DNA from: an uncultured Gammaproteobacteria bacterium
GTDB taxonomy: Bacteria; Patescibacteriota; Microgenomatia; Daviesbacterales; UBA10151
Length of the DNA stretch: 64,000 nt
NCBI GenBank assembly: GCA_964625535.1
Contig: CAZVEX010000002.1
Coordinates: forward strand, 85,559 to 149,558
Direction of reading: 5' to 3'
A program made the translations under genes and the position numbers. This document shows positions 1 to 64,000 of this stretch, one piece after another (position 1 is the stretch's first letter; each line of letters opens with the position of its first letter). The notes under the pieces were generated by a model, which was given only the letters and a program-made list of their open reading frames with translations, made no database searches and was not told where the DNA came from.

Positions 1-1559
1 GATGGCGTATAGGAACTCTCTCGCTTAAAATGTAACCTTTATCGTCTCTTTGTACTGTTGCCTCGGTAATAAAATGCTCCTCCTCATCGTCGCCGGACAG
101 ATAAATTAATTCATCGCTCACCTTTGCCTTACCTTTTAACTGAATTACCTTTCTGTACGGAGTTTCCAAAAATCCGAATTCGTTAATTCTGGAAAAAAGG
201 GCCATATACGTTACCAAGCCGATATTTTGACCTTCGGGAGAACGAATCGGGTCGATCCGGCCGTACTGGGAATGATTGATGTCTCTAACTGAAAATGAGG
301 CCCTGTCTCTGGTGATACCACCCGCTCCCATTACGGATAACCTTCTTAAATGGTCCAATTCGGAAAGAGGATTTACCTGATCCAAAATGCTGGAAAGCTG
401 TGAGGAACGGAAAAACTCATTAACGGCGGCAATAACCGGTTTGGCATTAATTAAACCCCCGGGAGTAATCTCCTGATCTGCAGCTGTTAAGCTCATTCTT
501 TCTTTAATTATTCTCTCCAGCCTTAATATGCCAATACGAAGAGCATTTTGCTGGACCAGCTCACCCGCGCATCTAACCCTTCTGTTAGCCAAATGGTCAA
601 TATCGTCAAGTTTACCCTCCCCTTTACTTAGCCCGATCAGATATTTTAAAGTGGCAATGATATCAGTTTTGGTTAAAATCCAGTTTTCGGCGCTATTTTT
701 TAGATCCAAACCCAATCTTTTGTTGATCTTAAACCTGCCCACCTTGGTTAAATTGTATCTCCTGCTTTGAAAAAACATCCCGTCCAGGAGATCGCGGGCA
801 TTTTCTAAAACCACCGGATCTCCCGGTCTCATTTTTCTAAAAATTTCCAGCAAGGCTTCTTCCATAGTGGCAGTAGGATCTTTTTGCAGCGTAGCTTCAA
901 TAATCTTGTCTTCTCCTGTGTCAACATCGCTGAATTGATCTATAATTTCCTGCGAGGAGGCAAAGCCCAGGGCGCGAAGAAGGGTGGTAACGGCAAACTT
1001 TCTTCTTCTGTCAATCTTCGCAGTTAAAACGCCTGTTCTGGATATGGAAAACTCGAGCCACGAACCGCGATAGGGCCTGATCTCCGCCTGGTACAATCTT
1101 TTGCCGGTAATAGGATCATCCACTGCGGAGAAGAAAACTCCGGGAGAGCGAACCAGTTGATTAATAATAACCCGCTCCACCCCGTTGATAATGAAAGTGC
1201 CCTTTTCGGTCATCTGGGGAATATCTCCCAAAAAAACCTCCTGCTTAAATCTTTGACCCGTTTGTTTGTTTATTAAAATCGCCTCAATTCGCAGCGGAGC
1301 ATCAAAAGTCACTCCTTTTTCCTTAGCCTGTTCCGGAGTATATTTGGATTTTCCAAAAGAAAAGGACCCTAGCTCCAGGGTCCAATTTTTGCCGGTAAAA
1401 TCTTCTACCGGGGAAATTTCATTCAAAACTTCCCTAATGCCTTCACTCAAAAACCAGTTATATGAATCAAGTTGGAGTTTAATTAAATTAAGCTGCGGGG
1501 TAAAGGCAGACTGTTTGGTAAAATTTTTACGTTTATTTTCTTTAATATTTTCAGACATT
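1..1559 (-). CDS. rpoB: DNA-directed RNA polymerase subunit beta, N-terminal portion (the 3' end lies beyond the window start)
   Basis: Reverse-complement translation from the ATG at 1559 gives MSENIKENKRKNFTKQSAFTPQLNLIKLQLDSYNWFLSEGIREV...GTFIINGVERVIINQLVRSPGVFF, a typical RpoB N-terminus. The frame stays open to position 1. It is absent from the ORF track because it is truncated by the window edge. Confidence 0.9.
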
Positions 1560-1680
1560 TGTAGATGGCCAAACCGGACAGGTTTTTGTTACTATGATCA
1601 ACAAAAAGAAGCATACTTTCAGTACGCCTACTTAAAAAATATTTAATTGTCCTTAATTTACCACAAGATATAGTGCCCTG
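1560..1680 (-). promoter_or_regulatory. Putative rpoB promoter region
   Basis: On the minus strand: TTGACA, an 18-nt spacer, then TAAATT, roughly 100 nt upstream of the rpoB ATG. The upstream gene is NUDIX rather than rplL, so rpoB needs its own promoter. Confidence 0.3.
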
Positions 1681-2091
1681 TCAATACCTCACTATCTTAA
1701 TGGCATTTTGGGCTGCGTGTTTTGCTTCTTCCCGAAGATCCATTTTATCCAACTCTTTTAAAGAAAACCATCCGTATTCTTCTTCCATCCTGATATTTTC
1801 CGGATTTTTGGCAAAAGCAAAATAAATAAAATCTATGTGGCAATGGGCAGCTTCTTTCCCATATTTCGGGATTTTTTCTTCCTGAATGCAAAACTGGTTT
1901 ACTAAAGTAATTTCCAAATCTGTTTCTTCTTTAGCTTCCCTGAGAACTGCTTGCTTTGGATTTTCCCCTTTTTCAACATGCCCGCCCACCCCTATCCAAA
2001 TCCCCAGCTTTTTATGCTTGTGCAAAAGAACCCTAAATTCTCCGCCTATTTTGGAAACTATATAAGCAGTCGCAGCAAAATGTTTAATCAT
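1681..2091 (-). CDS. NUDIX hydrolase
   Basis: Nudix box GGHVEKGENPKQAVLREAKEETDLEI, which follows the G-x5-E-x7-REUxEExGU pattern. Confidence 0.8.
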   Translation of the reverse strand: MIKHFAATAYIVSKIGGEFRVLLHKHKKLGIWIGVGGHVEKGENPKQAVLREAKEETDLEITLVNQFCIQEEKIPKYGKEAAHCHIDFIYFAFAKNPENIRMEEEYGWFSLKELDKMDLREEAKHAAQNAIKIVRY

Positions 2092-3044
2092 GGATTATTG
2101 GCTACATTCAGATTGTGTTCTTCCAGGGTTTTGGCATAGTAAGAATTGCCTTTGGAATCATGGTAATAATATAAATAGGGGGTATCGGGATCGGCGTTGG
2201 CCATGGCTTGCAGCGACGAAAGACCGGGATTGGCAATGGGGGCCGGAGGCAATCCTCTATACAAGTAGGTATTATAGGGAGAATCTATTTTTAAATCTTC
2301 TTTTGTCAGATGTCTTTTCCACCAGCTTTTTTCCTGACTCTGATAACCTAAAATATATTGCACTGTGGCATCGGCATTCAAACCCATATCAATTTTAAAT
2401 CTTTTAAGTAAAATTGATGCTATCTCGATTCTGGCTTTATCAGAACGGGCTTCTCTTTCTACAATGGACGCTAAAATAACCGCCTGGTTTTCTGTTAATC
2501 CCAAGGCTTTTACTTTAGAGCGAAGTTCCTGAGTAAATTTTTTTTCAAAATTATCCCGCATCATTTTGACAATTTGTTCTACAGTGACATCATTTGGGAA
2601 AAGGTAAGTATCCGGAAACATATATCCTTCTTTCGCATTCTTTAAAAATTCTGAGTTCGCAGTTCTTAATTCTGAATTTAGTCTATCTGCCATTTCCTCT
2701 ATTCTCCAACCCTCAATTAAAGTCACCCAAACTTCACTGGGTGTACCCGATAAAACTTTGACGATTTCGGGCGTTGACTGGGAAGGAGACAGTGTGAAAG
2801 TACCGGCAGATAGTCTGTTGGAAAAACCCTGCAATCTGGTGTACAAGGAAAAGATAAAAGCAGATTTAATTAGATTTTCTTTTTTAAGCTGATTGGCAAT
2901 CTCTGTTAAGCTTTTACCTTTGGCAATAATGACAGTTTTTGTTTGCGTATCTTTGCCAACCGGGCTAAGATTCATACTCCACCATCCTCTTATCACCATA
3001 AGCAGGATTAAAAAAATAGCAATTAGCGCAAACAATTTTCTCAT
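2088..3044 (-). CDS. mltG: Endolytic murein transglycosylase MltG/YceG
   Basis: N-terminal transmembrane segment and the YceG-like domain (FPDTYLF, QAVILASIVEREA, YNTYLYRGLPPAPIANPG). Confidence 0.8.
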   Translation of the reverse strand: MRKLFALIAIFLILLMVIRGWWSMNLSPVGKDTQTKTVIIAKGKSLTEIANQLKKENLIKSAFIFSLYTRLQGFSNRLSAGTFTLSPSQSTPEIVKVLSGTPSEVWVTLIEGWRIEEMADRLNSELRTANSEFLKNAKEGYMFPDTYLFPNDVTVEQIVKMMRDNFEKKFTQELRSKVKALGLTENQAVILASIVEREARSDKARIEIASILLKRFKIDMGLNADATVQYILGYQSQEKSWWKRHLTKEDLKIDSPYNTYLYRGLPPAPIANPGLSSLQAMANADPDTPYLYYYHDSKGNSYYAKTLEEHNLNVANNP

Positions 3045-3415
3045 TTTGTATCCAAATAATCTTGTAAAATTATGGCAGCAGAGTAAGCGTCATTAACCAA
3101 TCTTTTTTTCCTGGGAACATTTAACTTGACCATTTGGGAAACGGCAATTTGCGAAGACAGCGTCTCGTCAGCTTCCGCTACCTCAAAACCCGAAGCTCTA
3201 AGTAACTTAACCAATCTTTTGACCAATTTGGCCATCTTACCCTCCGGTAATCCTACTACAATCTTATCAAACAAAGAAGCTTCTTTTTGTAATTGTTGTA
3301 ACAGGTTATAAAAGCTGGAACCTTCTATTACTTTCCAGGGAGAAGCAATTGTACCTTCCGAACGGGCCAGACCTATTCTTTTTAATCCAAAATCCACTCC
3401 GAGATATTTCATCAC
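3041..3415 (-). CDS. ruvX: Holliday junction resolvase-like RNase RuvX/YqgF
   Basis: LGVDFGLKRIGLA N-terminal motif and a 124-aa length typical of YqgF. Confidence 0.85.
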   Translation of the reverse strand: MMKYLGVDFGLKRIGLARSEGTIASPWKVIEGSSFYNLLQQLQKEASLFDKIVVGLPEGKMAKLVKRLVKLLRASGFEVAEADETLSSQIAVSQMVKLNVPRKKRLVNDAYSAAIILQDYLDTK

Positions 3416-4056
3416 AACATTTTACCCAAAACAATTAATCTTTTTAAGTTTAACCCCGGCGGCACGCAAGTCATTAAGGAGATGTATCTACCCAAGTTAT
3501 CCGGTGGAGATATTACCGACAGATCTGTTGGGTCAACTACTTTTAATTCCACAACTTTATAGTAAAATTTTACCCCATTTGCCTCTACTATAATTTGATC
3601 GCCTTTTTTCATATTGGCAAGTGTGGCAAAAGGAGCCGTTTTAAAACTAAATAAGGTAGAAAGAGCCGAATGACCGGAAATAAAAACATTGCCCTTTTCC
3701 CCGGGCAGAGCAGATCCGGGCAGGTGAACCAGTCCTGCCTGTAAATCGTTGCTGTCTACTTTAACCGCCAGATTTTCCATCTTGATGGCAGGTACTGTTA
3801 AACGAAATTCCGAGTAGATGGAGATGGTCTCCCTTTTAAGATCCGAAACAAAACTTGGGAAATTATTTTGGTTCTTGATAGAGATCCCCAAAACCTCTCT
3901 GTCCTGCTGCTGTCTTGGGCTGATTAATATTTGCCCGGAATATTTTTGGCCGATTTGCCAAAACTCAAAAGTCGCCAGGGGTAAAATTACCTGGATTAAA
4001 ATAAAGATCCCCACAGTTAAAAAGCCCAGTGATAAAAATTTGCCGGCGGTTATCAT
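3412..4056 (-). CDS. Sortase family transpeptidase
   Basis: N-terminal transmembrane segment, catalytic His in ISGHS, and the TLxTC-type motif SLMTCVP. Confidence 0.75.
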   Translation of the reverse strand: MITAGKFLSLGFLTVGIFILIQVILPLATFEFWQIGQKYSGQILISPRQQQDREVLGISIKNQNNFPSFVSDLKRETISIYSEFRLTVPAIKMENLAVKVDSNDLQAGLVHLPGSALPGEKGNVFISGHSALSTLFSFKTAPFATLANMKKGDQIIVEANGVKFYYKVVELKVVDPTDLSVISPPDNLGRYISLMTCVPPGLNLKRLIVLGKML

Positions 4057-6215
4057 TTGAGTCCCACTTCAATTTTAATGTTTCTTTCTAAGATCGGCAC
4101 TCTAGCCAGAAAACCGGGTAAGGCGGGAACGAGTTTAATTTCAGAACCTAAAACATTCTCATAGCTTTTTAAAATTTCCCCAACTTTGGCCACACTCCTA
4201 CCCGCAATCTTACTCTTAATTTCCCCTTCATCTATTTGCGGCATCAGTTTAGCTTTGAAACGAGCTAAAAATATTAGCTTACCGTCTTTTTCCAGCTTGG
4301 AAACATCAGTTTGAGTTTCAGTGCTTGCCAAATCCAACTGATAGCCTTCCGGAACTTGGGTAGTCACCAGTTTACCCACAATTTGTTTTAAATCTTTTTC
4401 TTCAAAAGCAGTGCCTTTAAACTTGATTGTTAAATCTAGCGAAAACTCACCTGCCTGATCATTGATGTTTTTGTTATAGCTTTTCTTGACAATCTCTTCT
4501 GTCAGCGCCTCTTCCAAAATTTTTTTGCCTGGCAGTTTTTCCTGTAGCTTTTGCTTTGCTTGTCTGCGAAGATCAGAAGCTAAACTGGCCAATAATCTTT
4601 TTTGGTCCGCTTCAGATACCACTGTCACCTCTTTTGAGGTACCGCCTGAAAAATTCCCCTCTGCCACAATTGCCACTCCGGAATTGGCAGAACTAAATTG
4701 AGTTCCGGAAGCAAGATTTCCATCAGCTCCAGCTACAACCGCTGTAACAGAAGCCGTTGCAGTAGCTTTGGTATCGGCAGTGGCCGATGTAGACGCTATA
4801 TTTATTGTTGTATCAAGTGTAAATTTCAAACCGTTTGATGAAATCGCAGTTCCTTTTGAAAGTGTTTGCGCATCAGCACTATTGTTGATTATTTTAACTG
4901 TCCCTTTTGCCGAATCTCCTACTGTTTTTTTGCCGCTTGAGAGATCCTTGGAGGATCCGGATACTTCTGTTTCTATAGACTGGCCGGGGATTATTTTACT
5001 TTCTTCGTTAACTGCAGAAACTGCAGGATCGGCCACTACTTGAGTATCTTTTTCCAAAACTTTTGGCTCAACGAAAATTTTAACCTCTGCCCTAGGCAAA
5101 AATAGATAAATTAAAATCAAGGCCGCCGCCAAAGTAGCGGGGATTAATAAGCGTCTGCTTTTAAGTCTTAACTTTGGAATAAATCTCCTCCCTGTTCCTG
5201 CATTTGGTTCAAAATCCTCCTGTTCCACCACGGCCAGCGACTGCGCCGGTTCGCTTTCCTCGTTTGCCGGCATTTCCTCCTCTTCTTGTTTGGATACATC
5301 ACCTACTATAAATCCCAGATTTCCCCCCACCGATCTTTCGATCTGTTCCTCTCCCAGTTCTTCTATATGTTCTTTAGAAATCTCTGCGGGTTCTTCAGGT
5401 GCCTCCTTAGGCATTTTTGTCACCACTTCTTTCTTAGTTTCCTGAACAGTTGGTACATAATAAACCTCGCTTTGAATTTCCGAAGCTCCGGCCAGACAAA
5501 TGCTTTTGACAACCACTTCATCTTCCAGAGTTTCGATTTTAGGAAAATGCAGGAAAGATAGTTTGCTCATCCAGGTAAAAGACAAAAGATGGGCTTTCAG
5601 CTTTTCCAGTTCATCTTGATCCTCTCCATAAATCAGGATCTTGGAGGGTAGGGTTTCCACATCTATAAACTGCAGTAGGGCCTTCTCAATATCCGCTCCG
5701 CTATTTTCGCCTCTTTCCACCACTTTGGTGCCATCCAGTTTGCCCGCTCTTGCCACAGTTACTTCCAGGTATTTTGCATCAAAACCCACCAGGATGGCAG
5801 TAGTAGGCACACCTTCCTTTTTTTCCAAAAAATGCAAAAGGGCGTGGGAAGTGGCCACGTAGGCCATTGGTTCAAGTTCCAATTCTTTGACAATATTTCT
5901 AAGCAGTTTTAAGTATTCTTCTCTCAAATCCTCGTCCTGAAGAAAGTGACCCGGCACGCCGAATAAAATCTTTTTCGGTTCTACTGCTGCTTCGCCTAAA
6001 ACTTCATCCAGCAGTTTATCCGTTACCCCTACTATCCCCGCGTTGGAAGAGTAATTATCAGATGCTGTGGATAAAATTTTAAGTTCTTTATCTTCAATAC
6101 TCCACAAAGCGGCAGTGAGCTGTTCCTGGCCAATGTTCAAGGCAAAAAAGTATTCTGGTACAATTTCTTTTTTGCCAAAGGGTATGAGGGCAGTGAGTCT
6201 TTGGAAGACACTCAT
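4053..6215 (-). CDS. PilM/FtsA-like actin-fold N-domain, acidic linker, transmembrane segment and a large Thr/Ala/Ser-rich extracellular domain (hypothetical fusion protein)
   Basis: The N-terminal ~250 aa look like a PilM/FtsA-type ATPase fold. They are followed by a Glu-rich linker, a single transmembrane helix (LLIPATLAAALILIYLFLP) and about 350 aa of extracytoplasmic sequence. The gene sits next to the sortase. Confidence 0.4.
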   Translation of the reverse strand: MSVFQRLTALIPFGKKEIVPEYFFALNIGQEQLTAALWSIEDKELKILSTASDNYSSNAGIVGVTDKLLDEVLGEAAVEPKKILFGVPGHFLQDEDLREEYLKLLRNIVKELELEPMAYVATSHALLHFLEKKEGVPTTAILVGFDAKYLEVTVARAGKLDGTKVVERGENSGADIEKALLQFIDVETLPSKILIYGEDQDELEKLKAHLLSFTWMSKLSFLHFPKIETLEDEVVVKSICLAGASEIQSEVYYVPTVQETKKEVVTKMPKEAPEEPAEISKEHIEELGEEQIERSVGGNLGFIVGDVSKQEEEEMPANEESEPAQSLAVVEQEDFEPNAGTGRRFIPKLRLKSRRLLIPATLAAALILIYLFLPRAEVKIFVEPKVLEKDTQVVADPAVSAVNEESKIIPGQSIETEVSGSSKDLSSGKKTVGDSAKGTVKIINNSADAQTLSKGTAISSNGLKFTLDTTINIASTSATADTKATATASVTAVVAGADGNLASGTQFSSANSGVAIVAEGNFSGGTSKEVTVVSEADQKRLLASLASDLRRQAKQKLQEKLPGKKILEEALTEEIVKKSYNKNINDQAGEFSLDLTIKFKGTAFEEKDLKQIVGKLVTTQVPEGYQLDLASTETQTDVSKLEKDGKLIFLARFKAKLMPQIDEGEIKSKIAGRSVAKVGEILKSYENVLGSEIKLVPALPGFLARVPILERNIKIEVGLK

Positions 6216-8083
6216 AAGGCTATCTTAGCATAAATGCGTCTTATGCCGAAAGATACGGCTTCTTCTTTAGTAATTTCGATTTGACCGATTACTCCGGTAT
6301 GCTCAACATGAGGACCGCCGCAAAATTCCAAAGAATAATATCCTCCTCTATCCCGCTGATCTTTTGCCTCTGGATCCAGCTTAAACTGTGGCCCAACTCC
6401 ATAAATACTAACTTTATCTGCATACTTTTCATCAAATAAACCAATAGCGTTCATTTGCTTTGCCTGATCTAATGGAATATTCATATGGTCAACTTTCAAA
6501 TCATCTTTTATTCTTTGATTAACCAAGTCTTCGGTTTTTTTTATTTCCTCATCTGTCATTTTTCGATCAAAAGAAAAATCAAAACGAAGCCGCTCGGCTG
6601 TAATATTAGATCCTTTTTGAAAAACCGCCGGGCCTAAAACATCCCTCAAGGCCTGATGCAAAAGATGAGTAGCAGTATGGTATTTAATTTCAGTTTCAGA
6701 ATGTCCAGCTAAACCACCTTTAAAAACTCCTTTAAGCGTAGGTCTTGATACCTCTTGATGTTTTTTAAATTCTTCATCGTATTCATCCTGATTAAATTCA
6801 TATCCTTGTGCTCGCAATTGCTCAGGTGAAAACCCATGTGTTGAATAAAGATCGAAAGCTCTCTTTCCAGGAATTTGCTTTTCAGGTGGTAAAGTAGTTG
6901 TAGTTGTTGTAATTAAATTTTGATAAGAATCAATTTCATTTTTTGTTACATTCACTATGTAACTTTCTTTTTCTCCCAGATATTTATAGCTTTCTTCTTC
7001 TGAATATATTTGGATAATTTCCTTTATTGCACTTTGAATAATTTTCCAGCTTTCATACGGATTTGATGGGTGAGAACTTGTTGTTGTAGTATTTGTATCT
7101 GAAGAAGTTGCCGTGCTTGTCGTAGAAGAACCTGTGATAGAAATCTTATCATATATATTTTTTATCAATCTTCTTAGCACAGAACCTCTTTTATCTTTAG
7201 AATCTGGGTCTATCCCTTCAGCTATCAGAAAAACTGCTGCTTTTAAATGATCTGCAATGATTCTTTCAGATTTTTTGCTATATTTATTTGATGATTTTCT
7301 AATTTCTTCAATTATTGGCAAAAATAAATCAGTTTCATAGTCATTATCTTTTCCATTCAAAACTGCCAAAGTTCTTTCCAAACCCATTCCTGTATCAACA
7401 TTTTTCTGCGGTAATTCCTCTAAAGTGCCGTCTTCCTTTCTGTTAAATTCCATAAACACATCATTCCAAACCTCTATCCATTTTGGATTTTTGGGATCAA
7501 ATTCTTCTGGAACTTGACCTTGCCCTGTCCAAATAAACATTTCAGTATCTGGACCGCATGGTCCAAAAGAAGAAGGGTTAGTTGGCCACCAATTTGCTTC
7601 TTTTCCTAGATATGCAATTTTCTTCTCCGGAATACCTAAACTTTTCCATTTATTAGCAGATTCTTCATCTTTTGGTGTATCTTTATCTCCGGCAAAAACA
7701 GAAATCGCTAACTTTTCTATAGGAACTTTCAATTCTTCTGTTAAGAATTTAAACGATAGTTCTATTGCTTCATCTTTCCAATAATCCCCTAACGACCAAT
7801 TGCCTAGCATCTCAAAAAAAGTATGATGAGTTGCATCTCCAACTTGTTCAATATCGTCTGTCCTTAAACATTTTTGAACATCTGCTAATCTTTTCCCTTT
7901 AGGATGAGGTTTACCCATCAGATAAGGAATGAGCGGTTGCATTCCAGCACTGGTAAACAAAACCCTTTCTTTACCAGCTAATTGTTCCTCTTCTGAAGGT
8001 ACCAGTGAAGCTGATGGAATAATTACATGATCATTTTTCTCAAAAAAATCTAAAAACTTTTTTCTTAATGTTTTAGAATCCAT
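6212..8083 (-). CDS. alaS: Alanine--tRNA ligase, short form lacking the C-Ala domain
   Basis: Class II catalytic core (FTSAGMQPLIPY, GNWSLGDYWK), the editing-domain HxxxH and CGGPHV motifs, and a length of 623 aa. It contains Ser/Thr-rich low-complexity inserts. Confidence 0.9.
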   Translation of the reverse strand: MDSKTLRKKFLDFFEKNDHVIIPSASLVPSEEEQLAGKERVLFTSAGMQPLIPYLMGKPHPKGKRLADVQKCLRTDDIEQVGDATHHTFFEMLGNWSLGDYWKDEAIELSFKFLTEELKVPIEKLAISVFAGDKDTPKDEESANKWKSLGIPEKKIAYLGKEANWWPTNPSSFGPCGPDTEMFIWTGQGQVPEEFDPKNPKWIEVWNDVFMEFNRKEDGTLEELPQKNVDTGMGLERTLAVLNGKDNDYETDLFLPIIEEIRKSSNKYSKKSERIIADHLKAAVFLIAEGIDPDSKDKRGSVLRRLIKNIYDKISITGSSTTSTATSSDTNTTTTSSHPSNPYESWKIIQSAIKEIIQIYSEEESYKYLGEKESYIVNVTKNEIDSYQNLITTTTTTLPPEKQIPGKRAFDLYSTHGFSPEQLRAQGYEFNQDEYDEEFKKHQEVSRPTLKGVFKGGLAGHSETEIKYHTATHLLHQALRDVLGPAVFQKGSNITAERLRFDFSFDRKMTDEEIKKTEDLVNQRIKDDLKVDHMNIPLDQAKQMNAIGLFDEKYADKVSIYGVGPQFKLDPEAKDQRDRGGYYSLEFCGGPHVEHTGVIGQIEITKEEAVSFGIRRIYAKIAL

Positions 8084-8100
8084 GAAGCCAGTATAACCGA

Positions 8101-8361
8101 TTAAAGAACCTTTTTGTAGAATCTTTTGGATTTTGGTTTGGCCTTGGCCCCTTTTCCCAAAGCAGTCATCAGGGTTGATGCCGCTGCCACTGGTTTTTCA
8201 ATATCTTTGGCAATCTCCTCACTTGTTTCCAAAACTTTATTGAGCCTTTTTAGGGCCAGGTGTAAATCACGCAAAATAAAAAAAACCTGAATGCCGGTAA
8301 AAGTTAAAAATGAAGCTAAAAGCAATATTAAAAAAATTAAAGCAATTTGCAACAAATCCAT
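8101..8361 (-). CDS. Small membrane protein (hypothetical)
   Basis: One N-terminal transmembrane helix followed by a charged tail. No family is recognised. Confidence 0.4.
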   Translation of the reverse strand: MDLLQIALIFLILLLASFLTFTGIQVFFILRDLHLALKRLNKVLETSEEIAKDIEKPVAAASTLMTALGKGAKAKPKSKRFYKKVL

Positions 8362-8374
8362 GGGGTAAACTATA

Positions 8375-9016
8375 TCATAATTTCTTCAAAAACACATTTC
8401 TTTCAATTTTTGAAACTTTGCCGCTCGGTGAAGTGGCGGATACAACAATGGCGTTGCTGCCTTCTGTCAAATTAATTTCCTGGGCAAATTTACCGTCAAT
8501 ACCGGCTTGAATTTCCTGATTGTTAATGCTCACTTTAGCCTCGGGATCAGTCCTGCCGGAAACTAAGATAGTAGATGTTTCAACACCAATTTGATTAACA
8601 GGTTGCGTCACTTCCAAAAACGGCGCACCGGTTAAAAAACGGTATTCAAACCAAAGATAGACAAAAAAGACGGCAATCATTGAAAGAACCGTTAGTCCCA
8701 CAAATTTGGCCGGGGTGAGAGCAAATTTTTTTCTATCCAAAGGGTTACTAAAAGATTCTAAAATTCTGGGAGGATTTTTCCCTTCGGAAAATTCCCGGCG
8801 GTAAATTGCCAGAAGCTTATTGGTTTCTAACCCTAAGAAACGGCCATAATTTTTGATAAAACCCCTAACAAAAGTGGGGGGAGGAAGTTTTGAATATTGA
8901 TCTTTTTCTAAAGCTTCAAGTAATTCTCTTCTTATTTTTGTAGCTTTTTCAATCTCATCGAGAGTATAAAACTTCCTCTCTCGTTCCTCTTTTAAAATCT
9001 GTCCTGCAGTTCTCAT
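8375..9016 (-). CDS. RodZ-like HTH domain cytoskeleton protein
   Basis: N-terminal XRE/HTH_25-like region (ILKEERERKFYTLDEIEKATKIRRELLEALE...FVRGFIKNYGRFLGL) followed by a transmembrane segment and a C-terminal domain. Confidence 0.7.
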   Translation of the reverse strand: MRTAGQILKEERERKFYTLDEIEKATKIRRELLEALEKDQYSKLPPPTFVRGFIKNYGRFLGLETNKLLAIYRREFSEGKNPPRILESFSNPLDRKKFALTPAKFVGLTVLSMIAVFFVYLWFEYRFLTGAPFLEVTQPVNQIGVETSTILVSGRTDPEAKVSINNQEIQAGIDGKFAQEINLTEGSNAIVVSATSPSGKVSKIERNVFLKKL

Positions 9017-9046
9017 GCAATTTAGGATTGTACCAAAAATAACCAG

Positions 9047-9082
9047 TTGACATAAAGCTGCTAACTTTTTAATATACAGCTA
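9047..9082 (+). promoter_or_regulatory. Sigma70-like promoter for the 9083 ORF
   Basis: TTGACA at 9047-9052, a 17-nt spacer, and TAATAT at 9070-9075. The ATG at 9083 is only ~7 nt downstream, which implies a leaderless transcript. Confidence 0.5.
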
Positions 9083-9619
9083 ATGCCTGATGCTGCTGAA
9101 ATTACAACACAAAATCACCCCCCTCCTCCACCAAGCGGAGATCCTCAAAAGGCGGCCAAATATGTTGACCAATTAATTGCTTTCATAGAAGAAGATAAAT
9201 TAACTATCCATCATACGGATTTGGGCATGTTTGATCCTTCGCCGCTGCAGGACCATTTTAGAATAGACCTGGAAGAATATCAGGTGGAGATCAGCCACAG
9301 CAAACATCCACAGTCAGGTAAAGATTCTTATGTAATGCTATTTACCAATTTGAAAAATGTGGCAGATGGCAACTGCGAAAAGATCATTTTAGCTTACATG
9401 CATTTGGACGACAGTCAATTTATGCATTTAAGGAATGCATATACGGAACAGGTTGACAGAAAGAGGAAAGCGGAAGAGGAAAAAAGGTTAAAAGATGCTC
9501 TACTGCCAATAGATCAGGCTTTGGAAAACATTAGTCCTGGACGTAAAACTTTTACTCCTGCATCAGAAAGCACTATTAATGCAGACGGTTTGGATATTAT
9601 TTCCCCGCCATCAATGTAA
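9083..9619 (+). CDS. Hypothetical protein
   Basis: 178-aa ORF with a non-repetitive, charged composition and a consensus promoter. Its 3' end overlaps convergent tsaC by about 105 nt. No recognisable family. Confidence 0.4.
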   Translation: MPDAAEITTQNHPPPPPSGDPQKAAKYVDQLIAFIEEDKLTIHHTDLGMFDPSPLQDHFRIDLEEYQVEISHSKHPQSGKDSYVMLFTNLKNVADGNCEKIILAYMHLDDSQFMHLRNAYTEQVDRKRKAEEEKRLKDALLPIDQALENISPGRKTFTPASESTINADGLDIISPPSM

Positions 9620-10071
9620 AAATCAACCTTACCCCCAAAATATTTTTTGGCTTCATCTAAAGTTTGCGCGGGTTTCGCTCCTTCAATATTGGCAGATGGC
9701 GCAACTAAGGGACCAACCTCTTGCAGCAACTCCAGCAATTTTTCATTTTTTGGCATCCTAAAAGCCAAACTATTTGTTCCTCTATGCAAATAAAAGAATC
9801 GCTCGCTTCGACAGGGTAAAATCACGCTCAAAGGATTTGGCCAACATTTTTTTAAAAAAACTTCTTGCTTTTTGGTTAATTTAATATCAAACTTTTTTAA
9901 ATCTTTTATAGATGAAATTAAAATAATAAAGGGCTTATTTTTTGATCTTCTTCTTAAAGTATAAATTTTTTCAACAGTTTGGGGATTTAATGCCGAACCA
10001 ACTATTCCATAAATAGTATCTGTGGGCATCACTCCAATCCCACCATTTTTTAAAATATCTACTATATCCAT
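9514..10071 (-). CDS. tsaC: L-threonylcarbamoyladenylate synthase (TsaC/YrdC family)
   Basis: YrdC fold motifs PTDTIYGI, KNKPFIILISS, LVAPSANIEGAKP. Confidence 0.85.
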   Translation of the reverse strand: MDIVDILKNGGIGVMPTDTIYGIVGSALNPQTVEKIYTLRRRSKNKPFIILISSIKDLKKFDIKLTKKQEVFLKKCWPNPLSVILPCRSERFFYLHRGTNSLAFRMPKNEKLLELLQEVGPLVAPSANIEGAKPAQTLDEAKKYFGGKVDFYIDGGEIISKPSALIVLSDAGVKVLRPGLMFSKA

Positions 10072-10482
10072 CTAACTTTTAGATTGTTTCCTGGCCAGAG
10101 GAAAATGAATGGAAAAGAGTACCAATCCCACCAAGGTAAAAGTGATGGCATTTTTCAGATCATCAATTTTCTGTTGTTTGCTTAATGCATTTTCTTGTTT
10201 TAGACAATCTTGTTTTTGTTTTTCCAGTTCTTGCGCTGAAGGACCCGTCCCGAGCGTAGCCGAGGGAGTAGCAGGCATTCCTCTGACATCCATGGCCGGA
10301 TATGGTCCGAATTTAAAAGGATAATTTTCGCAACTCCCTTGAGGATAACGTAGCGGATATTTTTCATATTGGGTACTGTTAATAATGAAATTCACAGTAT
10401 TAAAAATCCCAATGACAATCAGAGCCAGCGAAGCGGCAGAAATTACATAAAAATAGATGGTGGCAATAATTTTTCCTGACAT
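10072..10482 (-). CDS. Membrane protein (hypothetical)
   Basis: Two predicted transmembrane helices flanking a soluble loop. Confidence 0.4.
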   Translation of the reverse strand: MSGKIIATIYFYVISAASLALIVIGIFNTVNFIINSTQYEKYPLRYPQGSCENYPFKFGPYPAMDVRGMPATPSATLGTGPSAQELEKQKQDCLKQENALSKQQKIDDLKNAITFTLVGLVLFSIHFPLARKQSKS

Positions 10483-10484
10483 AA

Positions 10485-12590
10485 TTAACTCTCGCTTCCC
10501 CCTGCGGTTTGGGCGGCAAAGTATTCCTCGGCATTGCGGACCAGGACATCCCGAGGTTTAGAGCCTTCTCCAACTCCCACAATGCCCGCCTCTTCCAGCT
10601 CATCCAAAATTCTGGCAGCTCTGGCATAGCCGACTTTCAACCGCCGCTGCAGCAGCGAGGCCGAAGCCCTATCATACTGGCAAACAGTTCTGACCGCTTC
10701 TTCAAACAATTCATCTCTGTCTGATCCACTACCGCCCCCTCTACCCCATCTCCCGAGCGGCATTTCAGTTACCTCCGCAGTATACTCCGGCGCAATACCT
10801 GTATTCTTAAGATATTTTATTAAAGAGTTTATCTCCTCATCCTGAACAAGCACTCCCTGAATGCGAACCGGTTTTGAAGCATCCGGAGGTAAAAATAACA
10901 TATCGCCTCTTCCCAAAAGTTTTTCTGCCCCGGGAGTATCCAAAATGACCCGGGAATCTACCATTGATGAAACGTTAAAAGCAATCCGGCAGGGGATATT
11001 GGCTTTAATTAAACCGGTAATCACATCAACGGAGGGCCTCTGTGTTGCCACCACCAGATGAATTCCCGTGGCCCTGGCCAGTTGGGCAATTCTGGTAATG
11101 GCATCTTCAATTTCCACCGGCGCAAACATCATCAGATCCGCCAGTTCATCAACAATGATGACAATATAGGGAAGGGCCTGAAATCCCGACATCTCATTAT
11201 AGCCCGCGATATTTCTCACCCCGACAGATTGGAACAGCTTATATCTTCTGTCCATTTCCGCCATGGCCCATTTCAGCGACGATAAAATCTTTTCCGGTTC
11301 GGTAATGACAGGCGTTAACAGGTGGGGTATACCATTATAGTTAGTCAGCTCCACTCTTTTAGGATCAATCAAAATCATTTTCAGTTCAGCCGGCGAATTA
11401 CGGAAAAGCAAAGAACCAATAAAAGAGTTAATTAACACGGATTTACCTGAACCGGTTGTTCCGGCAATTAAGACATGGGGCATCCGGTCCAAATCCACCA
11501 CTACTCCTTTGGAAGAAGTATCTTTGCCCAAAACAACTGCCAGTTTTGATTTTCGCGCTTGCATCTGCTCTGACGCCAAAACACTTTTTAATCCCACAAT
11601 CTCCAGAGAATGATTGGGCACTTCAATCCCCACCAAAGATTTACCCGGGATTGGAGCCTCAATCCTGACAGTGCCGGTAGGGGTGGCCAGGGCCAGAGCC
11701 AGATCATGCTGCAGATTGGCAATTTTGGAAATTTTGGTTCCAGCCGAAATCTCCAAAGCATACTGGGTCACGGCCGGCCCACCATTGACTTCAGCCACGC
11801 GGGCTTGAACCCCAAACGAATCCAGGGTTTTTTCAATTATGGCGGCATTTTTCTTTATGTCTCCCCGCTGCGCCGCAGATCCTACCTTTTCGGAAAGCAA
11901 AGAAAGGGGAGGGTATTTCCAAACCTTGGATTGTCCTGCCACGTTTTGCACCAGGGCATCGGCCAAAACCGTTTCACGAGGCCCAACAGATAATTTAGGC
12001 TTCATTCGATCGTCAACTCCAGACAGTTTGATCGGCACATTTTTGGCCTCAAACATTCTTGGCTTTTGAAAGATAGGCTGATAAACTCTATTTTTCAACA
12101 ATCTAAAAATCCACTCCAATACGCCAAAGATCTGACCTAAAGAGGTATTAAATAAAACTACCAATCCGACTAAAAATATCAAGATCAGCAAGATAAAAGC
12201 TCCGGGTGAGGTGATTAAAGCGGACGACTGCGTCCACAGACTCAAACCCACTGATCCTGCCAAATCTGCTCTGAAAGCGCCGGTCATTCCCGATAAAGAC
12301 AAAACCAGCAACACAACCCCCAGTAAAACATTCATCTGGGCAAAACGCCATTTCGCTCTTGATAAAACCAAGGCGGAAAGCAAAAATAAAAAAGGGGAAA
12401 AAAGGGCAGACCAACCCAAAAGCGATTTTAAGAACTCCCGCCAAAAAGATAAAACAGTTGTATCCGTCGTCAGAGCCACGGTTGATAAAACAGCCAGGAT
12501 TATTGACACCAGCGATGCCACAGCCACAATGGCTTTGTGTTTAAGTTTTAATCTGGGTAATCTGTAAATAGAGCGGCGTCTCCTGGACAT
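10485..12590 (-). CDS. ftsK: DNA translocase FtsK/SpoIIIE
   Basis: N-terminal transmembrane helices, a motor domain with Walker A (GTTGSGKS), and a C-terminal gamma winged-helix domain. Confidence 0.9.
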   Translation of the reverse strand: MSRRRRSIYRLPRLKLKHKAIVAVASLVSIILAVLSTVALTTDTTVLSFWREFLKSLLGWSALFSPFLFLLSALVLSRAKWRFAQMNVLLGVVLLVLSLSGMTGAFRADLAGSVGLSLWTQSSALITSPGAFILLILIFLVGLVVLFNTSLGQIFGVLEWIFRLLKNRVYQPIFQKPRMFEAKNVPIKLSGVDDRMKPKLSVGPRETVLADALVQNVAGQSKVWKYPPLSLLSEKVGSAAQRGDIKKNAAIIEKTLDSFGVQARVAEVNGGPAVTQYALEISAGTKISKIANLQHDLALALATPTGTVRIEAPIPGKSLVGIEVPNHSLEIVGLKSVLASEQMQARKSKLAVVLGKDTSSKGVVVDLDRMPHVLIAGTTGSGKSVLINSFIGSLLFRNSPAELKMILIDPKRVELTNYNGIPHLLTPVITEPEKILSSLKWAMAEMDRRYKLFQSVGVRNIAGYNEMSGFQALPYIVIIVDELADLMMFAPVEIEDAITRIAQLARATGIHLVVATQRPSVDVITGLIKANIPCRIAFNVSSMVDSRVILDTPGAEKLLGRGDMLFLPPDASKPVRIQGVLVQDEEINSLIKYLKNTGIAPEYTAEVTEMPLGRWGRGGGSGSDRDELFEEAVRTVCQYDRASASLLQRRLKVGYARAARILDELEEAGIVGVGEGSKPRDVLVRNAEEYFAAQTAGGSES

Positions 12591-12622
12591 ATTTATTTAA
12601 TTATACCATACCAAACTATGGG

Positions 12623-14287
12623 TCAAACTTCCACTACCACCGGTAAAATTAGTGGTCTTCTTTCTGTCGTCTGATAAAAGAGATTGCCCAAATCATCCTC
12701 AATTTTTTTACGGATAAACCGCCAGTCCGACCCTTTTTTAACATGCTGCTCTAAACTTCTTATCACTGTTTCCCTAGCATCCTGCAAAAGGTCCTCCGCC
12801 ATATTTTCAAAAACAAAGCCCCGGGAAATAATATCAGGTTCTCCTGCCACTTTACCGGTATGCTGGTCAATCGGCACCACCACCACTACAACTCCTTCCT
12901 CGCTCATTAACCTTCGATCCCGCAAGACCACATGTCCCACATCCCCGATCCCCAATCCGTCAACATAAATATTTTGCAATTCCACTCTGCCGGCTAATTT
13001 CAGATTATCTCTGTTTATTTCTACTACATCCCCTTCTTCCAGTTGTAAAATCTGACTTTTGTCATAACCCATACTCTGAAAAACTTGCGAGAACATTTTT
13101 ATGTGTCTGAAAGTTCCGCCAATAGGTAGCAAGTAGCGGGGTTTTGCCAGATTAACCATCAACTTTAATTCTTCAGAGGCCGCATGGCCGGAAACATGCA
13201 AATCAGAGGTAATGGCAGAATAATAAACATTAGCTCCCAAGCTTGACAATTTATCAATTAAGGCGTTCTGGGCAGATTCTGTGGAAGGAATGGGGTCGGC
13301 CGAAAAAATCACCCCATCTCCTTCCCGCAACTTAATTTGTTTATGTTCGTCATTGGCCACCCGGGAAAGCGCCGAATCTGGTTGACCTTGAGATCCAGCA
13401 ATTAAAACAAGGATCTTTGAGGGAGTAAAAGAGTTTACGGCATCCGGAGCAATCACAATATTTGGCGGGACTTTTAAGTATCCCAGGTTCCTGGCCAGCT
13501 GAAAATTATTTTCAAAGCTTCGACCCACCACTGCCAGTTTCCTGCCTAATTTTTGTGCCACATTGACTGCTTGTTGCATTCTGGAAACATTTGACGAAGT
13601 CATGGTAATAAGCAATCTTCCGGTAGTTTCCAGCGCCGCTTTTTCAAAGGAGGCTTCAATTGATTGCTCCGATCTGTTAAACCCAGGTTTTTCTATTCTT
13701 AAACAGTCAATCAAAAGCAAAAGCACTCCCTCCGTCCCTAAATTTGCCACAGTCCCCACATCAGTCTTCTGACCCGAAACAGGCGTCCAGTCAATCTTAA
13801 AATCAGCCTGATGAATAATCAACCCGACAGGGGTTCTGATGACTATGCCTGTTGAATCCGGAATTGAATGAGAAACCTGGTAAAAAGACACATTAAAACT
13901 ACCCAGACTTAAATCTTGATCAAGCTTAACCTCCACAATCTGATCTTTGGGCAAGCGATGTTCGGAAAATTTACCTTTAATTAATCCTGCTGTCAGTTTT
14001 TGAGCATAGATGGGCACTTGAAGTTGAGGATGAATAAAAGGCAATGCTCCGATATGATCATCGTGCCCGTGCGTGATAATAATACCTCTGATTTTGTCCC
14101 TTTTCTGCCTCAAATAAGATATGTCGGGAATAACCAGATCTACCCCGGGCATAGCCTCGTCAGGAAATCCCACTCCGCAATCAACAATGATGATGTCATT
14201 CCCATATTCATACACATACATATTTTTGGTAACATCACCTACACCTCCAAGAGGAATAAGCTTCAGAGTTGGTTTAAAAGAATTCAT
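12623..14287 (-). CDS. rnj: Ribonuclease J
   Basis: Metallo-beta-lactamase motif HGHDDH, a beta-CASP region and the RNase J C-terminal domain. Length 554 aa. Confidence 0.9.
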   Translation of the reverse strand: MNSFKPTLKLIPLGGVGDVTKNMYVYEYGNDIIIVDCGVGFPDEAMPGVDLVIPDISYLRQKRDKIRGIIITHGHDDHIGALPFIHPQLQVPIYAQKLTAGLIKGKFSEHRLPKDQIVEVKLDQDLSLGSFNVSFYQVSHSIPDSTGIVIRTPVGLIIHQADFKIDWTPVSGQKTDVGTVANLGTEGVLLLLIDCLRIEKPGFNRSEQSIEASFEKAALETTGRLLITMTSSNVSRMQQAVNVAQKLGRKLAVVGRSFENNFQLARNLGYLKVPPNIVIAPDAVNSFTPSKILVLIAGSQGQPDSALSRVANDEHKQIKLREGDGVIFSADPIPSTESAQNALIDKLSSLGANVYYSAITSDLHVSGHAASEELKLMVNLAKPRYLLPIGGTFRHIKMFSQVFQSMGYDKSQILQLEEGDVVEINRDNLKLAGRVELQNIYVDGLGIGDVGHVVLRDRRLMSEEGVVVVVVPIDQHTGKVAGEPDIISRGFVFENMAEDLLQDARETVIRSLEQHVKKGSDWRFIRKKIEDDLGNLFYQTTERRPLILPVVVEV

Positions 14288-15300
14288 AAATACTCTCCCA
14301 GATTCTCACTGGTGATCTTAAATGGTCCTGCCTCCCCTTCCACCAGTTTCCTGGCGATTTTGCGGCAAATTGCCTGCAAGGATCTCTGCAACGATCTAAT
14401 CCCGCCGTCAAAACCCAAAGGCCTTAGGATTTGCGGCCAGATGCCTTCGTCAATAATCAAAAGATTTCTGTCTACCCCCGCCTCATCCAGCGATTTTGGC
14501 AGGAGATAATTTTTGCCAATGATTAGTTTTTCTTCGTCAGAGTATGAAGGCATCTGAATCGGCTCTAATCTGTCCATCACTGCAGTGGCAATATTGCCGG
14601 TATTATTGGCTGTGGCTATAAATAAAACTTGCGACAGATCAAAAGCAAAATCCAGAAAATGATCAACAAAAGCCTGGTTTTGAGCAGGATCTAAAAGCTC
14701 TACCAATACTCCCATGATGCCAACTCTACCCTCCTCCGCTACCCTGTCTATCTCGTCTAAAAGTATCACCGGATTTTTGACTTGGGCATGTTTAATGACT
14801 TTGATAATCTGTCCCGGCTCGGCATCGGGGCGAATTTTGGATTGCCCGCGCAAGCTGGCAGCATCACCCAAACCCCCAAAAGGAATCCTGACAATTTTCC
14901 TACCCAAGCTTTCAGCAATGGAATAGGCAATAGAGGTTTTTCCTGTCCCCACCAATCCTACAAACAGCAGGATCGGGGCATGAAAACCGGCCGGCCCTGG
15001 GCTTTTGGCATGCAAAATTAAAACCGACAGATATTCCAATACTCTGTCTTTCAAAGTCTGCAAACCATAGTGATTTTTATCAAGGATTTCTTTGGCTCTT
15101 TGTAAATCCAAAATGTCCTGGCTTGCTTTGTTAAAAGGCAGGAAAGTAGCAAAATCAATATAGGAAACTAATTTTTCAAATTCAGCTCCTGTTCCCGGGA
15201 ATTTTAGTAAATTAAGTAATTTTTCTTGAACTTCCTGGGGTAAAGAGGCTTGGCTAATCCTTCTTTTGAGGTTTTCCAGTTGTTCTTGGGCAGCATCCAT
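14284..15300 (-). CDS. Lon-like AAA+ ATPase module, without the LAN N-domain and without the protease domain
   Basis: Colinear with the Lon AAA+ region: Walker A (GLVGTGKTS), IRPDAEPGQII, Walker B (PVILLDEIDRV), LLDPAQNQAFVDHFLD, DRLEPIQMPSYSDEEK. The protein ends exactly where the Lon protease domain would begin. The ATG at 15300 has an AGGT ribosome-binding site. The ORF-track extension to 15717 overlaps pnp in another frame and was rejected. Confidence 0.7.
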   Translation of the reverse strand: MDAAQEQLENLKRRISQASLPQEVQEKLLNLLKFPGTGAEFEKLVSYIDFATFLPFNKASQDILDLQRAKEILDKNHYGLQTLKDRVLEYLSVLILHAKSPGPAGFHAPILLFVGLVGTGKTSIAYSIAESLGRKIVRIPFGGLGDAASLRGQSKIRPDAEPGQIIKVIKHAQVKNPVILLDEIDRVAEEGRVGIMGVLVELLDPAQNQAFVDHFLDFAFDLSQVLFIATANNTGNIATAVMDRLEPIQMPSYSDEEKLIIGKNYLLPKSLDEAGVDRNLLIIDEGIWPQILRPLGFDGGIRSLQRSLQAICRKIARKLVEGEAGPFKITSENLGEYL

Positions 15301-15328
15301 TCTGTTACCTATTTTATACGGTAGAAAT

Positions 15329-17605
15329 TTATCTGTCAAAACTTCGGCGGGCAGGCCTGCCTCCGCGGTTTCGGTCAAAACCACCTGAACTACGGCTTGA
15401 TCTACCTCTACTAAACCCTCCGCCAAACCTGGGTCTGGGTCTATTAAAAGGTCCACCGGATCTAAATCCTCCTCCGGACGGCCTCCTAAAACCACCGCCT
15501 CTAGCGGCCCGCGGTCTTTCTCCGGTATCCGGCTTAATGTCTTCACCAAAAAGCATAGACAAAGACACTTTGCCATCCGGGTCAACTCCCTTAACTCTAA
15601 CTTTAACTTCCTGTCCCTCTTGCACAACATCTTCGGGTTTTCCCACAAAACCTGTGGACATTTCCGACACATGAACCAACCCGTCCTTTCCCGGAGCAAT
15701 TTCCACAAAAGCTCCAAAAGGCACCAGGCGAACTACCTTACCCGTAAATTCATCCCCCACATTAACTGTTTTAAACATTCCTTCAATGGCCGCCATGGCC
15801 TGATCCACGCCTTCGGATTTGGTACCTGAAACCATTACCGTGCCGTCATCCTCAACATCAATTTGCGCTCCGGTCTTTGAGATAATACCATTGATGTTTT
15901 TACCTCCCGGCCCGATGAGAAGTCCTATGTTTTCTGGTTTTATATGAAGAATCTCCACTCTTGGGGCATGCGGAGAAAGAGGGCCTGCCGCAGGCACTGC
16001 CTCATTCATCTTTTCTAAAATCTGAAGTCTTGCTTTTTTACCCATTTCCAGGGCTTTTTCAATTACATCAAATGTCAACCCTTCCAGCTTGGTATCCATT
16101 TGAATGGCGCTCACCCCGTTTTTAGTCCCAGCCACCTTAAAGTCCATTTCGCCGTAAAAATCCTCGATAGCTCTCATATCTGTTACCACCTCTGTCTTCC
16201 CTTCATTGGAAAAAAGTCCCATCGCCACTCCTGCTACAGGCTCTCTCAAAGGTACCCCTGCATTTAGTAAGGCTAAAGTTGAAGCGCAAAGAGCAGCCAT
16301 AGAAGTCGAGGCATTGGCTGCCAACACTTCGGATACCACCCTGATGGCATAGGGGAACTGCTCTTGTGGGGGAATCACAGAGTTTAAGGCTTTTTCCGCC
16401 AAAGCCCCATGGCCAATATCGCGCCTCGAGGGCGGACCAATCCTTTTGACCTCACCGACTGAAAAAGGATTAATGCTCATGTTGTAATAGTGCATAAATC
16501 TTTTTTTATCTTCCCCGTACATACCCTCAATGGTTTGAGAAAGGGAAGGCGCGCCCAAAGTCACCACGGATAAAACTTGAGTATCTCCGCGCGCAAACAG
16601 CGCAGACCCGTGAGTCCTGGGCAAAACACCAACTTCCATATTAAGAAGTCTTATTTCATCCATGGCTCTTTTATCAACCCGTTGCCCCTTTTCCAAAACT
16701 ACTTCATGCATAATCTCTTTGGCTACTTTGTCAAAAATGCCGGAGATTATAGTGGGAGTTAAGGTTTCCGCGTATTGCTTTGAGAGTTCTTCCTTAATCC
16801 GGTCGCCTGTTGCTTCATGCCAAGGGTGTTCGTTGTCAAAAAGAGCTTTTTCAATTCTCTCGCGGGTTATTTTACTAACCTCTTTAAATAGCGCTTCTTC
16901 AACTTCTTCGGCCAAATGCGAGTAGGCTTGTTTTTCGCATCCTACCTCTTTGGCAAAATCAGATACTAAATCAAGGATTGGTTGAGTTGCCTTATGCGCT
17001 TCTTTAATGCTTTCTAAAATCAACTTGTCATCAACTTGTTTGGCTTCCGCCTCAATCATGACCACTTTGTCCCCTTTTGAGACAACCACCAGATCCATAT
17101 TGCTTTCCCCGTCCAGATCTTTCTCGCCCATTCTCACCCCGGCAATGGGCCCGTTCCAGGGAATAGATGAGATAGACAAAGCTGCTGAAGCTCCAATCAA
17201 ACCAACCACGTCCGGATCGCTGACCTGATCAATTGACAAAACGGAAATTAAAACCTGCACTTCGTGTTTAAAATCTTTGGGGAAAAGGGGACGGATGGAG
17301 CGGTCTATTAAACGACCTGCTAAAATAGCCTCTTCTGAAGGTTTTGTTTCTCTTTTAATAAATCTGGAGGAAGAGATCCTACCTCCTGCATAATGCTTTT
17401 CCACGAATTCAACCGATAAAGGGAAATAGCCAATATCCTCCTTTAAAGGTTGGGTGGCTACAGTCACCAGAAGGACTGTTTCACCCCACGAAGCTACCAC
17501 TGCAGCATCAGCCTGCAACGCCAGCTTACCGGTTTCCAGTTTAAGCTTTCTGCCATTTAAATCAATCTCTTTGGTAACAACTTTATTCATAAACAATAAA
17601 TACAA
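15329..17605 (-). CDS. pnp: Polyribonucleotide nucleotidyltransferase (PNPase) with a C-terminal RGG-rich tail
   Basis: Two RNase PH domains, a KH domain and an S1 domain, followed by about 65 aa of Arg/Gly-rich tail. The likely start is the internal MNKVVTKEI at 17590. Confidence 0.9.
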   Translation of the reverse strand: MYLLFMNKVVTKEIDLNGRKLKLETGKLALQADAAVVASWGETVLLVTVATQPLKEDIGYFPLSVEFVEKHYAGGRISSSRFIKRETKPSEEAILAGRLIDRSIRPLFPKDFKHEVQVLISVLSIDQVSDPDVVGLIGASAALSISSIPWNGPIAGVRMGEKDLDGESNMDLVVVSKGDKVVMIEAEAKQVDDKLILESIKEAHKATQPILDLVSDFAKEVGCEKQAYSHLAEEVEEALFKEVSKITRERIEKALFDNEHPWHEATGDRIKEELSKQYAETLTPTIISGIFDKVAKEIMHEVVLEKGQRVDKRAMDEIRLLNMEVGVLPRTHGSALFARGDTQVLSVVTLGAPSLSQTIEGMYGEDKKRFMHYYNMSINPFSVGEVKRIGPPSRRDIGHGALAEKALNSVIPPQEQFPYAIRVVSEVLAANASTSMAALCASTLALLNAGVPLREPVAGVAMGLFSNEGKTEVVTDMRAIEDFYGEMDFKVAGTKNGVSAIQMDTKLEGLTFDVIEKALEMGKKARLQILEKMNEAVPAAGPLSPHAPRVEILHIKPENIGLLIGPGGKNINGIISKTGAQIDVEDDGTVMVSGTKSEGVDQAMAAIEGMFKTVNVGDEFTGKVVRLVPFGAFVEIAPGKDGLVHVSEMSTGFVGKPEDVVQEGQEVKVRVKGVDPDGKVSLSMLFGEDIKPDTGERPRAARGGGFRRPSGGGFRSGGPFNRPRPRFGGGFSRGRSSRSSGGFDRNRGGRPARRSFDR

Positions 17606-17723
17606 TGAAACTATCGAGGATTTGGAAACTGTGGAAGAAACAATTAACTCGCTTAATTATTTCTTTGCAATCCCCAAATCACTCTTATTTAATAATTATA
17701 CCATAAACGGACTATTTTGACAA
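17606..17723 (-). promoter_or_regulatory. pnp promoter and leader hairpin
   Basis: Minus strand: -35 TTGTCA (17718-17723, overlapping the rpsO stop), a 17-nt spacer, and -10 TATAAT (17695-17700). The leader contains the inverted repeat GAAACAATTAA-ctcgc-TTAATTATTTC (17637-17663). Confidence 0.5.
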
Positions 17724-17981
17724 CCCCAATTTTTCTATTGCCGCTTTATACCTATCATGATCTTTTTTCACCAAGTATTGCAGTAGCCGTCTTCTTTTGT
17801 TAACCATGGACAGAAGTCCCCTGCGGGAGTGAATATCATGAGTGTGTTCTTTTAAGTGAGCTGTTAAGTTTTTTATCTGCTCTGTTAAAAGGGCAACTTG
17901 CACTTCAGGAGAACCTGTATCACCCGATTTGGTAGCAAACTCTTTAATAATCTTTTGCTTAATTTTTGGATCAAGTGGCAT
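17712..17981 (-). CDS. rpsO: 30S ribosomal protein S15
   Basis: 89 aa with the S15 signature ([39 protein letters not shown]). Confidence 0.9.
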
Positions 17982-18080
17982 CGTAATCCTTTCTTTTCTG
18001 GAACAACTTTGATGCCAAAGTCGTCCAATAAGTAAGTTTTTCGCATTCTATCAGAAAATTCCAAATTATGCAAATTTTAA

Positions 18081-19055
18081 TTACCCTATTGATGTGCCTT
18101 TGAAGATTTTGGGGGTGAGCCATTCGGGTTCCGGAGTTTCGGATACAACCCCCTCTCCTGCCGGTCTTTCTTCCGGAGATGAGGCTGGGGGAGTTGGTTG
18201 AGTGAGAGTCTGTTGGATGATGGGCGTACTTGGTATTAAAGCGCTCAAATCAGGTTGCGGACCTTGAGGTGCGACTTGAACTTGAGGCATGGTCGCAGAC
18301 ACAGCCGGTTTTCTTCCTCCTACCCTAAGACATTGGGCCACTGCCATGTAAGTATCGGCATTAACTTTGGGGTTGGTCAAACTATCTGTTGAGGCAAAAA
18401 TTCCGGAGAGGAGATTGCTGGCCACATCAGCATCCATGGTCAACCCCAAATCCAAAATTAAATTTACCACCATCTCACCAACGGATGAAGCTTGAGTATC
18501 AACCACATTGGTAGAACCAAAACCGGTATTATTTTGATTGTCAATGTTGACTATATGAACGCCTGAGTAGCCTTGGGCATTTTGCCGGTAGATGGAACCA
18601 AGACTATCCAGGTTGGCAGCTCCGATGACAAAAATCAGATCAAAACCGCTGCCCTGATAGCGGGGGACAATCCGGGCCGGTTGAAAAGTTTGACCCGGCA
18701 GGACATGAAAAACCAAATTTAAATTGTTGTTTTCCGCGTACCAGTCCAGTTTTTCCAAGGCAGGAACAGTCCCGTCAGAGGCAGCCACTCCCTCTAAAGT
18801 TAAAGTTAAGTTTCCTCCTTCTGTCTGGGGAAGAGTTTTTTGCACATGGTCTACCCCAAAAAGATGAGCTTGAGCAACCCTCATGCTATCTTCGCAAACT
18901 ACACTGACTTCCTTGCCTTGAGCTTCAAAAATTAAAAATAGCGACAAGGCTGCTGCCAGCCTGTCGGTATCAGCACCCACCGGTAAGGCTATCAAGATAT
19001 TTTTGGCAGATGGCAGGAGATTTTTAAGTTCAACTATTTGTGCGTCGTATTTCAC
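18081..19055 (-). CDS. NrnA-like DHH-family protein with degenerate catalytic motifs and a Pro-rich C-terminal tail
   Basis: Colinear with NrnA motifs I to IV, but DHH is replaced by DNQ (IVNIDNQNNTGFG) and motif I reads ADTD. The DHHA1 domain is replaced by a Pro/Gln-rich tail. Confidence 0.5.
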   Translation of the reverse strand: MKYDAQIVELKNLLPSAKNILIALPVGADTDRLAAALSLFLIFEAQGKEVSVVCEDSMRVAQAHLFGVDHVQKTLPQTEGGNLTLTLEGVAASDGTVPALEKLDWYAENNNLNLVFHVLPGQTFQPARIVPRYQGSGFDLIFVIGAANLDSLGSIYRQNAQGYSGVHIVNIDNQNNTGFGSTNVVDTQASSVGEMVVNLILDLGLTMDADVASNLLSGIFASTDSLTNPKVNADTYMAVAQCLRVGGRKPAVSATMPQVQVAPQGPQPDLSALIPSTPIIQQTLTQPTPPASSPEERPAGEGVVSETPEPEWLTPKIFKGTSIG

Positions 19056-19138
19056 TATGTTTGGATTCTACCTCAACTATCCCATAATTGCAAGTAGATG
19101 ACACACAACTTATCAAACATCCCTCAATGACTGATACT

Positions 19139-19834
19139 TTAGGGTATATTTACTACCGCAGAGCAGTTACTAGGATCAGTCAGGATGTCACCTAGACCTT
19201 GTCCTCCATCACAAATATCCGTTCCTGTCCCATCTCCGCCGAATTCCGGTCCAGCTGTCAAAGTATCATTACCTTCTCCACCATTGATGGTGTCTTCATT
19301 AGTGGTGGCCGGATCAAAATCACCAGCTCCACCTTGTACAATATCGTTGCCTGTTTCTCCATAAAGGGTATCAAGACCTTCATTCCCATCTAAATTATCA
19401 TTATTATTTCCGCCGTAGAGTGTATCATTACCACCTCGACCGGCCAAAATATCATTACCATTCTCTCCGTACAAGATATCATTACCATCTCCTCCGAGTA
19501 AGTTGTCATCATCATTTCCGCCGTACATGGTATCATTGCCTGCCTCACCCATCGCGCTGACAAGAGAATCTTTCCCATCCTGGCCGTAAAGGGTATCACT
19601 GCCGATACCTCCACAAATTAAATCATCGCCTTTACCACCCCAAATAATATCATTTCCGCCCAAACCCGCAATTACATCATTACCATCTGTCCCCACGATG
19701 ACGTCGTTCCCTTCAGTTCCTGCGATAGTAGCGGTTTGACCGACACAGGTAACTGAAGCGCTCACAGGTCCTTGGAAAAAGTATGCCACTATTCCCAAAA
19801 GGAGCAATGCTACAAATATGATTATCTTTTTCAT
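19139..19834 (-). CDS. Secreted RTX-type calcium-binding beta-roll repeat protein
   Basis: Signal peptide followed by about 15 tandem nonapeptide GGxGxDxL/I-type repeats (GNDVIVGTDGNDVIAGLGGNDIIWGGKGDD...). Confidence 0.6.
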   Translation of the reverse strand: MKKIIIFVALLLLGIVAYFFQGPVSASVTCVGQTATIAGTEGNDVIVGTDGNDVIAGLGGNDIIWGGKGDDLICGGIGSDTLYGQDGKDSLVSAMGEAGNDTMYGGNDDDNLLGGDGNDILYGENGNDILAGRGGNDTLYGGNNNDNLDGNEGLDTLYGETGNDIVQGGAGDFDPATTNEDTINGGEGNDTLTAGPEFGGDGTGTDICDGGQGLGDILTDPSNCSAVVNIP

Positions 19835-19891
19835 TTATTTCCACCTCCCTTCTTTGTTTCTCATAGTAATTTTTATAGTAATACTTGTCAA
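19835..19891 (-). promoter_or_regulatory. Promoter and SD for the RTX-repeat gene
   Basis: Minus strand: TTGACA (19886-19891), a 17-nt spacer, TACTAT, and SD AAGGGAGGTGG ending 7 nt before the ATG. Confidence 0.45.
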
Positions 19892-19894
19892 GAC

Positions 19895-21358
19895 CTAAAT
19901 CACCCTAAAGCTTTCCACCCTATCTCCAATTTGAAAATCTACAGGTGGATCAAAGAGCATGCCGCAATCCGAACCTTTTTCCACTTTAGTTACTTCTTCC
20001 TTAACTTTTTTCAAGGACTTAATTTTGGTTTCACCAATTACTTCCCCATCCCGCACGACTCTAATCCTTTGTCCTTTAGCAATACTTCCCTCTGTCATCC
20101 TGCATCCGGCAATTTTTTCATCCTTGCCGTGTGGAAACTCTGCAATGATATTAGCTTTACCCAAAACTTCTTCCAGTTGTCCCACTTCCAGCAAAGTATT
20201 AACCACCTCTTCCACGTCCTGTAAAAGCTCATAAATAATATTGTATGTTCTTATTAAAATGTGTTCATGCTCTGCCATTTTTTGCGCGGTCGGCGCAACT
20301 TTGACATTAAATCCAATCACAATTGCCCCCACAGAGGTAGCAAGTTTGATATTCTCCTCACCAATATCTCCTGTGGCAGAAAAAATAACATCAACAACTT
20401 TGCGCTCCAAGTTATATTTTTCCAAAGAAGCTTCAATCGCTTCCAGCGATCCTTGCTTATCAGCCTTAATAATTACTTTAAGAGTTTTTGCATCTCCCAT
20501 CTTTAGCTTATCAACTAATGATTTTACCTCTGATTCTTTGACACTTTGACTCTCTGACTCTTCACCTAGCACTGCTCCTACTTCAGGCACAGTTTCCAAT
20601 CCCAAAACCTCCACAGGCATGGATGGACCAGCAGCATCTAGCACCTTACCATTAAAATCAAACATTCCCCTAATCTTGCTTTTTACCCCACCCAAAATGA
20701 TTTGATCGCCTTTTTTCAAAGTCCCATTCCTAACCAGTAATGTGGCAATCGGCCCTTTAAATTTATCTAAATTAGCTTCAATTACCACTCCTGAAGGTAA
20801 GATATCTGGATCGCCTTTTAGCTCATGCATTTCCGCCACCAGTAAAATCAAATCCAGCAGTTTATCAACACCTTCGCCGGTTTTGGCCGACAAAGCAACA
20901 ACAGGAACATCTCCACCATATTCCTCCGCTAAAATATCTCTATCGGAAAGCTGTTTTTTGATTTTTTCCAGTTGTATCTTAATATTTACTCCCGGCAGAT
21001 CTATTTTATTGACTGCCACAATAAGAGGAATCCGCCGGCTGGCGGACTGATCCTGAATATGTTTGATGGCCTCAACTGTTTGAGGCATGATCCCATCATC
21101 AATGGCCACTACCAAAATAGCTATGTCTGCAACTTGAGCTCCTCGGGAGCGCATTTTTTCAAAAGCTGCATGTCCGGGAGTATCAATAAAAGTTATTAGT
21201 TTTGAGTTATTAGTTATTTGATATGCACCTATGTGTTGGGTAATGCCACCGTGTTCTTTAGAAGCTACGGAAGATTTTCGGATAAAATCAAGCAGTGTTG
21301 TTTTACCGTGGTCTACATGTCCAAGTATTGTTACTATTGGTGGTCGTGTTTGTTTCAT
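19895..21358 (-). CDS. infB: Translation initiation factor IF-2, short form beginning at the G domain
   Basis: G1 [13 protein letters not shown]3 DTPGH, NKID, followed by domain II and the C1/C2 domains. Length 487 aa. Confidence 0.9.
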
Positions 21359-21387
21359 AAAAATTTTTTTGGCGAAAAACTTTCATA

Positions 21388-22437
21388 TTACTTAGGTTCT
21401 TCACCGGATTTTTCTTCTTCTTTTTGCTCTTGTGTCTCGTCACTAACTGCTTCTCCTTGAACATTTGACTCTTCCTCTGCTCCCACAATATCTATTTTCC
21501 AACCAGTCAGTTTGGCTGCCAGACGCACATTTTGTCCGCCTTTACCAATGGCCAAAGACAATTGATCTTGAGGCACAATCACCTTGGCCACCTGGTCTTT
21601 TTCATTCAAAACAACTTGTATATCTTTGGCAGGAGAAAGAGCTGATGCAATAAACCTGGCCGGATCATCGGAAAAAGAGATAATGTCAATCTTTTCCTCG
21701 CCCAACTCACCCATTACTGCCTGAACTCTGACTCCTTTTTGCCCAACCAGGCTGCCTACCGGATCTACGCCTTCCTGGGTTGAAATGGCGGCAATCTTGG
21801 TTCTAGCCCCTGCTTCCCTAGCGATCGCTCTTACTTCAACAGCGCCCGATTGAATCTCCGGCACCTCCAAAGCAAATAAAGCTGCCACCAGCTTGGGATC
21901 AGATCGCGAAACTACCACTTCCGACCCTCCTCTTGTTCCTTCCCTGATCTCTTTAACTAAAAGCTTTAAACGCTGGTTTTGATTATATAATTCTGTGCGA
22001 ATCTGTTCGGAAGGCGGGAGCACCCCTTCCGCTCTTCCCAAATCCACAAAATAGGTATTGCCTTCCTGTCGCGAAATCGCGCCGGATATAACAGTACCTA
22101 CTTTGCTCTCGTATTCCGTCAAAATGGCATCTCTTTCCGCCTCATTAAGCCGTTGCATAATTACCTGTTTGGCAATACTGGCGGCAATCCTAGCAAAACC
22201 TGGAGGTGTAACATCGCTATCATTATGAAAAATTTTGATTTCTCCGGTGATTTGATCAATCGAAGAAGTGTATTCTTCAAAATCTTCAGGCACAGGTTCG
22301 TTTCGGAGCGTCAAATCTTTTTTGTAAGCCGCTAAAGCTGCCTGACGGATAGCATCCAAAACCACTTCCGGATCTACCCCTTTTTCAGAGGCTATTTGAT
22401 TTAAAGCAGCTGCAAATTCTGTTCTAGCTTGTGCCAT
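21388..22437 (-). CDS. nusA: Transcription termination/antitermination factor NusA (no C-terminal AR repeats)
   Basis: N-terminal domain, an S1 domain and two KH domains ([21 protein letters not shown]). Confidence 0.9.
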
Positions 22438-22443
22438 AATAGT

Positions 22444-22466
22444 AAAAAAGGTGGGACTAGCCCACC
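22444..22466 (-). terminator. Intrinsic-terminator-like hairpin directly upstream of the nusA start codon
   Basis: Minus-strand RNA: GGUGGG-cuagu-CCCACC followed by UUUUUU. The stem ends 7 nt before the nusA ATG, and no SD lies between them. Confidence 0.45.
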
Positions 22467-22604
22467 TTTCAGGTCCTTTGGATTATTAACCAGGAATATT
22501 TTAACTTTTTACTATCTTGAAGTCAAGCTTTCGGCTCCGGAGGTCTCCAACGAAGAACAGGATGTCTGGCTGCTTCTGCTTCATTTAATCTCCCAACCGG
22601 AGTA

Positions 22605-22895
22605 TTATGAGGAGCAGAATGTAATAAATCCGGATTCTCTTCTGCTTCCCTGGAACTGTAAACCCCGTGGTGGATCATTAGGAGTCTGCGGTAAGACAAT
22701 TGCCCCGGCCACTTTATTATTTTTTACAACTTCTTTAGAGTGTCTTCTGGCAGTTGCAGAAAAAAAGTAGATATTCAGGCCAGCATCTGTTGCAAACCAG
22801 ACAGAACAAACCCATGGCTGATTATCAACAGATGTAGCCAGCTGCATTAATTTTGCTTCCTTTAAATAATCTTTAATTAATTTTCTTAAATTCAC
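22605..22895 (-). CDS. Pyridoxamine 5'-phosphate oxidase-like FMN-binding protein (possibly C-terminally truncated)
   Basis: PNPOx/GSP26-like N-terminal half ([39 protein letters not shown]). At 96 aa it is shorter than typical family members. Confidence 0.45.
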
Positions 22896-23152
22896 AGGCT
22901 AATTATATACTAAACTACAAATTAATAATCAAATCTGATATAATGACAAATAATTTTCTATGGGCTAGGATATATAATTATGTTCCGTGTTGAAACTCAA
23001 ACAATTGATCCTGGTCAAATTAGTGTTTCTTTCCAAGTTATAAAGCCCACTCTTGTAGTGGCTGAATATTTGGAAGGAAGAAAATTAGGTGTAATAATCC
23101 AGACAGACCTGAACAAAGCAGAATCCACCTAGATCCTACGGGTCAAAAACTA

Positions 23153-23536
23153 TTGACCAGCATAACCTCAACCCCGGAATTTTTGGCAATGGTTCGCGCA
23201 TCCAGTGGCGGTCTTCGTTGGATGGATCTTAGACCTTGCGGGTGGGATGAAGATACAAAAGTTAGATTGCTAGCTGCCAGTACCATGATCGGTTACCATG
23301 AGCTTCTACATATATCATGTTTGTACAACAGCTTAAAAAATGCCTGTCCTCCAGACTCTAATGATAATTTTCGCCATTATCTGGAAAGAAGTTTGGAATT
23401 AGAAGTTATGGCAGAAGAAAGAAAAAATCAGGCAAAAGCACTTTTGGCCGGCCGGCCAATGCTCGCTATGCAAGAAGCAAAAACATTATTGCAAAAATTA
23501 TCTGATCAAATAATAGGTCAACAAAAACAACCTTAA
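23153..23536 (+). CDS. Hypothetical protein (TTG start)
   Basis: 127-aa ORF with no recognisable family. It is preceded by a 50-codon ORF at 22980-23132 in another frame. Confidence 0.3.
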   Translation: MTSITSTPEFLAMVRASSGGLRWMDLRPCGWDEDTKVRLLAASTMIGYHELLHISCLYNSLKNACPPDSNDNFRHYLERSLELEVMAEERKNQAKALLAGRPMLAMQEAKTLLQKLSDQIIGQQKQP

Positions 23537-24420
23537 AACCAGCCTTTTTTCTTACTACCCAGATTGTATAGTTCTTCATAAAGTTGTTTTTCCTGTTTAG
23601 AAGGGTTTTGGGGGACTTCCAGATTGACTCTCACATAGTGATCTCCGTGGCCACCATTTAATCTGGCAGCACCTTTGCCTTTAAGTTTTACCAGTGACCC
23701 GGGCTGGGTACCCGGGGGCACCTTCACTTTTACTTTTCCCTGCACAGTTGAAACTTCAAAGACATCCCCCAAAACCAGTTGGGGAATAGAAACTTTTATT
23801 TCCGAAAAAATATCCGCTCCTTCTCTAATAAATTCCGGGTGGCGGTTAACATGAAAAACAATATCCAGCTCATTAAAGCGCATTCTGGTACCATTATCTA
23901 CTCCAGCCGGAACCTTGATTTTCATTCTTTTTCTTTCTAATCTGCCTGATTGATTTCTTGATTCTATTTCCACTTCTTTGGTTACCCCTTTTATTGCTTC
24001 GTCAAAAGTTAAATTAAGTTGATAGGTTGGTCTTCTTCTCATTGCTTGCCCAAACCCACCGCCAAAAATCTGTTCAAACAGTTCAAACGGGTCTTCAAAA
24101 CCGCCAAAGTCGAATTGAATATTTGGGCTTTGGCCGGATGAGGACCAGCTATATTGCTGCCATCCACCTGCTCCACCGGGAAAACCTTGAGATCTGTCAA
24201 AAGCCGAATGGCCAAACTGGTCATAAGAAGACTTTTTTTGGGGATCGGATAAAACTTGGTATGCTTCGGAAATTTCCTTGAATTTTTCCGCTGCGCCAGC
24301 GGATTTATCTATGTCCGGATGGTGGGCCCGGGCCAGTTTTCTATAAGCAGACTTAATCTCCGCTTCACCGGCTCCTTTGGAAACCCCTAAAATATCGTAG
24401 TAATCTCTTTTTGTAGCCAT
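23533..24420 (-). CDS. dnaJ: DnaJ-family co-chaperone without the zinc-finger domain (CbpA-like type II)
   Basis: J domain with HPD (YRKLARAHHPD), a G/F-rich region and C-terminal domains I/III. There are no CxxCxGxG repeats. Confidence 0.8.
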   Translation of the reverse strand: MATKRDYYDILGVSKGAGEAEIKSAYRKLARAHHPDIDKSAGAAEKFKEISEAYQVLSDPQKKSSYDQFGHSAFDRSQGFPGGAGGWQQYSWSSSGQSPNIQFDFGGFEDPFELFEQIFGGGFGQAMRRRPTYQLNLTFDEAIKGVTKEVEIESRNQSGRLERKRMKIKVPAGVDNGTRMRFNELDIVFHVNRHPEFIREGADIFSEIKVSIPQLVLGDVFEVSTVQGKVKVKVPPGTQPGSLVKLKGKGAARLNGGHGDHYVRVNLEVPQNPSKQEKQLYEELYNLGSKKKGWF

Positions 24421-24423
24421 TCA

Positions 24424-26313
24424 TTATTCTTTCTTTCCCTCTTCTACCACTTCACCCTCCACAGCTTCCTCTGTTCTAGGTGCTTCTTCAGTTTTTTCTT
24501 CTTTTTGCTCTCCTGTACCCTGCTTCTCATACATGGCTGCTCCTACTTTTTGCAAAGCTTCAGAAAGTGCTTCCATTTTGGGTTTTAGATCTTCCACCGA
24601 GGCAGTTTGAATTACTCCTTTTAGATCAGACAATTTTTGCTCAACATCAGTTCTAACTTCACTTGATACTTTATCACCGGCCTCTTTCAAACTTCTCTCT
24701 GCCGTATAAACCAAAGTGTCTGCCTGATTTTTAATGTCAATTTCTTCTTTTCTTTTTTTATCTTCTTCGGCATGAGCTTCTGCCTCCTTAGTCATCTTTT
24801 CCACTTCCTCTTTATTTAATCCAGTGGAGCCGGTAATGGTAATTTTCTGCTCTTTGTTCGTAGCTTTATCTTTGGCAGAAACATTCAAAATTCCATTGGC
24901 ATCAATGTCGAAAGTAACCTCCACTTGAGGCACGCCCCGGGGTGCCGGCGGGATTCCATCCAAAATAAATCTGCCCAAACTTTTATTATCAGTTGCCATT
25001 TCCCGCTCCCCTTGCAACACATTAATTTCCACCGAGGTCTGGTTATCAGCCGCAGTTGAGAAAATTTCCGATTTGGAAGACGGGATAGTGGTATTTCTGG
25101 TAATAAGCGGGGTTCTCACTCCACCCAAAGTCTCAATGCCCAAAGTTAAGGGAGTTACATCCAAAAGTAACACATCCTTAACTTCTCCTCCCAATACTCC
25201 GCCCTGGATGGCAGCCCCAACAGCTACCACCTCATCGGGATTAATACCTTTGTGAGGCTCCTTACCAAAAAACTCTTGCACTGCCTTTTGCACTGCCGGC
25301 ATTCTGGTCATTCCACCCACCAACACCACCTCATCCACTTTACTCGCTTCTATTTTGGCATCTTTTAAAGCTAATTTGACTGCATCAAAAGTTTTATCAA
25401 TTAAAGGTTTAACCATCCCCTCCAGCTTGGCCCGGGACAGTTTCATTTCCAAATGCTTGGGGCCGGCGGAGTCAGCTGTCACAAAGGGGATGGAAATTTC
25501 CGCTTCCTGTGTGGAGGATAGTTCGATCTTGGCTTTTTCCGCGCCGTCACGAAGCCTTTGCAAGGCTTGCCTGTCGCCTTTTAGATCAATTCCTTGTTCT
25601 TTTTTAAAATCTTCTGCCAAATGATCCAAAATCACTTGGTCAAAATCATCCCCACCCAGGTGTGTATCGCCGTTGGTACTTTTCACCTCAATTACCCCGT
25701 CTCCCAACTCCAAAATGGAAATATCAAAAGTGCCTCCACCAAGATCATAAACAGCAATGGTATGGGCATGAGATTTATCCAAACCATAAGCTAAAGCAGC
25801 TGCGGTTGGTTCATTAATAATTCTTTGGACATTCAAGCCGGCAATTTCTCCGGCTTGTTTGGTAGCCTGCCTTTGGCTATCATCAAAATAAGCAGGAACG
25901 GTAATAACAGCATCTGTCACTTTTTCGCCCAAATAACCCTCGGCATCGGCCTTGATTTTTTGTAAAATCTGGGCGGAAATTTCTTGAGGGGTGTATTCAT
26001 GACCTTCCACTTCCACCACGGCCATGCCTTCCCGGCCTTCCTTAATATTGTAAGGAAGCCATTTGATATCCCTTTGCACCTCCGGGTCTTTGAATTTCCT
26101 ACCCATTAGCCTTTTGATGGAAAAAATGGTTTCTTTAGGGTTGACCACAGCTTGACGCTTGGCTACACGGCCAACCACATTTTTGAGCGGATTAACCACC
26201 GAAGGGATAATGTTTTCCCCCTCGCTGGAATGGATGACTTTGGGTTTTCCTCCCTCCATCACTGCCACCACACTATTAGTTGTCCCTAAATCAATTCCCA
26301 CAATCTTAGCCAT
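24424..26313 (-). CDS. dnaK: Molecular chaperone DnaK (Hsp70)
   Basis: [16 protein letters not shown], the substrate-binding domain and a charged C-terminal tail. Confidence 0.95.
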
Positions 26314-26314
26314 A

Positions 26315-26809
26315 TTATGCGTAATCTCCTGTTTCTACTGTTTTTTCTAACTGTTCTTCTGTCTCTTTTTCCAGCTGTTTTCTACCTACCACCACTTGGG
26401 CAGGTCGCAGGACCTTCCCGTTTAAAGTATACCCTTTTCTTACCACCTCTATTATTTTATTATCCTCACCAACTCTGGTGTCAACCGCCTCATGCAAGGT
26501 TGGGTCAAATCCACCGTCTGCTTGGATCTCACCCAGTCCTTCAGATTGTAACACCTGATTTAATTCCTTAACAGCCAACTCCACTCCCTTAAACCATCCT
26601 GATTCTTTTTCCAGTTCTGACGCGCTAGATAAAGCCCTTTCCAAATGATCCAAAACCGGCAGCAATCTTTTAATAAGTTCCGCTCCCATAAAATTAGTCA
26701 GCTCTGACCGCCCCTCCTGCACTCTTTTTTCCAGATTCTGATAATCAGCCACAGCCCGCTTAAGCTGATTTTCTAATTCCCGTACTTTTGTTTCTTGTTT
26801 CTTTACCAT
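26315..26809 (-). CDS. grpE: Nucleotide exchange factor GrpE
   Basis: Coiled-coil N-terminus with a GrpE C-terminal beta domain. It sits in the hrcA-grpE-dnaK-dnaJ gene order. Confidence 0.85.
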
Positions 26810-26814
26810 AATTT

Positions 26815-27540
26815 TTATATTCTTCCTGCTTCATACAGTAAATTCTTAACATACCTGACATAAGGAATAACCAAGGGAAAATTCATCCGCGCCGGCCCGA
26901 TGACCCCAATCACCCCTTCTTTTGGCCCTATCTCATATCTGGTAAAAACAAATCCCGTGGGTCTCAAATTTTCAAACTCCAGCTCATCTCCAAACAAAAC
27001 GTGCATAGGGTCAACTCCTTTGGCTTTTCCCAAAATCTCCTGCAAAGTGGGTAGCTCGTCAAACAAGCTTAAGACAAAGCGGGTCACATCAATGTCATAA
27101 AACTCCGGCCAATCCAAAATATTGGCCGCCCCCGCATAAAAAATTTGGCCCTCATCGTCCAATGCCAAACCCAGCATGTCACATCTCTGGGCCAGGGATT
27201 TAACCGCCTCCCTAAGTAGCTTCTCTCTTTGCAATCTTTGTTCCCACAATTTTTCCTTGATGGAAACTTCAGCTGCCACGGACAGCTGCTTTTCCTTCAT
27301 CAGTTCCTGAATATAAAGCCTAAAACCCATGGAAGTAGGCACCCGGCCGGCAGAGGTGTGAGGTTGTTTTAAATAACCCAACTCTGTTAAATGCACCATC
27401 TCATTTCTGATGGTGGCAGGGGATACCCCCAAGTTATATTTTCTATCAACCACTTCCGAGCCAACCGGTTCGGCAGAATCAATGTATTCTTCAATAACTG
27501 CTTTTAAAAGTGCTTTTTGTCTATCAGTTAAATCTGACAT
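26815..27540 (-). CDS. hrcA: Heat-inducible transcription repressor HrcA
   Basis: N-terminal winged helix (RQKALLKAVIEEYIDSAEPVGSE) followed by the HrcA C-domain. It is the first gene of the dnaK operon. Confidence 0.85.
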   Translation of the reverse strand: MSDLTDRQKALLKAVIEEYIDSAEPVGSEVVDRKYNLGVSPATIRNEMVHLTELGYLKQPHTSAGRVPTSMGFRLYIQELMKEKQLSVAAEVSIKEKLWEQRLQREKLLREAVKSLAQRCDMLGLALDDEGQIFYAGAANILDWPEFYDIDVTRFVLSLFDELPTLQEILGKAKGVDPMHVLFGDELEFENLRPTGFVFTRYEIGPKEGVIGVIGPARMNFPLVIPYVRYVKNLLYEAGRI

Positions 27541-27567
27541 TTGGCACTATGCTATCATGACTGCTAA
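27541..27567 (-). promoter_or_regulatory. CIRCE-like HrcA operator upstream of hrcA
   Basis: In gene orientation: TTAGCAGTC-N9-TAGTGCCAA, against the consensus TTAGCACTC-N9-GAGTGCTAA. It overlaps the putative promoter (TTGACA at about 27572-27577) and abuts the hrcA ATG. Confidence 0.65.
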
Positions 27568-27583
27568 CTTTTGTCAATACCCT

Positions 27584-28822
27584 TCAAACTGCCAATTCTT
27601 TACCTTGGTACTTTCGCAAACTTTTGCTTCGCCAGGCCACTAAAGCAGTAATCACCACTGTTCCTACCCCACCTACCACCACTGACGCTGGTCCACCAAT
27701 GGCCTTGGCCAAAAATCCGGCCTCAATTTCCCCCAGCTGTGGCCCGCCCTGAAAAAAAATTCTCATCACCGACACCATTCTGCCGCGAAGGTAATCTGGC
27801 GTCACCATTTGCCTGATGGTATTTCTGATAATTGTTGATGACATATCCCCAAAACCGACCAATATTAAGAACAATAGAGAAATTGGTAACGATTTAGACA
27901 AACCAAATCCGATTGTTGATAAGCCATATAAAATCACCGCAGCGATAATTACCCTGCCTTGAGCTTTTATTCTATGAATAAACGACATCAACACTCCTGC
28001 CAAGACGCCTCCTATGGCCGGCGCCGAATATAACAAGCCCAAACCAGAAGGACCAACATGCAATACATCCTGGGCAAAAATCGGCATTAAAATTGTGGCT
28101 GTCCCAAAAAAAGTGGCCAAAAAATCCAAAGCCATGGTGGTATAAAGAATAGGTGTTTTAAATACAAATTTAACTCCTTCTAAAATTGACATGAGGGAAA
28201 AAGATACATCTTTCTTTTCTACGTGCAGCGGCACATTGATATAAAAGACGGTGATTATAAAAACTAAAAAGGAAAGCGCATTAAAAAGATAAACAAGGGA
28301 TACTCCGGCGGTGGCGATTAAAATCCCGGCAATGGCGGGACCTATCATGGTGGCTGATTGAAATTGCAAAGTATGAAGAGATACCGCATTCATAAAATAT
28401 GCCTTGGGTACCAGGTTGGGTAAAACTGCTGCTCTGGCCGGAACTGAAAATGATTGGGCCGTGGCCACCAAAATCAAAATTAAATAAATCAGCCAGGGAT
28501 TTATCTGGTGAGACCAGGTCAGTGCAAAAAGGATAAAAGCCAAAATCATCTGCATCATCAGACTTAATATCAAAAGCTTCCTTCTGTCTACTTTATCTGC
28601 CAAAAGTCCACCAAATAATGAAAAAATAATAATTGGCAAAAGATTGGCAACTCCAATAAATCCCAAAAATGCGGGATTGCGGGTTATTTCATAGATCTGC
28701 CAAGCCACAGCCACCACCTGCATCTGGTTGCCGATTTCAGAGATTAATGATCCCAAAAGGTAGTTTCTAAAATGCCCTACCTTGAGGGCTAAAAATGGTG
28801 ATATTTTTGCCGGCATAAACAA
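27584..28822 (-). CDS. MFS transporter
   Basis: Twelve predicted transmembrane helices and an MFS-like loop (DKVDRRKLL). Confidence 0.7.
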   Translation of the reverse strand: MFMPAKISPFLALKVGHFRNYLLGSLISEIGNQMQVVAVAWQIYEITRNPAFLGFIGVANLLPIIIFSLFGGLLADKVDRRKLLILSLMMQMILAFILFALTWSHQINPWLIYLILILVATAQSFSVPARAAVLPNLVPKAYFMNAVSLHTLQFQSATMIGPAIAGILIATAGVSLVYLFNALSFLVFIITVFYINVPLHVEKKDVSFSLMSILEGVKFVFKTPILYTTMALDFLATFFGTATILMPIFAQDVLHVGPSGLGLLYSAPAIGGVLAGVLMSFIHRIKAQGRVIIAAVILYGLSTIGFGLSKSLPISLLFLILVGFGDMSSTIIRNTIRQMVTPDYLRGRMVSVMRIFFQGGPQLGEIEAGFLAKAIGGPASVVVGGVGTVVITALVAWRSKSLRKYQGKELAV

Positions 28823-28854
28823 TTAGTATACGAAAAATTTGTTATACTTGCAGC

Positions 28855-29403
28855 ATGAGTATAATTGATAGAAAGATTTATATTGTCGGATCAGCCGGCA
28901 GCGGTAAGACTACCCTGGCTAACTTAATATCCGAGAGGTTCGGCTACCCCCACTTTGATCTGGATGACATTGCCTATCCACATCAAAAAGTCCAACCGAT
29001 GGACAAAAGGCTCGAAGCTATTACGAAGCTAGCTCAAAAAAAACAGTGGGCGGCTGAAGGCATATATGTCAGTTGGGTGGAAGATTTATTTAAAGAGGCA
29101 GATAAAATTATCTGGCTGGACTTACCCTTATGGCTAACGCTTTTTAGAATTACCAAAAGATTTATTATAAATAAACTTACGGGCAAAGATCCCCATGGAT
29201 TTAAGGCTTTTTTAAGGTTGGCCAGGGGGTTAATCCATTATCACTACCCTAATCCTGCTTATGAATCAGATAAAACCGGTGAATATGTAACTCAAGAAAA
29301 AATCAAAAATGCCCTGAAACCTTACCCGGAGAAAGTTATCAGAGTCAAAAACAACCATCAGCTGGAGAAATTTGTAAATTCCCTATCTAACAGCTCCTTC
29401 TGA
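28855..29403 (+). CDS. P-loop NTPase, adenylate-kinase/FlaR-like (topology modulation protein family)
   Basis: Walker A IYIVGSAGSGKTTLAN and a FlaR-like HFDLDDI motif. Confidence 0.55.
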   Translation: MSIIDRKIYIVGSAGSGKTTLANLISERFGYPHFDLDDIAYPHQKVQPMDKRLEAITKLAQKKQWAAEGIYVSWVEDLFKEADKIIWLDLPLWLTLFRITKRFIINKLTGKDPHGFKAFLRLARGLIHYHYPNPAYESDKTGEYVTQEKIKNALKPYPEKVIRVKNNHQLEKFVNSLSNSSF

Positions 29404-30357
29404 GAATCTTAGCTCTTTTTTAGTTGTATCAAAGGAAACTTTCACTCCTACCGGCATGGGGATATTGACTGTAAAATGTCCGAAATCCAAATTTGCCATT
29501 ATGGGAAAATCATAATCTTTTAAGATTTCCAGAATCATTTCTTTAACTCGTGGTACAGTAACCTCTTTTTGTCTTAAGGGTTTTATAAATTTAATTTTTC
29601 CAACTAGCATCCCATTTATTCTCTCGAAAATTCCCACATGCTTTAATTGATAAAGATGATAATAAATTTCCGTTAAATCTCTTCCTACTTCTTCCCAAAA
29701 TAATATGCTTCCATCAAACAAATCCAAAGACGGGAAATATTTAGTACCGGCAAGCGCTAAAATTCTTTGTAAAATTCCACCTATTAAATGGCCTGCTACC
29801 TTTCCTTTTTTCCACTCTTCCCACTCTGTGACAGGTTTTATTATTCCAGGAGCTTCTGCCTTGGTTAAAAACTTTAAGAAAAATTCCTGATCCAATTTCG
29901 GCCAATCTTTCTGCCCTGCCTCTATCTTTCTGCCAAAACCATAGGAGAGATCATCCATATGAAATCCCACCATTCCGGTTTGGGAAAATATTGCCAGATG
30001 ATAAATAGTCATATCGGACATGCCAATAAATGGTTTAGGGTTATTAATTATTAATTCGTAGTCAAGATATTCTAAAACAGAAATTGCCGAGTAACCGCCA
30101 GTATGGGCAATGATTGCCTTGACATTTTTATCTGCAAACATGGAATTGATATCATCTGCCACTTCTTTTGGAGTACCACTCATCCACCATCTTACTTTTT
30201 TAGTGGTGTTACCTTCCTTAATCTTAAAACCCATATCAGTGATTAATTTTTTACCTTTCTCGTATTGCTTTTTGTGGTGAGGGAAAACAGGCAAAGATGA
30301 AGCCACAATTCCAACAGTATCTCCAATATTTAGTTTTGGAGGTTTAACAATTTTCAC
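29383..30357 (-). CDS. LD-carboxypeptidase (peptidase S66 family)
   Basis: S66 nucleophile motif FIGMSDMT. The length and fold pattern match LdcA/MccF. Confidence 0.75.
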   Translation of the reverse strand: MKIVKPPKLNIGDTVGIVASSLPVFPHHKKQYEKGKKLITDMGFKIKEGNTTKKVRWWMSGTPKEVADDINSMFADKNVKAIIAHTGGYSAISVLEYLDYELIINNPKPFIGMSDMTIYHLAIFSQTGMVGFHMDDLSYGFGRKIEAGQKDWPKLDQEFFLKFLTKAEAPGIIKPVTEWEEWKKGKVAGHLIGGILQRILALAGTKYFPSLDLFDGSILFWEEVGRDLTEIYYHLYQLKHVGIFERINGMLVGKIKFIKPLRQKEVTVPRVKEMILEILKDYDFPIMANLDFGHFTVNIPMPVGVKVSFDTTKKELRFSEGAVR

Positions 30358-30371
30358 AAGCTCATTGTATC

Positions 30372-30400
30372 AAAAAATCCCGCCCCAACAAGAGGCGGGA
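30372..30400 (-). terminator. Rho-independent terminator (bidirectional stem)
   Basis: Stem TCCCGCC (30378-30384), loop CCAACAAGA, stem GGCGGGA (30394-30400), with T/A tracts on both sides. It lies downstream of the minus-strand gene at 30428..30631. Confidence 0.6.
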
Positions 30401-30427
30401 CCTTTCTTTTCCTAATTAGGAAAATGA

Positions 30428-30631
30428 TTACCCCTTACCGCACACTTTGCAATCACCCATGTGGGTGGCAGCAGAATAAACTGCGGAAAGTCCAACCAAA
30501 ATGTTAAAGATTTGCACCAGGCCCAAACCGCCCAGTACCAAGTTAACTACATCAAAACCCAAAGCCGATAAACCAAGATTCACACCACCAACCCAAAGCA
30601 GGGTGTATGCTGCCATATGTAAAGCCTTCAT
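30428..30631 (-). CDS. Small membrane protein (DUF378-like)
   Basis: 67 aa with two transmembrane helices (LGFDVVNLVLGGLGLVQIFNILVGLSAVY). Confidence 0.4.
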   Translation of the reverse strand: MKALHMAAYTLLWVGGVNLGLSALGFDVVNLVLGGLGLVQIFNILVGLSAVYSAATHMGDCKVCGKG

Positions 30632-30693
30632 TTTCTCACCCCCTTCCCCCTGCTTCCAGTGTAATCACAAATCAAATCTTTAATCAAGAGGGA

Positions 30694-32448
30694 TTATGAT
30701 TTCAGAATGCTTAGAAATACCTCTTGGGGGATTTCTACTTTGCCCACCATTTTCATTTTCTTTTTTCCTTTTTTCTGTTTTTCCAATAATTTGTCTTTAC
30801 GGGTTCTATCCCCACCATATAATTTAGCTGTGACATCTTTTCTGTATGACGATACAGTTTCCCGGGCAATAACCTTTCCACCAATTACTGCCTGAATAGC
30901 AATTTCAAAATTTTGTCTTGGTAAAACTTCTTTTAGTTTCTCTACCATCCGCCGGCCGACGGATTCTGCTTTCGGTCTAAAAACAATCGTAGACAGGGCA
31001 TCCACTTTTTCCCCTCCCACCAAAATATCAACACGAACAGCATCCACCTCTCTAAAGTCTAAAAATTCCCAGTCCAGGGAAGCAAACCCACTGGAAACCG
31101 ATTTTAACTTATCATAAAAATCAGTGACCATCTCTGCCAAAGGCATTTCATAAGCAAGCTCCACTTGAGCTCCAAAATGCTGCATTGTTACAAAATTGCC
31201 TCTTTTATCCTGCGTCAAATCCATGACAGCGCCAATATAGCTTTGTGGCACAAAAATTTTCAAAGATACCCAGGGTTCTTTAATATTTTTCATATTGGCC
31301 GGGTCTATTTCCGACGGATTATTGACCGGCCGATCGTTTAACAAGTATTCAACAGAAGGAGTTGTTGCCAATAAGTTGGCGTTATGTTCCTCCGATAATC
31401 TTTCCTGTACAACTTCTGCGTGAAGCAAGCCCAAAAACCCGCACCTAAATCCTGAACCCAAAGCTTGGGAATGTTCAATCTCAAAGCTAAATGCCGGATC
31501 ATTTAACTTAAATTTTTGCAAAGATTCTTTGATATCCTGATATTCATCCTGGTCTATCGGATATAAACCGACAAATACCATTGGCTTAACCTCTTTGTAT
31601 CCTAGCAAAGGAGTCACGCCTCCGGTGGATGCGATGGTGTCACCAACTCTAACCTGATCAGGCTCCTTGATGCCGGTTGCAATATAGCCAATTTCTCCAC
31701 TCTGCAATCCGTCATTTGAAACAAGCTGCGGACTAAAAAAACCGGTTTCTAAAATATGGCCTCTGGCTTTGGTTTGCAAAAAATAAACAGGCGTATTAAT
31801 TGGTGGCGTTTGCCCATTAACAATTCTCACTTGTGCAACAACACCCTTAAAAGGATCGTAAAAAGAATCAAATACCAGGGCTCGCAAGACTGTAGAGTCT
31901 GTCTTGGGAGGAGGAATTCTCTCGACTATAGCCTTCAGCAAACCTTCTACTCCTTCTCCTGATTTGGCGGAAACCAAAAGTATTTCCTGATGACTGAAGC
32001 CAAAACTATCTTCAAGCTGTTTTTTTGTATTTTCAATATCCGCATTTGGCAGATCTATCTTGTTAATAACCGGAACCAAAGTCAGATTTTGCTCCAGCGC
32101 TGCCAGACCATGGGCTAAGGTTTGAGCTTGTATTCCGGCAGTTGCATCTACTAAAAGTATCGCTCCTTCCACCGCTGCCAGCGCACGAGAAACTTCATAA
32201 GAAAAATCCACATGGCCGGGAGTATCAATTAAGTTTAGGGTGTAAGGTATAGTGTTTAGGGTATAGTTGAGTCTAACAGGGGCCAGTTTGATGGTAATGC
32301 CGCGCTCACGCTCCAGAGCCAAAGAATCCAGTAGCTGTGGTCTCATTTGATCTGCTGGGACAGTGTGGCAAATTTCCAAAAACCTATCAGCTAAAGTAGA
32401 TTTCCCGTGATCCACATGGGCAATAATACAAAAATTTCGGATCTTCAT
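30694..32448 (-). CDS. lepA: Elongation factor 4 (LepA)
   Basis: IRNFCIIAHVDHGKSTLADR, DTPGHVDF, and the LepA-specific C-terminal domain. Confidence 0.9.
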   Translation of the reverse strand: MKIRNFCIIAHVDHGKSTLADRFLEICHTVPADQMRPQLLDSLALERERGITIKLAPVRLNYTLNTIPYTLNLIDTPGHVDFSYEVSRALAAVEGAILLVDATAGIQAQTLAHGLAALEQNLTLVPVINKIDLPNADIENTKKQLEDSFGFSHQEILLVSAKSGEGVEGLLKAIVERIPPPKTDSTVLRALVFDSFYDPFKGVVAQVRIVNGQTPPINTPVYFLQTKARGHILETGFFSPQLVSNDGLQSGEIGYIATGIKEPDQVRVGDTIASTGGVTPLLGYKEVKPMVFVGLYPIDQDEYQDIKESLQKFKLNDPAFSFEIEHSQALGSGFRCGFLGLLHAEVVQERLSEEHNANLLATTPSVEYLLNDRPVNNPSEIDPANMKNIKEPWVSLKIFVPQSYIGAVMDLTQDKRGNFVTMQHFGAQVELAYEMPLAEMVTDFYDKLKSVSSGFASLDWEFLDFREVDAVRVDILVGGEKVDALSTIVFRPKAESVGRRMVEKLKEVLPRQNFEIAIQAVIGGKVIARETVSSYRKDVTAKLYGGDRTRKDKLLEKQKKGKKKMKMVGKVEIPQEVFLSILKS

Positions 32449-34083
32449 TAGACAGTTTCCGGCAGGATTTCTTTAGATTTAAGCTTTGTCTGGAACTTAC
32501 CAAATCTTTTCAGAAGCTCAACATACGTATCTAATTCTCGAACTCTTAAAAACCAAACCAACATTACATAGACAGATAAGGCAAATACGGAAGAAAGAAA
32601 AGTTAAAACTAAAAGATTTATTGTCCTGGTGGTATCAAAAATCACTTGATCCAAAAGTTTGATTGGAACATATAAAGCCACACCCATGATGATGGTGGCC
32701 ATAATCATTTTCAAGAAAGGAATCAATATCTTATTCAAATTAAATTTCCCCACCTTAAAATGAAGAGCCCAAAAAAGTAAAACTGCCGAAAGAATAGCAG
32801 CAATAGAATTAGCCAAACCTATACTCCAAACATCAAGCTTCAAAATGACAATAAAGTAGACACTCAAGATAATATTTAATACCACCACAACTAAAGATAC
32901 TAAAACAGGAGTCTTGGTGTCCTTAAGCGCATAAAAACCTCTTACCAAAAGCAAGGAGATGGCTTGGGCAGAGAGCCCTATGGCAAGATAAGCTAAGGTA
33001 GCGCCTGTTAAAACAGTCGCTTCCCAATCAAACTGGCTTGCTCCAAAAACCAGTCTGACAACAGGCACTCTAAGAACTATTAAAATAGCTGCTGCTGGTA
33101 ATGCCAAAAAAAGGATTTGATGTAAGGTTGTTAGAACCGTTATCTTAAATTCCTCGATCTTGCCGCGGGCTCTTTCCGATGAAAGAACCGGCAGAGCAGC
33201 TTGGGCGAGTGTTGCCCCAAAAAGACCGATTGGAACAACTTGCAGGTGTTGAGCAAATGTTAAATAAGTCACGGATCCGATTGCAGAAAGTGATGCCAAT
33301 GCCAAGCCAACTGTCTCGTTAATCTGTTCTGCGGCAAGGCCAAAAGTTCTCACACTCATAAGCCGTATTATTTCTTTTACACCGGGATGGAAGAATTTAG
33401 GAGGAAAGCGAAACCTAAACCCCAAGCTCCAAACCAAAGGCAGTTGTATTAGAGCATGCAATAGAGCGCCCATTACTACGCCGAAAGCAGCGCCCGTAAT
33501 GCCAAAATCTTTAGATAAGAATATTATTCCCAGAATAATTCCCAAATTATAAAAAATCGGAGCCAAAGCCGGAACGATAAACCTTTGCAAGGATTGCAAA
33601 ATGCCAATAAAAAATGACCCTAAAACCAAAATAACCTGCCCAAAAAGAATAATTCTTGTCAGCGCCACAACTTGCATTTGCCGCTGCGGCGCAAAGCCCG
33701 GAGATATAAAGTTGGTAACTATCTGCTCCGACAAAACAAAAATCAGGATGGTTGCCAAAATAAATATAGACAAGAATACATTTAGTACCGCCCTTGCCAT
33801 CTCAAAAGCTTTTTCCCTGCCTTTATCTTCCAAGTTTTCTGTAAAAACAGGGATAAAAGCAACTGATAAAGCCCCCAGGATAATTATCTGAAAGATTAAA
33901 TCCGGCAACCTGAATGCCGCCCAAAAAATATCTATTTTGTCCGGCGAGAATACATGTGCCAGCAAACGATCGCGAACCAGACCTAAAACTTTAGACAACA
34001 TCATTGTTGCCATGATTATTGATGCTGCGGATAAAATTGATGTCTGCCTTGAATAAAGAAGCGTAAATAAATTTTTAACCATG
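32448..34083 (-). CDS. murJ: Lipid II flippase MurJ/MviN
   Basis: Fourteen-transmembrane MOP-family protein. The N-terminus SRQTSILSAASIIMATMMLSKVLGLVRD is typical of MurJ. The start was moved to the ATG at 34083, because the ORF-track start at 34151 would overlap divergent rpsT. Confidence 0.85.
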
Positions 34084-34144
34084 TTTAAAAATAGTTTATC
34101 AGCTGGCTTGCTAAAAAGGTAGTGGCTATGATACCATATCCGCC

Positions 34145-34378
34145 ATGCCAATCATTAAATCAGCTATTAAAAAAGTTAGAAAAGATAAGATAAGAACAGC
34201 GCGCAACAAAAAGCGCACAGACAGCCTAAAAAGCTTAATTAAGAAGGCTCGTACCGGCAAAGCAGCTAAGGATTTACAAGCAGCTTTTTCTGCTTTGGAT
34301 AAAGCTGCCAAAGTGTACTTAATTCATCCCAACAAGGCTGCCAGATTGAAATCCAGACTGACAAAAAAATCAAAATAG
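34145..34378 (+). CDS. rpsT: 30S ribosomal protein S20
   Basis: 77-aa basic helical protein beginning MPIIKSAIKKVRKDKIRTARNKKR. Confidence 0.85.
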   Translation: MPIIKSAIKKVRKDKIRTARNKKRTDSLKSLIKKARTGKAAKDLQAAFSALDKAAKVYLIHPNKAARLKSRLTKKSK

Positions 34379-34394
34379 GGCGTATAATATATTC

Positions 34395-34976
34395 ATGCCC
34401 AAACCTAAATCCAAGATCACCATCAATCTTGATCTTCTCAAACCACAAAGCAATCCGGAAAAACTATTGGTTAAACTTTTACGCTGGTTGCTTGGGAGTG
34501 GCCGTTTCATCTTCATTATTGTGGAGGCAGTGGTACTAATAGCTTTTTTAACCCGTTTTAAACTGGACGCTGATCTGGCCACAAGAAAAGAAACTATCGA
34601 GGAACAAATCCCCTATATTGAGAGTTTGAGGCCCTATGAAATATTAATCAGACAAACCCAACTTAAGCTATCAACCATTTATGCCTTTAACCAAAGCAAT
34701 CCAGACTATCATACATTACTGAAAAAGGTAGCCGAGCATACTCCCATCTCTGTCAAAATCAACAGCCTGAGCGTGGAAAAGGCTGTGAATAAAATAACTG
34801 TTCAAATCAATGCCCAGGCGTCAACCAACAGCGATCTGGTTACCTTTGTGAGCAGTTTAAAAGATGACCAATATTTTACCGGTGTAACCTTAGCCAGCGC
34901 GGGACTGGAAGAAAACCTTCTAAGATTTACAATTGATACATCTGTCAACATTCTGCCGGGAGAAAAAACTTTATGA
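34395..34976 (+). CDS. Type IV pilus assembly protein PilN-like
   Basis: Short cytoplasmic N-terminus, one transmembrane helix, and a periplasmic coiled-coil/alpha-beta domain. It is paired with a PilO-like gene. Confidence 0.5.
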   Translation: MPKPKSKITINLDLLKPQSNPEKLLVKLLRWLLGSGRFIFIIVEAVVLIAFLTRFKLDADLATRKETIEEQIPYIESLRPYEILIRQTQLKLSTIYAFNQSNPDYHTLLKKVAEHTPISVKINSLSVEKAVNKITVQINAQASTNSDLVTFVSSLKDDQYFTGVTLASAGLEENLLRFTIDTSVNILPGEKTL

Positions 34977-35578
34977 AAGAGTCTAATCGCTATTTTAGGT
35001 ATTTTACTTATATTAAGCCCATTACCGGCATGCCGATCGTTAAAACTTACGGTCCAGTAATCTTTACTCTTCTAATCATGACTGTTTTCGTCGTTTTCGC
35101 TATCAAGCCAACAATTGAAACAATTCTGGTGTTGCAAAAGAAACTGGCCGATGCGGATAAAATCGTTGCCCAAATTAATGAAAAGACAGAAAACTTATCA
35201 AAAGGCAAAGAAAACTACCAAAGACTTGAACAAAATGCTAGAGATAAAATTCAGCGAGCCATACCGGATACCATTGATTTAAAATCACTTATTCAAACTC
35301 TTGAACAATCCACCCGCACCTATGAGGCCTCAATTTCTGCCTTGCAAATACAACCGATAACTTTGGCCGCGACAAAAGATAATAACATTCAAAACAAGCT
35401 GCAGGAAGTGTCTTTTACTTTCAATATCGAGGCTTCTTATCAAACTTTAACTGCTATCTTACAAGATCTTAAGGCAAACAACCGGTTAATATCCATAGAT
35501 AAGTTAACATTAAATAGGCCAGGCGAGGGAAAAAGCCTGATCATGTCAATTTCCGGAAAAGCATATTTTTTAAGATAG
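34973..35578 (+). CDS. Type IV pilus assembly protein PilO-like
   Basis: Transmembrane helix followed by a coiled coil and a C-terminal alpha/beta domain. The start overlaps the pilN-like stop (translational coupling). Confidence 0.5.
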   Translation: MKESNRYFRYFTYIKPITGMPIVKTYGPVIFTLLIMTVFVVFAIKPTIETILVLQKKLADADKIVAQINEKTENLSKGKENYQRLEQNARDKIQRAIPDTIDLKSLIQTLEQSTRTYEASISALQIQPITLAATKDNNIQNKLQEVSFTFNIEASYQTLTAILQDLKANNRLISIDKLTLNRPGEGKSLIMSISGKAYFLR

Positions 35579-35587
35579 GCTAAAAAC

Positions 35588-35755
35588 ATGACTCAAAAAT
35601 ACTGGTTTATTGTGACCATATTAACTTTGATCACAGTGATTGCCTGGGTGATTTTTGATATAGTACACACACGCTCTCAAGTAGAGATGCCTGCAAAATG
35701 GCAGGAGGTTGTCGAACCTATCAGTCCTGATTTTGATTTACAGGGACTTCAATGA
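35588..35755 (+). CDS. Small membrane protein (55 aa, hypothetical)
   Basis: ATG ORF encoding MTQKYWFIVTILTLITVIAWVIFD..., one transmembrane helix. It is absent from the ORF track because it is under 60 aa, and it fills the gap inside the pilus-like cluster. Confidence 0.3.
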   Translation: MTQKYWFIVTILTLITVIAWVIFDIVHTRSQVEMPAKWQEVVEPISPDFDLQGLQ

Positions 35756-35758
35756 ATC

Positions 35759-36637
35759 ATGATCAAAAGTTTAAATAAATTTAAAATTCCTACTATTTTG
35801 GGACTTGCCGTTATCACCTCTGGTATAGTTATCGGCGGGTTTTTGGTTTTGAGAGAACAAATTCTCACTGCTAAAGCTAAACCCGATCTTACCCCCCAAA
35901 ATATCACCATTACTAATATTGAAGGTCAATCATTGACCATTTCCTGGCAAACTCCAGCCGAAGTTGTATCTTTCGTCACCTTTGGTCAGACTACTGTCGA
36001 TGAACAGATTATCATTGATGACAGAGATCAAAATACCCCCCAGGCACACGTCTTTCATTATGTAACTCTTAAAAATTTACAGCCAAATACAACTTATAAA
36101 TATAGAATTATCTCCGGCAAACTTAAATCGGAAATATTTGAAGTAACTACCGCTTCTCTGGCGACAGCGCAAAACGGACAAAAACCCGTTATAGGATCTG
36201 TGCTGGATGAGAATGAATCTTTAAATGAAGCCATTGCCTATTTATCCATCTCGGGAGCAGTAACTCAATCTGCGCTGGTGAAAAATTCTGGCAATTTCTT
36301 AATTCCCCTCTCTTTCGCTCGTAAAACTGATATGTCGGACGTATTTAAACCCACCGGAGAGGAAATTGCCAAAGTCACAGTCGTATCCGACAAAGGAGGG
36401 GTTAGCGCTATCTTTAATTTGCAATCGTATCAGCTTTTGCCTCCTTTAAAGATAGGCCAGAATGTAGATTTAACCGTTCCTTCTGATAACCAGATCAAAA
36501 AATTTGACCTAAACAAAGACGGTTTAATAAATTCTTCCGATTATGCACTAGCTTTAAAAAATAAGGTGGATTTAAATGGGGATGGAGCATTTGATCAAAA
36601 AGATTTAGATTTAATGCAAAAAAGAATTAACCAGTAA
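35759..36637 (+). CDS. Fibronectin-III-like domain protein with C-terminal dockerin-like Ca-binding repeats
   Basis: N-terminal transmembrane/signal sequence, an FN3-like segment (ITNIEGQSLTISWQTP...TTYKYRI), and a C-terminal pair of DxNxDGxI motifs (DLNKDGLINSSD, DLNGDGAFDQKD) resembling a dockerin/EF-hand pair. Confidence 0.45.
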   Translation: MIKSLNKFKIPTILGLAVITSGIVIGGFLVLREQILTAKAKPDLTPQNITITNIEGQSLTISWQTPAEVVSFVTFGQTTVDEQIIIDDRDQNTPQAHVFHYVTLKNLQPNTTYKYRIISGKLKSEIFEVTTASLATAQNGQKPVIGSVLDENESLNEAIAYLSISGAVTQSALVKNSGNFLIPLSFARKTDMSDVFKPTGEEIAKVTVVSDKGGVSAIFNLQSYQLLPPLKIGQNVDLTVPSDNQIKKFDLNKDGLINSSDYALALKNKVDLNGDGAFDQKDLDLMQKRINQ

Positions 36638-37240
36638 AAACTCTGCTTGGGGCTCATCTAAAAGGCCGCTTTTTATTTTAAAGTCTGTTTCTAAAACAGA
36701 TTTATATAAATTTACTAACTGATCAGGAGCAAAATTAATTCTCATTTTGGCATTTTTATTTTTGACAAAATCTTTAACCCCTTTTGGTTTCGCTACCAAA
36801 TTTCTAAGGAGGTATAAAATCATAGTTATCAAATACTGGCTGTCATAGCCTGCCCTCTTGAGCTTATCCAATGCTAAAAAAGCCCTTTTGTCTCTTTGAC
36901 CCAAAAGATCTAAAAAGGGGAAAACAGATACTTCCTTTGCTTCGGGGAAAAATAAAACATCACCCTTAAAGTTTTTCGTGTCAATCTCATGATCAAACCA
37001 TAAAACTAGAGTTAAGGGATTAGGGTGTAGGGTATAGTTATTAAAACCTTCAGATGGGTTTTCCAAAATAATTAATCTGTCGCCATCAAAAAGAGACTGT
37101 GACCTTAAACTTGTCAGAATTTCCGCCGGTTCTGCCCCCTTTTCAAAAACCATGATATTCTCTGGTTCAAATTTATCTTTTATCTCTGATAATTTTTTTC
37201 TGGAAGCATCAATTGCCGGTCCGTGCAGAAGCACTGCTTT
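36611..37240 (-). CDS. holA: DNA polymerase III delta subunit-like (HolA)
   Basis: A length of about 210 aa and a C-terminal helical region compatible with HolA. The start was set to the ATG at 37240, preceded by SD GGGAGGTGG. The ORF-track start at 37303 has no SD. Confidence 0.5.
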   Translation of the reverse strand, partial: KAVLLHGPAIDASRKKLSEIKDKFEPENIMVFEKGAEPAEILTSLRSQSLFDGDRLIILENPSEGFNNYTLHPNPLTLVLWFDHEIDTKNFKGDVLFFPEAKEVSVFPFLDLLGQRDKRAFLALDKLKRAGYDSQYLITMILYLLRNLVAKPKGVKDFVKNKNAKMRINFAPDQLVNLYKSVLETDFKIKSGLLDEPQAEFLLVNSFLH

Positions 37241-38417
37241 CATTTGCCACCTCCCCTGATAAAATTTTTCTGACATACTCCTGTATAATGGAAAAATCAT
37301 CATCCTGGGATATTAAAACATAAGCCCCTCCATAATCCGACGCGCTGGGATGTGTCAGCAACGATTTCCTACCTAAAGGTAAATTTTCTTTGGGCGAATC
37401 ATCCAGAATGAAACTATAACTGGTGTCCAAATCTTTTAATAGTCTGGCAAATTCCAAGGCGTCTTTCACAGAAATGTCCATGTCAATGCTACTGCCCAAG
37501 GTCTTTGCCAACTGGGAGAGTTTCTGCGCATCCAAAAGAGTCTGAAGCGATAACAGCTTATCTCTTAGTGCCTGCAAAACCTTCTGCTGTCTTTTTGATC
37601 TGGCAAAATCAGAAGCCTCACCATTTGTGCCATGTCTTGACCTGACGAATTTTAGAGCTGTCTCTCCATCCATTAAAGTTTTTCCCTCTTTAAAACCGAT
37701 GTGTTCAAATCTGCAGGTAAAATATTTTGCTCCTTGATCTTCCTCGGCCGAGTCGGTAGCAATCACCCCCTCCAATGAAATTAATACTTTTTTTCTACCT
37801 GGTTCAATATTTAACTTTTTGGCCTCTTCTTCGGAAAATTCTCTCTCTTCTTCCCTGAAACCACACAGATCTTCTTCTTTGCCGGCAATGGGGTAGTTAT
37901 AATCATCAAATGAACTTTCAACCATAACTTCAATGCCTCCCAAAATATCAACTGCCCTGACAAAGCCCCCAAAATCTACTCTTAAACCGTAATGAATCGG
38001 TAACCCGACCACATTGCCCATGACAGTTTTTGAAAGACTTATACCCTCTTTCTTTAAACTACCTGTTTGATAAACCGCATTGGCTTTAACTCGCAGAGCA
38101 GGCAGCCATAAATCTCTGGGGATGGAAATCAGATAGACTTTTTTGGTTTTAAGATTGTAGGAAGCAATAATGATAGTATCTGTGAGGGTGGCTCCGTCAT
38201 GGCTACCTCCGGCCATGCCCAATAAAAGCACATTAACAAATCCATTGGTAGATTTTAAAGTTGTGCCGGAAAAAATATAATTTACCACCGAAGAAGTGGA
38301 AGAAAGAGTAGACAGATAAATGGCCACTGCCATTAGTACCGAAACTACTAAAATAACAGGTAAAAATTTTTTAAGGAGTTTTTTCGCTCTCTTTTTTTTA
38401 AAGTCGATCCTCTTCAC
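37209..38417 (-). CDS. LytR-CpsA-Psr (LCP) family cell-envelope phosphotransferase
   Basis: N-terminal transmembrane segment and the LCP domain motifs VNVLLLGMAGG, TDTIIIAS, LISIPRDLW. Confidence 0.8.
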   Translation of the reverse strand: MKRIDFKKKRAKKLLKKFLPVILVVSVLMAVAIYLSTLSSTSSVVNYIFSGTTLKSTNGFVNVLLLGMAGGSHDGATLTDTIIIASYNLKTKKVYLISIPRDLWLPALRVKANAVYQTGSLKKEGISLSKTVMGNVVGLPIHYGLRVDFGGFVRAVDILGGIEVMVESSFDDYNYPIAGKEEDLCGFREEEREFSEEEAKKLNIEPGRKKVLISLEGVIATDSAEEDQGAKYFTCRFEHIGFKEGKTLMDGETALKFVRSRHGTNGEASDFARSKRQQKVLQALRDKLLSLQTLLDAQKLSQLAKTLGSSIDMDISVKDALEFARLLKDLDTSYSFILDDSPKENLPLGRKSLLTHPSASDYGGAYVLISQDDDFSIIQEYVRKILSGEVANESSASARTGN

Positions 38418-39128
38418 CTAAATCTCCTCATATATTTTAACAATCTTAATAAACTCTTCTGCATCCAAAGAAGCATTGCCTACCAAAACTCCAGCAATAT
38501 TTTCCTGGATAATAAAGCCTTTTACATTTGATGAATCTACGCTTCCCCCGTAGATAACTGCTAATTCTTGTCCATATTTTTGCTTAAAAACTCCTGCCAC
38601 TTTAGCCGCATCCTCTGGGTTATCAACCCTCCCAACTCCCGGGGTATTGGTCAAACCGGTACTAATTGCCCATATCGGTTCATAAGCAATCATGTTGCAC
38701 CCTTGAGGCACTGGTGTCTCCTCATCTTGGACACAAACCAAGGGAATAATTTTATTATTTATTGCTTGTTCTACCTTTTTCGCTACCATCTCATCTGTTT
38801 CATTAAAATTTTTTTTCCTTTCAGAATGACCCAGAATTGATAAGTCAACCAAATCCTTTAGAAGCTCTGCTGACTCTTCCCCTGTATAAGCACCCGTCCC
38901 AAAAGGTGATAAATCCTGTGATCCCACCATCATGGGAAAATTTCCCACAGTCACTGCTTTTTTAACTTCTGATAAAGCGCTGAAAGTCGGGCAAATGACA
39001 ATTTTTAAATTCTCATTTTTGGGAAGTTGTGGTCCAACTTTGGCCACCCAATCCAGAGCTTCTGTGATATTCTTGTTTGATTTCCAATTAGCTATAATCC
39101 AAATATTTTTCTTAACCCCACCATCCAT
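38418..39128 (-). CDS. tpiA: Triosephosphate isomerase
   Basis: NWKSN, LGHSERK, and the AVIYGGSV active-site/phosphate-binding motifs. Confidence 0.9.
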   Translation of the reverse strand: MDGGVKKNIWIIANWKSNKNITEALDWVAKVGPQLPKNENLKIVICPTFSALSEVKKAVTVGNFPMMVGSQDLSPFGTGAYTGEESAELLKDLVDLSILGHSERKKNFNETDEMVAKKVEQAINNKIIPLVCVQDEETPVPQGCNMIAYEPIWAISTGLTNTPGVGRVDNPEDAAKVAGVFKQKYGQELAVIYGGSVDSSNVKGFIIQENIAGVLVGNASLDAEEFIKIVKIYEEI

Positions 39129-39411
39129 ACTTTTTCAAGTCTACCATGAAATCAGCTGTGACTTCCACCCCTTCTTTCTCAAGAAAAGCTTTTTGTAAAG
39201 CCTTGGGGTGATCCAAACACTTGGTGGAAATAAATCCATGTCGGTTGATCACCCGATGCCATGGCGAGGCCTCAATATTAAAATGCAATACTCCACCAAC
39301 TAATCTGGCCCCTCTTGGCAACCCGGCCAAAGTGGCTACAGTTCCATAGGTGGTAACTTGGCCATAGGGAATAGATTTAACTATTTCTATAACCTTATCT
39401 TTAAAATTCAT
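39112..39411 (-). CDS. Alkyltransferase-like (ATL) protein: MGMT DNA-binding domain with Trp in place of the catalytic Cys
   Basis: MGMT C-domain helix-turn-helix (YGTVATLAG) and the motif SPWHRVI, where Ogt/Ada have PCHRV. Confidence 0.7.
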   Translation of the reverse strand: MNFKDKVIEIVKSIPYGQVTTYGTVATLAGLPRGARLVGGVLHFNIEASPWHRVINRHGFISTKCLDHPKALQKAFLEKEGVEVTADFMVDLKKYGWWG

Positions 39412-39665
39412 TGCTGAAGAAGTTTTATCAGTTCAGACTTTGAGGTGACACCAATCCGCCGGCCAATTTCTTTGCCATCTTTTAAAACAATATAAGTAGG
39501 AATACTCATCACTCCAAACTCGGCAGCCTTCCCCGGATTTTCGTCCACATTAATTTTTTCAATTTCTACTTTCCCTTTAAGTTCTTTTTCCAGCTCCTCT
39601 AAAACCGGCTCCATCACTCTACATGGCCCGCACCAGCTGGCCCAAAAATCTAACAGTTTAACCAT
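39408..39665 (-). CDS. trxA: Thioredoxin
   Basis: WCGPC active site. Length 85 aa. Confidence 0.85.
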   Translation of the reverse strand: MVKLLDFWASWCGPCRVMEPVLEELEKELKGKVEIEKINVDENPGKAAEFGVMSIPTYIVLKDGKEIGRRIGVTSKSELIKLLQQ

Positions 39666-39674
39666 AGATTTAAT

Positions 39675-41513
39675 ATGATAACATATAACACAATAATGTC
39701 TACCCTCTTAGATGACTTAAATTCAGAGCAACAAAAAGCAGTGAAGGCCACTGAAGGACCGGTTTTAATTTTGGCCGGGGCAGGATCCGGCAAAACCAGA
39801 GTTCTGACATATCGAGTGGCTTATTTAATCCAGGAAAAGAAGATTCCCCCGGAAAATATTTTGGTTTTGACCTTCACCAATAAAGCCTCCGGAGAAATGA
39901 TTGAACGAATCAAAAAGTTAATTGGCCAACTCCCCACCCAACCAGTGATGGGAACATTTCATTCATTTTGTGCAAAACTTTTAAGAAGAGAGGGCAAAGC
40001 ACTGGGTTTTCCTCCCGGCTTTGCCATTTACGATGAAGGTGATTCTTTAGATGCCATTAAAGAGGCCATGGCCAATTTAGCAATTCCCACTCAAAAAACA
40101 AGTCCTGTGGCAGTCCTCTCCACCATCTCCGGAGCCAAAAATGAGTTGATATCTACCATGGAATACCCCCAGTATGCGAGGGGATTTTTCCAGGAACAAG
40201 TTGCCAAAATCTATTTGGAGTACCAAAAAGTACTAGAAAAAAATCACGCCCTTGACTTTGATGATTTGCTATTACAAACAATTAAGCTCTTCAAAGTTGA
40301 CCCAACAATTTTAACCCGCTACCAAGTACAGTTTCGCTATATTTTAATTGATGAATATCAGGATACCAATCCGGCCCAATATTTAATCAGTAAGTATTTA
40401 GCTAACCGCCACAAAAATATCTGTGTGGTTGGCGATGCGAGCCAGTCCATTTATTCCTTCAGAGGAGCTGATTTTAGAAACATAGTTAATTTTCAGAAAG
40501 ATTATCCGGGAGCTAAAGTATTTAATCTGGAACAAAACTACCGCTCCAGCCAGATTATTCTGGATGCAGCACATAGTGTTATTTCCAAAAATACCACCCA
40601 CCCTATTTTAAAACTCTGGACCCAAAAACGGGGTGGGGAAAAAATTGAAATTTATGAGGCCGGAAATGAAATAGATGAAGCTGGTTTTATTATTTCCAAA
40701 CTGGAACCGCCACTTTCAAATTATGTGGTTTTATACCGCACCAATGCTCAATCCCGCTTGCTGGAAGAACAATTTTTAAAATCAGGGGTTCCCTATAGAC
40801 TGGTTGGTGGAGTAAGTTTTTATGAAAGAAAAGAGATTAAAGATGTACTCGCATACTTGCGACTCCTGCAAAATCCCAAAGATTCGGTGTCCTTAAAGCG
40901 AGCGGAAAAAATCGGCAAAGGCAGACTGTCCAAAGTTATGGAGTTTTACGGCGAAATCTACTCCCAATTAGACAAATACATCGTATTAGACCTATTAGAC
41001 CAAATCTTGGCTCGGACAGGCTATTTAACCTATCTTGATGATGGCAGCGAGGAGGGCAAGGGACGGATAGAAAATGTTAAAGAACTGCGAAGCGTAGCGG
41101 AGCAGTTTCCTAACTTAACTGATTTTTTAGAAAATGTAGCTTTAGTGGAAAATGGATATGATAAAAAAGAGGTCGGCGAGGCAGTTACCCTGATGACTCT
41201 GCACAACGCCAAAGGTTTGGAATTCCCGGTGGTTTTTATAGTGGGCATGGAAGAAGGTTTATTCCCCCATTCCAGGTCTATGCTTTCCCCCCATGAACTT
41301 GAAGAAGAAAGAAGACTTTGTTATGTGGGGATAACCCGGGCCATGCGAAAGCTTTATTTAACTTATGCTAGGCAAAGGTTATATTTTGGCCAAAGAAGTC
41401 ATAATTTAGTTTCCAGGTTTTTGGCCGATATTCCGGAAGATTTAATAATTACCAATAGCCAGTTTCAAGATAGTGAAGATTTTACAAAAGAAGATAACTG
41501 GTTAAATATCTAA
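39675..41513 (+). CDS. UvrD/PcrA-family ATP-dependent DNA helicase (compact form)
   Basis: Motif I GAGSGKTRVLT, the DEYQDTN motif, and a C-terminal UvrD helicase domain. The start may be the ATG at 39696 (MSTLLDD). Confidence 0.85.
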   Translation: MITYNTIMSTLLDDLNSEQQKAVKATEGPVLILAGAGSGKTRVLTYRVAYLIQEKKIPPENILVLTFTNKASGEMIERIKKLIGQLPTQPVMGTFHSFCAKLLRREGKALGFPPGFAIYDEGDSLDAIKEAMANLAIPTQKTSPVAVLSTISGAKNELISTMEYPQYARGFFQEQVAKIYLEYQKVLEKNHALDFDDLLLQTIKLFKVDPTILTRYQVQFRYILIDEYQDTNPAQYLISKYLANRHKNICVVGDASQSIYSFRGADFRNIVNFQKDYPGAKVFNLEQNYRSSQIILDAAHSVISKNTTHPILKLWTQKRGGEKIEIYEAGNEIDEAGFIISKLEPPLSNYVVLYRTNAQSRLLEEQFLKSGVPYRLVGGVSFYERKEIKDVLAYLRLLQNPKDSVSLKRAEKIGKGRLSKVMEFYGEIYSQLDKYIVLDLLDQILARTGYLTYLDDGSEEGKGRIENVKELRSVAEQFPNLTDFLENVALVENGYDKKEVGEAVTLMTLHNAKGLEFPVVFIVGMEEGLFPHSRSMLSPHELEEERRLCYVGITRAMRKLYLTYARQRLYFGQRSHNLVSRFLADIPEDLIITNSQFQDSEDFTKEDNWLNI

Positions 41514-41514
41514 C

Positions 41515-42204
41515 ATGGAGCGTTATCTTGGTGCACTATTAATTTTCGGATTAATCTTTTTTTCCAGAAGTTTTCTGACAGATCAGCCTGTTTTAATTGA
41601 ATCTCAAGAACCACCTCAAGTTTTATCAGCTTCCCAGCCGGTAGTAACCCAGTCACGTTTTACTTCTAAATTGGAAGAACAAACTGAAAGTATTTCCAAA
41701 AAAGTAGTTTATCAGGATGACCCGGAAACCGAGGCCGGAGAAGATAAAATTTTAGAAGAAGGTAAGGATGGGAAAAAAGTTAAAATTATTAAAATAACTT
41801 TTTTTGAAGGAGAAGAATATTCCCGGGAAATAGTCTCTGTAGAAACTACACTACCCAAAGATAAAAAGATCTTGCGGGGAACAAAAATTGTCTGGAAAAC
41901 CCTTTCAACTGCAGATGGGGAAATTAAATACTGGAAGAAAATGCGGGTTTATGCCACACATTATGATTCCCGCTGTCCAGGTTGTAATGAATGGACTGCC
42001 ATTGGCATGAGGGCCGGAAAGGGGATAATTGCCGTTGATCCCAAAGTTATTCTACTCCGATCAAAAGTTTATATTCCGGGCTATGGTCTAGCTGTAGCAG
42101 GAGATACAGGAGGAACAATCAAGGGAAATATTATAGATTTAGGTTTTGACGATGCCAGAACAGCCGGGTGGTCAGCAAGATTTGTTGATATATATTTACT
42201 ATAA
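41515..42204 (+). CDS. G5 domain plus 3D-domain cell-wall-associated protein (MltA/RlpA-like)
   Basis: N-terminal transmembrane segment, a G5-like segment, and a C-terminal 3D domain (DPKVI...GYGLAVAGDTGGTIKGNIIDLGFDD). Confidence 0.6.
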   Translation: MERYLGALLIFGLIFFSRSFLTDQPVLIESQEPPQVLSASQPVVTQSRFTSKLEEQTESISKKVVYQDDPETEAGEDKILEEGKDGKKVKIIKITFFEGEEYSREIVSVETTLPKDKKILRGTKIVWKTLSTADGEIKYWKKMRVYATHYDSRCPGCNEWTAIGMRAGKGIIAVDPKVILLRSKVYIPGYGLAVAGDTGGTIKGNIIDLGFDDARTAGWSARFVDIYLL

Positions 42205-42858
42205 AAAATTAAATTTAGTAATAATTTCTTCACCTACTTCTCCAATTACCCTAAATAAATACATTTTCCCATCCTTTGGCACATAAATAAACTTGGGTTT
42301 GCCTTCTCTATAATCAATTATTCCACTCTTGCCCATTTGTCCGGAGACTGTGGCTTCATCTTTTGGAGCCAAAATAATTTTACCTGTGTATGTAAAATCA
42401 CCCCAGATAAAAGGATAATACCAATATTGATGGTGCCAATTATCAATTGTTAAATTCTCCGGATTATCAAAAACCCATAAAGTAAAAGGATTTGTCTCAA
42501 AGTTATTTTCTTTACTTAAAACTACCACTGCCCCTGAAAATTTTCCCGGTTCATACCCTACGTATCCCTTAAAATTTTTCCTAAAAGTTCCCTTTCCTCT
42601 TTTGTCAAACTCTTCCTCAGAATCCTCCTGGGCTGTGAAATCTTTTGAGTATTGCATTTCAAAACCTAATTTTTCATTTTTGTAAATTGGTGAAATTTCA
42701 GTTTGAAGAACCGGCTTAACTGGAGTATTCTTAGAATTTGGTAAATTAAAATACACAACTAGTCCTGCTACTGCTAGAACCAGCAGCAACAAAACAGGAA
42801 CAGTAGCAAAACCTTTTTGCATATTTACATTATATACTGCCTCTGCTATGATCGACAA
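42199..42858 (-). CDS. Secreted or membrane-anchored hypothetical protein
   Basis: Signal/transmembrane sequence (VPVLLLLVLAVAGLVVYF) followed by an aromatic-rich domain. The likely start is the internal MQKGF. Confidence 0.35.
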   Translation of the reverse strand: MSIIAEAVYNVNMQKGFATVPVLLLLVLAVAGLVVYFNLPNSKNTPVKPVLQTEISPIYKNEKLGFEMQYSKDFTAQEDSEEEFDKRGKGTFRKNFKGYVGYEPGKFSGAVVVLSKENNFETNPFTLWVFDNPENLTIDNWHHQYWYYPFIWGDFTYTGKIILAPKDEATVSGQMGKSGIIDYREGKPKFIYVPKDGKMYLFRVIGEVGEEIITKFNFL

Positions 42859-43491
42859 ATGGCAAAAAAAACTCCTTATAGTTTTGTCAATAACCTGCTA
42901 AGTAAACTGGCTTCTTTAAAGAATTTTCATTCATCCAAAAAATTTTATGTTGTTTTGGTAATTTTGGCATTGGTCCTTTTGGCAACATATAAAAAGAGTT
43001 GGTTTGTGGCAGCCTTGGTTAATGGTTCTCCTGTTACCAATTTGGGATTACAAATGAAACTAAACGAGCAGTTTCGCACTCAAACTTTAAATCAACTTAT
43101 CAATGAAAAAATCATTCTGGATGAAGCCGGAAAAAATAATGCCTTGGCAACAGGTGAGGAAATTAACAAAAAGATCCAAGAGATTGAAAATTCATTAGGA
43201 GGAGCAAAAGCCATGAATGAAATACTTGCTTCTCAAGGGCAAGACAGAAATTCCATAAAGAATCAGATCAAGTTACAACTTTCCATTGAAAAGCTTTACT
43301 TAAAAGAGGCAACAGTTTCGGCGCAGGATTTAGATAAATTTTTAGAAGCCAACAGAGACCAGCTGCAAGCTACTGATTCTGCCCAGCAAATTCAAGAGGC
43401 GGAAAACTTACTAAAACAGCAAAAACTTTCTCAAATTTTTAACGAAAAATTCCAAACCCTTCGCCAAAACGCCAAAATAACCATCTTCTAG
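42859..43491 (+). CDS. SurA N-terminal-domain-like periplasmic chaperone (hypothetical)
   Basis: Transmembrane anchor then VAALVNGSPVTNLGLQMKLNEQ...LINEKIILDEAGK, resembling the SurA/PpiD N-domain. The start was moved to MAKKTPYS (42859) to avoid overlapping the convergent gene. Confidence 0.45.
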   Translation: MAKKTPYSFVNNLLSKLASLKNFHSSKKFYVVLVILALVLLATYKKSWFVAALVNGSPVTNLGLQMKLNEQFRTQTLNQLINEKIILDEAGKNNALATGEEINKKIQEIENSLGGAKAMNEILASQGQDRNSIKNQIKLQLSIEKLYLKEATVSAQDLDKFLEANRDQLQATDSAQQIQEAENLLKQQKLSQIFNEKFQTLRQNAKITIF

Positions 43492-43503
43492 TATAATAGG
43501 GTC

Positions 43504-44508
43504 ATGAATCTTCGACCCATTACTGATAACCAAAAGGCAAAGTATAATAAATTAGTTTCCCATGTGATGCAAAGCTGGGAATGGGGGGAATTTCGCAAAA
43601 GTTTAGGGGTTCCGATTTTAAGATATGGTTTATATAAAAATGGCAAACTGCAAAAAGCCTTTCATCTGACTTTGCATAAAATTCCTTTTATCATTCAATA
43701 TGTTGGCTATTTGCCAAAAGGTGGGGAACCGGACAAGGATTTGGCAGAAGCCTTGAAAAAAATAGGTAAAGAACAAAACTGCGCATTTATAAAAATAGAG
43801 CCAAATGTTCAGAATTCAGAATTCAGAATTCAGAATTCAGAATTTAAAAAATCACCAAAACCTCTATTCACTAAATATAACTTTATTATTGATTTAACCA
43901 AATCAGAGGAAGAACTTTTACAAAATATGCATCCGAAAACCAGATACAACATCAGGGTTGCCCAAAAGCATGGAGTTAAGGTGGAGGAAAGAACGGATGA
44001 TAAGGCTTTTGAAATTTATCTAAAACTTTATTTTGAAACTACCCGCAGACAAGGGTATCATGGCCATAATAAAGAGTACCACCGCAAAGTCTGGCAAATA
44101 TTAAAAGATGCTAACATGGCCAGGTTATTAATTGCTTTTCATAAAGATGAACCTTTAACCGCCTGGATGTTATTAAACTTTAAAGATACTCTTTATTATC
44201 CTTATGGCGGATCTTCTAAAAATCATCCTGAAGTAATGGCCAATAATCTGGTTGCCTGGGAAGCAATTAAGCTGGGTAAAAAAATGGGTTTAAAAAAATT
44301 TGACATGTGGGGAGCACTGGGACCTAATACTAACGCATCTGATCCGTGGTATGGATTTCATAAGTTTAAGCAAGGATACGGTGGCCGACTCGTAGAATAT
44401 ATTGGCACTTTTGATTTAGTCCTACACTGGCCAATTTACCTAGTATTTACTTTTATCGATAAGTTAATGCCGCTGAAAGTATTTTTATTAAAATGGATCT
44501 CACGCTAA
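43504..44508 (+). CDS. FemAB-family peptidoglycan interpeptide-bridge aminoacyltransferase
   Basis: FemX-like length (334 aa) and C-terminal GNAT-like lobe motifs (LLIAFHKDEPLTAWMLLNFKDTLYYPYGGSS...KFDMWG). Confidence 0.7.
   Translation: MNLRPITDNQKAKYNKLVSHVMQSWEWGEFRKSLGVPILRYGLYKNGKLQKAFHLTLHKIPFIIQYVGYLPKGGEPDKDLAEALKKIGKEQNCAFIKIEPNVQNSEFRIQNSEFKKSPKPLFTKYNFIIDLTKSEEELLQNMHPKTRYNIRVAQKHGVKVEERTDDKAFEIYLKLYFETTRRQGYHGHNKEYHRKVWQILKDANMARLLIAFHKDEPLTAWMLLNFKDTLYYPYGGSSKNHPEVMANNLVAWEAIKLGKKMGLKKFDMWGALGPNTNASDPWYGFHKFKQGYGGRLVEYIGTFDLVLHWPIYLVFTFIDKLMPLKVFLLKWISR
43808..43845 (+). repeat. Tandem heptanucleotide repeat (GAATTCA/CAGAATT, about 5.4 copies) inside the femAB CDS
   Basis: The run ttca(gaattca)x4 gaattt is read directly from the sequence. 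It encodes NSEFRIQNSEF and contains five consecutive EcoRI sites. Confidence 0.9.
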
Positions 44509-44987
44509 TTATTTCCGGTGGAATTTTAATAGGTTGTCTCATCGGCTTAAGTTGGTTTGCAGGGTCTGATGCTCCATATGTTCCCACCAAAATGGACAAT
44601 ATTAGGAAGGTTTTAAAATTAGCCGGAGTAAGAAAGGGTAAGAAATTTTATGAACTGGGGTCCGGAGATGGAAGGGTAGTTTTGGAGGCAGCCAAACTGG
44701 GAGCAACTGCTATTGGCATAGAACAATCCTGGATCAGAGTTTTATATTCCAGGTATAGAGCAGTAAATTTTAAAAATGCCAAATTCTATCATGGCAATAT
44801 TTTTGCCAAAAATTACGAAGACGGCGATATTATTTATATTTATCTTTTACACAAAGGGGTCAAAAAATTAGAAGCAAAATTAAAAAAAGAATTAAAAAAA
44901 GGTGCTGTTATTATTACTCAAACTTACCATTTCCAAAATTGGGAACCATTAAAAAAGCTAGGTGATTTCTGGTTATACAAACATTAG
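44493..44987 (+). CDS. Class I SAM-dependent methyltransferase with an N-terminal transmembrane helix
   Basis: Motif I YELGSGDGRVVLEAAKLGATAIGIE, preceded by a transmembrane segment. Confidence 0.5.
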   Translation: MDLTLIISGGILIGCLIGLSWFAGSDAPYVPTKMDNIRKVLKLAGVRKGKKFYELGSGDGRVVLEAAKLGATAIGIEQSWIRVLYSRYRAVNFKNAKFYHGNIFAKNYEDGDIIYIYLLHKGVKKLEAKLKKELKKGAVIITQTYHFQNWEPLKKLGDFWLYKH

Positions 44988-45595
44988 AAACCTAACTTTT
45001 CACCAACCAAAATGATAGTAATCCTACCTGGCTGTACTTCCTTGTTAATAATTAAAATCTTACCTACATGACTGCCCATCCCATAAGCTTTCTGAGCTCT
45101 TTGATCCTCAAGCGGTAGAGAGTGCTGATAGATTCTGTCCAAACCTTCATCTGTATCTTTGACTATTTTTTGCGTGCCCACAACAAAGATCAACTTCCCC
45201 CCTGTGTAGGCCTCTGTGGCCAGTTGGCTGCCTGTGTTTGATGCAATCAACAAATGGCCGTCTTCTGTCACTGCATGCACGCTCCCCACCACCCAATCTG
45301 GGGCTGCCGCCATTTTTCTCATTTCATTTGCCTCAAGTTTATAATCCATTTTTAATAGCTTCTGTCTGACGGCATCATACTTACCCGATTCGTTAAGTTC
45401 TGCGGCTAAACTAGTTGTATCTAAAGTAACAGAAGTCATAGTCATTACCTCTGCACCTTTTGGAATAAGAGCCAGCACCTCAATTTTGGCATCTTTGGAA
45501 GTCTCAACAAATTTTGCCTCAATACCATTGGCCTTTAAAGCTTCAATTGTCTTGTATACAATTTCTTTATTAGGTAGTTGATCCCATTGACTCAT
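44984..45595 (-). CDS. LUD-domain (LutC/YkgG-like) protein
   Basis: A length of about 200 aa and an LUD-like C-terminal pattern. Weak call. Confidence 0.45.
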   Translation of the reverse strand: MSQWDQLPNKEIVYKTIEALKANGIEAKFVETSKDAKIEVLALIPKGAEVMTMTSVTLDTTSLAAELNESGKYDAVRQKLLKMDYKLEANEMRKMAAAPDWVVGSVHAVTEDGHLLIASNTGSQLATEAYTGGKLIFVVGTQKIVKDTDEGLDRIYQHSLPLEDQRAQKAYGMGSHVGKILIINKEVQPGRITIILVGEKLGF

Positions 45596-45614
45596 GGCAG
45601 TATAATACCCTTAA

Positions 45615-45633
45615 TACTTTATTTTGTAAAGTA
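45615..45633. promoter_or_regulatory. Perfect 7-5-7 inverted repeat (TACTTTA-N5-TAAAGTA), candidate HxlR-family operator
   Basis: Lies in the 55-nt divergent intergenic region, 18 nt upstream of the hxlR-type gene start. Confidence 0.5.
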
Positions 45634-45650
45634 GTTACCTTTAGAAAAGT

Positions 45651-45953
45651 ATGGAACATAAAAAATGCGGGGTGGAGAAAACATTAAAAATTGTCGGCAG
45701 CAAATGGACCATGTATATACTCCACAGTTTATTTAACGGAGAAAAACGTTTTGGACAGCTGCAAAAATCATTACCCGGCATCAGTACTAAAACTCTTACA
45801 GCCAGACTTAAAGAACTGGCAAAAGAGAAGATTGTTATCAAGAAAGTTTTTGCTGAAATCCCTTTACATGTTGAATATTCTTTAACAAAAAAGGGCAGAT
45901 CATTGGAAGATATTTTCAAAAAAATGGCCCAATGGGGAAAGTCTCATCGTTAA
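45651..45953 (+). CDS. HxlR-type winged-helix transcriptional regulator
   Basis: CGVEKTLKIVGSKWTMYILHSLFNGEKRFGQLQKSLPGISTKTLTARLKELAKEKIV, the canonical HxlR/MarR-like motif pattern. Confidence 0.75.
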   Translation: MEHKKCGVEKTLKIVGSKWTMYILHSLFNGEKRFGQLQKSLPGISTKTLTARLKELAKEKIVIKKVFAEIPLHVEYSLTKKGRSLEDIFKKMAQWGKSHR

Positions 45954-47062
45954 AAGATCATTAACTCTTTGGAGGCATTGGTTATTTGTTTAAGTCCTCT
46001 ATTTTCCAAAACAAACAAGTCTTCAATTCTTACCCCACCCAAATTTTCTAAGTATATTCCCGGCTCTATTGAAAATACCATACCCTCCTTTAATTCTTCT
46101 TTACTTTTATTAGATAAATATGGGTGTTCATGGACTTCCAGACCAATGCCATGACCTAATGAGTGGGGAATATCAGGAAATCCTTTTGATTTGATATATT
46201 CTCTGGCCACTCTATCAACCTCTTTGGCTTTTATCTTTTTACCGGAATTGATCAACTGGATCGCTCTTTTTTGCGCCTCTAAAACCGTTTCATAAATTTT
46301 TCTTTGCTTGGCGGAAGGCTTTCCAAAAAATATAGTCCTTGTCATATCAGAACAATAATTTTCAAAAATTACGCCAAAATCCATTACGATAAATTGATCC
46401 TTTTTAAGTTTGCTTTTTCCTGACTGATGATGGGGAGCAGAGGCATTGGCACCAAAAGCAACAATAGTCCTAAAAGAAACGTCTAGATTCTCCTTTTTAA
46501 TAAGGCTTTCTATTTCAAAGACTAATTGTTTTTCTGAAATTCCTAATTTGATCTTTTTTAAAACTTTCTTAAAAACCTCATCACCTACTTTACATGCTCT
46601 GGCAATTAATTCGATCTCATCTTTATCTTTAATGGATCTTTTTATTTTTAGGTCAAAGTTTTTGAGATTTTTAAATATTTTATTTATTCTTTTATATTCA
46701 TAAACTCTTAAATCATGCTCCTCAATACCAATGGAAGCAGTGCTTTTCCCCAAAATATTTTGTAGAACTTTTTCCGGAGGTTCTCTTCTACTTATTTCTA
46801 TAACCTCAAAGTTTGGAATTTTATTTTTCAGGGATTGGCTGTATATCGAGTGAGTCAAAATATAGTTTCCATTTTTTGTTATCAAAACATATCCGTCTCT
46901 TTCTTCTTTAAAAAAATTAGAATAGCCGGTCAGATATGTAATATTGGAAACGCTAGAAATCAAAACCGCATCCAGTTTTTCTTTTCTTAATTTATTTCGT
47001 AATTTCTGCACTCTTAATTGAAACATAAAGCTGATCTTACCAAAAAGTATGATAAAATCCAA
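45950..47062 (-). CDS. Xaa-Pro aminopeptidase (M24 family)
   Basis: Creatinase N-domain followed by the M24 motifs (HSLGHGIGLEVHE, metal ligands D/D/H/E/E). Confidence 0.8.
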   Translation of the reverse strand: MDFIILFGKISFMFQLRVQKLRNKLRKEKLDAVLISSVSNITYLTGYSNFFKEERDGYVLITKNGNYILTHSIYSQSLKNKIPNFEVIEISRREPPEKVLQNILGKSTASIGIEEHDLRVYEYKRINKIFKNLKNFDLKIKRSIKDKDEIELIARACKVGDEVFKKVLKKIKLGISEKQLVFEIESLIKKENLDVSFRTIVAFGANASAPHHQSGKSKLKKDQFIVMDFGVIFENYCSDMTRTIFFGKPSAKQRKIYETVLEAQKRAIQLINSGKKIKAKEVDRVAREYIKSKGFPDIPHSLGHGIGLEVHEHPYLSNKSKEELKEGMVFSIEPGIYLENLGGVRIEDLFVLENRGLKQITNASKELMIF

Positions 47063-47068
47063 AATGCA

Positions 47069-48217
47069 ATGAAGCTACTACATTTTTCCGATCTTCACAT
47101 TGGTATGGAAAATTACGGAAGGTTAGATCCAGAAACCGGGCTTTCCACCAGATTATTGGATTTTTTTGCCGCTTTTGATTTTATAGTGGAAAAGGCAATC
47201 ACCGAAGAGGTAGATGCGGTGCTTTTTGCCGGAGATGCTTATAAAACTCGCGATCCCAACCCCACCCAGCAGCGCGGTTTTGCCGACCGCATTAAAAAAA
47301 TGGCCAAATCAGTGCCGGTGATTTTGGTAGTGGGAAACCATGATACTCCCAATGCCGAGGGCAAAGCCAATACTTTGGATATTTACTCTGCTTTGGAAAT
47401 AGACAATGTCTGGGTTTCCAGGAAACCGGAGCTTTTAGAAATTTCCACTAAATCCGGGCCTTTACAAATTATCACTTTGCCCTGGCTACACAAGAATGAC
47501 TACAAAACAATAGGTGATAAGATTCACTCACTTTATGAAAAAATTACTTCTGACTCCCCTGCCATTTTTTTATCCCATGCAGAGGTGGAAGGAGCATCAT
47601 TCGGATCGGAAAAAGGCATGGCCATCCAAAATGATGTTACAGTGCCCCTGTCCCTTTTAACCGACAGGCGCTTACATTATGTGGCCCTAGGCCATATTCA
47701 CAAACACCAAGTTTTAAGTAAAGATCCGTTAGTAGTTTATTCCGGCTCCCCCCAACGAATTGATTTTGGGGAAGAAAAAGAAGAGAAGGGAATTTGTTTG
47801 GTAGAAATTTCTTCTTTAAAAACTTCCTTTAAATTTATTTCAACTAATGCCAGACAATTCTTAACTATCGAGGTTAATTTAAAACCAACAGATCCAGACC
47901 CTACTCAAACAGTTCTGGCAGAAATAAAAAAACACGAGACAAAAAATAAAATTGTCAAAGTAATAATTAATATCCCGGCAGATTTAAGTGAAGTTTTAAA
48001 AATGGATCAGATTAAAAAATCCCTGGAAAGTGCTAATTTTATTGCCGGCATTTCCCGCAATGTGGAAAGGAAAGAAAGGTTAAAAATTGACGGCCAGGAA
48101 GAAGTGGAACGCTTAAACCCCATAGAAGCTTTGGAAAAATATTTCCTAGCCAAAGGTTATTCCAAAGATCGCCAGAAAGAGCTTACCCAACTGGCCAGCC
48201 AACTTTTAAAACCATGA
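47069..48217 (+). CDS. sbcD: Nuclease SbcCD subunit D (Mre11-like)
   Basis: LLHFSDLHIG, GDAYKTRDP, VVGNHD. The start was set to the ATG at 47069 (MKLLHF), not the overlapping upstream ATG. Confidence 0.8.
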   Translation: MKLLHFSDLHIGMENYGRLDPETGLSTRLLDFFAAFDFIVEKAITEEVDAVLFAGDAYKTRDPNPTQQRGFADRIKKMAKSVPVILVVGNHDTPNAEGKANTLDIYSALEIDNVWVSRKPELLEISTKSGPLQIITLPWLHKNDYKTIGDKIHSLYEKITSDSPAIFLSHAEVEGASFGSEKGMAIQNDVTVPLSLLTDRRLHYVALGHIHKHQVLSKDPLVVYSGSPQRIDFGEEKEEKGICLVEISSLKTSFKFISTNARQFLTIEVNLKPTDPDPTQTVLAEIKKHETKNKIVKVIINIPADLSEVLKMDQIKKSLESANFIAGISRNVERKERLKIDGQEEVERLNPIEALEKYFLAKGYSKDRQKELTQLASQLLKP

Positions 48218-50304
48218 TACCAGTCAAATTAAAACTTAATAATTTCACTTCTTACGGGGAAAGTGTTCCCGATCTGGATTTTAAAAAATTCAAACTGGCT
48301 GCTATTTCGGGGCCTAATGGGGCGGGAAAATCTTCCCTTTTAGACGCCATTACCTGGTGTGTATGGGGCTGGTCAAGGGCCGGGGACTCCACTGATGATT
48401 TAATTCATTTAGGAGCCAAAGAAATGTTTGTGGAATTTTCCTTTGAGCTGGACAACCATACTTTTATTGTCAAAAGGCAAAGAAGTTTATCTCATGGAGG
48501 TTCTACTAATCTGGAATTTTGGTCTGGGAAAAATAATTTAACCGAAGGAACCATCAAAGCCACCCAGCAAAAAATTATTGAAACTTTACATTTGTCTTTT
48601 GAAACCTTTACCAACTCCAGCTTTTTAAGACAAGGCCATGCCGATGAATTTACCACCAAAGGGCCGAGTGACAGGAAAAGAATCCTGGCAGATATTTTGG
48701 GGTTATCGCATTATGATCTTTTGGAAGAAAAAGCCCGGGAAAAAGTTAAAGAGGCTCAAAATAAATTAAAACTTTTGGAATATCAGCTTTTGGAAATTGA
48801 GGCAGAATTATCCCAAAAGCAGGAAAGAGAGAAAATTTTACATGAACAAACAGAAAAAGTTAAAGGAATTGAAGGTAGTATTAAGCTTTTGGAAGAGGAC
48901 TTAAAAAATTTACAAAAACAAAAAGAAATTTGGCAAAATCTTCAGGAAGCGCAAAAAGAGCTGGATGCGATTGTGGCCCAAGGGAAGGAAAGAGCTGAAA
49001 GAATCAAGAATTTAGATCTGCGAATTACGAATTTCGCAAAACTGCAACAAGAAATAGAAAATTTGCAAAAAGAAAAAACAGAACTGGAAGATTTAAGAAA
49101 AAAACAGAACGAAAAACTGCAGCTGCAAAAAGAGTTATCAGATTGGCAGGGAGGGTTAAATGTTAAATTGGAGCAGAAAAAAACCCTGCAAAAACAATTG
49201 GATGATATGCAAGATGAGCTAAAAAAACTAGCAATGCCGGGTGCCAAATGCCCCACTTGCGGGCAGGAAATTGGCAAAGCCGATAAGCACAAAGTGATTT
49301 ATGATTTAAGAATAAAGAATAAAGATTTAGAAAAAAAGCTTTCTGAAATCAAAACAGAAGAGGAAGAAACAGAGATAAAAAAATTAGAAAAAGCCATATC
49401 TTTAATTAGTACTGATTCTGAAAAACTCATCAAATTAGAAAATGCATTAAAAGAACTGGAAAGTTTGCAAAAACAAAAAGAGCAGATTTTACAAGACCAA
49501 GCCAGTTTGGAAACAGAGAAAAAAACAAGAGAAGAATTATTAGTGCTTTTTAAGCATAAAAAATTACAAGTAGAAAAGTTACAGCTGGAACTAAAAAAAC
49601 TTCCCCAAACAGAGGGGGATTTGACGGAAAAAGAAAGGAAGCTGGAAGATTTACGGGCAGAGGAGAAACAAACCAGAAACTTGCTGGGGCAGGCAACAGA
49701 GTTAATTTCCAGATCCCAGCAGCTGGAAAAATTGCAAAAACAAAAGCAGACAGAAAAAGCTAATTTGGAAAAAGACAAGCAAAATTTCGAGGAATTGAGC
49801 TTAGCTTTTGGCAAAAAGGGCATTCAGGCCATGATTATTGAAACTGCCATTCCCGAGATTGAAGATGAAGCTAATAAACTGCTGGATAAATTAACTGAAG
49901 GACGGATGAAAGTGGCTTTCCTAACTCAAAGAGAGGGAAAAACCACAGAGAGTATTATTGAAACTTTGGATATTATTATTTCTGATGAAATGGGTGAAAG
50001 ACCCTATGATCTTTATAGTGGAGGGGAAGCTTTTCGGGTCAATTTTGCCATCCGCTTGGCCATTTCCAAACTGCTAACCCGCCGGGCCGGGGCCAGGCTG
50101 CAGTTTTTGGTGATTGATGAAGGCTTTGGCACCCAGGATACGCAAGGAAGATCTAGAATTGTAGAAGTTTTGGATGCTATTAAAAATGATTTTGAAAAAA
50201 TCTTAATTATTACTCATCTGGATGAGTTAAAAGAAGAGTTTCCCGTTAGAATTGAAGTTTCTAAAAATAGTAGTGGTTCTACCTTTGAAGTTGTGGGCAC
50301 TTAA
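48214..50304 (+). CDS. sbcC: Nuclease SbcCD subunit C (Rad50-like ATPase, short coiled coil)
   Basis: Walker A GPNGAGKSS, CPTCGQ zinc hook, YSGGEAFRV signature, Walker B LVIDEGFG. The start is translationally coupled to sbcD. Confidence 0.85.
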   Translation: MIPVKLKLNNFTSYGESVPDLDFKKFKLAAISGPNGAGKSSLLDAITWCVWGWSRAGDSTDDLIHLGAKEMFVEFSFELDNHTFIVKRQRSLSHGGSTNLEFWSGKNNLTEGTIKATQQKIIETLHLSFETFTNSSFLRQGHADEFTTKGPSDRKRILADILGLSHYDLLEEKAREKVKEAQNKLKLLEYQLLEIEAELSQKQEREKILHEQTEKVKGIEGSIKLLEEDLKNLQKQKEIWQNLQEAQKELDAIVAQGKERAERIKNLDLRITNFAKLQQEIENLQKEKTELEDLRKKQNEKLQLQKELSDWQGGLNVKLEQKKTLQKQLDDMQDELKKLAMPGAKCPTCGQEIGKADKHKVIYDLRIKNKDLEKKLSEIKTEEEETEIKKLEKAISLISTDSEKLIKLENALKELESLQKQKEQILQDQASLETEKKTREELLVLFKHKKLQVEKLQLELKKLPQTEGDLTEKERKLEDLRAEEKQTRNLLGQATELISRSQQLEKLQKQKQTEKANLEKDKQNFEELSLAFGKKGIQAMIIETAIPEIEDEANKLLDKLTEGRMKVAFLTQREGKTTESIIETLDIIISDEMGERPYDLYSGGEAFRVNFAIRLAISKLLTRRAGARLQFLVIDEGFGTQDTQGRSRIVEVLDAIKNDFEKILIITHLDELKEEFPVRIEVSKNSSGSTFEVVGT

Positions 50305-50318
50305 GTTACAATGAATAC

Positions 50319-50705
50319 ATGTCCAAAGCTTTCCTTAAAATTTTTTCTGCTTTAATTTTTTGGGGAATATTGATTTTGGTACTTGTTTATATTCCCTATC
50401 CGGAAAGCTTAACTTCTGCTACACCCTTTCAAATTCTAATCTTTTTTATTCCATTATTTTTAGCACTTACTTTTACATTAAATTTATTTTTTAAATTTGT
50501 CTTTTCTTCTGCTTCCATATCTTTGGGGATAGTTTTTTTACTTTTATTAAAAGCCCTTGATGCCCTAAATTTTGTTTCGGCCGCATTAACAATTGTGGCC
50601 GTGGGGCTACTTTTAAGTTATTTTAAAAAAGAAAGGGGCAAACGCCATTTGACTTCCGTTTCAAAAATATCTAAACTGACAAGTTTACACAGAAAGAAAC
50701 AATGA
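50319..50705 (+). CDS. Membrane protein (hypothetical, four transmembrane helices)
   Basis: Hydrophobic 128-aa ORF with no recognisable family. Confidence 0.4.
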   Translation: MSKAFLKIFSALIFWGILILVLVYIPYPESLTSATPFQILIFFIPLFLALTFTLNLFFKFVFSSASISLGIVFLLLLKALDALNFVSAALTIVAVGLLLSYFKKERGKRHLTSVSKISKLTSLHRKKQ

Positions 50706-52120
50706 AAAAGTTTTACATTACTAATTCCATACCATATGTAAATGCCAAACCACATATCGGTCATGCTTTGGAATTTATTCAGTCAGATACAATAGCGCGC
50801 TACCATAAACTTTTAGGGAAAGACGTTCTTCTTTTATCTGGTGGTGATGAAAATGCCTTAAAAAATGTTCAGGCTGCAGAAGCAACTGGGATAGAGATAC
50901 AAGACTTTGTTGATCAAAATTCACAACTGTTTGCTGATTTGGCTCAAAAATTAAATGTCCATTTTGATGTTTTCCAAAAAGGCAGTGATAAAGAAAAACA
51001 TTATCCTTCTTCTCAAAAACTATGGCAACTTTGCGATGCTTCCGGAGATATTTACAAAAAATCTTATAAAGGACTCTACTGCGTTGGATGCGAAACCTTC
51101 TACTCACACGATGAACTAAACGAAAATGGCGAGTGCTTTGAACATCCCGGGAAAAAACTGGAAGAAGTTAAGGAAGAAAATTATTTTTTCAGACTTTCAA
51201 AATACCAAGATAAATTAATTCAAATCATTGAATCAGAAGAGTATCAAATTATTCCGGAGTTTAGAAAAAATGAGGTATTAAGTTTTTTAAAAGGAGGCTT
51301 GCAAGATTTAAGTATTTCCAGAACCAATGAACGAACCAGAAATTGGGGCGTGCCAGTCCCGAGTGACCCAACACAGCGAATCTATGTGTGGTTTGATGCT
51401 TTAAATATCTACCAAAGTGGGGTTGGTTTTGGTTGGGATGAGGAAAAATATAACAAATGGTGGCCAGCGGATTTACATGTAATTGGTAAAGGCATTATTC
51501 GTTTCCATGCGGTTTACTGGCCAGCATTTTTGCTCTCTGCGGGCTTACATTTACCCAAAAAATTATTCGTTCATGAATATTTCACAGTTAACGGCCAGAA
51601 GATGTCTAAAACTTTAGGTAATGTTTATGATCCAAATATTGCCATAGAAAAATTTGGTGCTGATGCCTTGCGTTACTTTTGCCTGGCAAAAATCTCTCCC
51701 TTCCAAGATGGGGATTTTTCTGAAGGAAAACTAAAGCAGTCCTACAATTCCGATCTGGCTAATGGTTTGGGGAATTTGGTGGCTAGGGTGGCCAAGCTTT
51801 GTGAGCAAAATAATATTTCAGCACCGGAGCTGCCCACTCAATTTGATCCAAAGATGACAAAACCTCTGGAGCAGTTTAAATTTAACGAGGCACTAAATCA
51901 TATCTGGGGTGAAATTGCACAAGTAGATAAAAAGGTTAACGAGGAAAAACCCTGGGAACTCTCGGGGGAAATGTTGGAAGCAGTTTTAGCAGATTTAGTT
52001 AAAAGAATCCAACATATAGCATATAATCTGCAACCCTTTTTACCAGCAACTGCCGAAAAAATCCTCGAACAATTTTCAGTCAAGATCAAATCAGCAACTT
52101 CTCTTTTTCCCAGAATATGA
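50702..52120 (+). CDS. metG: Methionine--tRNA ligase (short form)
   Basis: HIGH (PHIGHA), KMSKS (KMSKT), and a CVGCETF zinc-knuckle region. Confidence 0.9.
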   Translation: MKKFYITNSIPYVNAKPHIGHALEFIQSDTIARYHKLLGKDVLLLSGGDENALKNVQAAEATGIEIQDFVDQNSQLFADLAQKLNVHFDVFQKGSDKEKHYPSSQKLWQLCDASGDIYKKSYKGLYCVGCETFYSHDELNENGECFEHPGKKLEEVKEENYFFRLSKYQDKLIQIIESEEYQIIPEFRKNEVLSFLKGGLQDLSISRTNERTRNWGVPVPSDPTQRIYVWFDALNIYQSGVGFGWDEEKYNKWWPADLHVIGKGIIRFHAVYWPAFLLSAGLHLPKKLFVHEYFTVNGQKMSKTLGNVYDPNIAIEKFGADALRYFCLAKISPFQDGDFSEGKLKQSYNSDLANGLGNLVARVAKLCEQNNISAPELPTQFDPKMTKPLEQFKFNEALNHIWGEIAQVDKKVNEEKPWELSGEMLEAVLADLVKRIQHIAYNLQPFLPATAEKILEQFSVKIKSATSLFPRI

Positions 52121-52911
52121 ATTTAACTGATACACATGCTCATCTTTATTGGGACTCATTCACGGAAGATTTTGATGCTATGATCAAGCGGGCTTTGGAT
52201 GCCCAAGTCACATATATAATAAATGTAGGTGTAGATGTTAAAACTTCACAAAAGGCTTTGGACCAAGTTAAAACTTATCCCTGGCCGAAAGGTTTACAGG
52301 TTTTTTCCACCATTGGTATTCATCCCCACGAGAAAGATGTATCCATACATGAGGACATAGAAGAACTGGCAAGAATATATCAAACTAGGCCTGATCAAAT
52401 TGTAGCAGTTGGAGAATGCGGGCTGGATTACAAAGAAGCTGATGAGAAAACAAAAAAATTGCAAAAGCAGCTTTTTCAGACTCAAATTGATTTAGCCAAA
52501 AAATTAAATTTACCCCTCATAGTCCACTGCCGCGGCGCCTGGGATGAGGTTTTACAAATGACCAAAGATCATTTTGGCATTTACCATTGTTATTCCGGCT
52601 TCCCCCCTATTACCCAAAAGGTTTTAAGTTCCAAGTTTTTAGTTAGTTTCGCCGGCAATCTAACTTATCCCAAAAATGAATATTTACAAGAGGCTGCCAA
52701 GATCATACCCTTAGACAGGATTGTTTTGGAAACAGATTGTCCATTCCTTCCTCCCCAATCAAAACGGGGTAAAAGAAACGAGCCGTCTTTTATGATGGAA
52801 ACTGCCCAAGCAGTAGCTGATATTAAGGGTTTATCTTTGGAAGAAGTAGCCAAACAAACCTCTCTCAATGTCGCTTCCTTGCTTTCCACGCTCAAATTGA
52901 TTACACTTTAG
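52117..52911 (+). CDS. tatD: TatD-family metal-dependent hydrolase
   Basis: DTHAHL, GECGLDY and the TIM-barrel hydrolase pattern. Confidence 0.85.
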   Translation: MNLTDTHAHLYWDSFTEDFDAMIKRALDAQVTYIINVGVDVKTSQKALDQVKTYPWPKGLQVFSTIGIHPHEKDVSIHEDIEELARIYQTRPDQIVAVGECGLDYKEADEKTKKLQKQLFQTQIDLAKKLNLPLIVHCRGAWDEVLQMTKDHFGIYHCYSGFPPITQKVLSSKFLVSFAGNLTYPKNEYLQEAAKIIPLDRIVLETDCPFLPPQSKRGKRNEPSFMMETAQAVADIKGLSLEEVAKQTSLNVASLLSTLKLITL

Positions 52912-52920
52912 GATAAGATT

Positions 52921-54693
52921 ATGCGCATTTTGCTATCGCTTTCCCTGGGGCTGCTGCTCTTTTTTTATCTGGCAGAGTTACTGGGCCAAGTATATAAAGT
53001 TTTTAATTACGCCCTAATCGGTTTAATTTTGTTTATCTGCGGGCTGCTAATTGGCTTTTTTGGCCAAAACTTTTTACCGGGGCTAAATGTTTTAATAGCC
53101 TATTTTTTAATTGGAGCGGGGCTTGGGCTGTCTATCCATCATCTTTTATCCCGTCATTTTCTTTTTTTTGAAACAAAAGAGAAGGAATTTATCTTAAAAC
53201 ACGAGAGTGTCTTTGTAAGAATCCTGGAAATTTTACCCGGGTCTTTAACCTGGCTGGCTTTAACCTCCCCCATCTGGCTTTCCTTTACCATGCCTTACGC
53301 CGTTGCCTATCTTATTTTAATTGCCGATATCTACTGGCTGCTGGCCGGACTTCGCATTGGCGCCTTAATCATCGTCGGTTATCGAAAAATGGAAACTGCC
53401 AAAAAACAACACTGGCTAAAGATGCTGCAAACTGATTTTCCCCAAACTTGGGAGAACTATTATCATTTAATCCTGGTCCCGACTTATAAAGAATCTGCCT
53501 GCATTTTATCAAGCACCTTTTCCGGCATCTTAAACTCTACTGTCCCTAAAGATAAAATCTTTCTGGCAGTTGGCTTTGAGCAGAGGGATGATCCGCAAAA
53601 AATCAAACAAACTCAAAAAAACTTAATTGCACTGAAGAAAAAAATTGCCGGAGTATTCACTACCATCCACCCTTACGGTCTTGAAGGAGAAGTGCCGGGC
53701 CAAGGATCAAACAAAAACTGGATGATCAAAAATGCACTAACAGAACTTAAAAAAAGAGGTATCGAGCAAGATCGCGTCTTTGTCACCACCATTGATGCCG
53801 ATTTTGTCCTTCATCCCCAATTTTTGGCAGGAGCATTGCACAAATATTTGTCCTTGCCGAATATGGAAAAAGATAAAAGAAGTTTTACCGGCGTATTTTT
53901 ATACCACAACAACTACTGGCAAACCCCCACTCCCATGAGGCTTATGGCCACCGGCACCAGTTTTTGGCAGCTGGCGGAAATGGTGGGATCCGACAAATAC
54001 ATCAACTATTCATCAATGTCTATCTCTTTAAAAGCCCTTTTGGACATTGGCCTGTGGATACCGGATAAGGTTAATGACGACTCGGGTTTTTACTGGAAGG
54101 CTTATTATCATTTCAACGGAGATTATAAAGTCATCCCCCATTTCCTGCCTATTTCCGCCGATGCCGTCCAGGACACCACTTTGTTTAAAACATTTCAAAA
54201 TCAGTACCTGCAAATCAGGCGTTGGGCTTATGGGGTGGAACATATCCCCTTTATTGTGAAAGAATATTTTAAAAAAGAAATTAGCTTTTGGGATAAAACC
54301 GACAAATTGCTATTTAAAATCTGGGGCGATCTAAAATGGGGATTTTTGGCCATCTTTGTGACTTTCGGAGGAATGTTGGTACCGCTGGTCAATCCCAACT
54401 TTAAATCTTCTGTTTTATCAGTCAATCTACCCATCGTCTCCTCGTGGATTTTAACTATTGCTTTCCTGGGTCTTTTTGCCACCATTTATGTACATGAAAA
54501 AACCGCCCCCAAAAGGCCTTCCAACTGGAACATATTTACGCGAGTTTGGTCGTATTTACAGTGGCTACTTATTCCCATCATCTTGATTACCATCTCCTCG
54601 CTGCCGGCTATTGATGCCCAAACATCTTTAATGTTTGGCAGGAAACTGGAATTTAGGGTCACCAACAAAGCAAGACTCTTGGAAAAAGCTTAA
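52921..54693 (+). CDS. Processive family-2 glycosyltransferase (CesA/HAS/PgaC-like) integral membrane protein
   Basis: Multiple transmembrane helices around a cytoplasmic GT2 core. The core carries VPTYKES (D1), TIDADF (DxD) and QIRRW (QxxRW). Confidence 0.6.
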   Translation: MRILLSLSLGLLLFFYLAELLGQVYKVFNYALIGLILFICGLLIGFFGQNFLPGLNVLIAYFLIGAGLGLSIHHLLSRHFLFFETKEKEFILKHESVFVRILEILPGSLTWLALTSPIWLSFTMPYAVAYLILIADIYWLLAGLRIGALIIVGYRKMETAKKQHWLKMLQTDFPQTWENYYHLILVPTYKESACILSSTFSGILNSTVPKDKIFLAVGFEQRDDPQKIKQTQKNLIALKKKIAGVFTTIHPYGLEGEVPGQGSNKNWMIKNALTELKKRGIEQDRVFVTTIDADFVLHPQFLAGALHKYLSLPNMEKDKRSFTGVFLYHNNYWQTPTPMRLMATGTSFWQLAEMVGSDKYINYSSMSISLKALLDIGLWIPDKVNDDSGFYWKAYYHFNGDYKVIPHFLPISADAVQDTTLFKTFQNQYLQIRRWAYGVEHIPFIVKEYFKKEISFWDKTDKLLFKIWGDLKWGFLAIFVTFGGMLVPLVNPNFKSSVLSVNLPIVSSWILTIAFLGLFATIYVHEKTAPKRPSNWNIFTRVWSYLQWLLIPIILITISSLPAIDAQTSLMFGRKLEFRVTNKARLLEKA

Positions 54694-54699
54694 AAATTT

Positions 54700-55026
54700 A
54701 TGCAAAAACTTTATGTCTGGACAACTTTTTTCTCCATAATCACTGCCGTCATTATGGCTCTTGGCGTGTTGTTTTTTTTAAAGATTTTACCCGAGCGCTT
54801 GCCGCTTTTTTATTCCCTGCCCTGGGGAGAGCGTCAATTGGCTAGCCATTCTCAATTTCTAATCATACCTGCCAGCATAGTCTTAATTACACTAATTAAT
54901 CTTATTGTATCTCACGAGTTACATACCTCCCAGTCGTTTTTAAAAATAGCCTTACATCTTACTTCCCTGGTAACTACCAGCATATTAATTGTCACCTTTA
55001 TGAAAATTGTTTTTATTTTCTTATGA
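54700..55026 (+). CDS. Small membrane protein (hypothetical)
   Basis: 108 aa with three or four transmembrane helices. It lies between two glycosyltransferases and ends in ATGA overlap with the next gene. Confidence 0.35.
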   Translation: MQKLYVWTTFFSIITAVIMALGVLFFLKILPERLPLFYSLPWGERQLASHSQFLIIPASIVLITLINLIVSHELHTSQSFLKIALHLTSLVTTSILIVTFMKIVFIFL

Positions 55027-56066
55027 ATTTTTTTTTGCCATTGCTTTTTTCGTTTGCCGCAACTTCCCTGGGGTTTTTGCCAACCATTTGGCTGGCAAAA
55101 AAATTTAATCTGGTAGACAATCCCCGCTTGCGACCTCATCCAGCCCACACGCAAAAAAGGGTTGTCCCGCGGGCCGGAGGCCTGCTTCCTTTTATTGGCA
55201 TTGTGTCTGCCATCATCATTTTTCTGCCGCTGACTTTAAATATTTCAGGCATTTTGGCAGGATTGACCATCTTGCTTGCAATAGGACTGCTTGACGACAG
55301 ATACCCCGGCTTCTCGCCCTATTTGAGACTCCTTGGCCAATTTATAGCTTCCGCTTTTGTGGTTTTTTCCGGCATAGGTATAAATTTTATCACCAATCCT
55401 TTGGGCGGGATCATTGATTTTCCGCCTCTTTTATCTTATGTCCTGGCTTTAGTCTGGATTGTCTGGGTGATGAACATGATCAACTGGAGCAAAGGGGTTG
55501 ACGGGCAAATGCCGTCTATCGCTACTGTCGCCTCTTTAATTTTAGGATTACTTTCTTTAAAACTGACTTTAAATGGAGATCCTAATCAGGTAAAAGTTGC
55601 CATCCTTGCTTTTATTACAACAGGAGCCAGCCTCGGACTTTTGATTTTTAACTGGCATCCTGCCAAAATCTTTCCCGGCTTTTCCGGGTCTAACATTTTG
55701 GGGTTTATGATTGCCACTTTGGCAATTTTATCCGGAGCGAAACTCGCCACCGCCGGACTGGTGCTACTCATTCCCGCTACTGATTTTGCTTATACTTTTT
55801 TTCGAAGAATCCTGCAGGGCAAATCTCCTGTCTGGGGAGACCGGGGTCATCTACATCATAAACTCTTGGAGCTGGGCTTGACACACCAGAAAATCGCCTT
55901 GTTTTACCTTTTGGGATCTGTTATTCTAGGCGCAGTAGCTCTAAGTTTAAGTAGCAGCGGTAAACTGTTTGCTGCCATTTTGGTCGCTACAGTTATTTTA
56001 GGAGTAATATTGTGGTTAAATTTTTTTGGGGGATTGTCAAAGCCGGAAGACCCAGGCAATGGATAA
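55023..56066 (+). CDS. Polyprenyl-phosphate HexNAc-1-phosphate transferase (WecA/TagO-like, MraY family)
   Basis: VPRAGGL, DD, NMINWSKGVDG, GFSGSNILGF (GDxGS-like). Eleven transmembrane helices. Confidence 0.7.
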   Translation: MNFFLPLLFSFAATSLGFLPTIWLAKKFNLVDNPRLRPHPAHTQKRVVPRAGGLLPFIGIVSAIIIFLPLTLNISGILAGLTILLAIGLLDDRYPGFSPYLRLLGQFIASAFVVFSGIGINFITNPLGGIIDFPPLLSYVLALVWIVWVMNMINWSKGVDGQMPSIATVASLILGLLSLKLTLNGDPNQVKVAILAFITTGASLGLLIFNWHPAKIFPGFSGSNILGFMIATLAILSGAKLATAGLVLLIPATDFAYTFFRRILQGKSPVWGDRGHLHHKLLELGLTHQKIALFYLLGSVILGAVALSLSSSGKLFAAILVATVILGVILWLNFFGGLSKPEDPGNG

Positions 56067-56944
56067 AAAATTTGGCGGTCTTTGCCGCCCTGATTTTTTC
56101 CGGCACTTTGCTTGACCAGGGAAATCAAATTAAAACTATCGAGGCTTTCTTTCTTTTTTGCGCCTTTTCCTCGGCTACTTATTTATTAAATGATTGTTTT
56201 GACATAGAAAGAGACAAACTCCATCCCTTTAAAAAGCTCCGTCCCATTGCTTCCGGACTTATATCCGTTCCCTGGGCTTTGTCTTTAGCGCTTTTAATCA
56301 TCGTCGCAGCTTTACCGATTTCATATCAGCTTTCCCCGGCGTTTTTCTTTGCTTCGGTAGCTTACCTTATCTTGCAGGTTTTTTATTCCGCTTACCTTAA
56401 GCAAATTATTTTAATTGATGTTTTGACAATTGCGGCCGGTTTTGTCTTACGGGTGTACGGAGGGGTCTGGGCCATTGATGCCCATTTAAGCGTCTGGTTT
56501 TTGCTATCTGTTACTTCATTTGCTCTGTTTCTGGCAATTGGAAAAAGGCGCTCGGAGCGGACTTTGCTGGAAACCCAAGCTTCCCGCCACAGAGAAACCC
56601 TGCTTCATTATCCGGAGAGTTTACTAGATTCTTTAACCACCATGTTTGCCAACTCCACCTGGCTGACTTATGCTTTTTTTGCCTTTTTGCAACCGCCCAT
56701 CACTACCAGAAACATAGTTTCTGCTTTTTTGGGCGGATTTGAGCTACCTCTAACTTCGGCTAAATACTTAATGGCCACTGTACCGGTGGTCATTTATGCG
56801 GTTATGAGATATCTGTATGTAATTTATGAGAAAAAAGAAGGGGAGAGCCCCGAGCGAGTTATTTTAACTGACCGGCCCCTGCTGGCCACAGTTTTAGTCT
56901 GGATCATCATGGTAATCGGCATCATCTACTACCTGGGAGCTTAA
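56012..56944 (+). CDS. UbiA-family prenyltransferase, decaprenyl-phosphate phosphoribosyltransferase (DPPR synthase)-like
   Basis: RPRQWIKN N-terminal motif, LNDCFDIERDKLHPFKKLRPIASG (NDxxDxxxD...RPxAxG). GTG start, overlapping the upstream gene by 55 nt. Confidence 0.65.
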   Translation: MVKFFWGIVKAGRPRQWIKNLAVFAALIFSGTLLDQGNQIKTIEAFFLFCAFSSATYLLNDCFDIERDKLHPFKKLRPIASGLISVPWALSLALLIIVAALPISYQLSPAFFFASVAYLILQVFYSAYLKQIILIDVLTIAAGFVLRVYGGVWAIDAHLSVWFLLSVTSFALFLAIGKRRSERTLLETQASRHRETLLHYPESLLDSLTTMFANSTWLTYAFFAFLQPPITTRNIVSAFLGGFELPLTSAKYLMATVPVVIYAVMRYLYVIYEKKEGESPERVILTDRPLLATVLVWIIMVIGIIYYLGA

Positions 56945-57025
56945 TATTCTTCTTGCCCCTTTATTATAGAAAAGCTCATAAATCAGTGCTTCCGTCACAG
57001 TCCCTCAATGTATTGTACTGACATG

Positions 57026-57838
57026 TCAAATTTTTTCCTGGGGTTTTTTCTCGACATATGAAGAAGAAACATAGCCTTCGCTACCCTCGGACAACCTGAC
57101 CCTATACCAGCCGGACAGTTCTTCCAGCAAAATCAGGGTATCGCCCGGTTTAACCTGGGTAATTTCTTTTCCCGCCAAAGAAGGCTTGTCCCGCACCCGC
57201 AAAAATCCGGTGGGCGTATCTTTAACTGTCACTTCCGGAGTTTGGGTAATGGGAGGAGTTTGCACCACAGTCAAATCTGCTTCCGACAAGGCCAAATCCG
57301 CAGAAACAACCAGTTTATATCCCTCCGGCAGATTTACCCTGATGCTTCTTTTTAAGTAACCCGGCCGGGACAGAGTCAGGAGATAATCGCCGCTTGAAAG
57401 ATCGAGAGATACGGGGGTCATTCCCCGGGATTTGCCGTCTATTTCAATTTGAGCTCCATCCGGACTGGAAATAATTGTCGCACCGGAGCCCTTTTCCAAA
57501 ATCAAGGTCTCTCCGGCTGATGAGGAGAAATCTTTAGCCAAGTCGCGACTTAAGACAGTAACTATCCCAGCTATCAACTTCACCCTGCCTTGCCAAACCA
57601 AATCGGCTTTTTCTATTTTTATTGCATATTCTTTTGGCGTTAAATTTTTATCCTCAAAAGGAGTTTTTCCCACTTCTGCCCCGTCAAGATAAACTGTTGC
57701 CCCGGCGGGCATGGACAATACATTCACCCCCCCCACTAATTTTGCGCCCAAAAATGATTGCAGGCCAAAATCAGCGAAACGAACAATCAGAATAAAAATA
57801 CTGATCAAAACCAGTATCAAAACAACGGTTTTCTTCAT
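57026..57838 (-). CDS. PEGA-domain protein with a C-terminal bacterial SH3-like domain
   Basis: Signal/transmembrane sequence, two PEGA motifs (ATVYLDGAEVGKTP, AQIEIDGKSRGMTP), and an SH3b-like tail (GWYRVRLSEGSEGYV). Confidence 0.55.
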   Translation of the reverse strand: MKKTVVLILVLISIFILIVRFADFGLQSFLGAKLVGGVNVLSMPAGATVYLDGAEVGKTPFEDKNLTPKEYAIKIEKADLVWQGRVKLIAGIVTVLSRDLAKDFSSSAGETLILEKGSGATIISSPDGAQIEIDGKSRGMTPVSLDLSSGDYLLTLSRPGYLKRSIRVNLPEGYKLVVSADLALSEADLTVVQTPPITQTPEVTVKDTPTGFLRVRDKPSLAGKEITQVKPGDTLILLEELSGWYRVRLSEGSEGYVSSSYVEKKPQEKI

Positions 57839-57918
57839 TAAGTTATTATACCCTACTTTGACTTTTGAGCCTTTTTATGCTAATGTGCGCTTTCTCCCGA
57901 TGAACATCGGGATTTGTT

Positions 57919-58560
57919 TTGAAAAGACAATTTAAAAACCTACTGCCTGGGAAAATCTTTAAACGGGTTGCCCGTTCCTTTAGATTTTCTAAAATTAAGC
58001 CCAAGGTTCCCAAAAGGTTAAGTAGGCTTGCCATAATATCTATCCTGTTAATTTTTTTATCCGGCAACTATCCGGTTTTTGCCTTTCCGCCGGTTAAAAA
58101 GGCAACTGTGGCCGCTCAAGGTCTTGAACAAAGCCAGGAGATTGCAGCCCAATCTTTTCCGCTGCCTTTAGTTTTGCCTCACCAGGGTTATTTGTCCACC
58201 AAATTTTCCAGATGGCATCCGGGGATAGACATTGCAGCCAGTTTAGGCACACCTATTCACCCTGTCACATCAGGCACGGTTGAGGCCGTGAGTTTTAGTT
58301 TTTGGGGGCTGGGGAATAATGTGACAGTTACCCATCCCAACGGCTTTAAATCAACTTACGGGCATATGGGGAAAATTTTTGTCAAGCCGGGAGAGCAGGT
58401 GACATCGGACAATATCCTGGGAGAGGTAGGGGTCAGCGGTTTTACCTCCGGCCCTCATACGCATTTGGAAATCCAAAAGGATGGAAAATTTATCAATCCT
58501 TTGGGGTTGTTACCGGAAATTCCTCCTCTCCCACAGCAAATAGCTTCTATTAAGAAATAA
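57919..58560 (+). CDS. M23-family (LytM-like) peptidase
   Basis: HPGIDIAA (HxxxD), THPNGFKSTYGHM, GPHTHLEI (HxH). TTG start and an N-terminal transmembrane anchor. Confidence 0.8.
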   Translation: MKRQFKNLLPGKIFKRVARSFRFSKIKPKVPKRLSRLAIISILLIFLSGNYPVFAFPPVKKATVAAQGLEQSQEIAAQSFPLPLVLPHQGYLSTKFSRWHPGIDIAASLGTPIHPVTSGTVEAVSFSFWGLGNNVTVTHPNGFKSTYGHMGKIFVKPGEQVTSDNILGEVGVSGFTSGPHTHLEIQKDGKFINPLGLLPEIPPLPQQIASIKK

Positions 58561-59143
58561 TCTCTCCTTCAACCGTAGTGATGCTGGAAACTCTGGCGCC
58601 AAATTGTTCTCTTTCTTTATTGATCAACCGCTCCAGCAGATTTTTAATTTCCATCGGATAATCAACAAATTTGAGCACAATTTCCCCTTTGTTTAACCCG
58701 GCGGTGTTGACAATGATTGAGCCGTGATGAAGAAGCAATCTGTCGACCACATTTTGCACCACTTCCAAATGAGTGATTTTGTCATACAGGGCGGCAGTCA
58801 GTTTAACGGAAAAAAGACCCCGTTTGATAATGACGCGTCTGGTGGTAAGCAAATATCTGTTGGCATGATATACATGCATGGTGCGAAGGATGGCCGAAAG
58901 GAGCATGGCGGATAAAGCCAGGACAGTAGCCCACGTTTTAGAAAAGCCCAACAGCCAGCCCGCGCCTAAACCAAATCCGAAAAAGATTATTCCCGGAAAA
59001 AGCAAATAGATAATAAGTTTGGAACGGATAAAAGCCTTTGATAGACCTGTAACCAAAATAAGCTCCTCGTCTTCGGAAAGGTAGGGGGAAAAGGCTTTTT
59101 TTTGCTTGGGAGTTGGGGACTCCTTGTAATGAAACTTAGCCAT
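58550..59143 (-). CDS. Bacterial PH-domain (bPH_2/YdbS-like) membrane protein
   Basis: Two transmembrane helices followed by a PH-like domain (YLLTTRRVIIKRGLFSVKLTAALYDKITHLEVVQ). Confidence 0.55.
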   Translation of the reverse strand: MAKFHYKESPTPKQKKAFSPYLSEDEELILVTGLSKAFIRSKLIIYLLFPGIIFFGFGLGAGWLLGFSKTWATVLALSAMLLSAILRTMHVYHANRYLLTTRRVIIKRGLFSVKLTAALYDKITHLEVVQNVVDRLLLHHGSIIVNTAGLNKGEIVLKFVDYPMEIKNLLERLINKEREQFGARVSSITTVEGEIIS

Positions 59144-59163
59144 TAACTATATTGTAACAGATT

Positions 59164-61084
<1,921 letters not shown>

Positions 61085-61088
61085 ATTT

Positions 61089-61136
61089 TTATTCCAAAAT
61101 TGCCATTAAGTCGTCAAATTTTAATATCTTAGCCAT
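61089..61136 (-). repeat. 15-codon chimeric mini-ORF ([15 protein letters not shown]): groEL-start-like 5' half fused to a groES-tail duplicate
   Basis: ATGGCTAAGATATTAAAATTTGAC against the groEL start ATGGCGAAGATATTGAAGTTTGAT, then AAATTTGACGACTTAATGGCAATTTTGGAATAA against the groES tail AAATTTGACGACTTAATGGCAATACTTGAATAA. It forms a diverged direct repeat with 61543-61575. Confidence 0.8.
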
Positions 61137-61493
61137 TTAATATTCCTCCCCTGAAACTAAAGCATCTCCTGGTATTTCAGCTATGGACCCTCCTGCCAGA
61201 TCTATACCAACTTGACCAGATAAATCAAGTTTAAGTTCTTCTCCGGCGGAAAGCCTCACAACAAATCCAGTTCCCAGACCCAATACAGCCCTCAATGTAT
61301 GTCTTACAATTAACAGAGAGTTAAGATCTTCTGCTGCTGCTCTCATAGTTTCTGCTCTTTCCGGTAAACCGCGTACATTATCAACATCCAACTGCCTAAA
61401 ACTGTCTGCAGTGGCTTCTTGAGCCACTTGCACTTTCCCATCTATTAATTTCAGGAAGTTCTTTGCTCTTATTTCTACATTAGTTTCTGCCAT
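61137..61493 (-). CDS. Hypothetical 118-aa protein inserted between groES and groEL (gene X)
   Basis: ATG ORF with an AAGGAAAAAT ribosome-binding site. It is flanked by the two groES-tail repeat copies. Ala/Gly/Leu/Glu-rich with no recognisable family. Confidence 0.4.
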   Translation of the reverse strand: MAETNVEIRAKNFLKLIDGKVQVAQEATADSFRQLDVDNVRGLPERAETMRAAAEDLNSLLIVRHTLRAVLGLGTGFVVRLSAGEELKLDLSGQVGIDLAGGSIAEIPGDALVSGEEY

Positions 61494-61544
61494 ATTTTTC
61501 CTTTTTTGTTTTTCCCTTTATACTTGATACATAATACTTTATAC

Positions 61545-61865
61545 TTATTCAAGTATTGCCATTAAGTCGTCAAATTTCACCAGTTTATATTCTCTTCCCT
61601 CGATTTTTATTTCATCTCCGCCCCATTTTTTATAAACCACTCTGTCCCCTACCTTAACAGGACATTTCATAACTTTGCCACCCTCCAAAACCAGATCATC
61701 CCCGCAAGAAATAACCTTTCCCTGGGCCGGTTTTTCCTGGGCGCTCTCCGGCAAGATTATACCTGATGCAGTAGTAGTCTCCGCCTCCTGCGGTTCAACA
61801 AGAACATACCCCATGAGGGGTTTAATGTTTAATTTTGAAGCTATATTCTTTTTTATCTTGACCAT
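61545..61865 (-). CDS. groES: Co-chaperonin GroES
   Basis: NIKPLMGYVLVEP...GIILPESAQEKPAQGKVISCG...GDRVVYKKWGG...KFDDLMAILE. The exact start is uncertain, with an 11-aa N-terminal extension if the ATG at 61865 is used. Confidence 0.85.
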   Translation of the reverse strand: MVKIKKNIASKLNIKPLMGYVLVEPQEAETTTASGIILPESAQEKPAQGKVISCGDDLVLEGGKVMKCPVKVGDRVVYKKWGGDEIKIEGREYKLVKFDDLMAILE

Positions 61866-61897
61866 GAAATTTTAAGAGGCAGTTTAAACTAACGGGT

Positions 61898-61936
61898 ATT
61901 TTACAAAAACTAGCACTACTTGTCAAGACCTGCTAA
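61898..61936 (-). promoter_or_regulatory. groES promoter with an overlapping CIRCE-like operator
   Basis: Minus strand: TTGACA (61921-61926), a 17-nt spacer, TAAAAT (61898-61903). The CIRCE-like element at 61910-61936 reads CTAGCACTA-N9-ACCTGCTAA on the plus strand and shares GCACTA...CTGCTAA with the hrcA site. Confidence 0.6.
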
Positions 61937-62728
61937 TTTTTGCTTGTAAAGAGCTAGAATTTTCCCTCTAACATCTTGGGGATGGAAATACAGCGCCCCA
62001 TCTTCTATCCGCTCCATACCTTTTGGTTGTTGCATGATCTTGAGTTGGAACCATTTAGCTATACTTTCTATAAAATCAAAAAATGATTTATGATTTATGA
62101 TTAAAGATTTATGAATATTTCTTCTCAAATCACTGGAACTAATCCAATTAGGCAAAAACTTAAAAGCCCAAGAATTATCTTCCAGATACTTTTGGTAAAC
62201 CCCTTCTCTTTGCCATAAAACTCTCATTTGCAGTACTTCATGTGCAAGATAGATATCTTTGTTTTTTTGCTCTAATCTATCTTCTTCAAGTAAAGTATTT
62301 ATACAGATTTTTCCGGCAACTCTTGTTGGCAAATCACCCCTTTTTCTTCTTTGCCCTGTTAAAATTAACAGACCTAGTACCAATAATCTGCTAATCCACA
62401 GTCTATTCTTGGCAGTAATTAAAAATAAATCTATATCATCTTTTTTCCCGGCATTATTCATCGCCAGACTCCCTGATACGCCAACCAGTTTGATCCAAGG
62501 GATAATTTTCAAAAACAGCGAAATAAACTTGGCTTTTTTTAAATATATGGCTGATTGTCTTTCTCTATATCTTCTTTTTGCTACCCGTAAATCTTTCTTC
62601 CTCAATGCCTTCTCAACTTGTCTTAAATTAGCTTTTTTCCCTATCAACCATTTGTGGACTTCCCGCAAAGTCATGGGGTAATCAAAGATGTCCGCATAAA
62701 TTAAAGTTTTTAAGATGGCCTTTTCCAT
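61916..62728 (-). CDS. Pol-beta-superfamily nucleotidyltransferase-fold protein (hypothetical)
   Basis: Minimal NTase motif GVSGSLAMNNAGKKDDIDLFLI (GSxxxGx5-6DxD). Its 3' end overlaps the groES CIRCE/promoter. Confidence 0.45.
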   Translation of the reverse strand: MEKAILKTLIYADIFDYPMTLREVHKWLIGKKANLRQVEKALRKKDLRVAKRRYRERQSAIYLKKAKFISLFLKIIPWIKLVGVSGSLAMNNAGKKDDIDLFLITAKNRLWISRLLVLGLLILTGQRRKRGDLPTRVAGKICINTLLEEDRLEQKNKDIYLAHEVLQMRVLWQREGVYQKYLEDNSWAFKFLPNWISSSDLRRNIHKSLIINHKSFFDFIESIAKWFQLKIMQQPKGMERIEDGALYFHPQDVRGKILALYKQKLAGLDK

Positions 62729-62743
62729 GGTACAATTCTACAC

Positions 62744-63643
62744 ATGTTAATGAGTAAAATCACCACCCTGCAAATTGGCGGTGAGGCTAAAGATTTTCAA
62801 GTTGTCCATACGGAGCAGGAATTACTTGATCTGATCAAAAATAATCCGGAATTTTTAATCATTGGTGGGGGCAGTAATTTATTGGTTTCTGATAAAGGAG
62901 TAGATAAACTTGTTATTCAAAATAAAATTACTGGAATAGTCCAAAATGTAAACATTTTAACTGTCAAGTCCGGGACTATTTTGCAGAATCTAGTAGATTA
63001 TTCTATTGCCCATGGATTAGCAGGACTACAAAAATTAACCGGCATTCCCGGAACTGTGGGCGGGGCTGTTTTTGGCAGTGCCGGAGCCTATGGCCAAAGT
63101 ATTTCCGACAACATTATTTCTGTTGTCGTCCTGAGCGAGCGAAGCGAGTCGAAGGATCTCTCAAAAGATGAATGTGGCTTTGGCTACCGCGACAGCATTT
63201 TCAAGAAAAACCATGACATTATTTTAGAAGTCACTTTCCAGTTGCAGCCAGGAAATCCAAAAACTTTAGCCCAGGAGGCTAAAGAGATTTTAGCAAAAAG
63301 ATTGGTCAAATACCCCAAAGGCATAAAATGTCCGGGGTCATTTTTCAAAAACATTGTGGCAGATACTTTACCCAAAGAGATTTTAGAAAAAATCCCGACG
63401 GGAAAAATAGTTTATGGCAAACTCCCTGCAGGCAGTTTGCTGGAAGAAGTGGGAGCCAAAGGAGCGAAATTAGACGGCATAGAAATTGCCGGCTATCATG
63501 CCAATTTGTTTATAAATAAAGGTGGGGGCACTGCCAAAGCTTTTTATGATCTGGCCAGAAAATATGCCCTAGCGGTCAAACAAAAATTCGGCATAACTTT
63601 AGAACCCGAAGTCCAACTGATTAATCTACCGCCAATTGCGTGA
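62744..63643 (+). CDS. murB: UDP-N-acetylenolpyruvoylglucosamine reductase
   Basis: FAD-binding domain (LQIGGEAKDF, IGGGSNLL, GIPGTVGGAVFGSAGAYG) and the MurB C-terminal domain. Confidence 0.85.
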   Translation: MLMSKITTLQIGGEAKDFQVVHTEQELLDLIKNNPEFLIIGGGSNLLVSDKGVDKLVIQNKITGIVQNVNILTVKSGTILQNLVDYSIAHGLAGLQKLTGIPGTVGGAVFGSAGAYGQSISDNIISVVVLSERSESKDLSKDECGFGYRDSIFKKNHDIILEVTFQLQPGNPKTLAQEAKEILAKRLVKYPKGIKCPGSFFKNIVADTLPKEILEKIPTGKIVYGKLPAGSLLEEVGAKGAKLDGIEIAGYHANLFINKGGGTAKAFYDLARKYALAVKQKFGITLEPEVQLINLPPIA

Positions 63644-63647
63644 TACT

Positions 63648-63932
63648 TTAAGCCAATTTGGCCCGATGTTGCAGGATATTAGCCCAGGTTAGGATATCCT
63701 CCGCCCATATTTTATTAAGTTCTATATTATTTTTGAGAGACTCAAATTTTCTTTTGAAATTTGCAAAAGTTGACTCAAATCTGTCACTTTTAGGAGTCTT
63801 TTCAAGTTTGTCCAGATAATTTTCCGTTTCCTGTAAAAATTGTTTAACCCGCTCTTTTCTTTTCTCCATGGCAAAACGGGAAATTCTTCCCAGATTAACA
63901 GCAATATTTAAAGTTAAATCCTCCGCATTCAT
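63648..63932 (-). CDS. Hypothetical helical protein
   Basis: 94-aa charged alpha-helical ORF with no recognisable family. Confidence 0.3.
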   Translation of the reverse strand: MNAEDLTLNIAVNLGRISRFAMEKRKERVKQFLQETENYLDKLEKTPKSDRFESTFANFKRKFESLKNNIELNKIWAEDILTWANILQHRAKLA

Positions 63933-64000
63933 TTTAACAGCCTTCTGATTATTTCTTCCATCTTTTTTCTAATATTTTGCGATAACACCTCTCTGCTGGG

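Follow-up and report, generated by a model that had tools for sequence, protein, structure and literature searches.

A Lon-type AAA+ ATPase without a protease domain forms a conserved stand-alone family in Patescibacteria

Results

A Lon ATPase module encoded alone

A gene on the minus strand (14284..15300) of the window, the whole 64-kb stretch of DNA that was analyzed, encodes a Lon-type AAA+ ATPase from which the N-terminal substrate-binding domain and the S16 protease domain have both been lost. This protease-less Lon ATPase is not a broken leftover but belongs to an intact, strongly conserved, and unstudied family. The gene probably descends from the ATPase part of LonA and encodes a functional stand-alone protein, which is likely to be an ATP-driven, non-proteolytic ring.

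The ORF runs from an ATG at 15300 to a TGA stop codon at 14284–14286, and the 338-aa product is 100% identical to the NCBI entry "AAA family ATPase [Candidatus Daviesbacteria bacterium]". Pfam assigned AAA to residues 111–248 and Lon_lid to residues 275–323. The profile TIGR00763 (lon) matched with an E-value of 2.8e-91 over model positions 251–567 of 795 only, scoring 307 bits against a whole-protein cut-off of 608, and NF008053 matched over model positions 244–579 of 784. The LonA chains of the PDB aligned with E-values of about 1e-72 to 1e-64, over the AAA+ part only in every case, and the identity to the LonA structures was approximately 40% over the NTD-3H bundle and the AAA+ module. An AF2 model of the protein (pLDDT 90.3) superposed on the E. 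coli Lon 235–584 fragment (PDB 6n2i) with TM values of 0.89/0.89. The Pfam assignments, the sequence identity, and the superposition all indicate a Lon-type AAA+ module with a Lon lid. An earlier note on this DNA had described the ORF as colinear with the Lon ATPase region, including the Walker A/B and sensor motifs; the Pfam, NCBIfam, and PDB alignments agree with this, and the mapped domain boundaries show that the product corresponds to E. coli LonA residues 244–579 only, that is, to the NTD-3H bundle plus the AAA+ module.

Residues 1–55 (15136..15300, minus strand) are equivalent to the LonA sub-domain named NTD-3H (PMC9569914), which covers about residues 244–300 in E. coli Lon. The alignment begins at Lon residue 244, and the AF2 model contains three helices at residues 3–17, 22–31, and 39–52. 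At the other end, the profiles, the alignment, and the AF2 model delimit a helical lid (alpha sub-domain, Pfam Lon_lid) of residues 252–338 (14287..14547, minus strand). The lid extends to the equivalent of Lon residue 579, where the protein terminates at the "...YL" position of Lon, directly ahead of the expected start of the protease domain, as the earlier note had stated. The gap of 28 nt to the stop codon of the upstream PNPase gene (pnp; 15329..17605, minus strand; stop at 15329–15331) was also given correctly. The RNase J gene (rnj; 12623..14287, minus strand), which had been placed 3 nt beyond the ORF, in fact overlaps it: the rnj ATG shares 4 nt with the ORF stop (ATGA). There is no space for a frameshifted protease domain, since rnj starts inside the stop codon.

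ATPase motifs and pore loops

The Walker A motif is GLVGTGKTS (residues 115–123, 14932..14958), a family variant of GPPGVGKTS of Lon, and the Walker B motif is LLDEIDR (residues 180–186, 14743..14763). Sensor-1 Asn232 (14605..14607), the arginine finger Arg244 (14569..14571), and sensor-2 Arg302 (14395..14397), all on the minus strand like the Walker motifs, align with N473, R484, and R542 of E. coli Lon, respectively. K121, D182/E183, N232, R244, and R302 were invariant among 50 aligned sequences and also across 80 species. The Walker A Lys, Walker B Asp-Glu, sensor-1 Asn, arginine finger, and sensor-2 Arg of a competent AAA+ protein are all present; judging from the alignments, no residue required for ATP binding, hydrolysis, or arginine-finger catalysis between subunits has been lost.

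Lon grips polypeptides via an aromatic-hydrophobic pair in pore loop 1. The pore-loop-1 segment of the window protein, RGQSKIRPDAEPG (residues 151–163, 14812..14850, minus strand, located by alignment), has the consensus RGQS[KR]x[RH]P[DE]AEPG, and therefore Tyr398 of Lon is lost. Its position is occupied by Arg157, and R157-P158 stands in place of the E. coli pair Y398-I399. Among the Microgenomates orthologues compared, most have [RH]-P here, and Tyr occurs occasionally. The RGDP segment right after Walker B is also altered compared to Lon, and both altered segments line the channel in Lon. The suggestion in the earlier note that the protein may be an unfoldase is made doubtful by the conserved [RH]-P-[DE]-A-E-P-G loop, which replaces the aromatic-hydrophobic pair, and by the changed RGDP segment; the sequence suggests that the protein probably does not act as a classical unfoldase. 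Pore loop 1 still contains an aromatic residue in some of the more distant members (YF in P0140, FF in P0141, and F-L in P0147), so that translocase activity may persist in the family as a whole.

Absence of the protease and substrate-binding domains

Profile and tblastn searches upheld the view that this is a stand-alone Lon AAA+ module without the N-terminal substrate domain and without the protease domain. PF02190 gave no match on the 338-aa protein, which begins at Lon position 244 and has neither the LON substrate-binding domain nor the coiled-coil helix, and the C-terminal S16 protease domain with its Ser-Lys dyad is missing from an ORF that ends at Lon 579. No match was obtained in the 64-kb window when Lon_C from three proteins, a full-length Lon, or the Lon N-domain were submitted as tblastn queries, and no Lon_C or Lon-N coding sequence was found within ±10 kb of the gene at 82 related loci. 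The nearest named canonical Lon representatives belong to Spirochaetota and Clostridiales, and none to CPR, which is uninformative as to a canonical Lon elsewhere in Microgenomates genomes.

In the window, the frame 5' of the ATG contains no stop codon as far as a TTG at 15717, and this stretch shows no Lon-N similarity. A longer ORF from the TTG was rejected because it runs over the 3' end of pnp and disagrees with the starts of the homologues. At nearly all of the 82 related loci, the start is preceded at a short distance by an in-frame stop codon. The clear exception is a fused PNPase-LonAAA ORF (locus L068), the sole fusion of this kind, which has a UvrA-like fragment inside, lacks the first ~40 residues of the ATPase, and is probably a misassembly. 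The orthologues end 0–3 codons past the query end at all 82 loci. In other lineages, a gap of ~650 nt separates this gene from rnj and was considered as a site for a hidden, divergent protease of ~200 aa; the encoded 200-aa protein is a family-4 uracil-DNA glycosylase (UDG; Pfam UDG).

The ATPase ring might instead dock in trans on a separately encoded peptidase, either a stand-alone S16 Lon_C or another self-compartmentalizing protease, and thereby constitute a split, ATP-dependent protease comparable to ClpX-ClpP. The intact ATPase machinery would suit this arrangement, and in some tandem-AAA Lons (P0149 and P0153) the module adjoining the protease domain has a loop of the "RPRPDAAPG" type, meaning that a ring coupled to a protease can accommodate a loop of this kind. 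We nevertheless consider a split Lon quite improbable, given the lack of Lon_C-like sequence in the window and within ±10 kb at the 82 loci, the lack of a conserved peptidase neighbor in any genomic context examined, the C-termini, which end cleanly or with low-complexity tails only, and the lack of any identified docking element. The N- and C-terminal extensions of distant members were also inspected for Rosetta-stone hints; all that they contain is low-complexity sequence rich in Q/P or S/N, with no domains.

Distribution and conservation of the family

Relatives were found in 380 species-representative genomes. The best 80 of the 380 span Microgenomates groups and are all protease-less and truncated in the same way (324–365 aa), which settles whether the short form recurs in relatives, a check that the earlier note had proposed. 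Dojkabacteria and other Patescibacteria also carry the family, and their subfamilies are all protease-less. More than 100 clusters at 72–89% identity had lengths of 334–375 aa, with nearly all at 338–350 aa. The family is under strong purifying selection: 105 of the 338 positions are at least 95% invariant, and dN/dS is 0.08–0.10. The family was monophyletic when 200 Lon-type AAA+ modules were placed in an NJ tree, and the window sequence fell within the Daviesbacteria branch of the protease-less clade. We define this protease-less Lon AAA+ family of Patescibacteria by an architecture of NTD-3H and AAA+ only, without Lon_C or Lon-N, a Walker A motif of the form G[LVI]xGxGKT, and a pore loop ending in [DE]AEPG; the window protein has all of these marks. 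The NTD-3H plus AAA+ architecture is fixed across the monophyletic CPR/Patescibacteria family (Microgenomates, Dojkabacteria, and others). A full-text literature search found no description of a protease-less Lon in CPR.

Taken alone, the missing domains would speak for a decaying Lon remnant (a pseudogene) or for a truncation caused by sequencing or assembly error. The chance of either is negligible in view of the identical boundaries in 82 independent assemblies, a dN/dS of about 0.09 with 105 invariant positions, the intact catalytic motifs, and the start of RNase J inside the stop codon. The earlier note had left the choice between a domain-deleted remnant and a functional protein; family-wide conservation, the uniform architecture, and the low dN/dS refute the former, and the latter was right.

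Genomic context and expression signals

The order pnp-lonAAA-rnj is a conserved feature of Microgenomates that Dojkabacteria do not share; there the context is YidC-Jag-L25-LonAAA without pnp or rnj nearby. The longer order S15-PNPase-LonAAA-(UDG)-RNase J was observed in Daviesbacteria, Gottesman-, Woese-, Levy-, Shapiro-, and Amesbacteria and at a locus labeled "Nomurabacteria". The block also includes ftsK, and in most lineages UDG lies between lonAAA and rnj. In the window, the upstream PNPase has an RGG-rich C-terminal tail. The "RNA-turnover gene block" of the earlier note is thus real as conserved synteny in Microgenomates; the functional link that the term implies is weakened by the presence of ftsK and UDG in the block and by the loss of the synteny in Dojkabacteria.

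A role as an accessory of RNA decay would explain the fixed site between pnp and rnj. The ring would then work with RNase J and/or PNPase, remodeling RNPs or nucleases or replacing the degradosome helicase. The gene order conserved across several Microgenomates lineages, the ATGA overlap with rnj, and the replacement of the pore-loop aromatic by Arg/His are in line with this role, as is the nucleic-acid binding generally known for Lon AAA+ modules. Such a role still appears unlikely to us. Besides the Dojkabacteria genes, one locus (L087) retains UDG as the sole neighbor and another (L085) lacks rnj, and the altered pore loop (P-D-A-E) has a net acidic character that disfavors RNA. The block, which includes ftsK and UDG, resembles the ancient nusA-infB-rpsO-pnp order, and the synteny may therefore be inherited and not functional. 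The only ORF that fuses PNPase to the ATPase, at L068, is itself a probable misassembly.

A promoter-like site, TTGACA-17-TAAAAT (15311..15339, minus strand), identified by consensus match only, overlaps the pnp stop codon, and its -10 box ends 10 nt ahead of the ATG. A -10-like box at the same distance was present in 36 of 80 related loci, as against 7.5 ± 2.7 in shuffles. In this organism, the gene may head its own short-leader transcript from this predicted promoter, and the ATGA overlap could couple it translationally to RNase J. Membership in a defense system (BrxL of BREX and similar) was considered and rejected: the PADLOC models gave no BrxL match and only weak generic P-loop matches (IetA, 2e-06; TRIP13, 1e-04), and the neighbors are housekeeping genes.

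Discussion

In the reading that we prefer, a stand-alone non-proteolytic Lon ATPase, the protein would assemble into a Lon-like hexameric ring and hydrolyze ATP, and the ring alone would be unable to degrade anything. Against such a ring stands the contribution of the protease domains to ring stability in LonA. The channel-lining loops seem to have been rewritten and then conserved, with Tyr-Ile/Val of pore loop 1 becoming [R/H]-Pro followed by Asp/Glu-Ala-Glu, and on this ground a remodeling, chaperone-like, or regulatory ring would be likelier than a processive polypeptide unfoldase. As a bolder and rather doubtful extension, Lon may have been converted in much of CPR/Patescibacteria from an ATP-dependent protease to an ATPase ring that stands alone, with a remodeled channel and a non-degradative, probably essential housekeeping role, possibly as a physical partner of RNase J/PNPase in Microgenomates and possibly in genomes without a canonical Lon.

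The defining feature of Lon is a single chain that joins an ATPase to a protease, and MEROPS follows the protease domain only. In the classification into LonA, B, BA, and C, all Lons are said to contain both the ATPase and the protease (PMC9569914). A protease-less Lon is therefore invisible to such a scheme. The family would provide a naturally occurring Lon motor that leaves its client intact, and it is ancient, widespread, and under selection. Protease-independent activities of Lon, whether chaperone-like or nucleic-acid-binding, have long been debated, and the family could offer a clean system for them. It might further shed light on the organization of proteostasis, and perhaps of RNA decay, in ultra-small CPR cells. 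Annotation of the family genes is inconsistent ("AAA family ATPase", "ATP-dependent Lon protease", and "Lon protease 1"), and CPR metabolic reconstructions may wrongly assign a Lon protease from them.

Among described systems, LonA protease (endopeptidase La, MEROPS S16.001), as represented by E. coli Lon and B. subtilis LonA, shares the fold as well as Walker A/B, sensor-1, the arginine finger, sensor-2, and Lon_lid with the 338-aa protein. The latter differs in having no LON_substr_bdg domain, long coiled-coil helix, or S16 protease domain, in the replacement of Tyr398-Ile/Val in pore loop 1, and in its Walker A sequence, GLVGTGKT. Tandem-AAA+ Lons (e.g., P0121 from Candidatus Dependentiae, 1113 aa), of which a full-text literature search found no description, likewise have Lon-type AAA+ modules outside the layout of one ATPase and one protease, but they keep a C-terminal Lon_C, and the NJ tree does not place them in the protease-less clade. 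ClpX and HslU, which belong with Lon to the HCLR clade of AAA+ proteins, resemble the window protein as single AAA+ rings encoded without a peptidase domain. They have aromatic pore loops and dedicated peptidases, ClpP and HslV, usually encoded adjacently, whereas neither a peptidase partner nor a docking loop was found for the window protein at the loci examined.

The closest counterpart in extent is the engineered E. coli Lon fragment 235–584 (PDB 6n2i), a laboratory truncation of the protease (PMC8244335). The boundaries are nearly equal, with query residues 1–338 aligning to chain residues 4–339, but the window protein is a natural, conserved gene product with altered pore loops. LonB has a membrane anchor and LonC a helical hairpin insertion in the AAA+ module (PMC9569914); the window protein has no P domain, and no large insertions interrupt the alignment of its AAA+ module to LonA, which sets it apart from LonB, LonBA, and LonC. 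In LonC (MEROPS S16.007), a Lon derivative, the protease is kept and the ATPase is inactive (PMC9569914). Each of these derivatives has thus lost one of the activities that Lon combines, and the window protein is the converse case of LonC, a Lon derivative that has dispensed with the protease and kept its ATPase motifs intact.

Domain composition, fold and boundaries

LonAAA is encoded on the minus strand at window positions 14284-15300, from an ATG at 15300 to a TGA stop codon at 14284-14286, and consists of 338 residues. Pfam detected an AAA domain (residues 111-248) and a Lon_lid domain (residues 275-323). The NCBIfam lon equivalog TIGR00763 matched with E=2.8e-91 over model positions 251-567 of 795 only, and the score of 307 bits is well under the 608-bit cut-off. 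The alignment with NF008053 equated LonAAA with residues 244-579 of E. coli Lon, and solved LonA structures were matched (E about 1e-72 to 1e-64) by their ATPase part only in every case. The AlphaFold2 model (pLDDT 90.3, pTM 0.84) has three helices at its N-terminus, along with a Rossmann-type alpha/beta domain and a helical lid. It superposes along its full length on 6n2i, an engineered fragment of E. coli Lon (residues 235-584; TM 0.89/0.89, rmsd 2.3 Å). The profile and structure alignments and the superposition led us to conclude that LonAAA corresponds to the NTD-3H sub-domain plus the AAA+ module of LonA (nomenclature from PMC9569914). No S16 protease domain (Lon_C) was found in the 64-kb window, where tblastn searches with three Lon_C domains and full-length Lon returned only the ATPase segment of LonAAA. 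The Pfam, NCBIfam, structural, and tblastn results thus confirm the earlier note, which described a stand-alone Lon AAA+ module devoid of the N-terminal and protease domains; LonAAA alone is not a protease.

The PNPase gene (pnp, 15329-17605, minus strand; Pfam) ends 28 nt upstream of LonAAA, the spacing reported in the earlier note. The RNase J gene (rnj, 12623-14287, minus strand; Pfam) had been placed 3 nt beyond LonAAA, but its ATG actually overlaps the LonAAA stop codon as an ATGA motif. An FtsK gene (Pfam) lies further downstream. The C-terminus of the window PNPase extends past the S1 domain as an Arg/Gly-rich (RGG-like) tail of 60 residues (about 15329-15520, minus strand); similar RGG-rich pnp 3' ends occur in the Daviesbacteria loci L006, L008, L010, L014, L016, L017, and L025.

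Conservation of the truncated form

An identical protein, encoded on a 339-kb contig, is recorded at NCBI as 'AAA family ATPase [Candidatus Daviesbacteria bacterium]', and at 72-89% identity there are more than 100 clusters (334-375 aa, nearly all 338-350). Of the genomes scanned, one for each species, 380 encode relatives; the 80 with the best matches belong to Daviesbacteria (68-89% identity) and to Gottesman-, Woese-, Levy-, Shapiro-, Ames-, and Roizmanbacteria (54-61%). In all 82 loci compared, the ORF ends 0-3 codons past the last-residue position of the window protein, with predicted lengths of 324-365 aa, so the truncated form is kept in relatives. The start is preceded at a short distance by an in-frame stop in nearly every locus. 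Across the species examined, 105 of the 338 positions are at least 95% invariant, and dN/dS against four Daviesbacteria orthologues is 0.08-0.10. The uniform ends, invariant positions, and low dN/dS refute a pseudogene or assembly artefact and likewise the domain-deleted remnant that had been offered as an alternative.

The clear exception to the upstream stop is L068:7637-10903 (Candidatus Woesebacteria GW2011_GWC1_42_9), a single 1088-aa ORF joining PNPase, a UvrA-like P-loop fragment NLDVEVPLGRLVAVTGVSGSGKSS, and a LonAAA that lacks roughly the first 40 residues. A misassembly or rearrangement is the probable cause; if real, the ORF would be a PNPase-LonAAA fusion. L005, L006, L012, L016, and about 30 more records of species-representative MAGs titled 'uncultured Gammaproteobacteria bacterium', one of them the 615-kb 'chromosome' OZ246397.1, contain a typical Microgenomates locus, and their organism labels look wrong.

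A consensus-like TTGACA-17-TAAAAT match upstream of the LonAAA start overlaps the pnp stop codon. Of 80 loci covering this region (15301-15339, minus strand) and its equivalents in L001-L082, 36 have a -10-like TAnRAT box whose distance to the ATG is 12-16 nt (7.5 ± 2.7 in shuffles), and only 8 have Shine-Dalgarno-like motifs. These consensus matches suggest that LonAAA may have its own promoter, its mRNA beginning directly after pnp with a very short leader or none, and that in Daviesbacteria it may be translationally coupled to rnj.

ATPase site and pore loop

Walker A Lys121, Walker B Asp182-Glu183, sensor-1 Asn232, arginine finger Arg244, and sensor-2 Arg302 are all invariant, and the complete ATPase site is retained. 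Conservation of the trans-acting arginine finger points to an oligomeric, ATP-hydrolysing ring. The pore-loop-1 sequence RGHRRTY[IV]GAMPG of Lon has given way to RGQS[KR]x[RH]P[DE]AEPG, itself conserved, with Arg157-Pro158 of the window protein at the positions of Lon Tyr398-Ile399; the RGDP segment that follows Walker B differs as well. Tyr398 grips the substrate in Lon structures, and its replacement makes a classical unfoldase role doubtful for the Microgenomates proteins. Of the functional unfoldase or chaperone-like protein proposed earlier, functionality is upheld by the low dN/dS and invariant positions, the unfoldase is doubtful, and a chaperone-like role is plausible. Some distant members (library proteins P0140, P0141, and P0147) keep Phe or Tyr at this position, so translocation may be possible for the family as a whole.

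We infer that LonAAA would form a Lon-like ring and spend ATP on a non-degradative task (remodelling, chaperone-like activity, or regulation), acting through a channel with a rewritten lining. That LonAAA instead works as half of a split Lon with a trans-encoded peptidase is improbable; in the window and the 82 loci no candidate peptidase lies nearby.

Gene order

Nearly all 82 loci share the conserved order IF2 - DHH-like - S15 - PNPase - LonAAA - RNase J - FtsK. This PNPase - LonAAA - RNase J synteny is the one observation favouring a role for LonAAA as an ATPase accessory to the RNase J/PNPase machinery, but it is not universal. Outside Daviesbacteria, most lineages have a family-4 uracil-DNA glycosylase (UDG) gene between LonAAA and RNase J; it lies directly downstream of LonAAA (e.g. 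L031:11034-11636, L086:8137-8748, L087:8029-8556), often overlapping its stop, and is absent from this position in the window. L085 lacks rnj, L087 has lost pnp and rnj and retains UDG as the only neighbour, and the Dojkabacteria context is YidC - Jag - L25 - LonAAA without pnp or rnj nearby. These cases weaken a functional reading of the synteny, and we consider the accessory ATPase unlikely. The RNA-turnover gene block seen in the earlier note holds for nearly all 82 loci and is lost in Dojkabacteria. The arrangement resembles a string of housekeeping genes passed on by descent, an extension of the widespread nusA-infB-rpsO-pnp order.

In one Microgenomates genome, toxin-antitoxin-like pairs (MazE/Fic, RHH/PIN, HTH/PIN) lie between pnp and LonAAA (L002:6763-7944, = L009), leaving the LonAAA-rnj adjacency intact. 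In the window, a conserved 324-aa gene between rpsO and infB (18081-19055, minus strand) has no Pfam match at E<=1e-4; the gene at the matching position beside infB in L087 is called DHH, and the product may be a divergent NrnA/DHH-like protein. A gene for a 231-aa protein (19139-19834, minus strand) is inserted between this gene and infB and so interrupts the housekeeping string; the N-terminus of the protein resembles a signal peptide, and it contains six calcium-binding repeats of RTX/hemolysin type.

A protease-less family and its relation to known Lons

A whole-library search added about 20 clusters, formed at 50% identity, of Lon-type ATPases without a protease domain (340-670 aa), whose surplus length is low-complexity sequence. 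The 150 best representatives include 21 single-module proteins with the Walker A motif G[LVI]xGxGKT, in which a hydrophobic residue replaces the first Pro of the Lon motif; all 21 lack both Lon_C and Lon-N. The variant alone is not diagnostic, since the tandem-AAA Lon P0188 has one module with GLAGTGKT and keeps Lon_C. The protease-less proteins form a single clade in a neighbour-joining tree built from 200 Lon-type AAA+ modules, and further searches found subfamilies in Candidatus Dojkabacteria/WS6 and other Patescibacteria, protease-less in every case. This is a clear, conserved, and uncharacterised family, inconsistently named in databases ('AAA family ATPase', 'ATP-dependent Lon protease', 'Lon protease 1'); full-text literature searches found no description of a protease-less Lon in CPR.

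About 35 of the same 150 representatives are tandem Lons (P0121-P0129, P0133-P0137, P0139, P0142, P0149, P0153, and others), in which 2-4 Lon-type AAA+ modules precede a single Lon_C without a Lon N-domain; P0121 (1113 aa) is from Candidatus Dependentiae. The protease-adjoining modules of P0149 and P0153 have non-aromatic pore loops ('RPRPDAAPG'/'RSRSDAAPG'). A full-text search found no paper on stacked-ring or tandem-AAA Lons.

In principle, derivatives of AAA+ proteases that have lost a domain are not without precedent. The closest known entity to LonAAA is LonA, from which it differs in lacking the protease domain, the N-domain, a score above the curated cut-off, and the pore-loop Tyr. Current classifications hold that every Lon has an A and a P domain (PMC9569914). 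In LonC the protease is retained and the ATPase is inactive; LonAAA is the converse.
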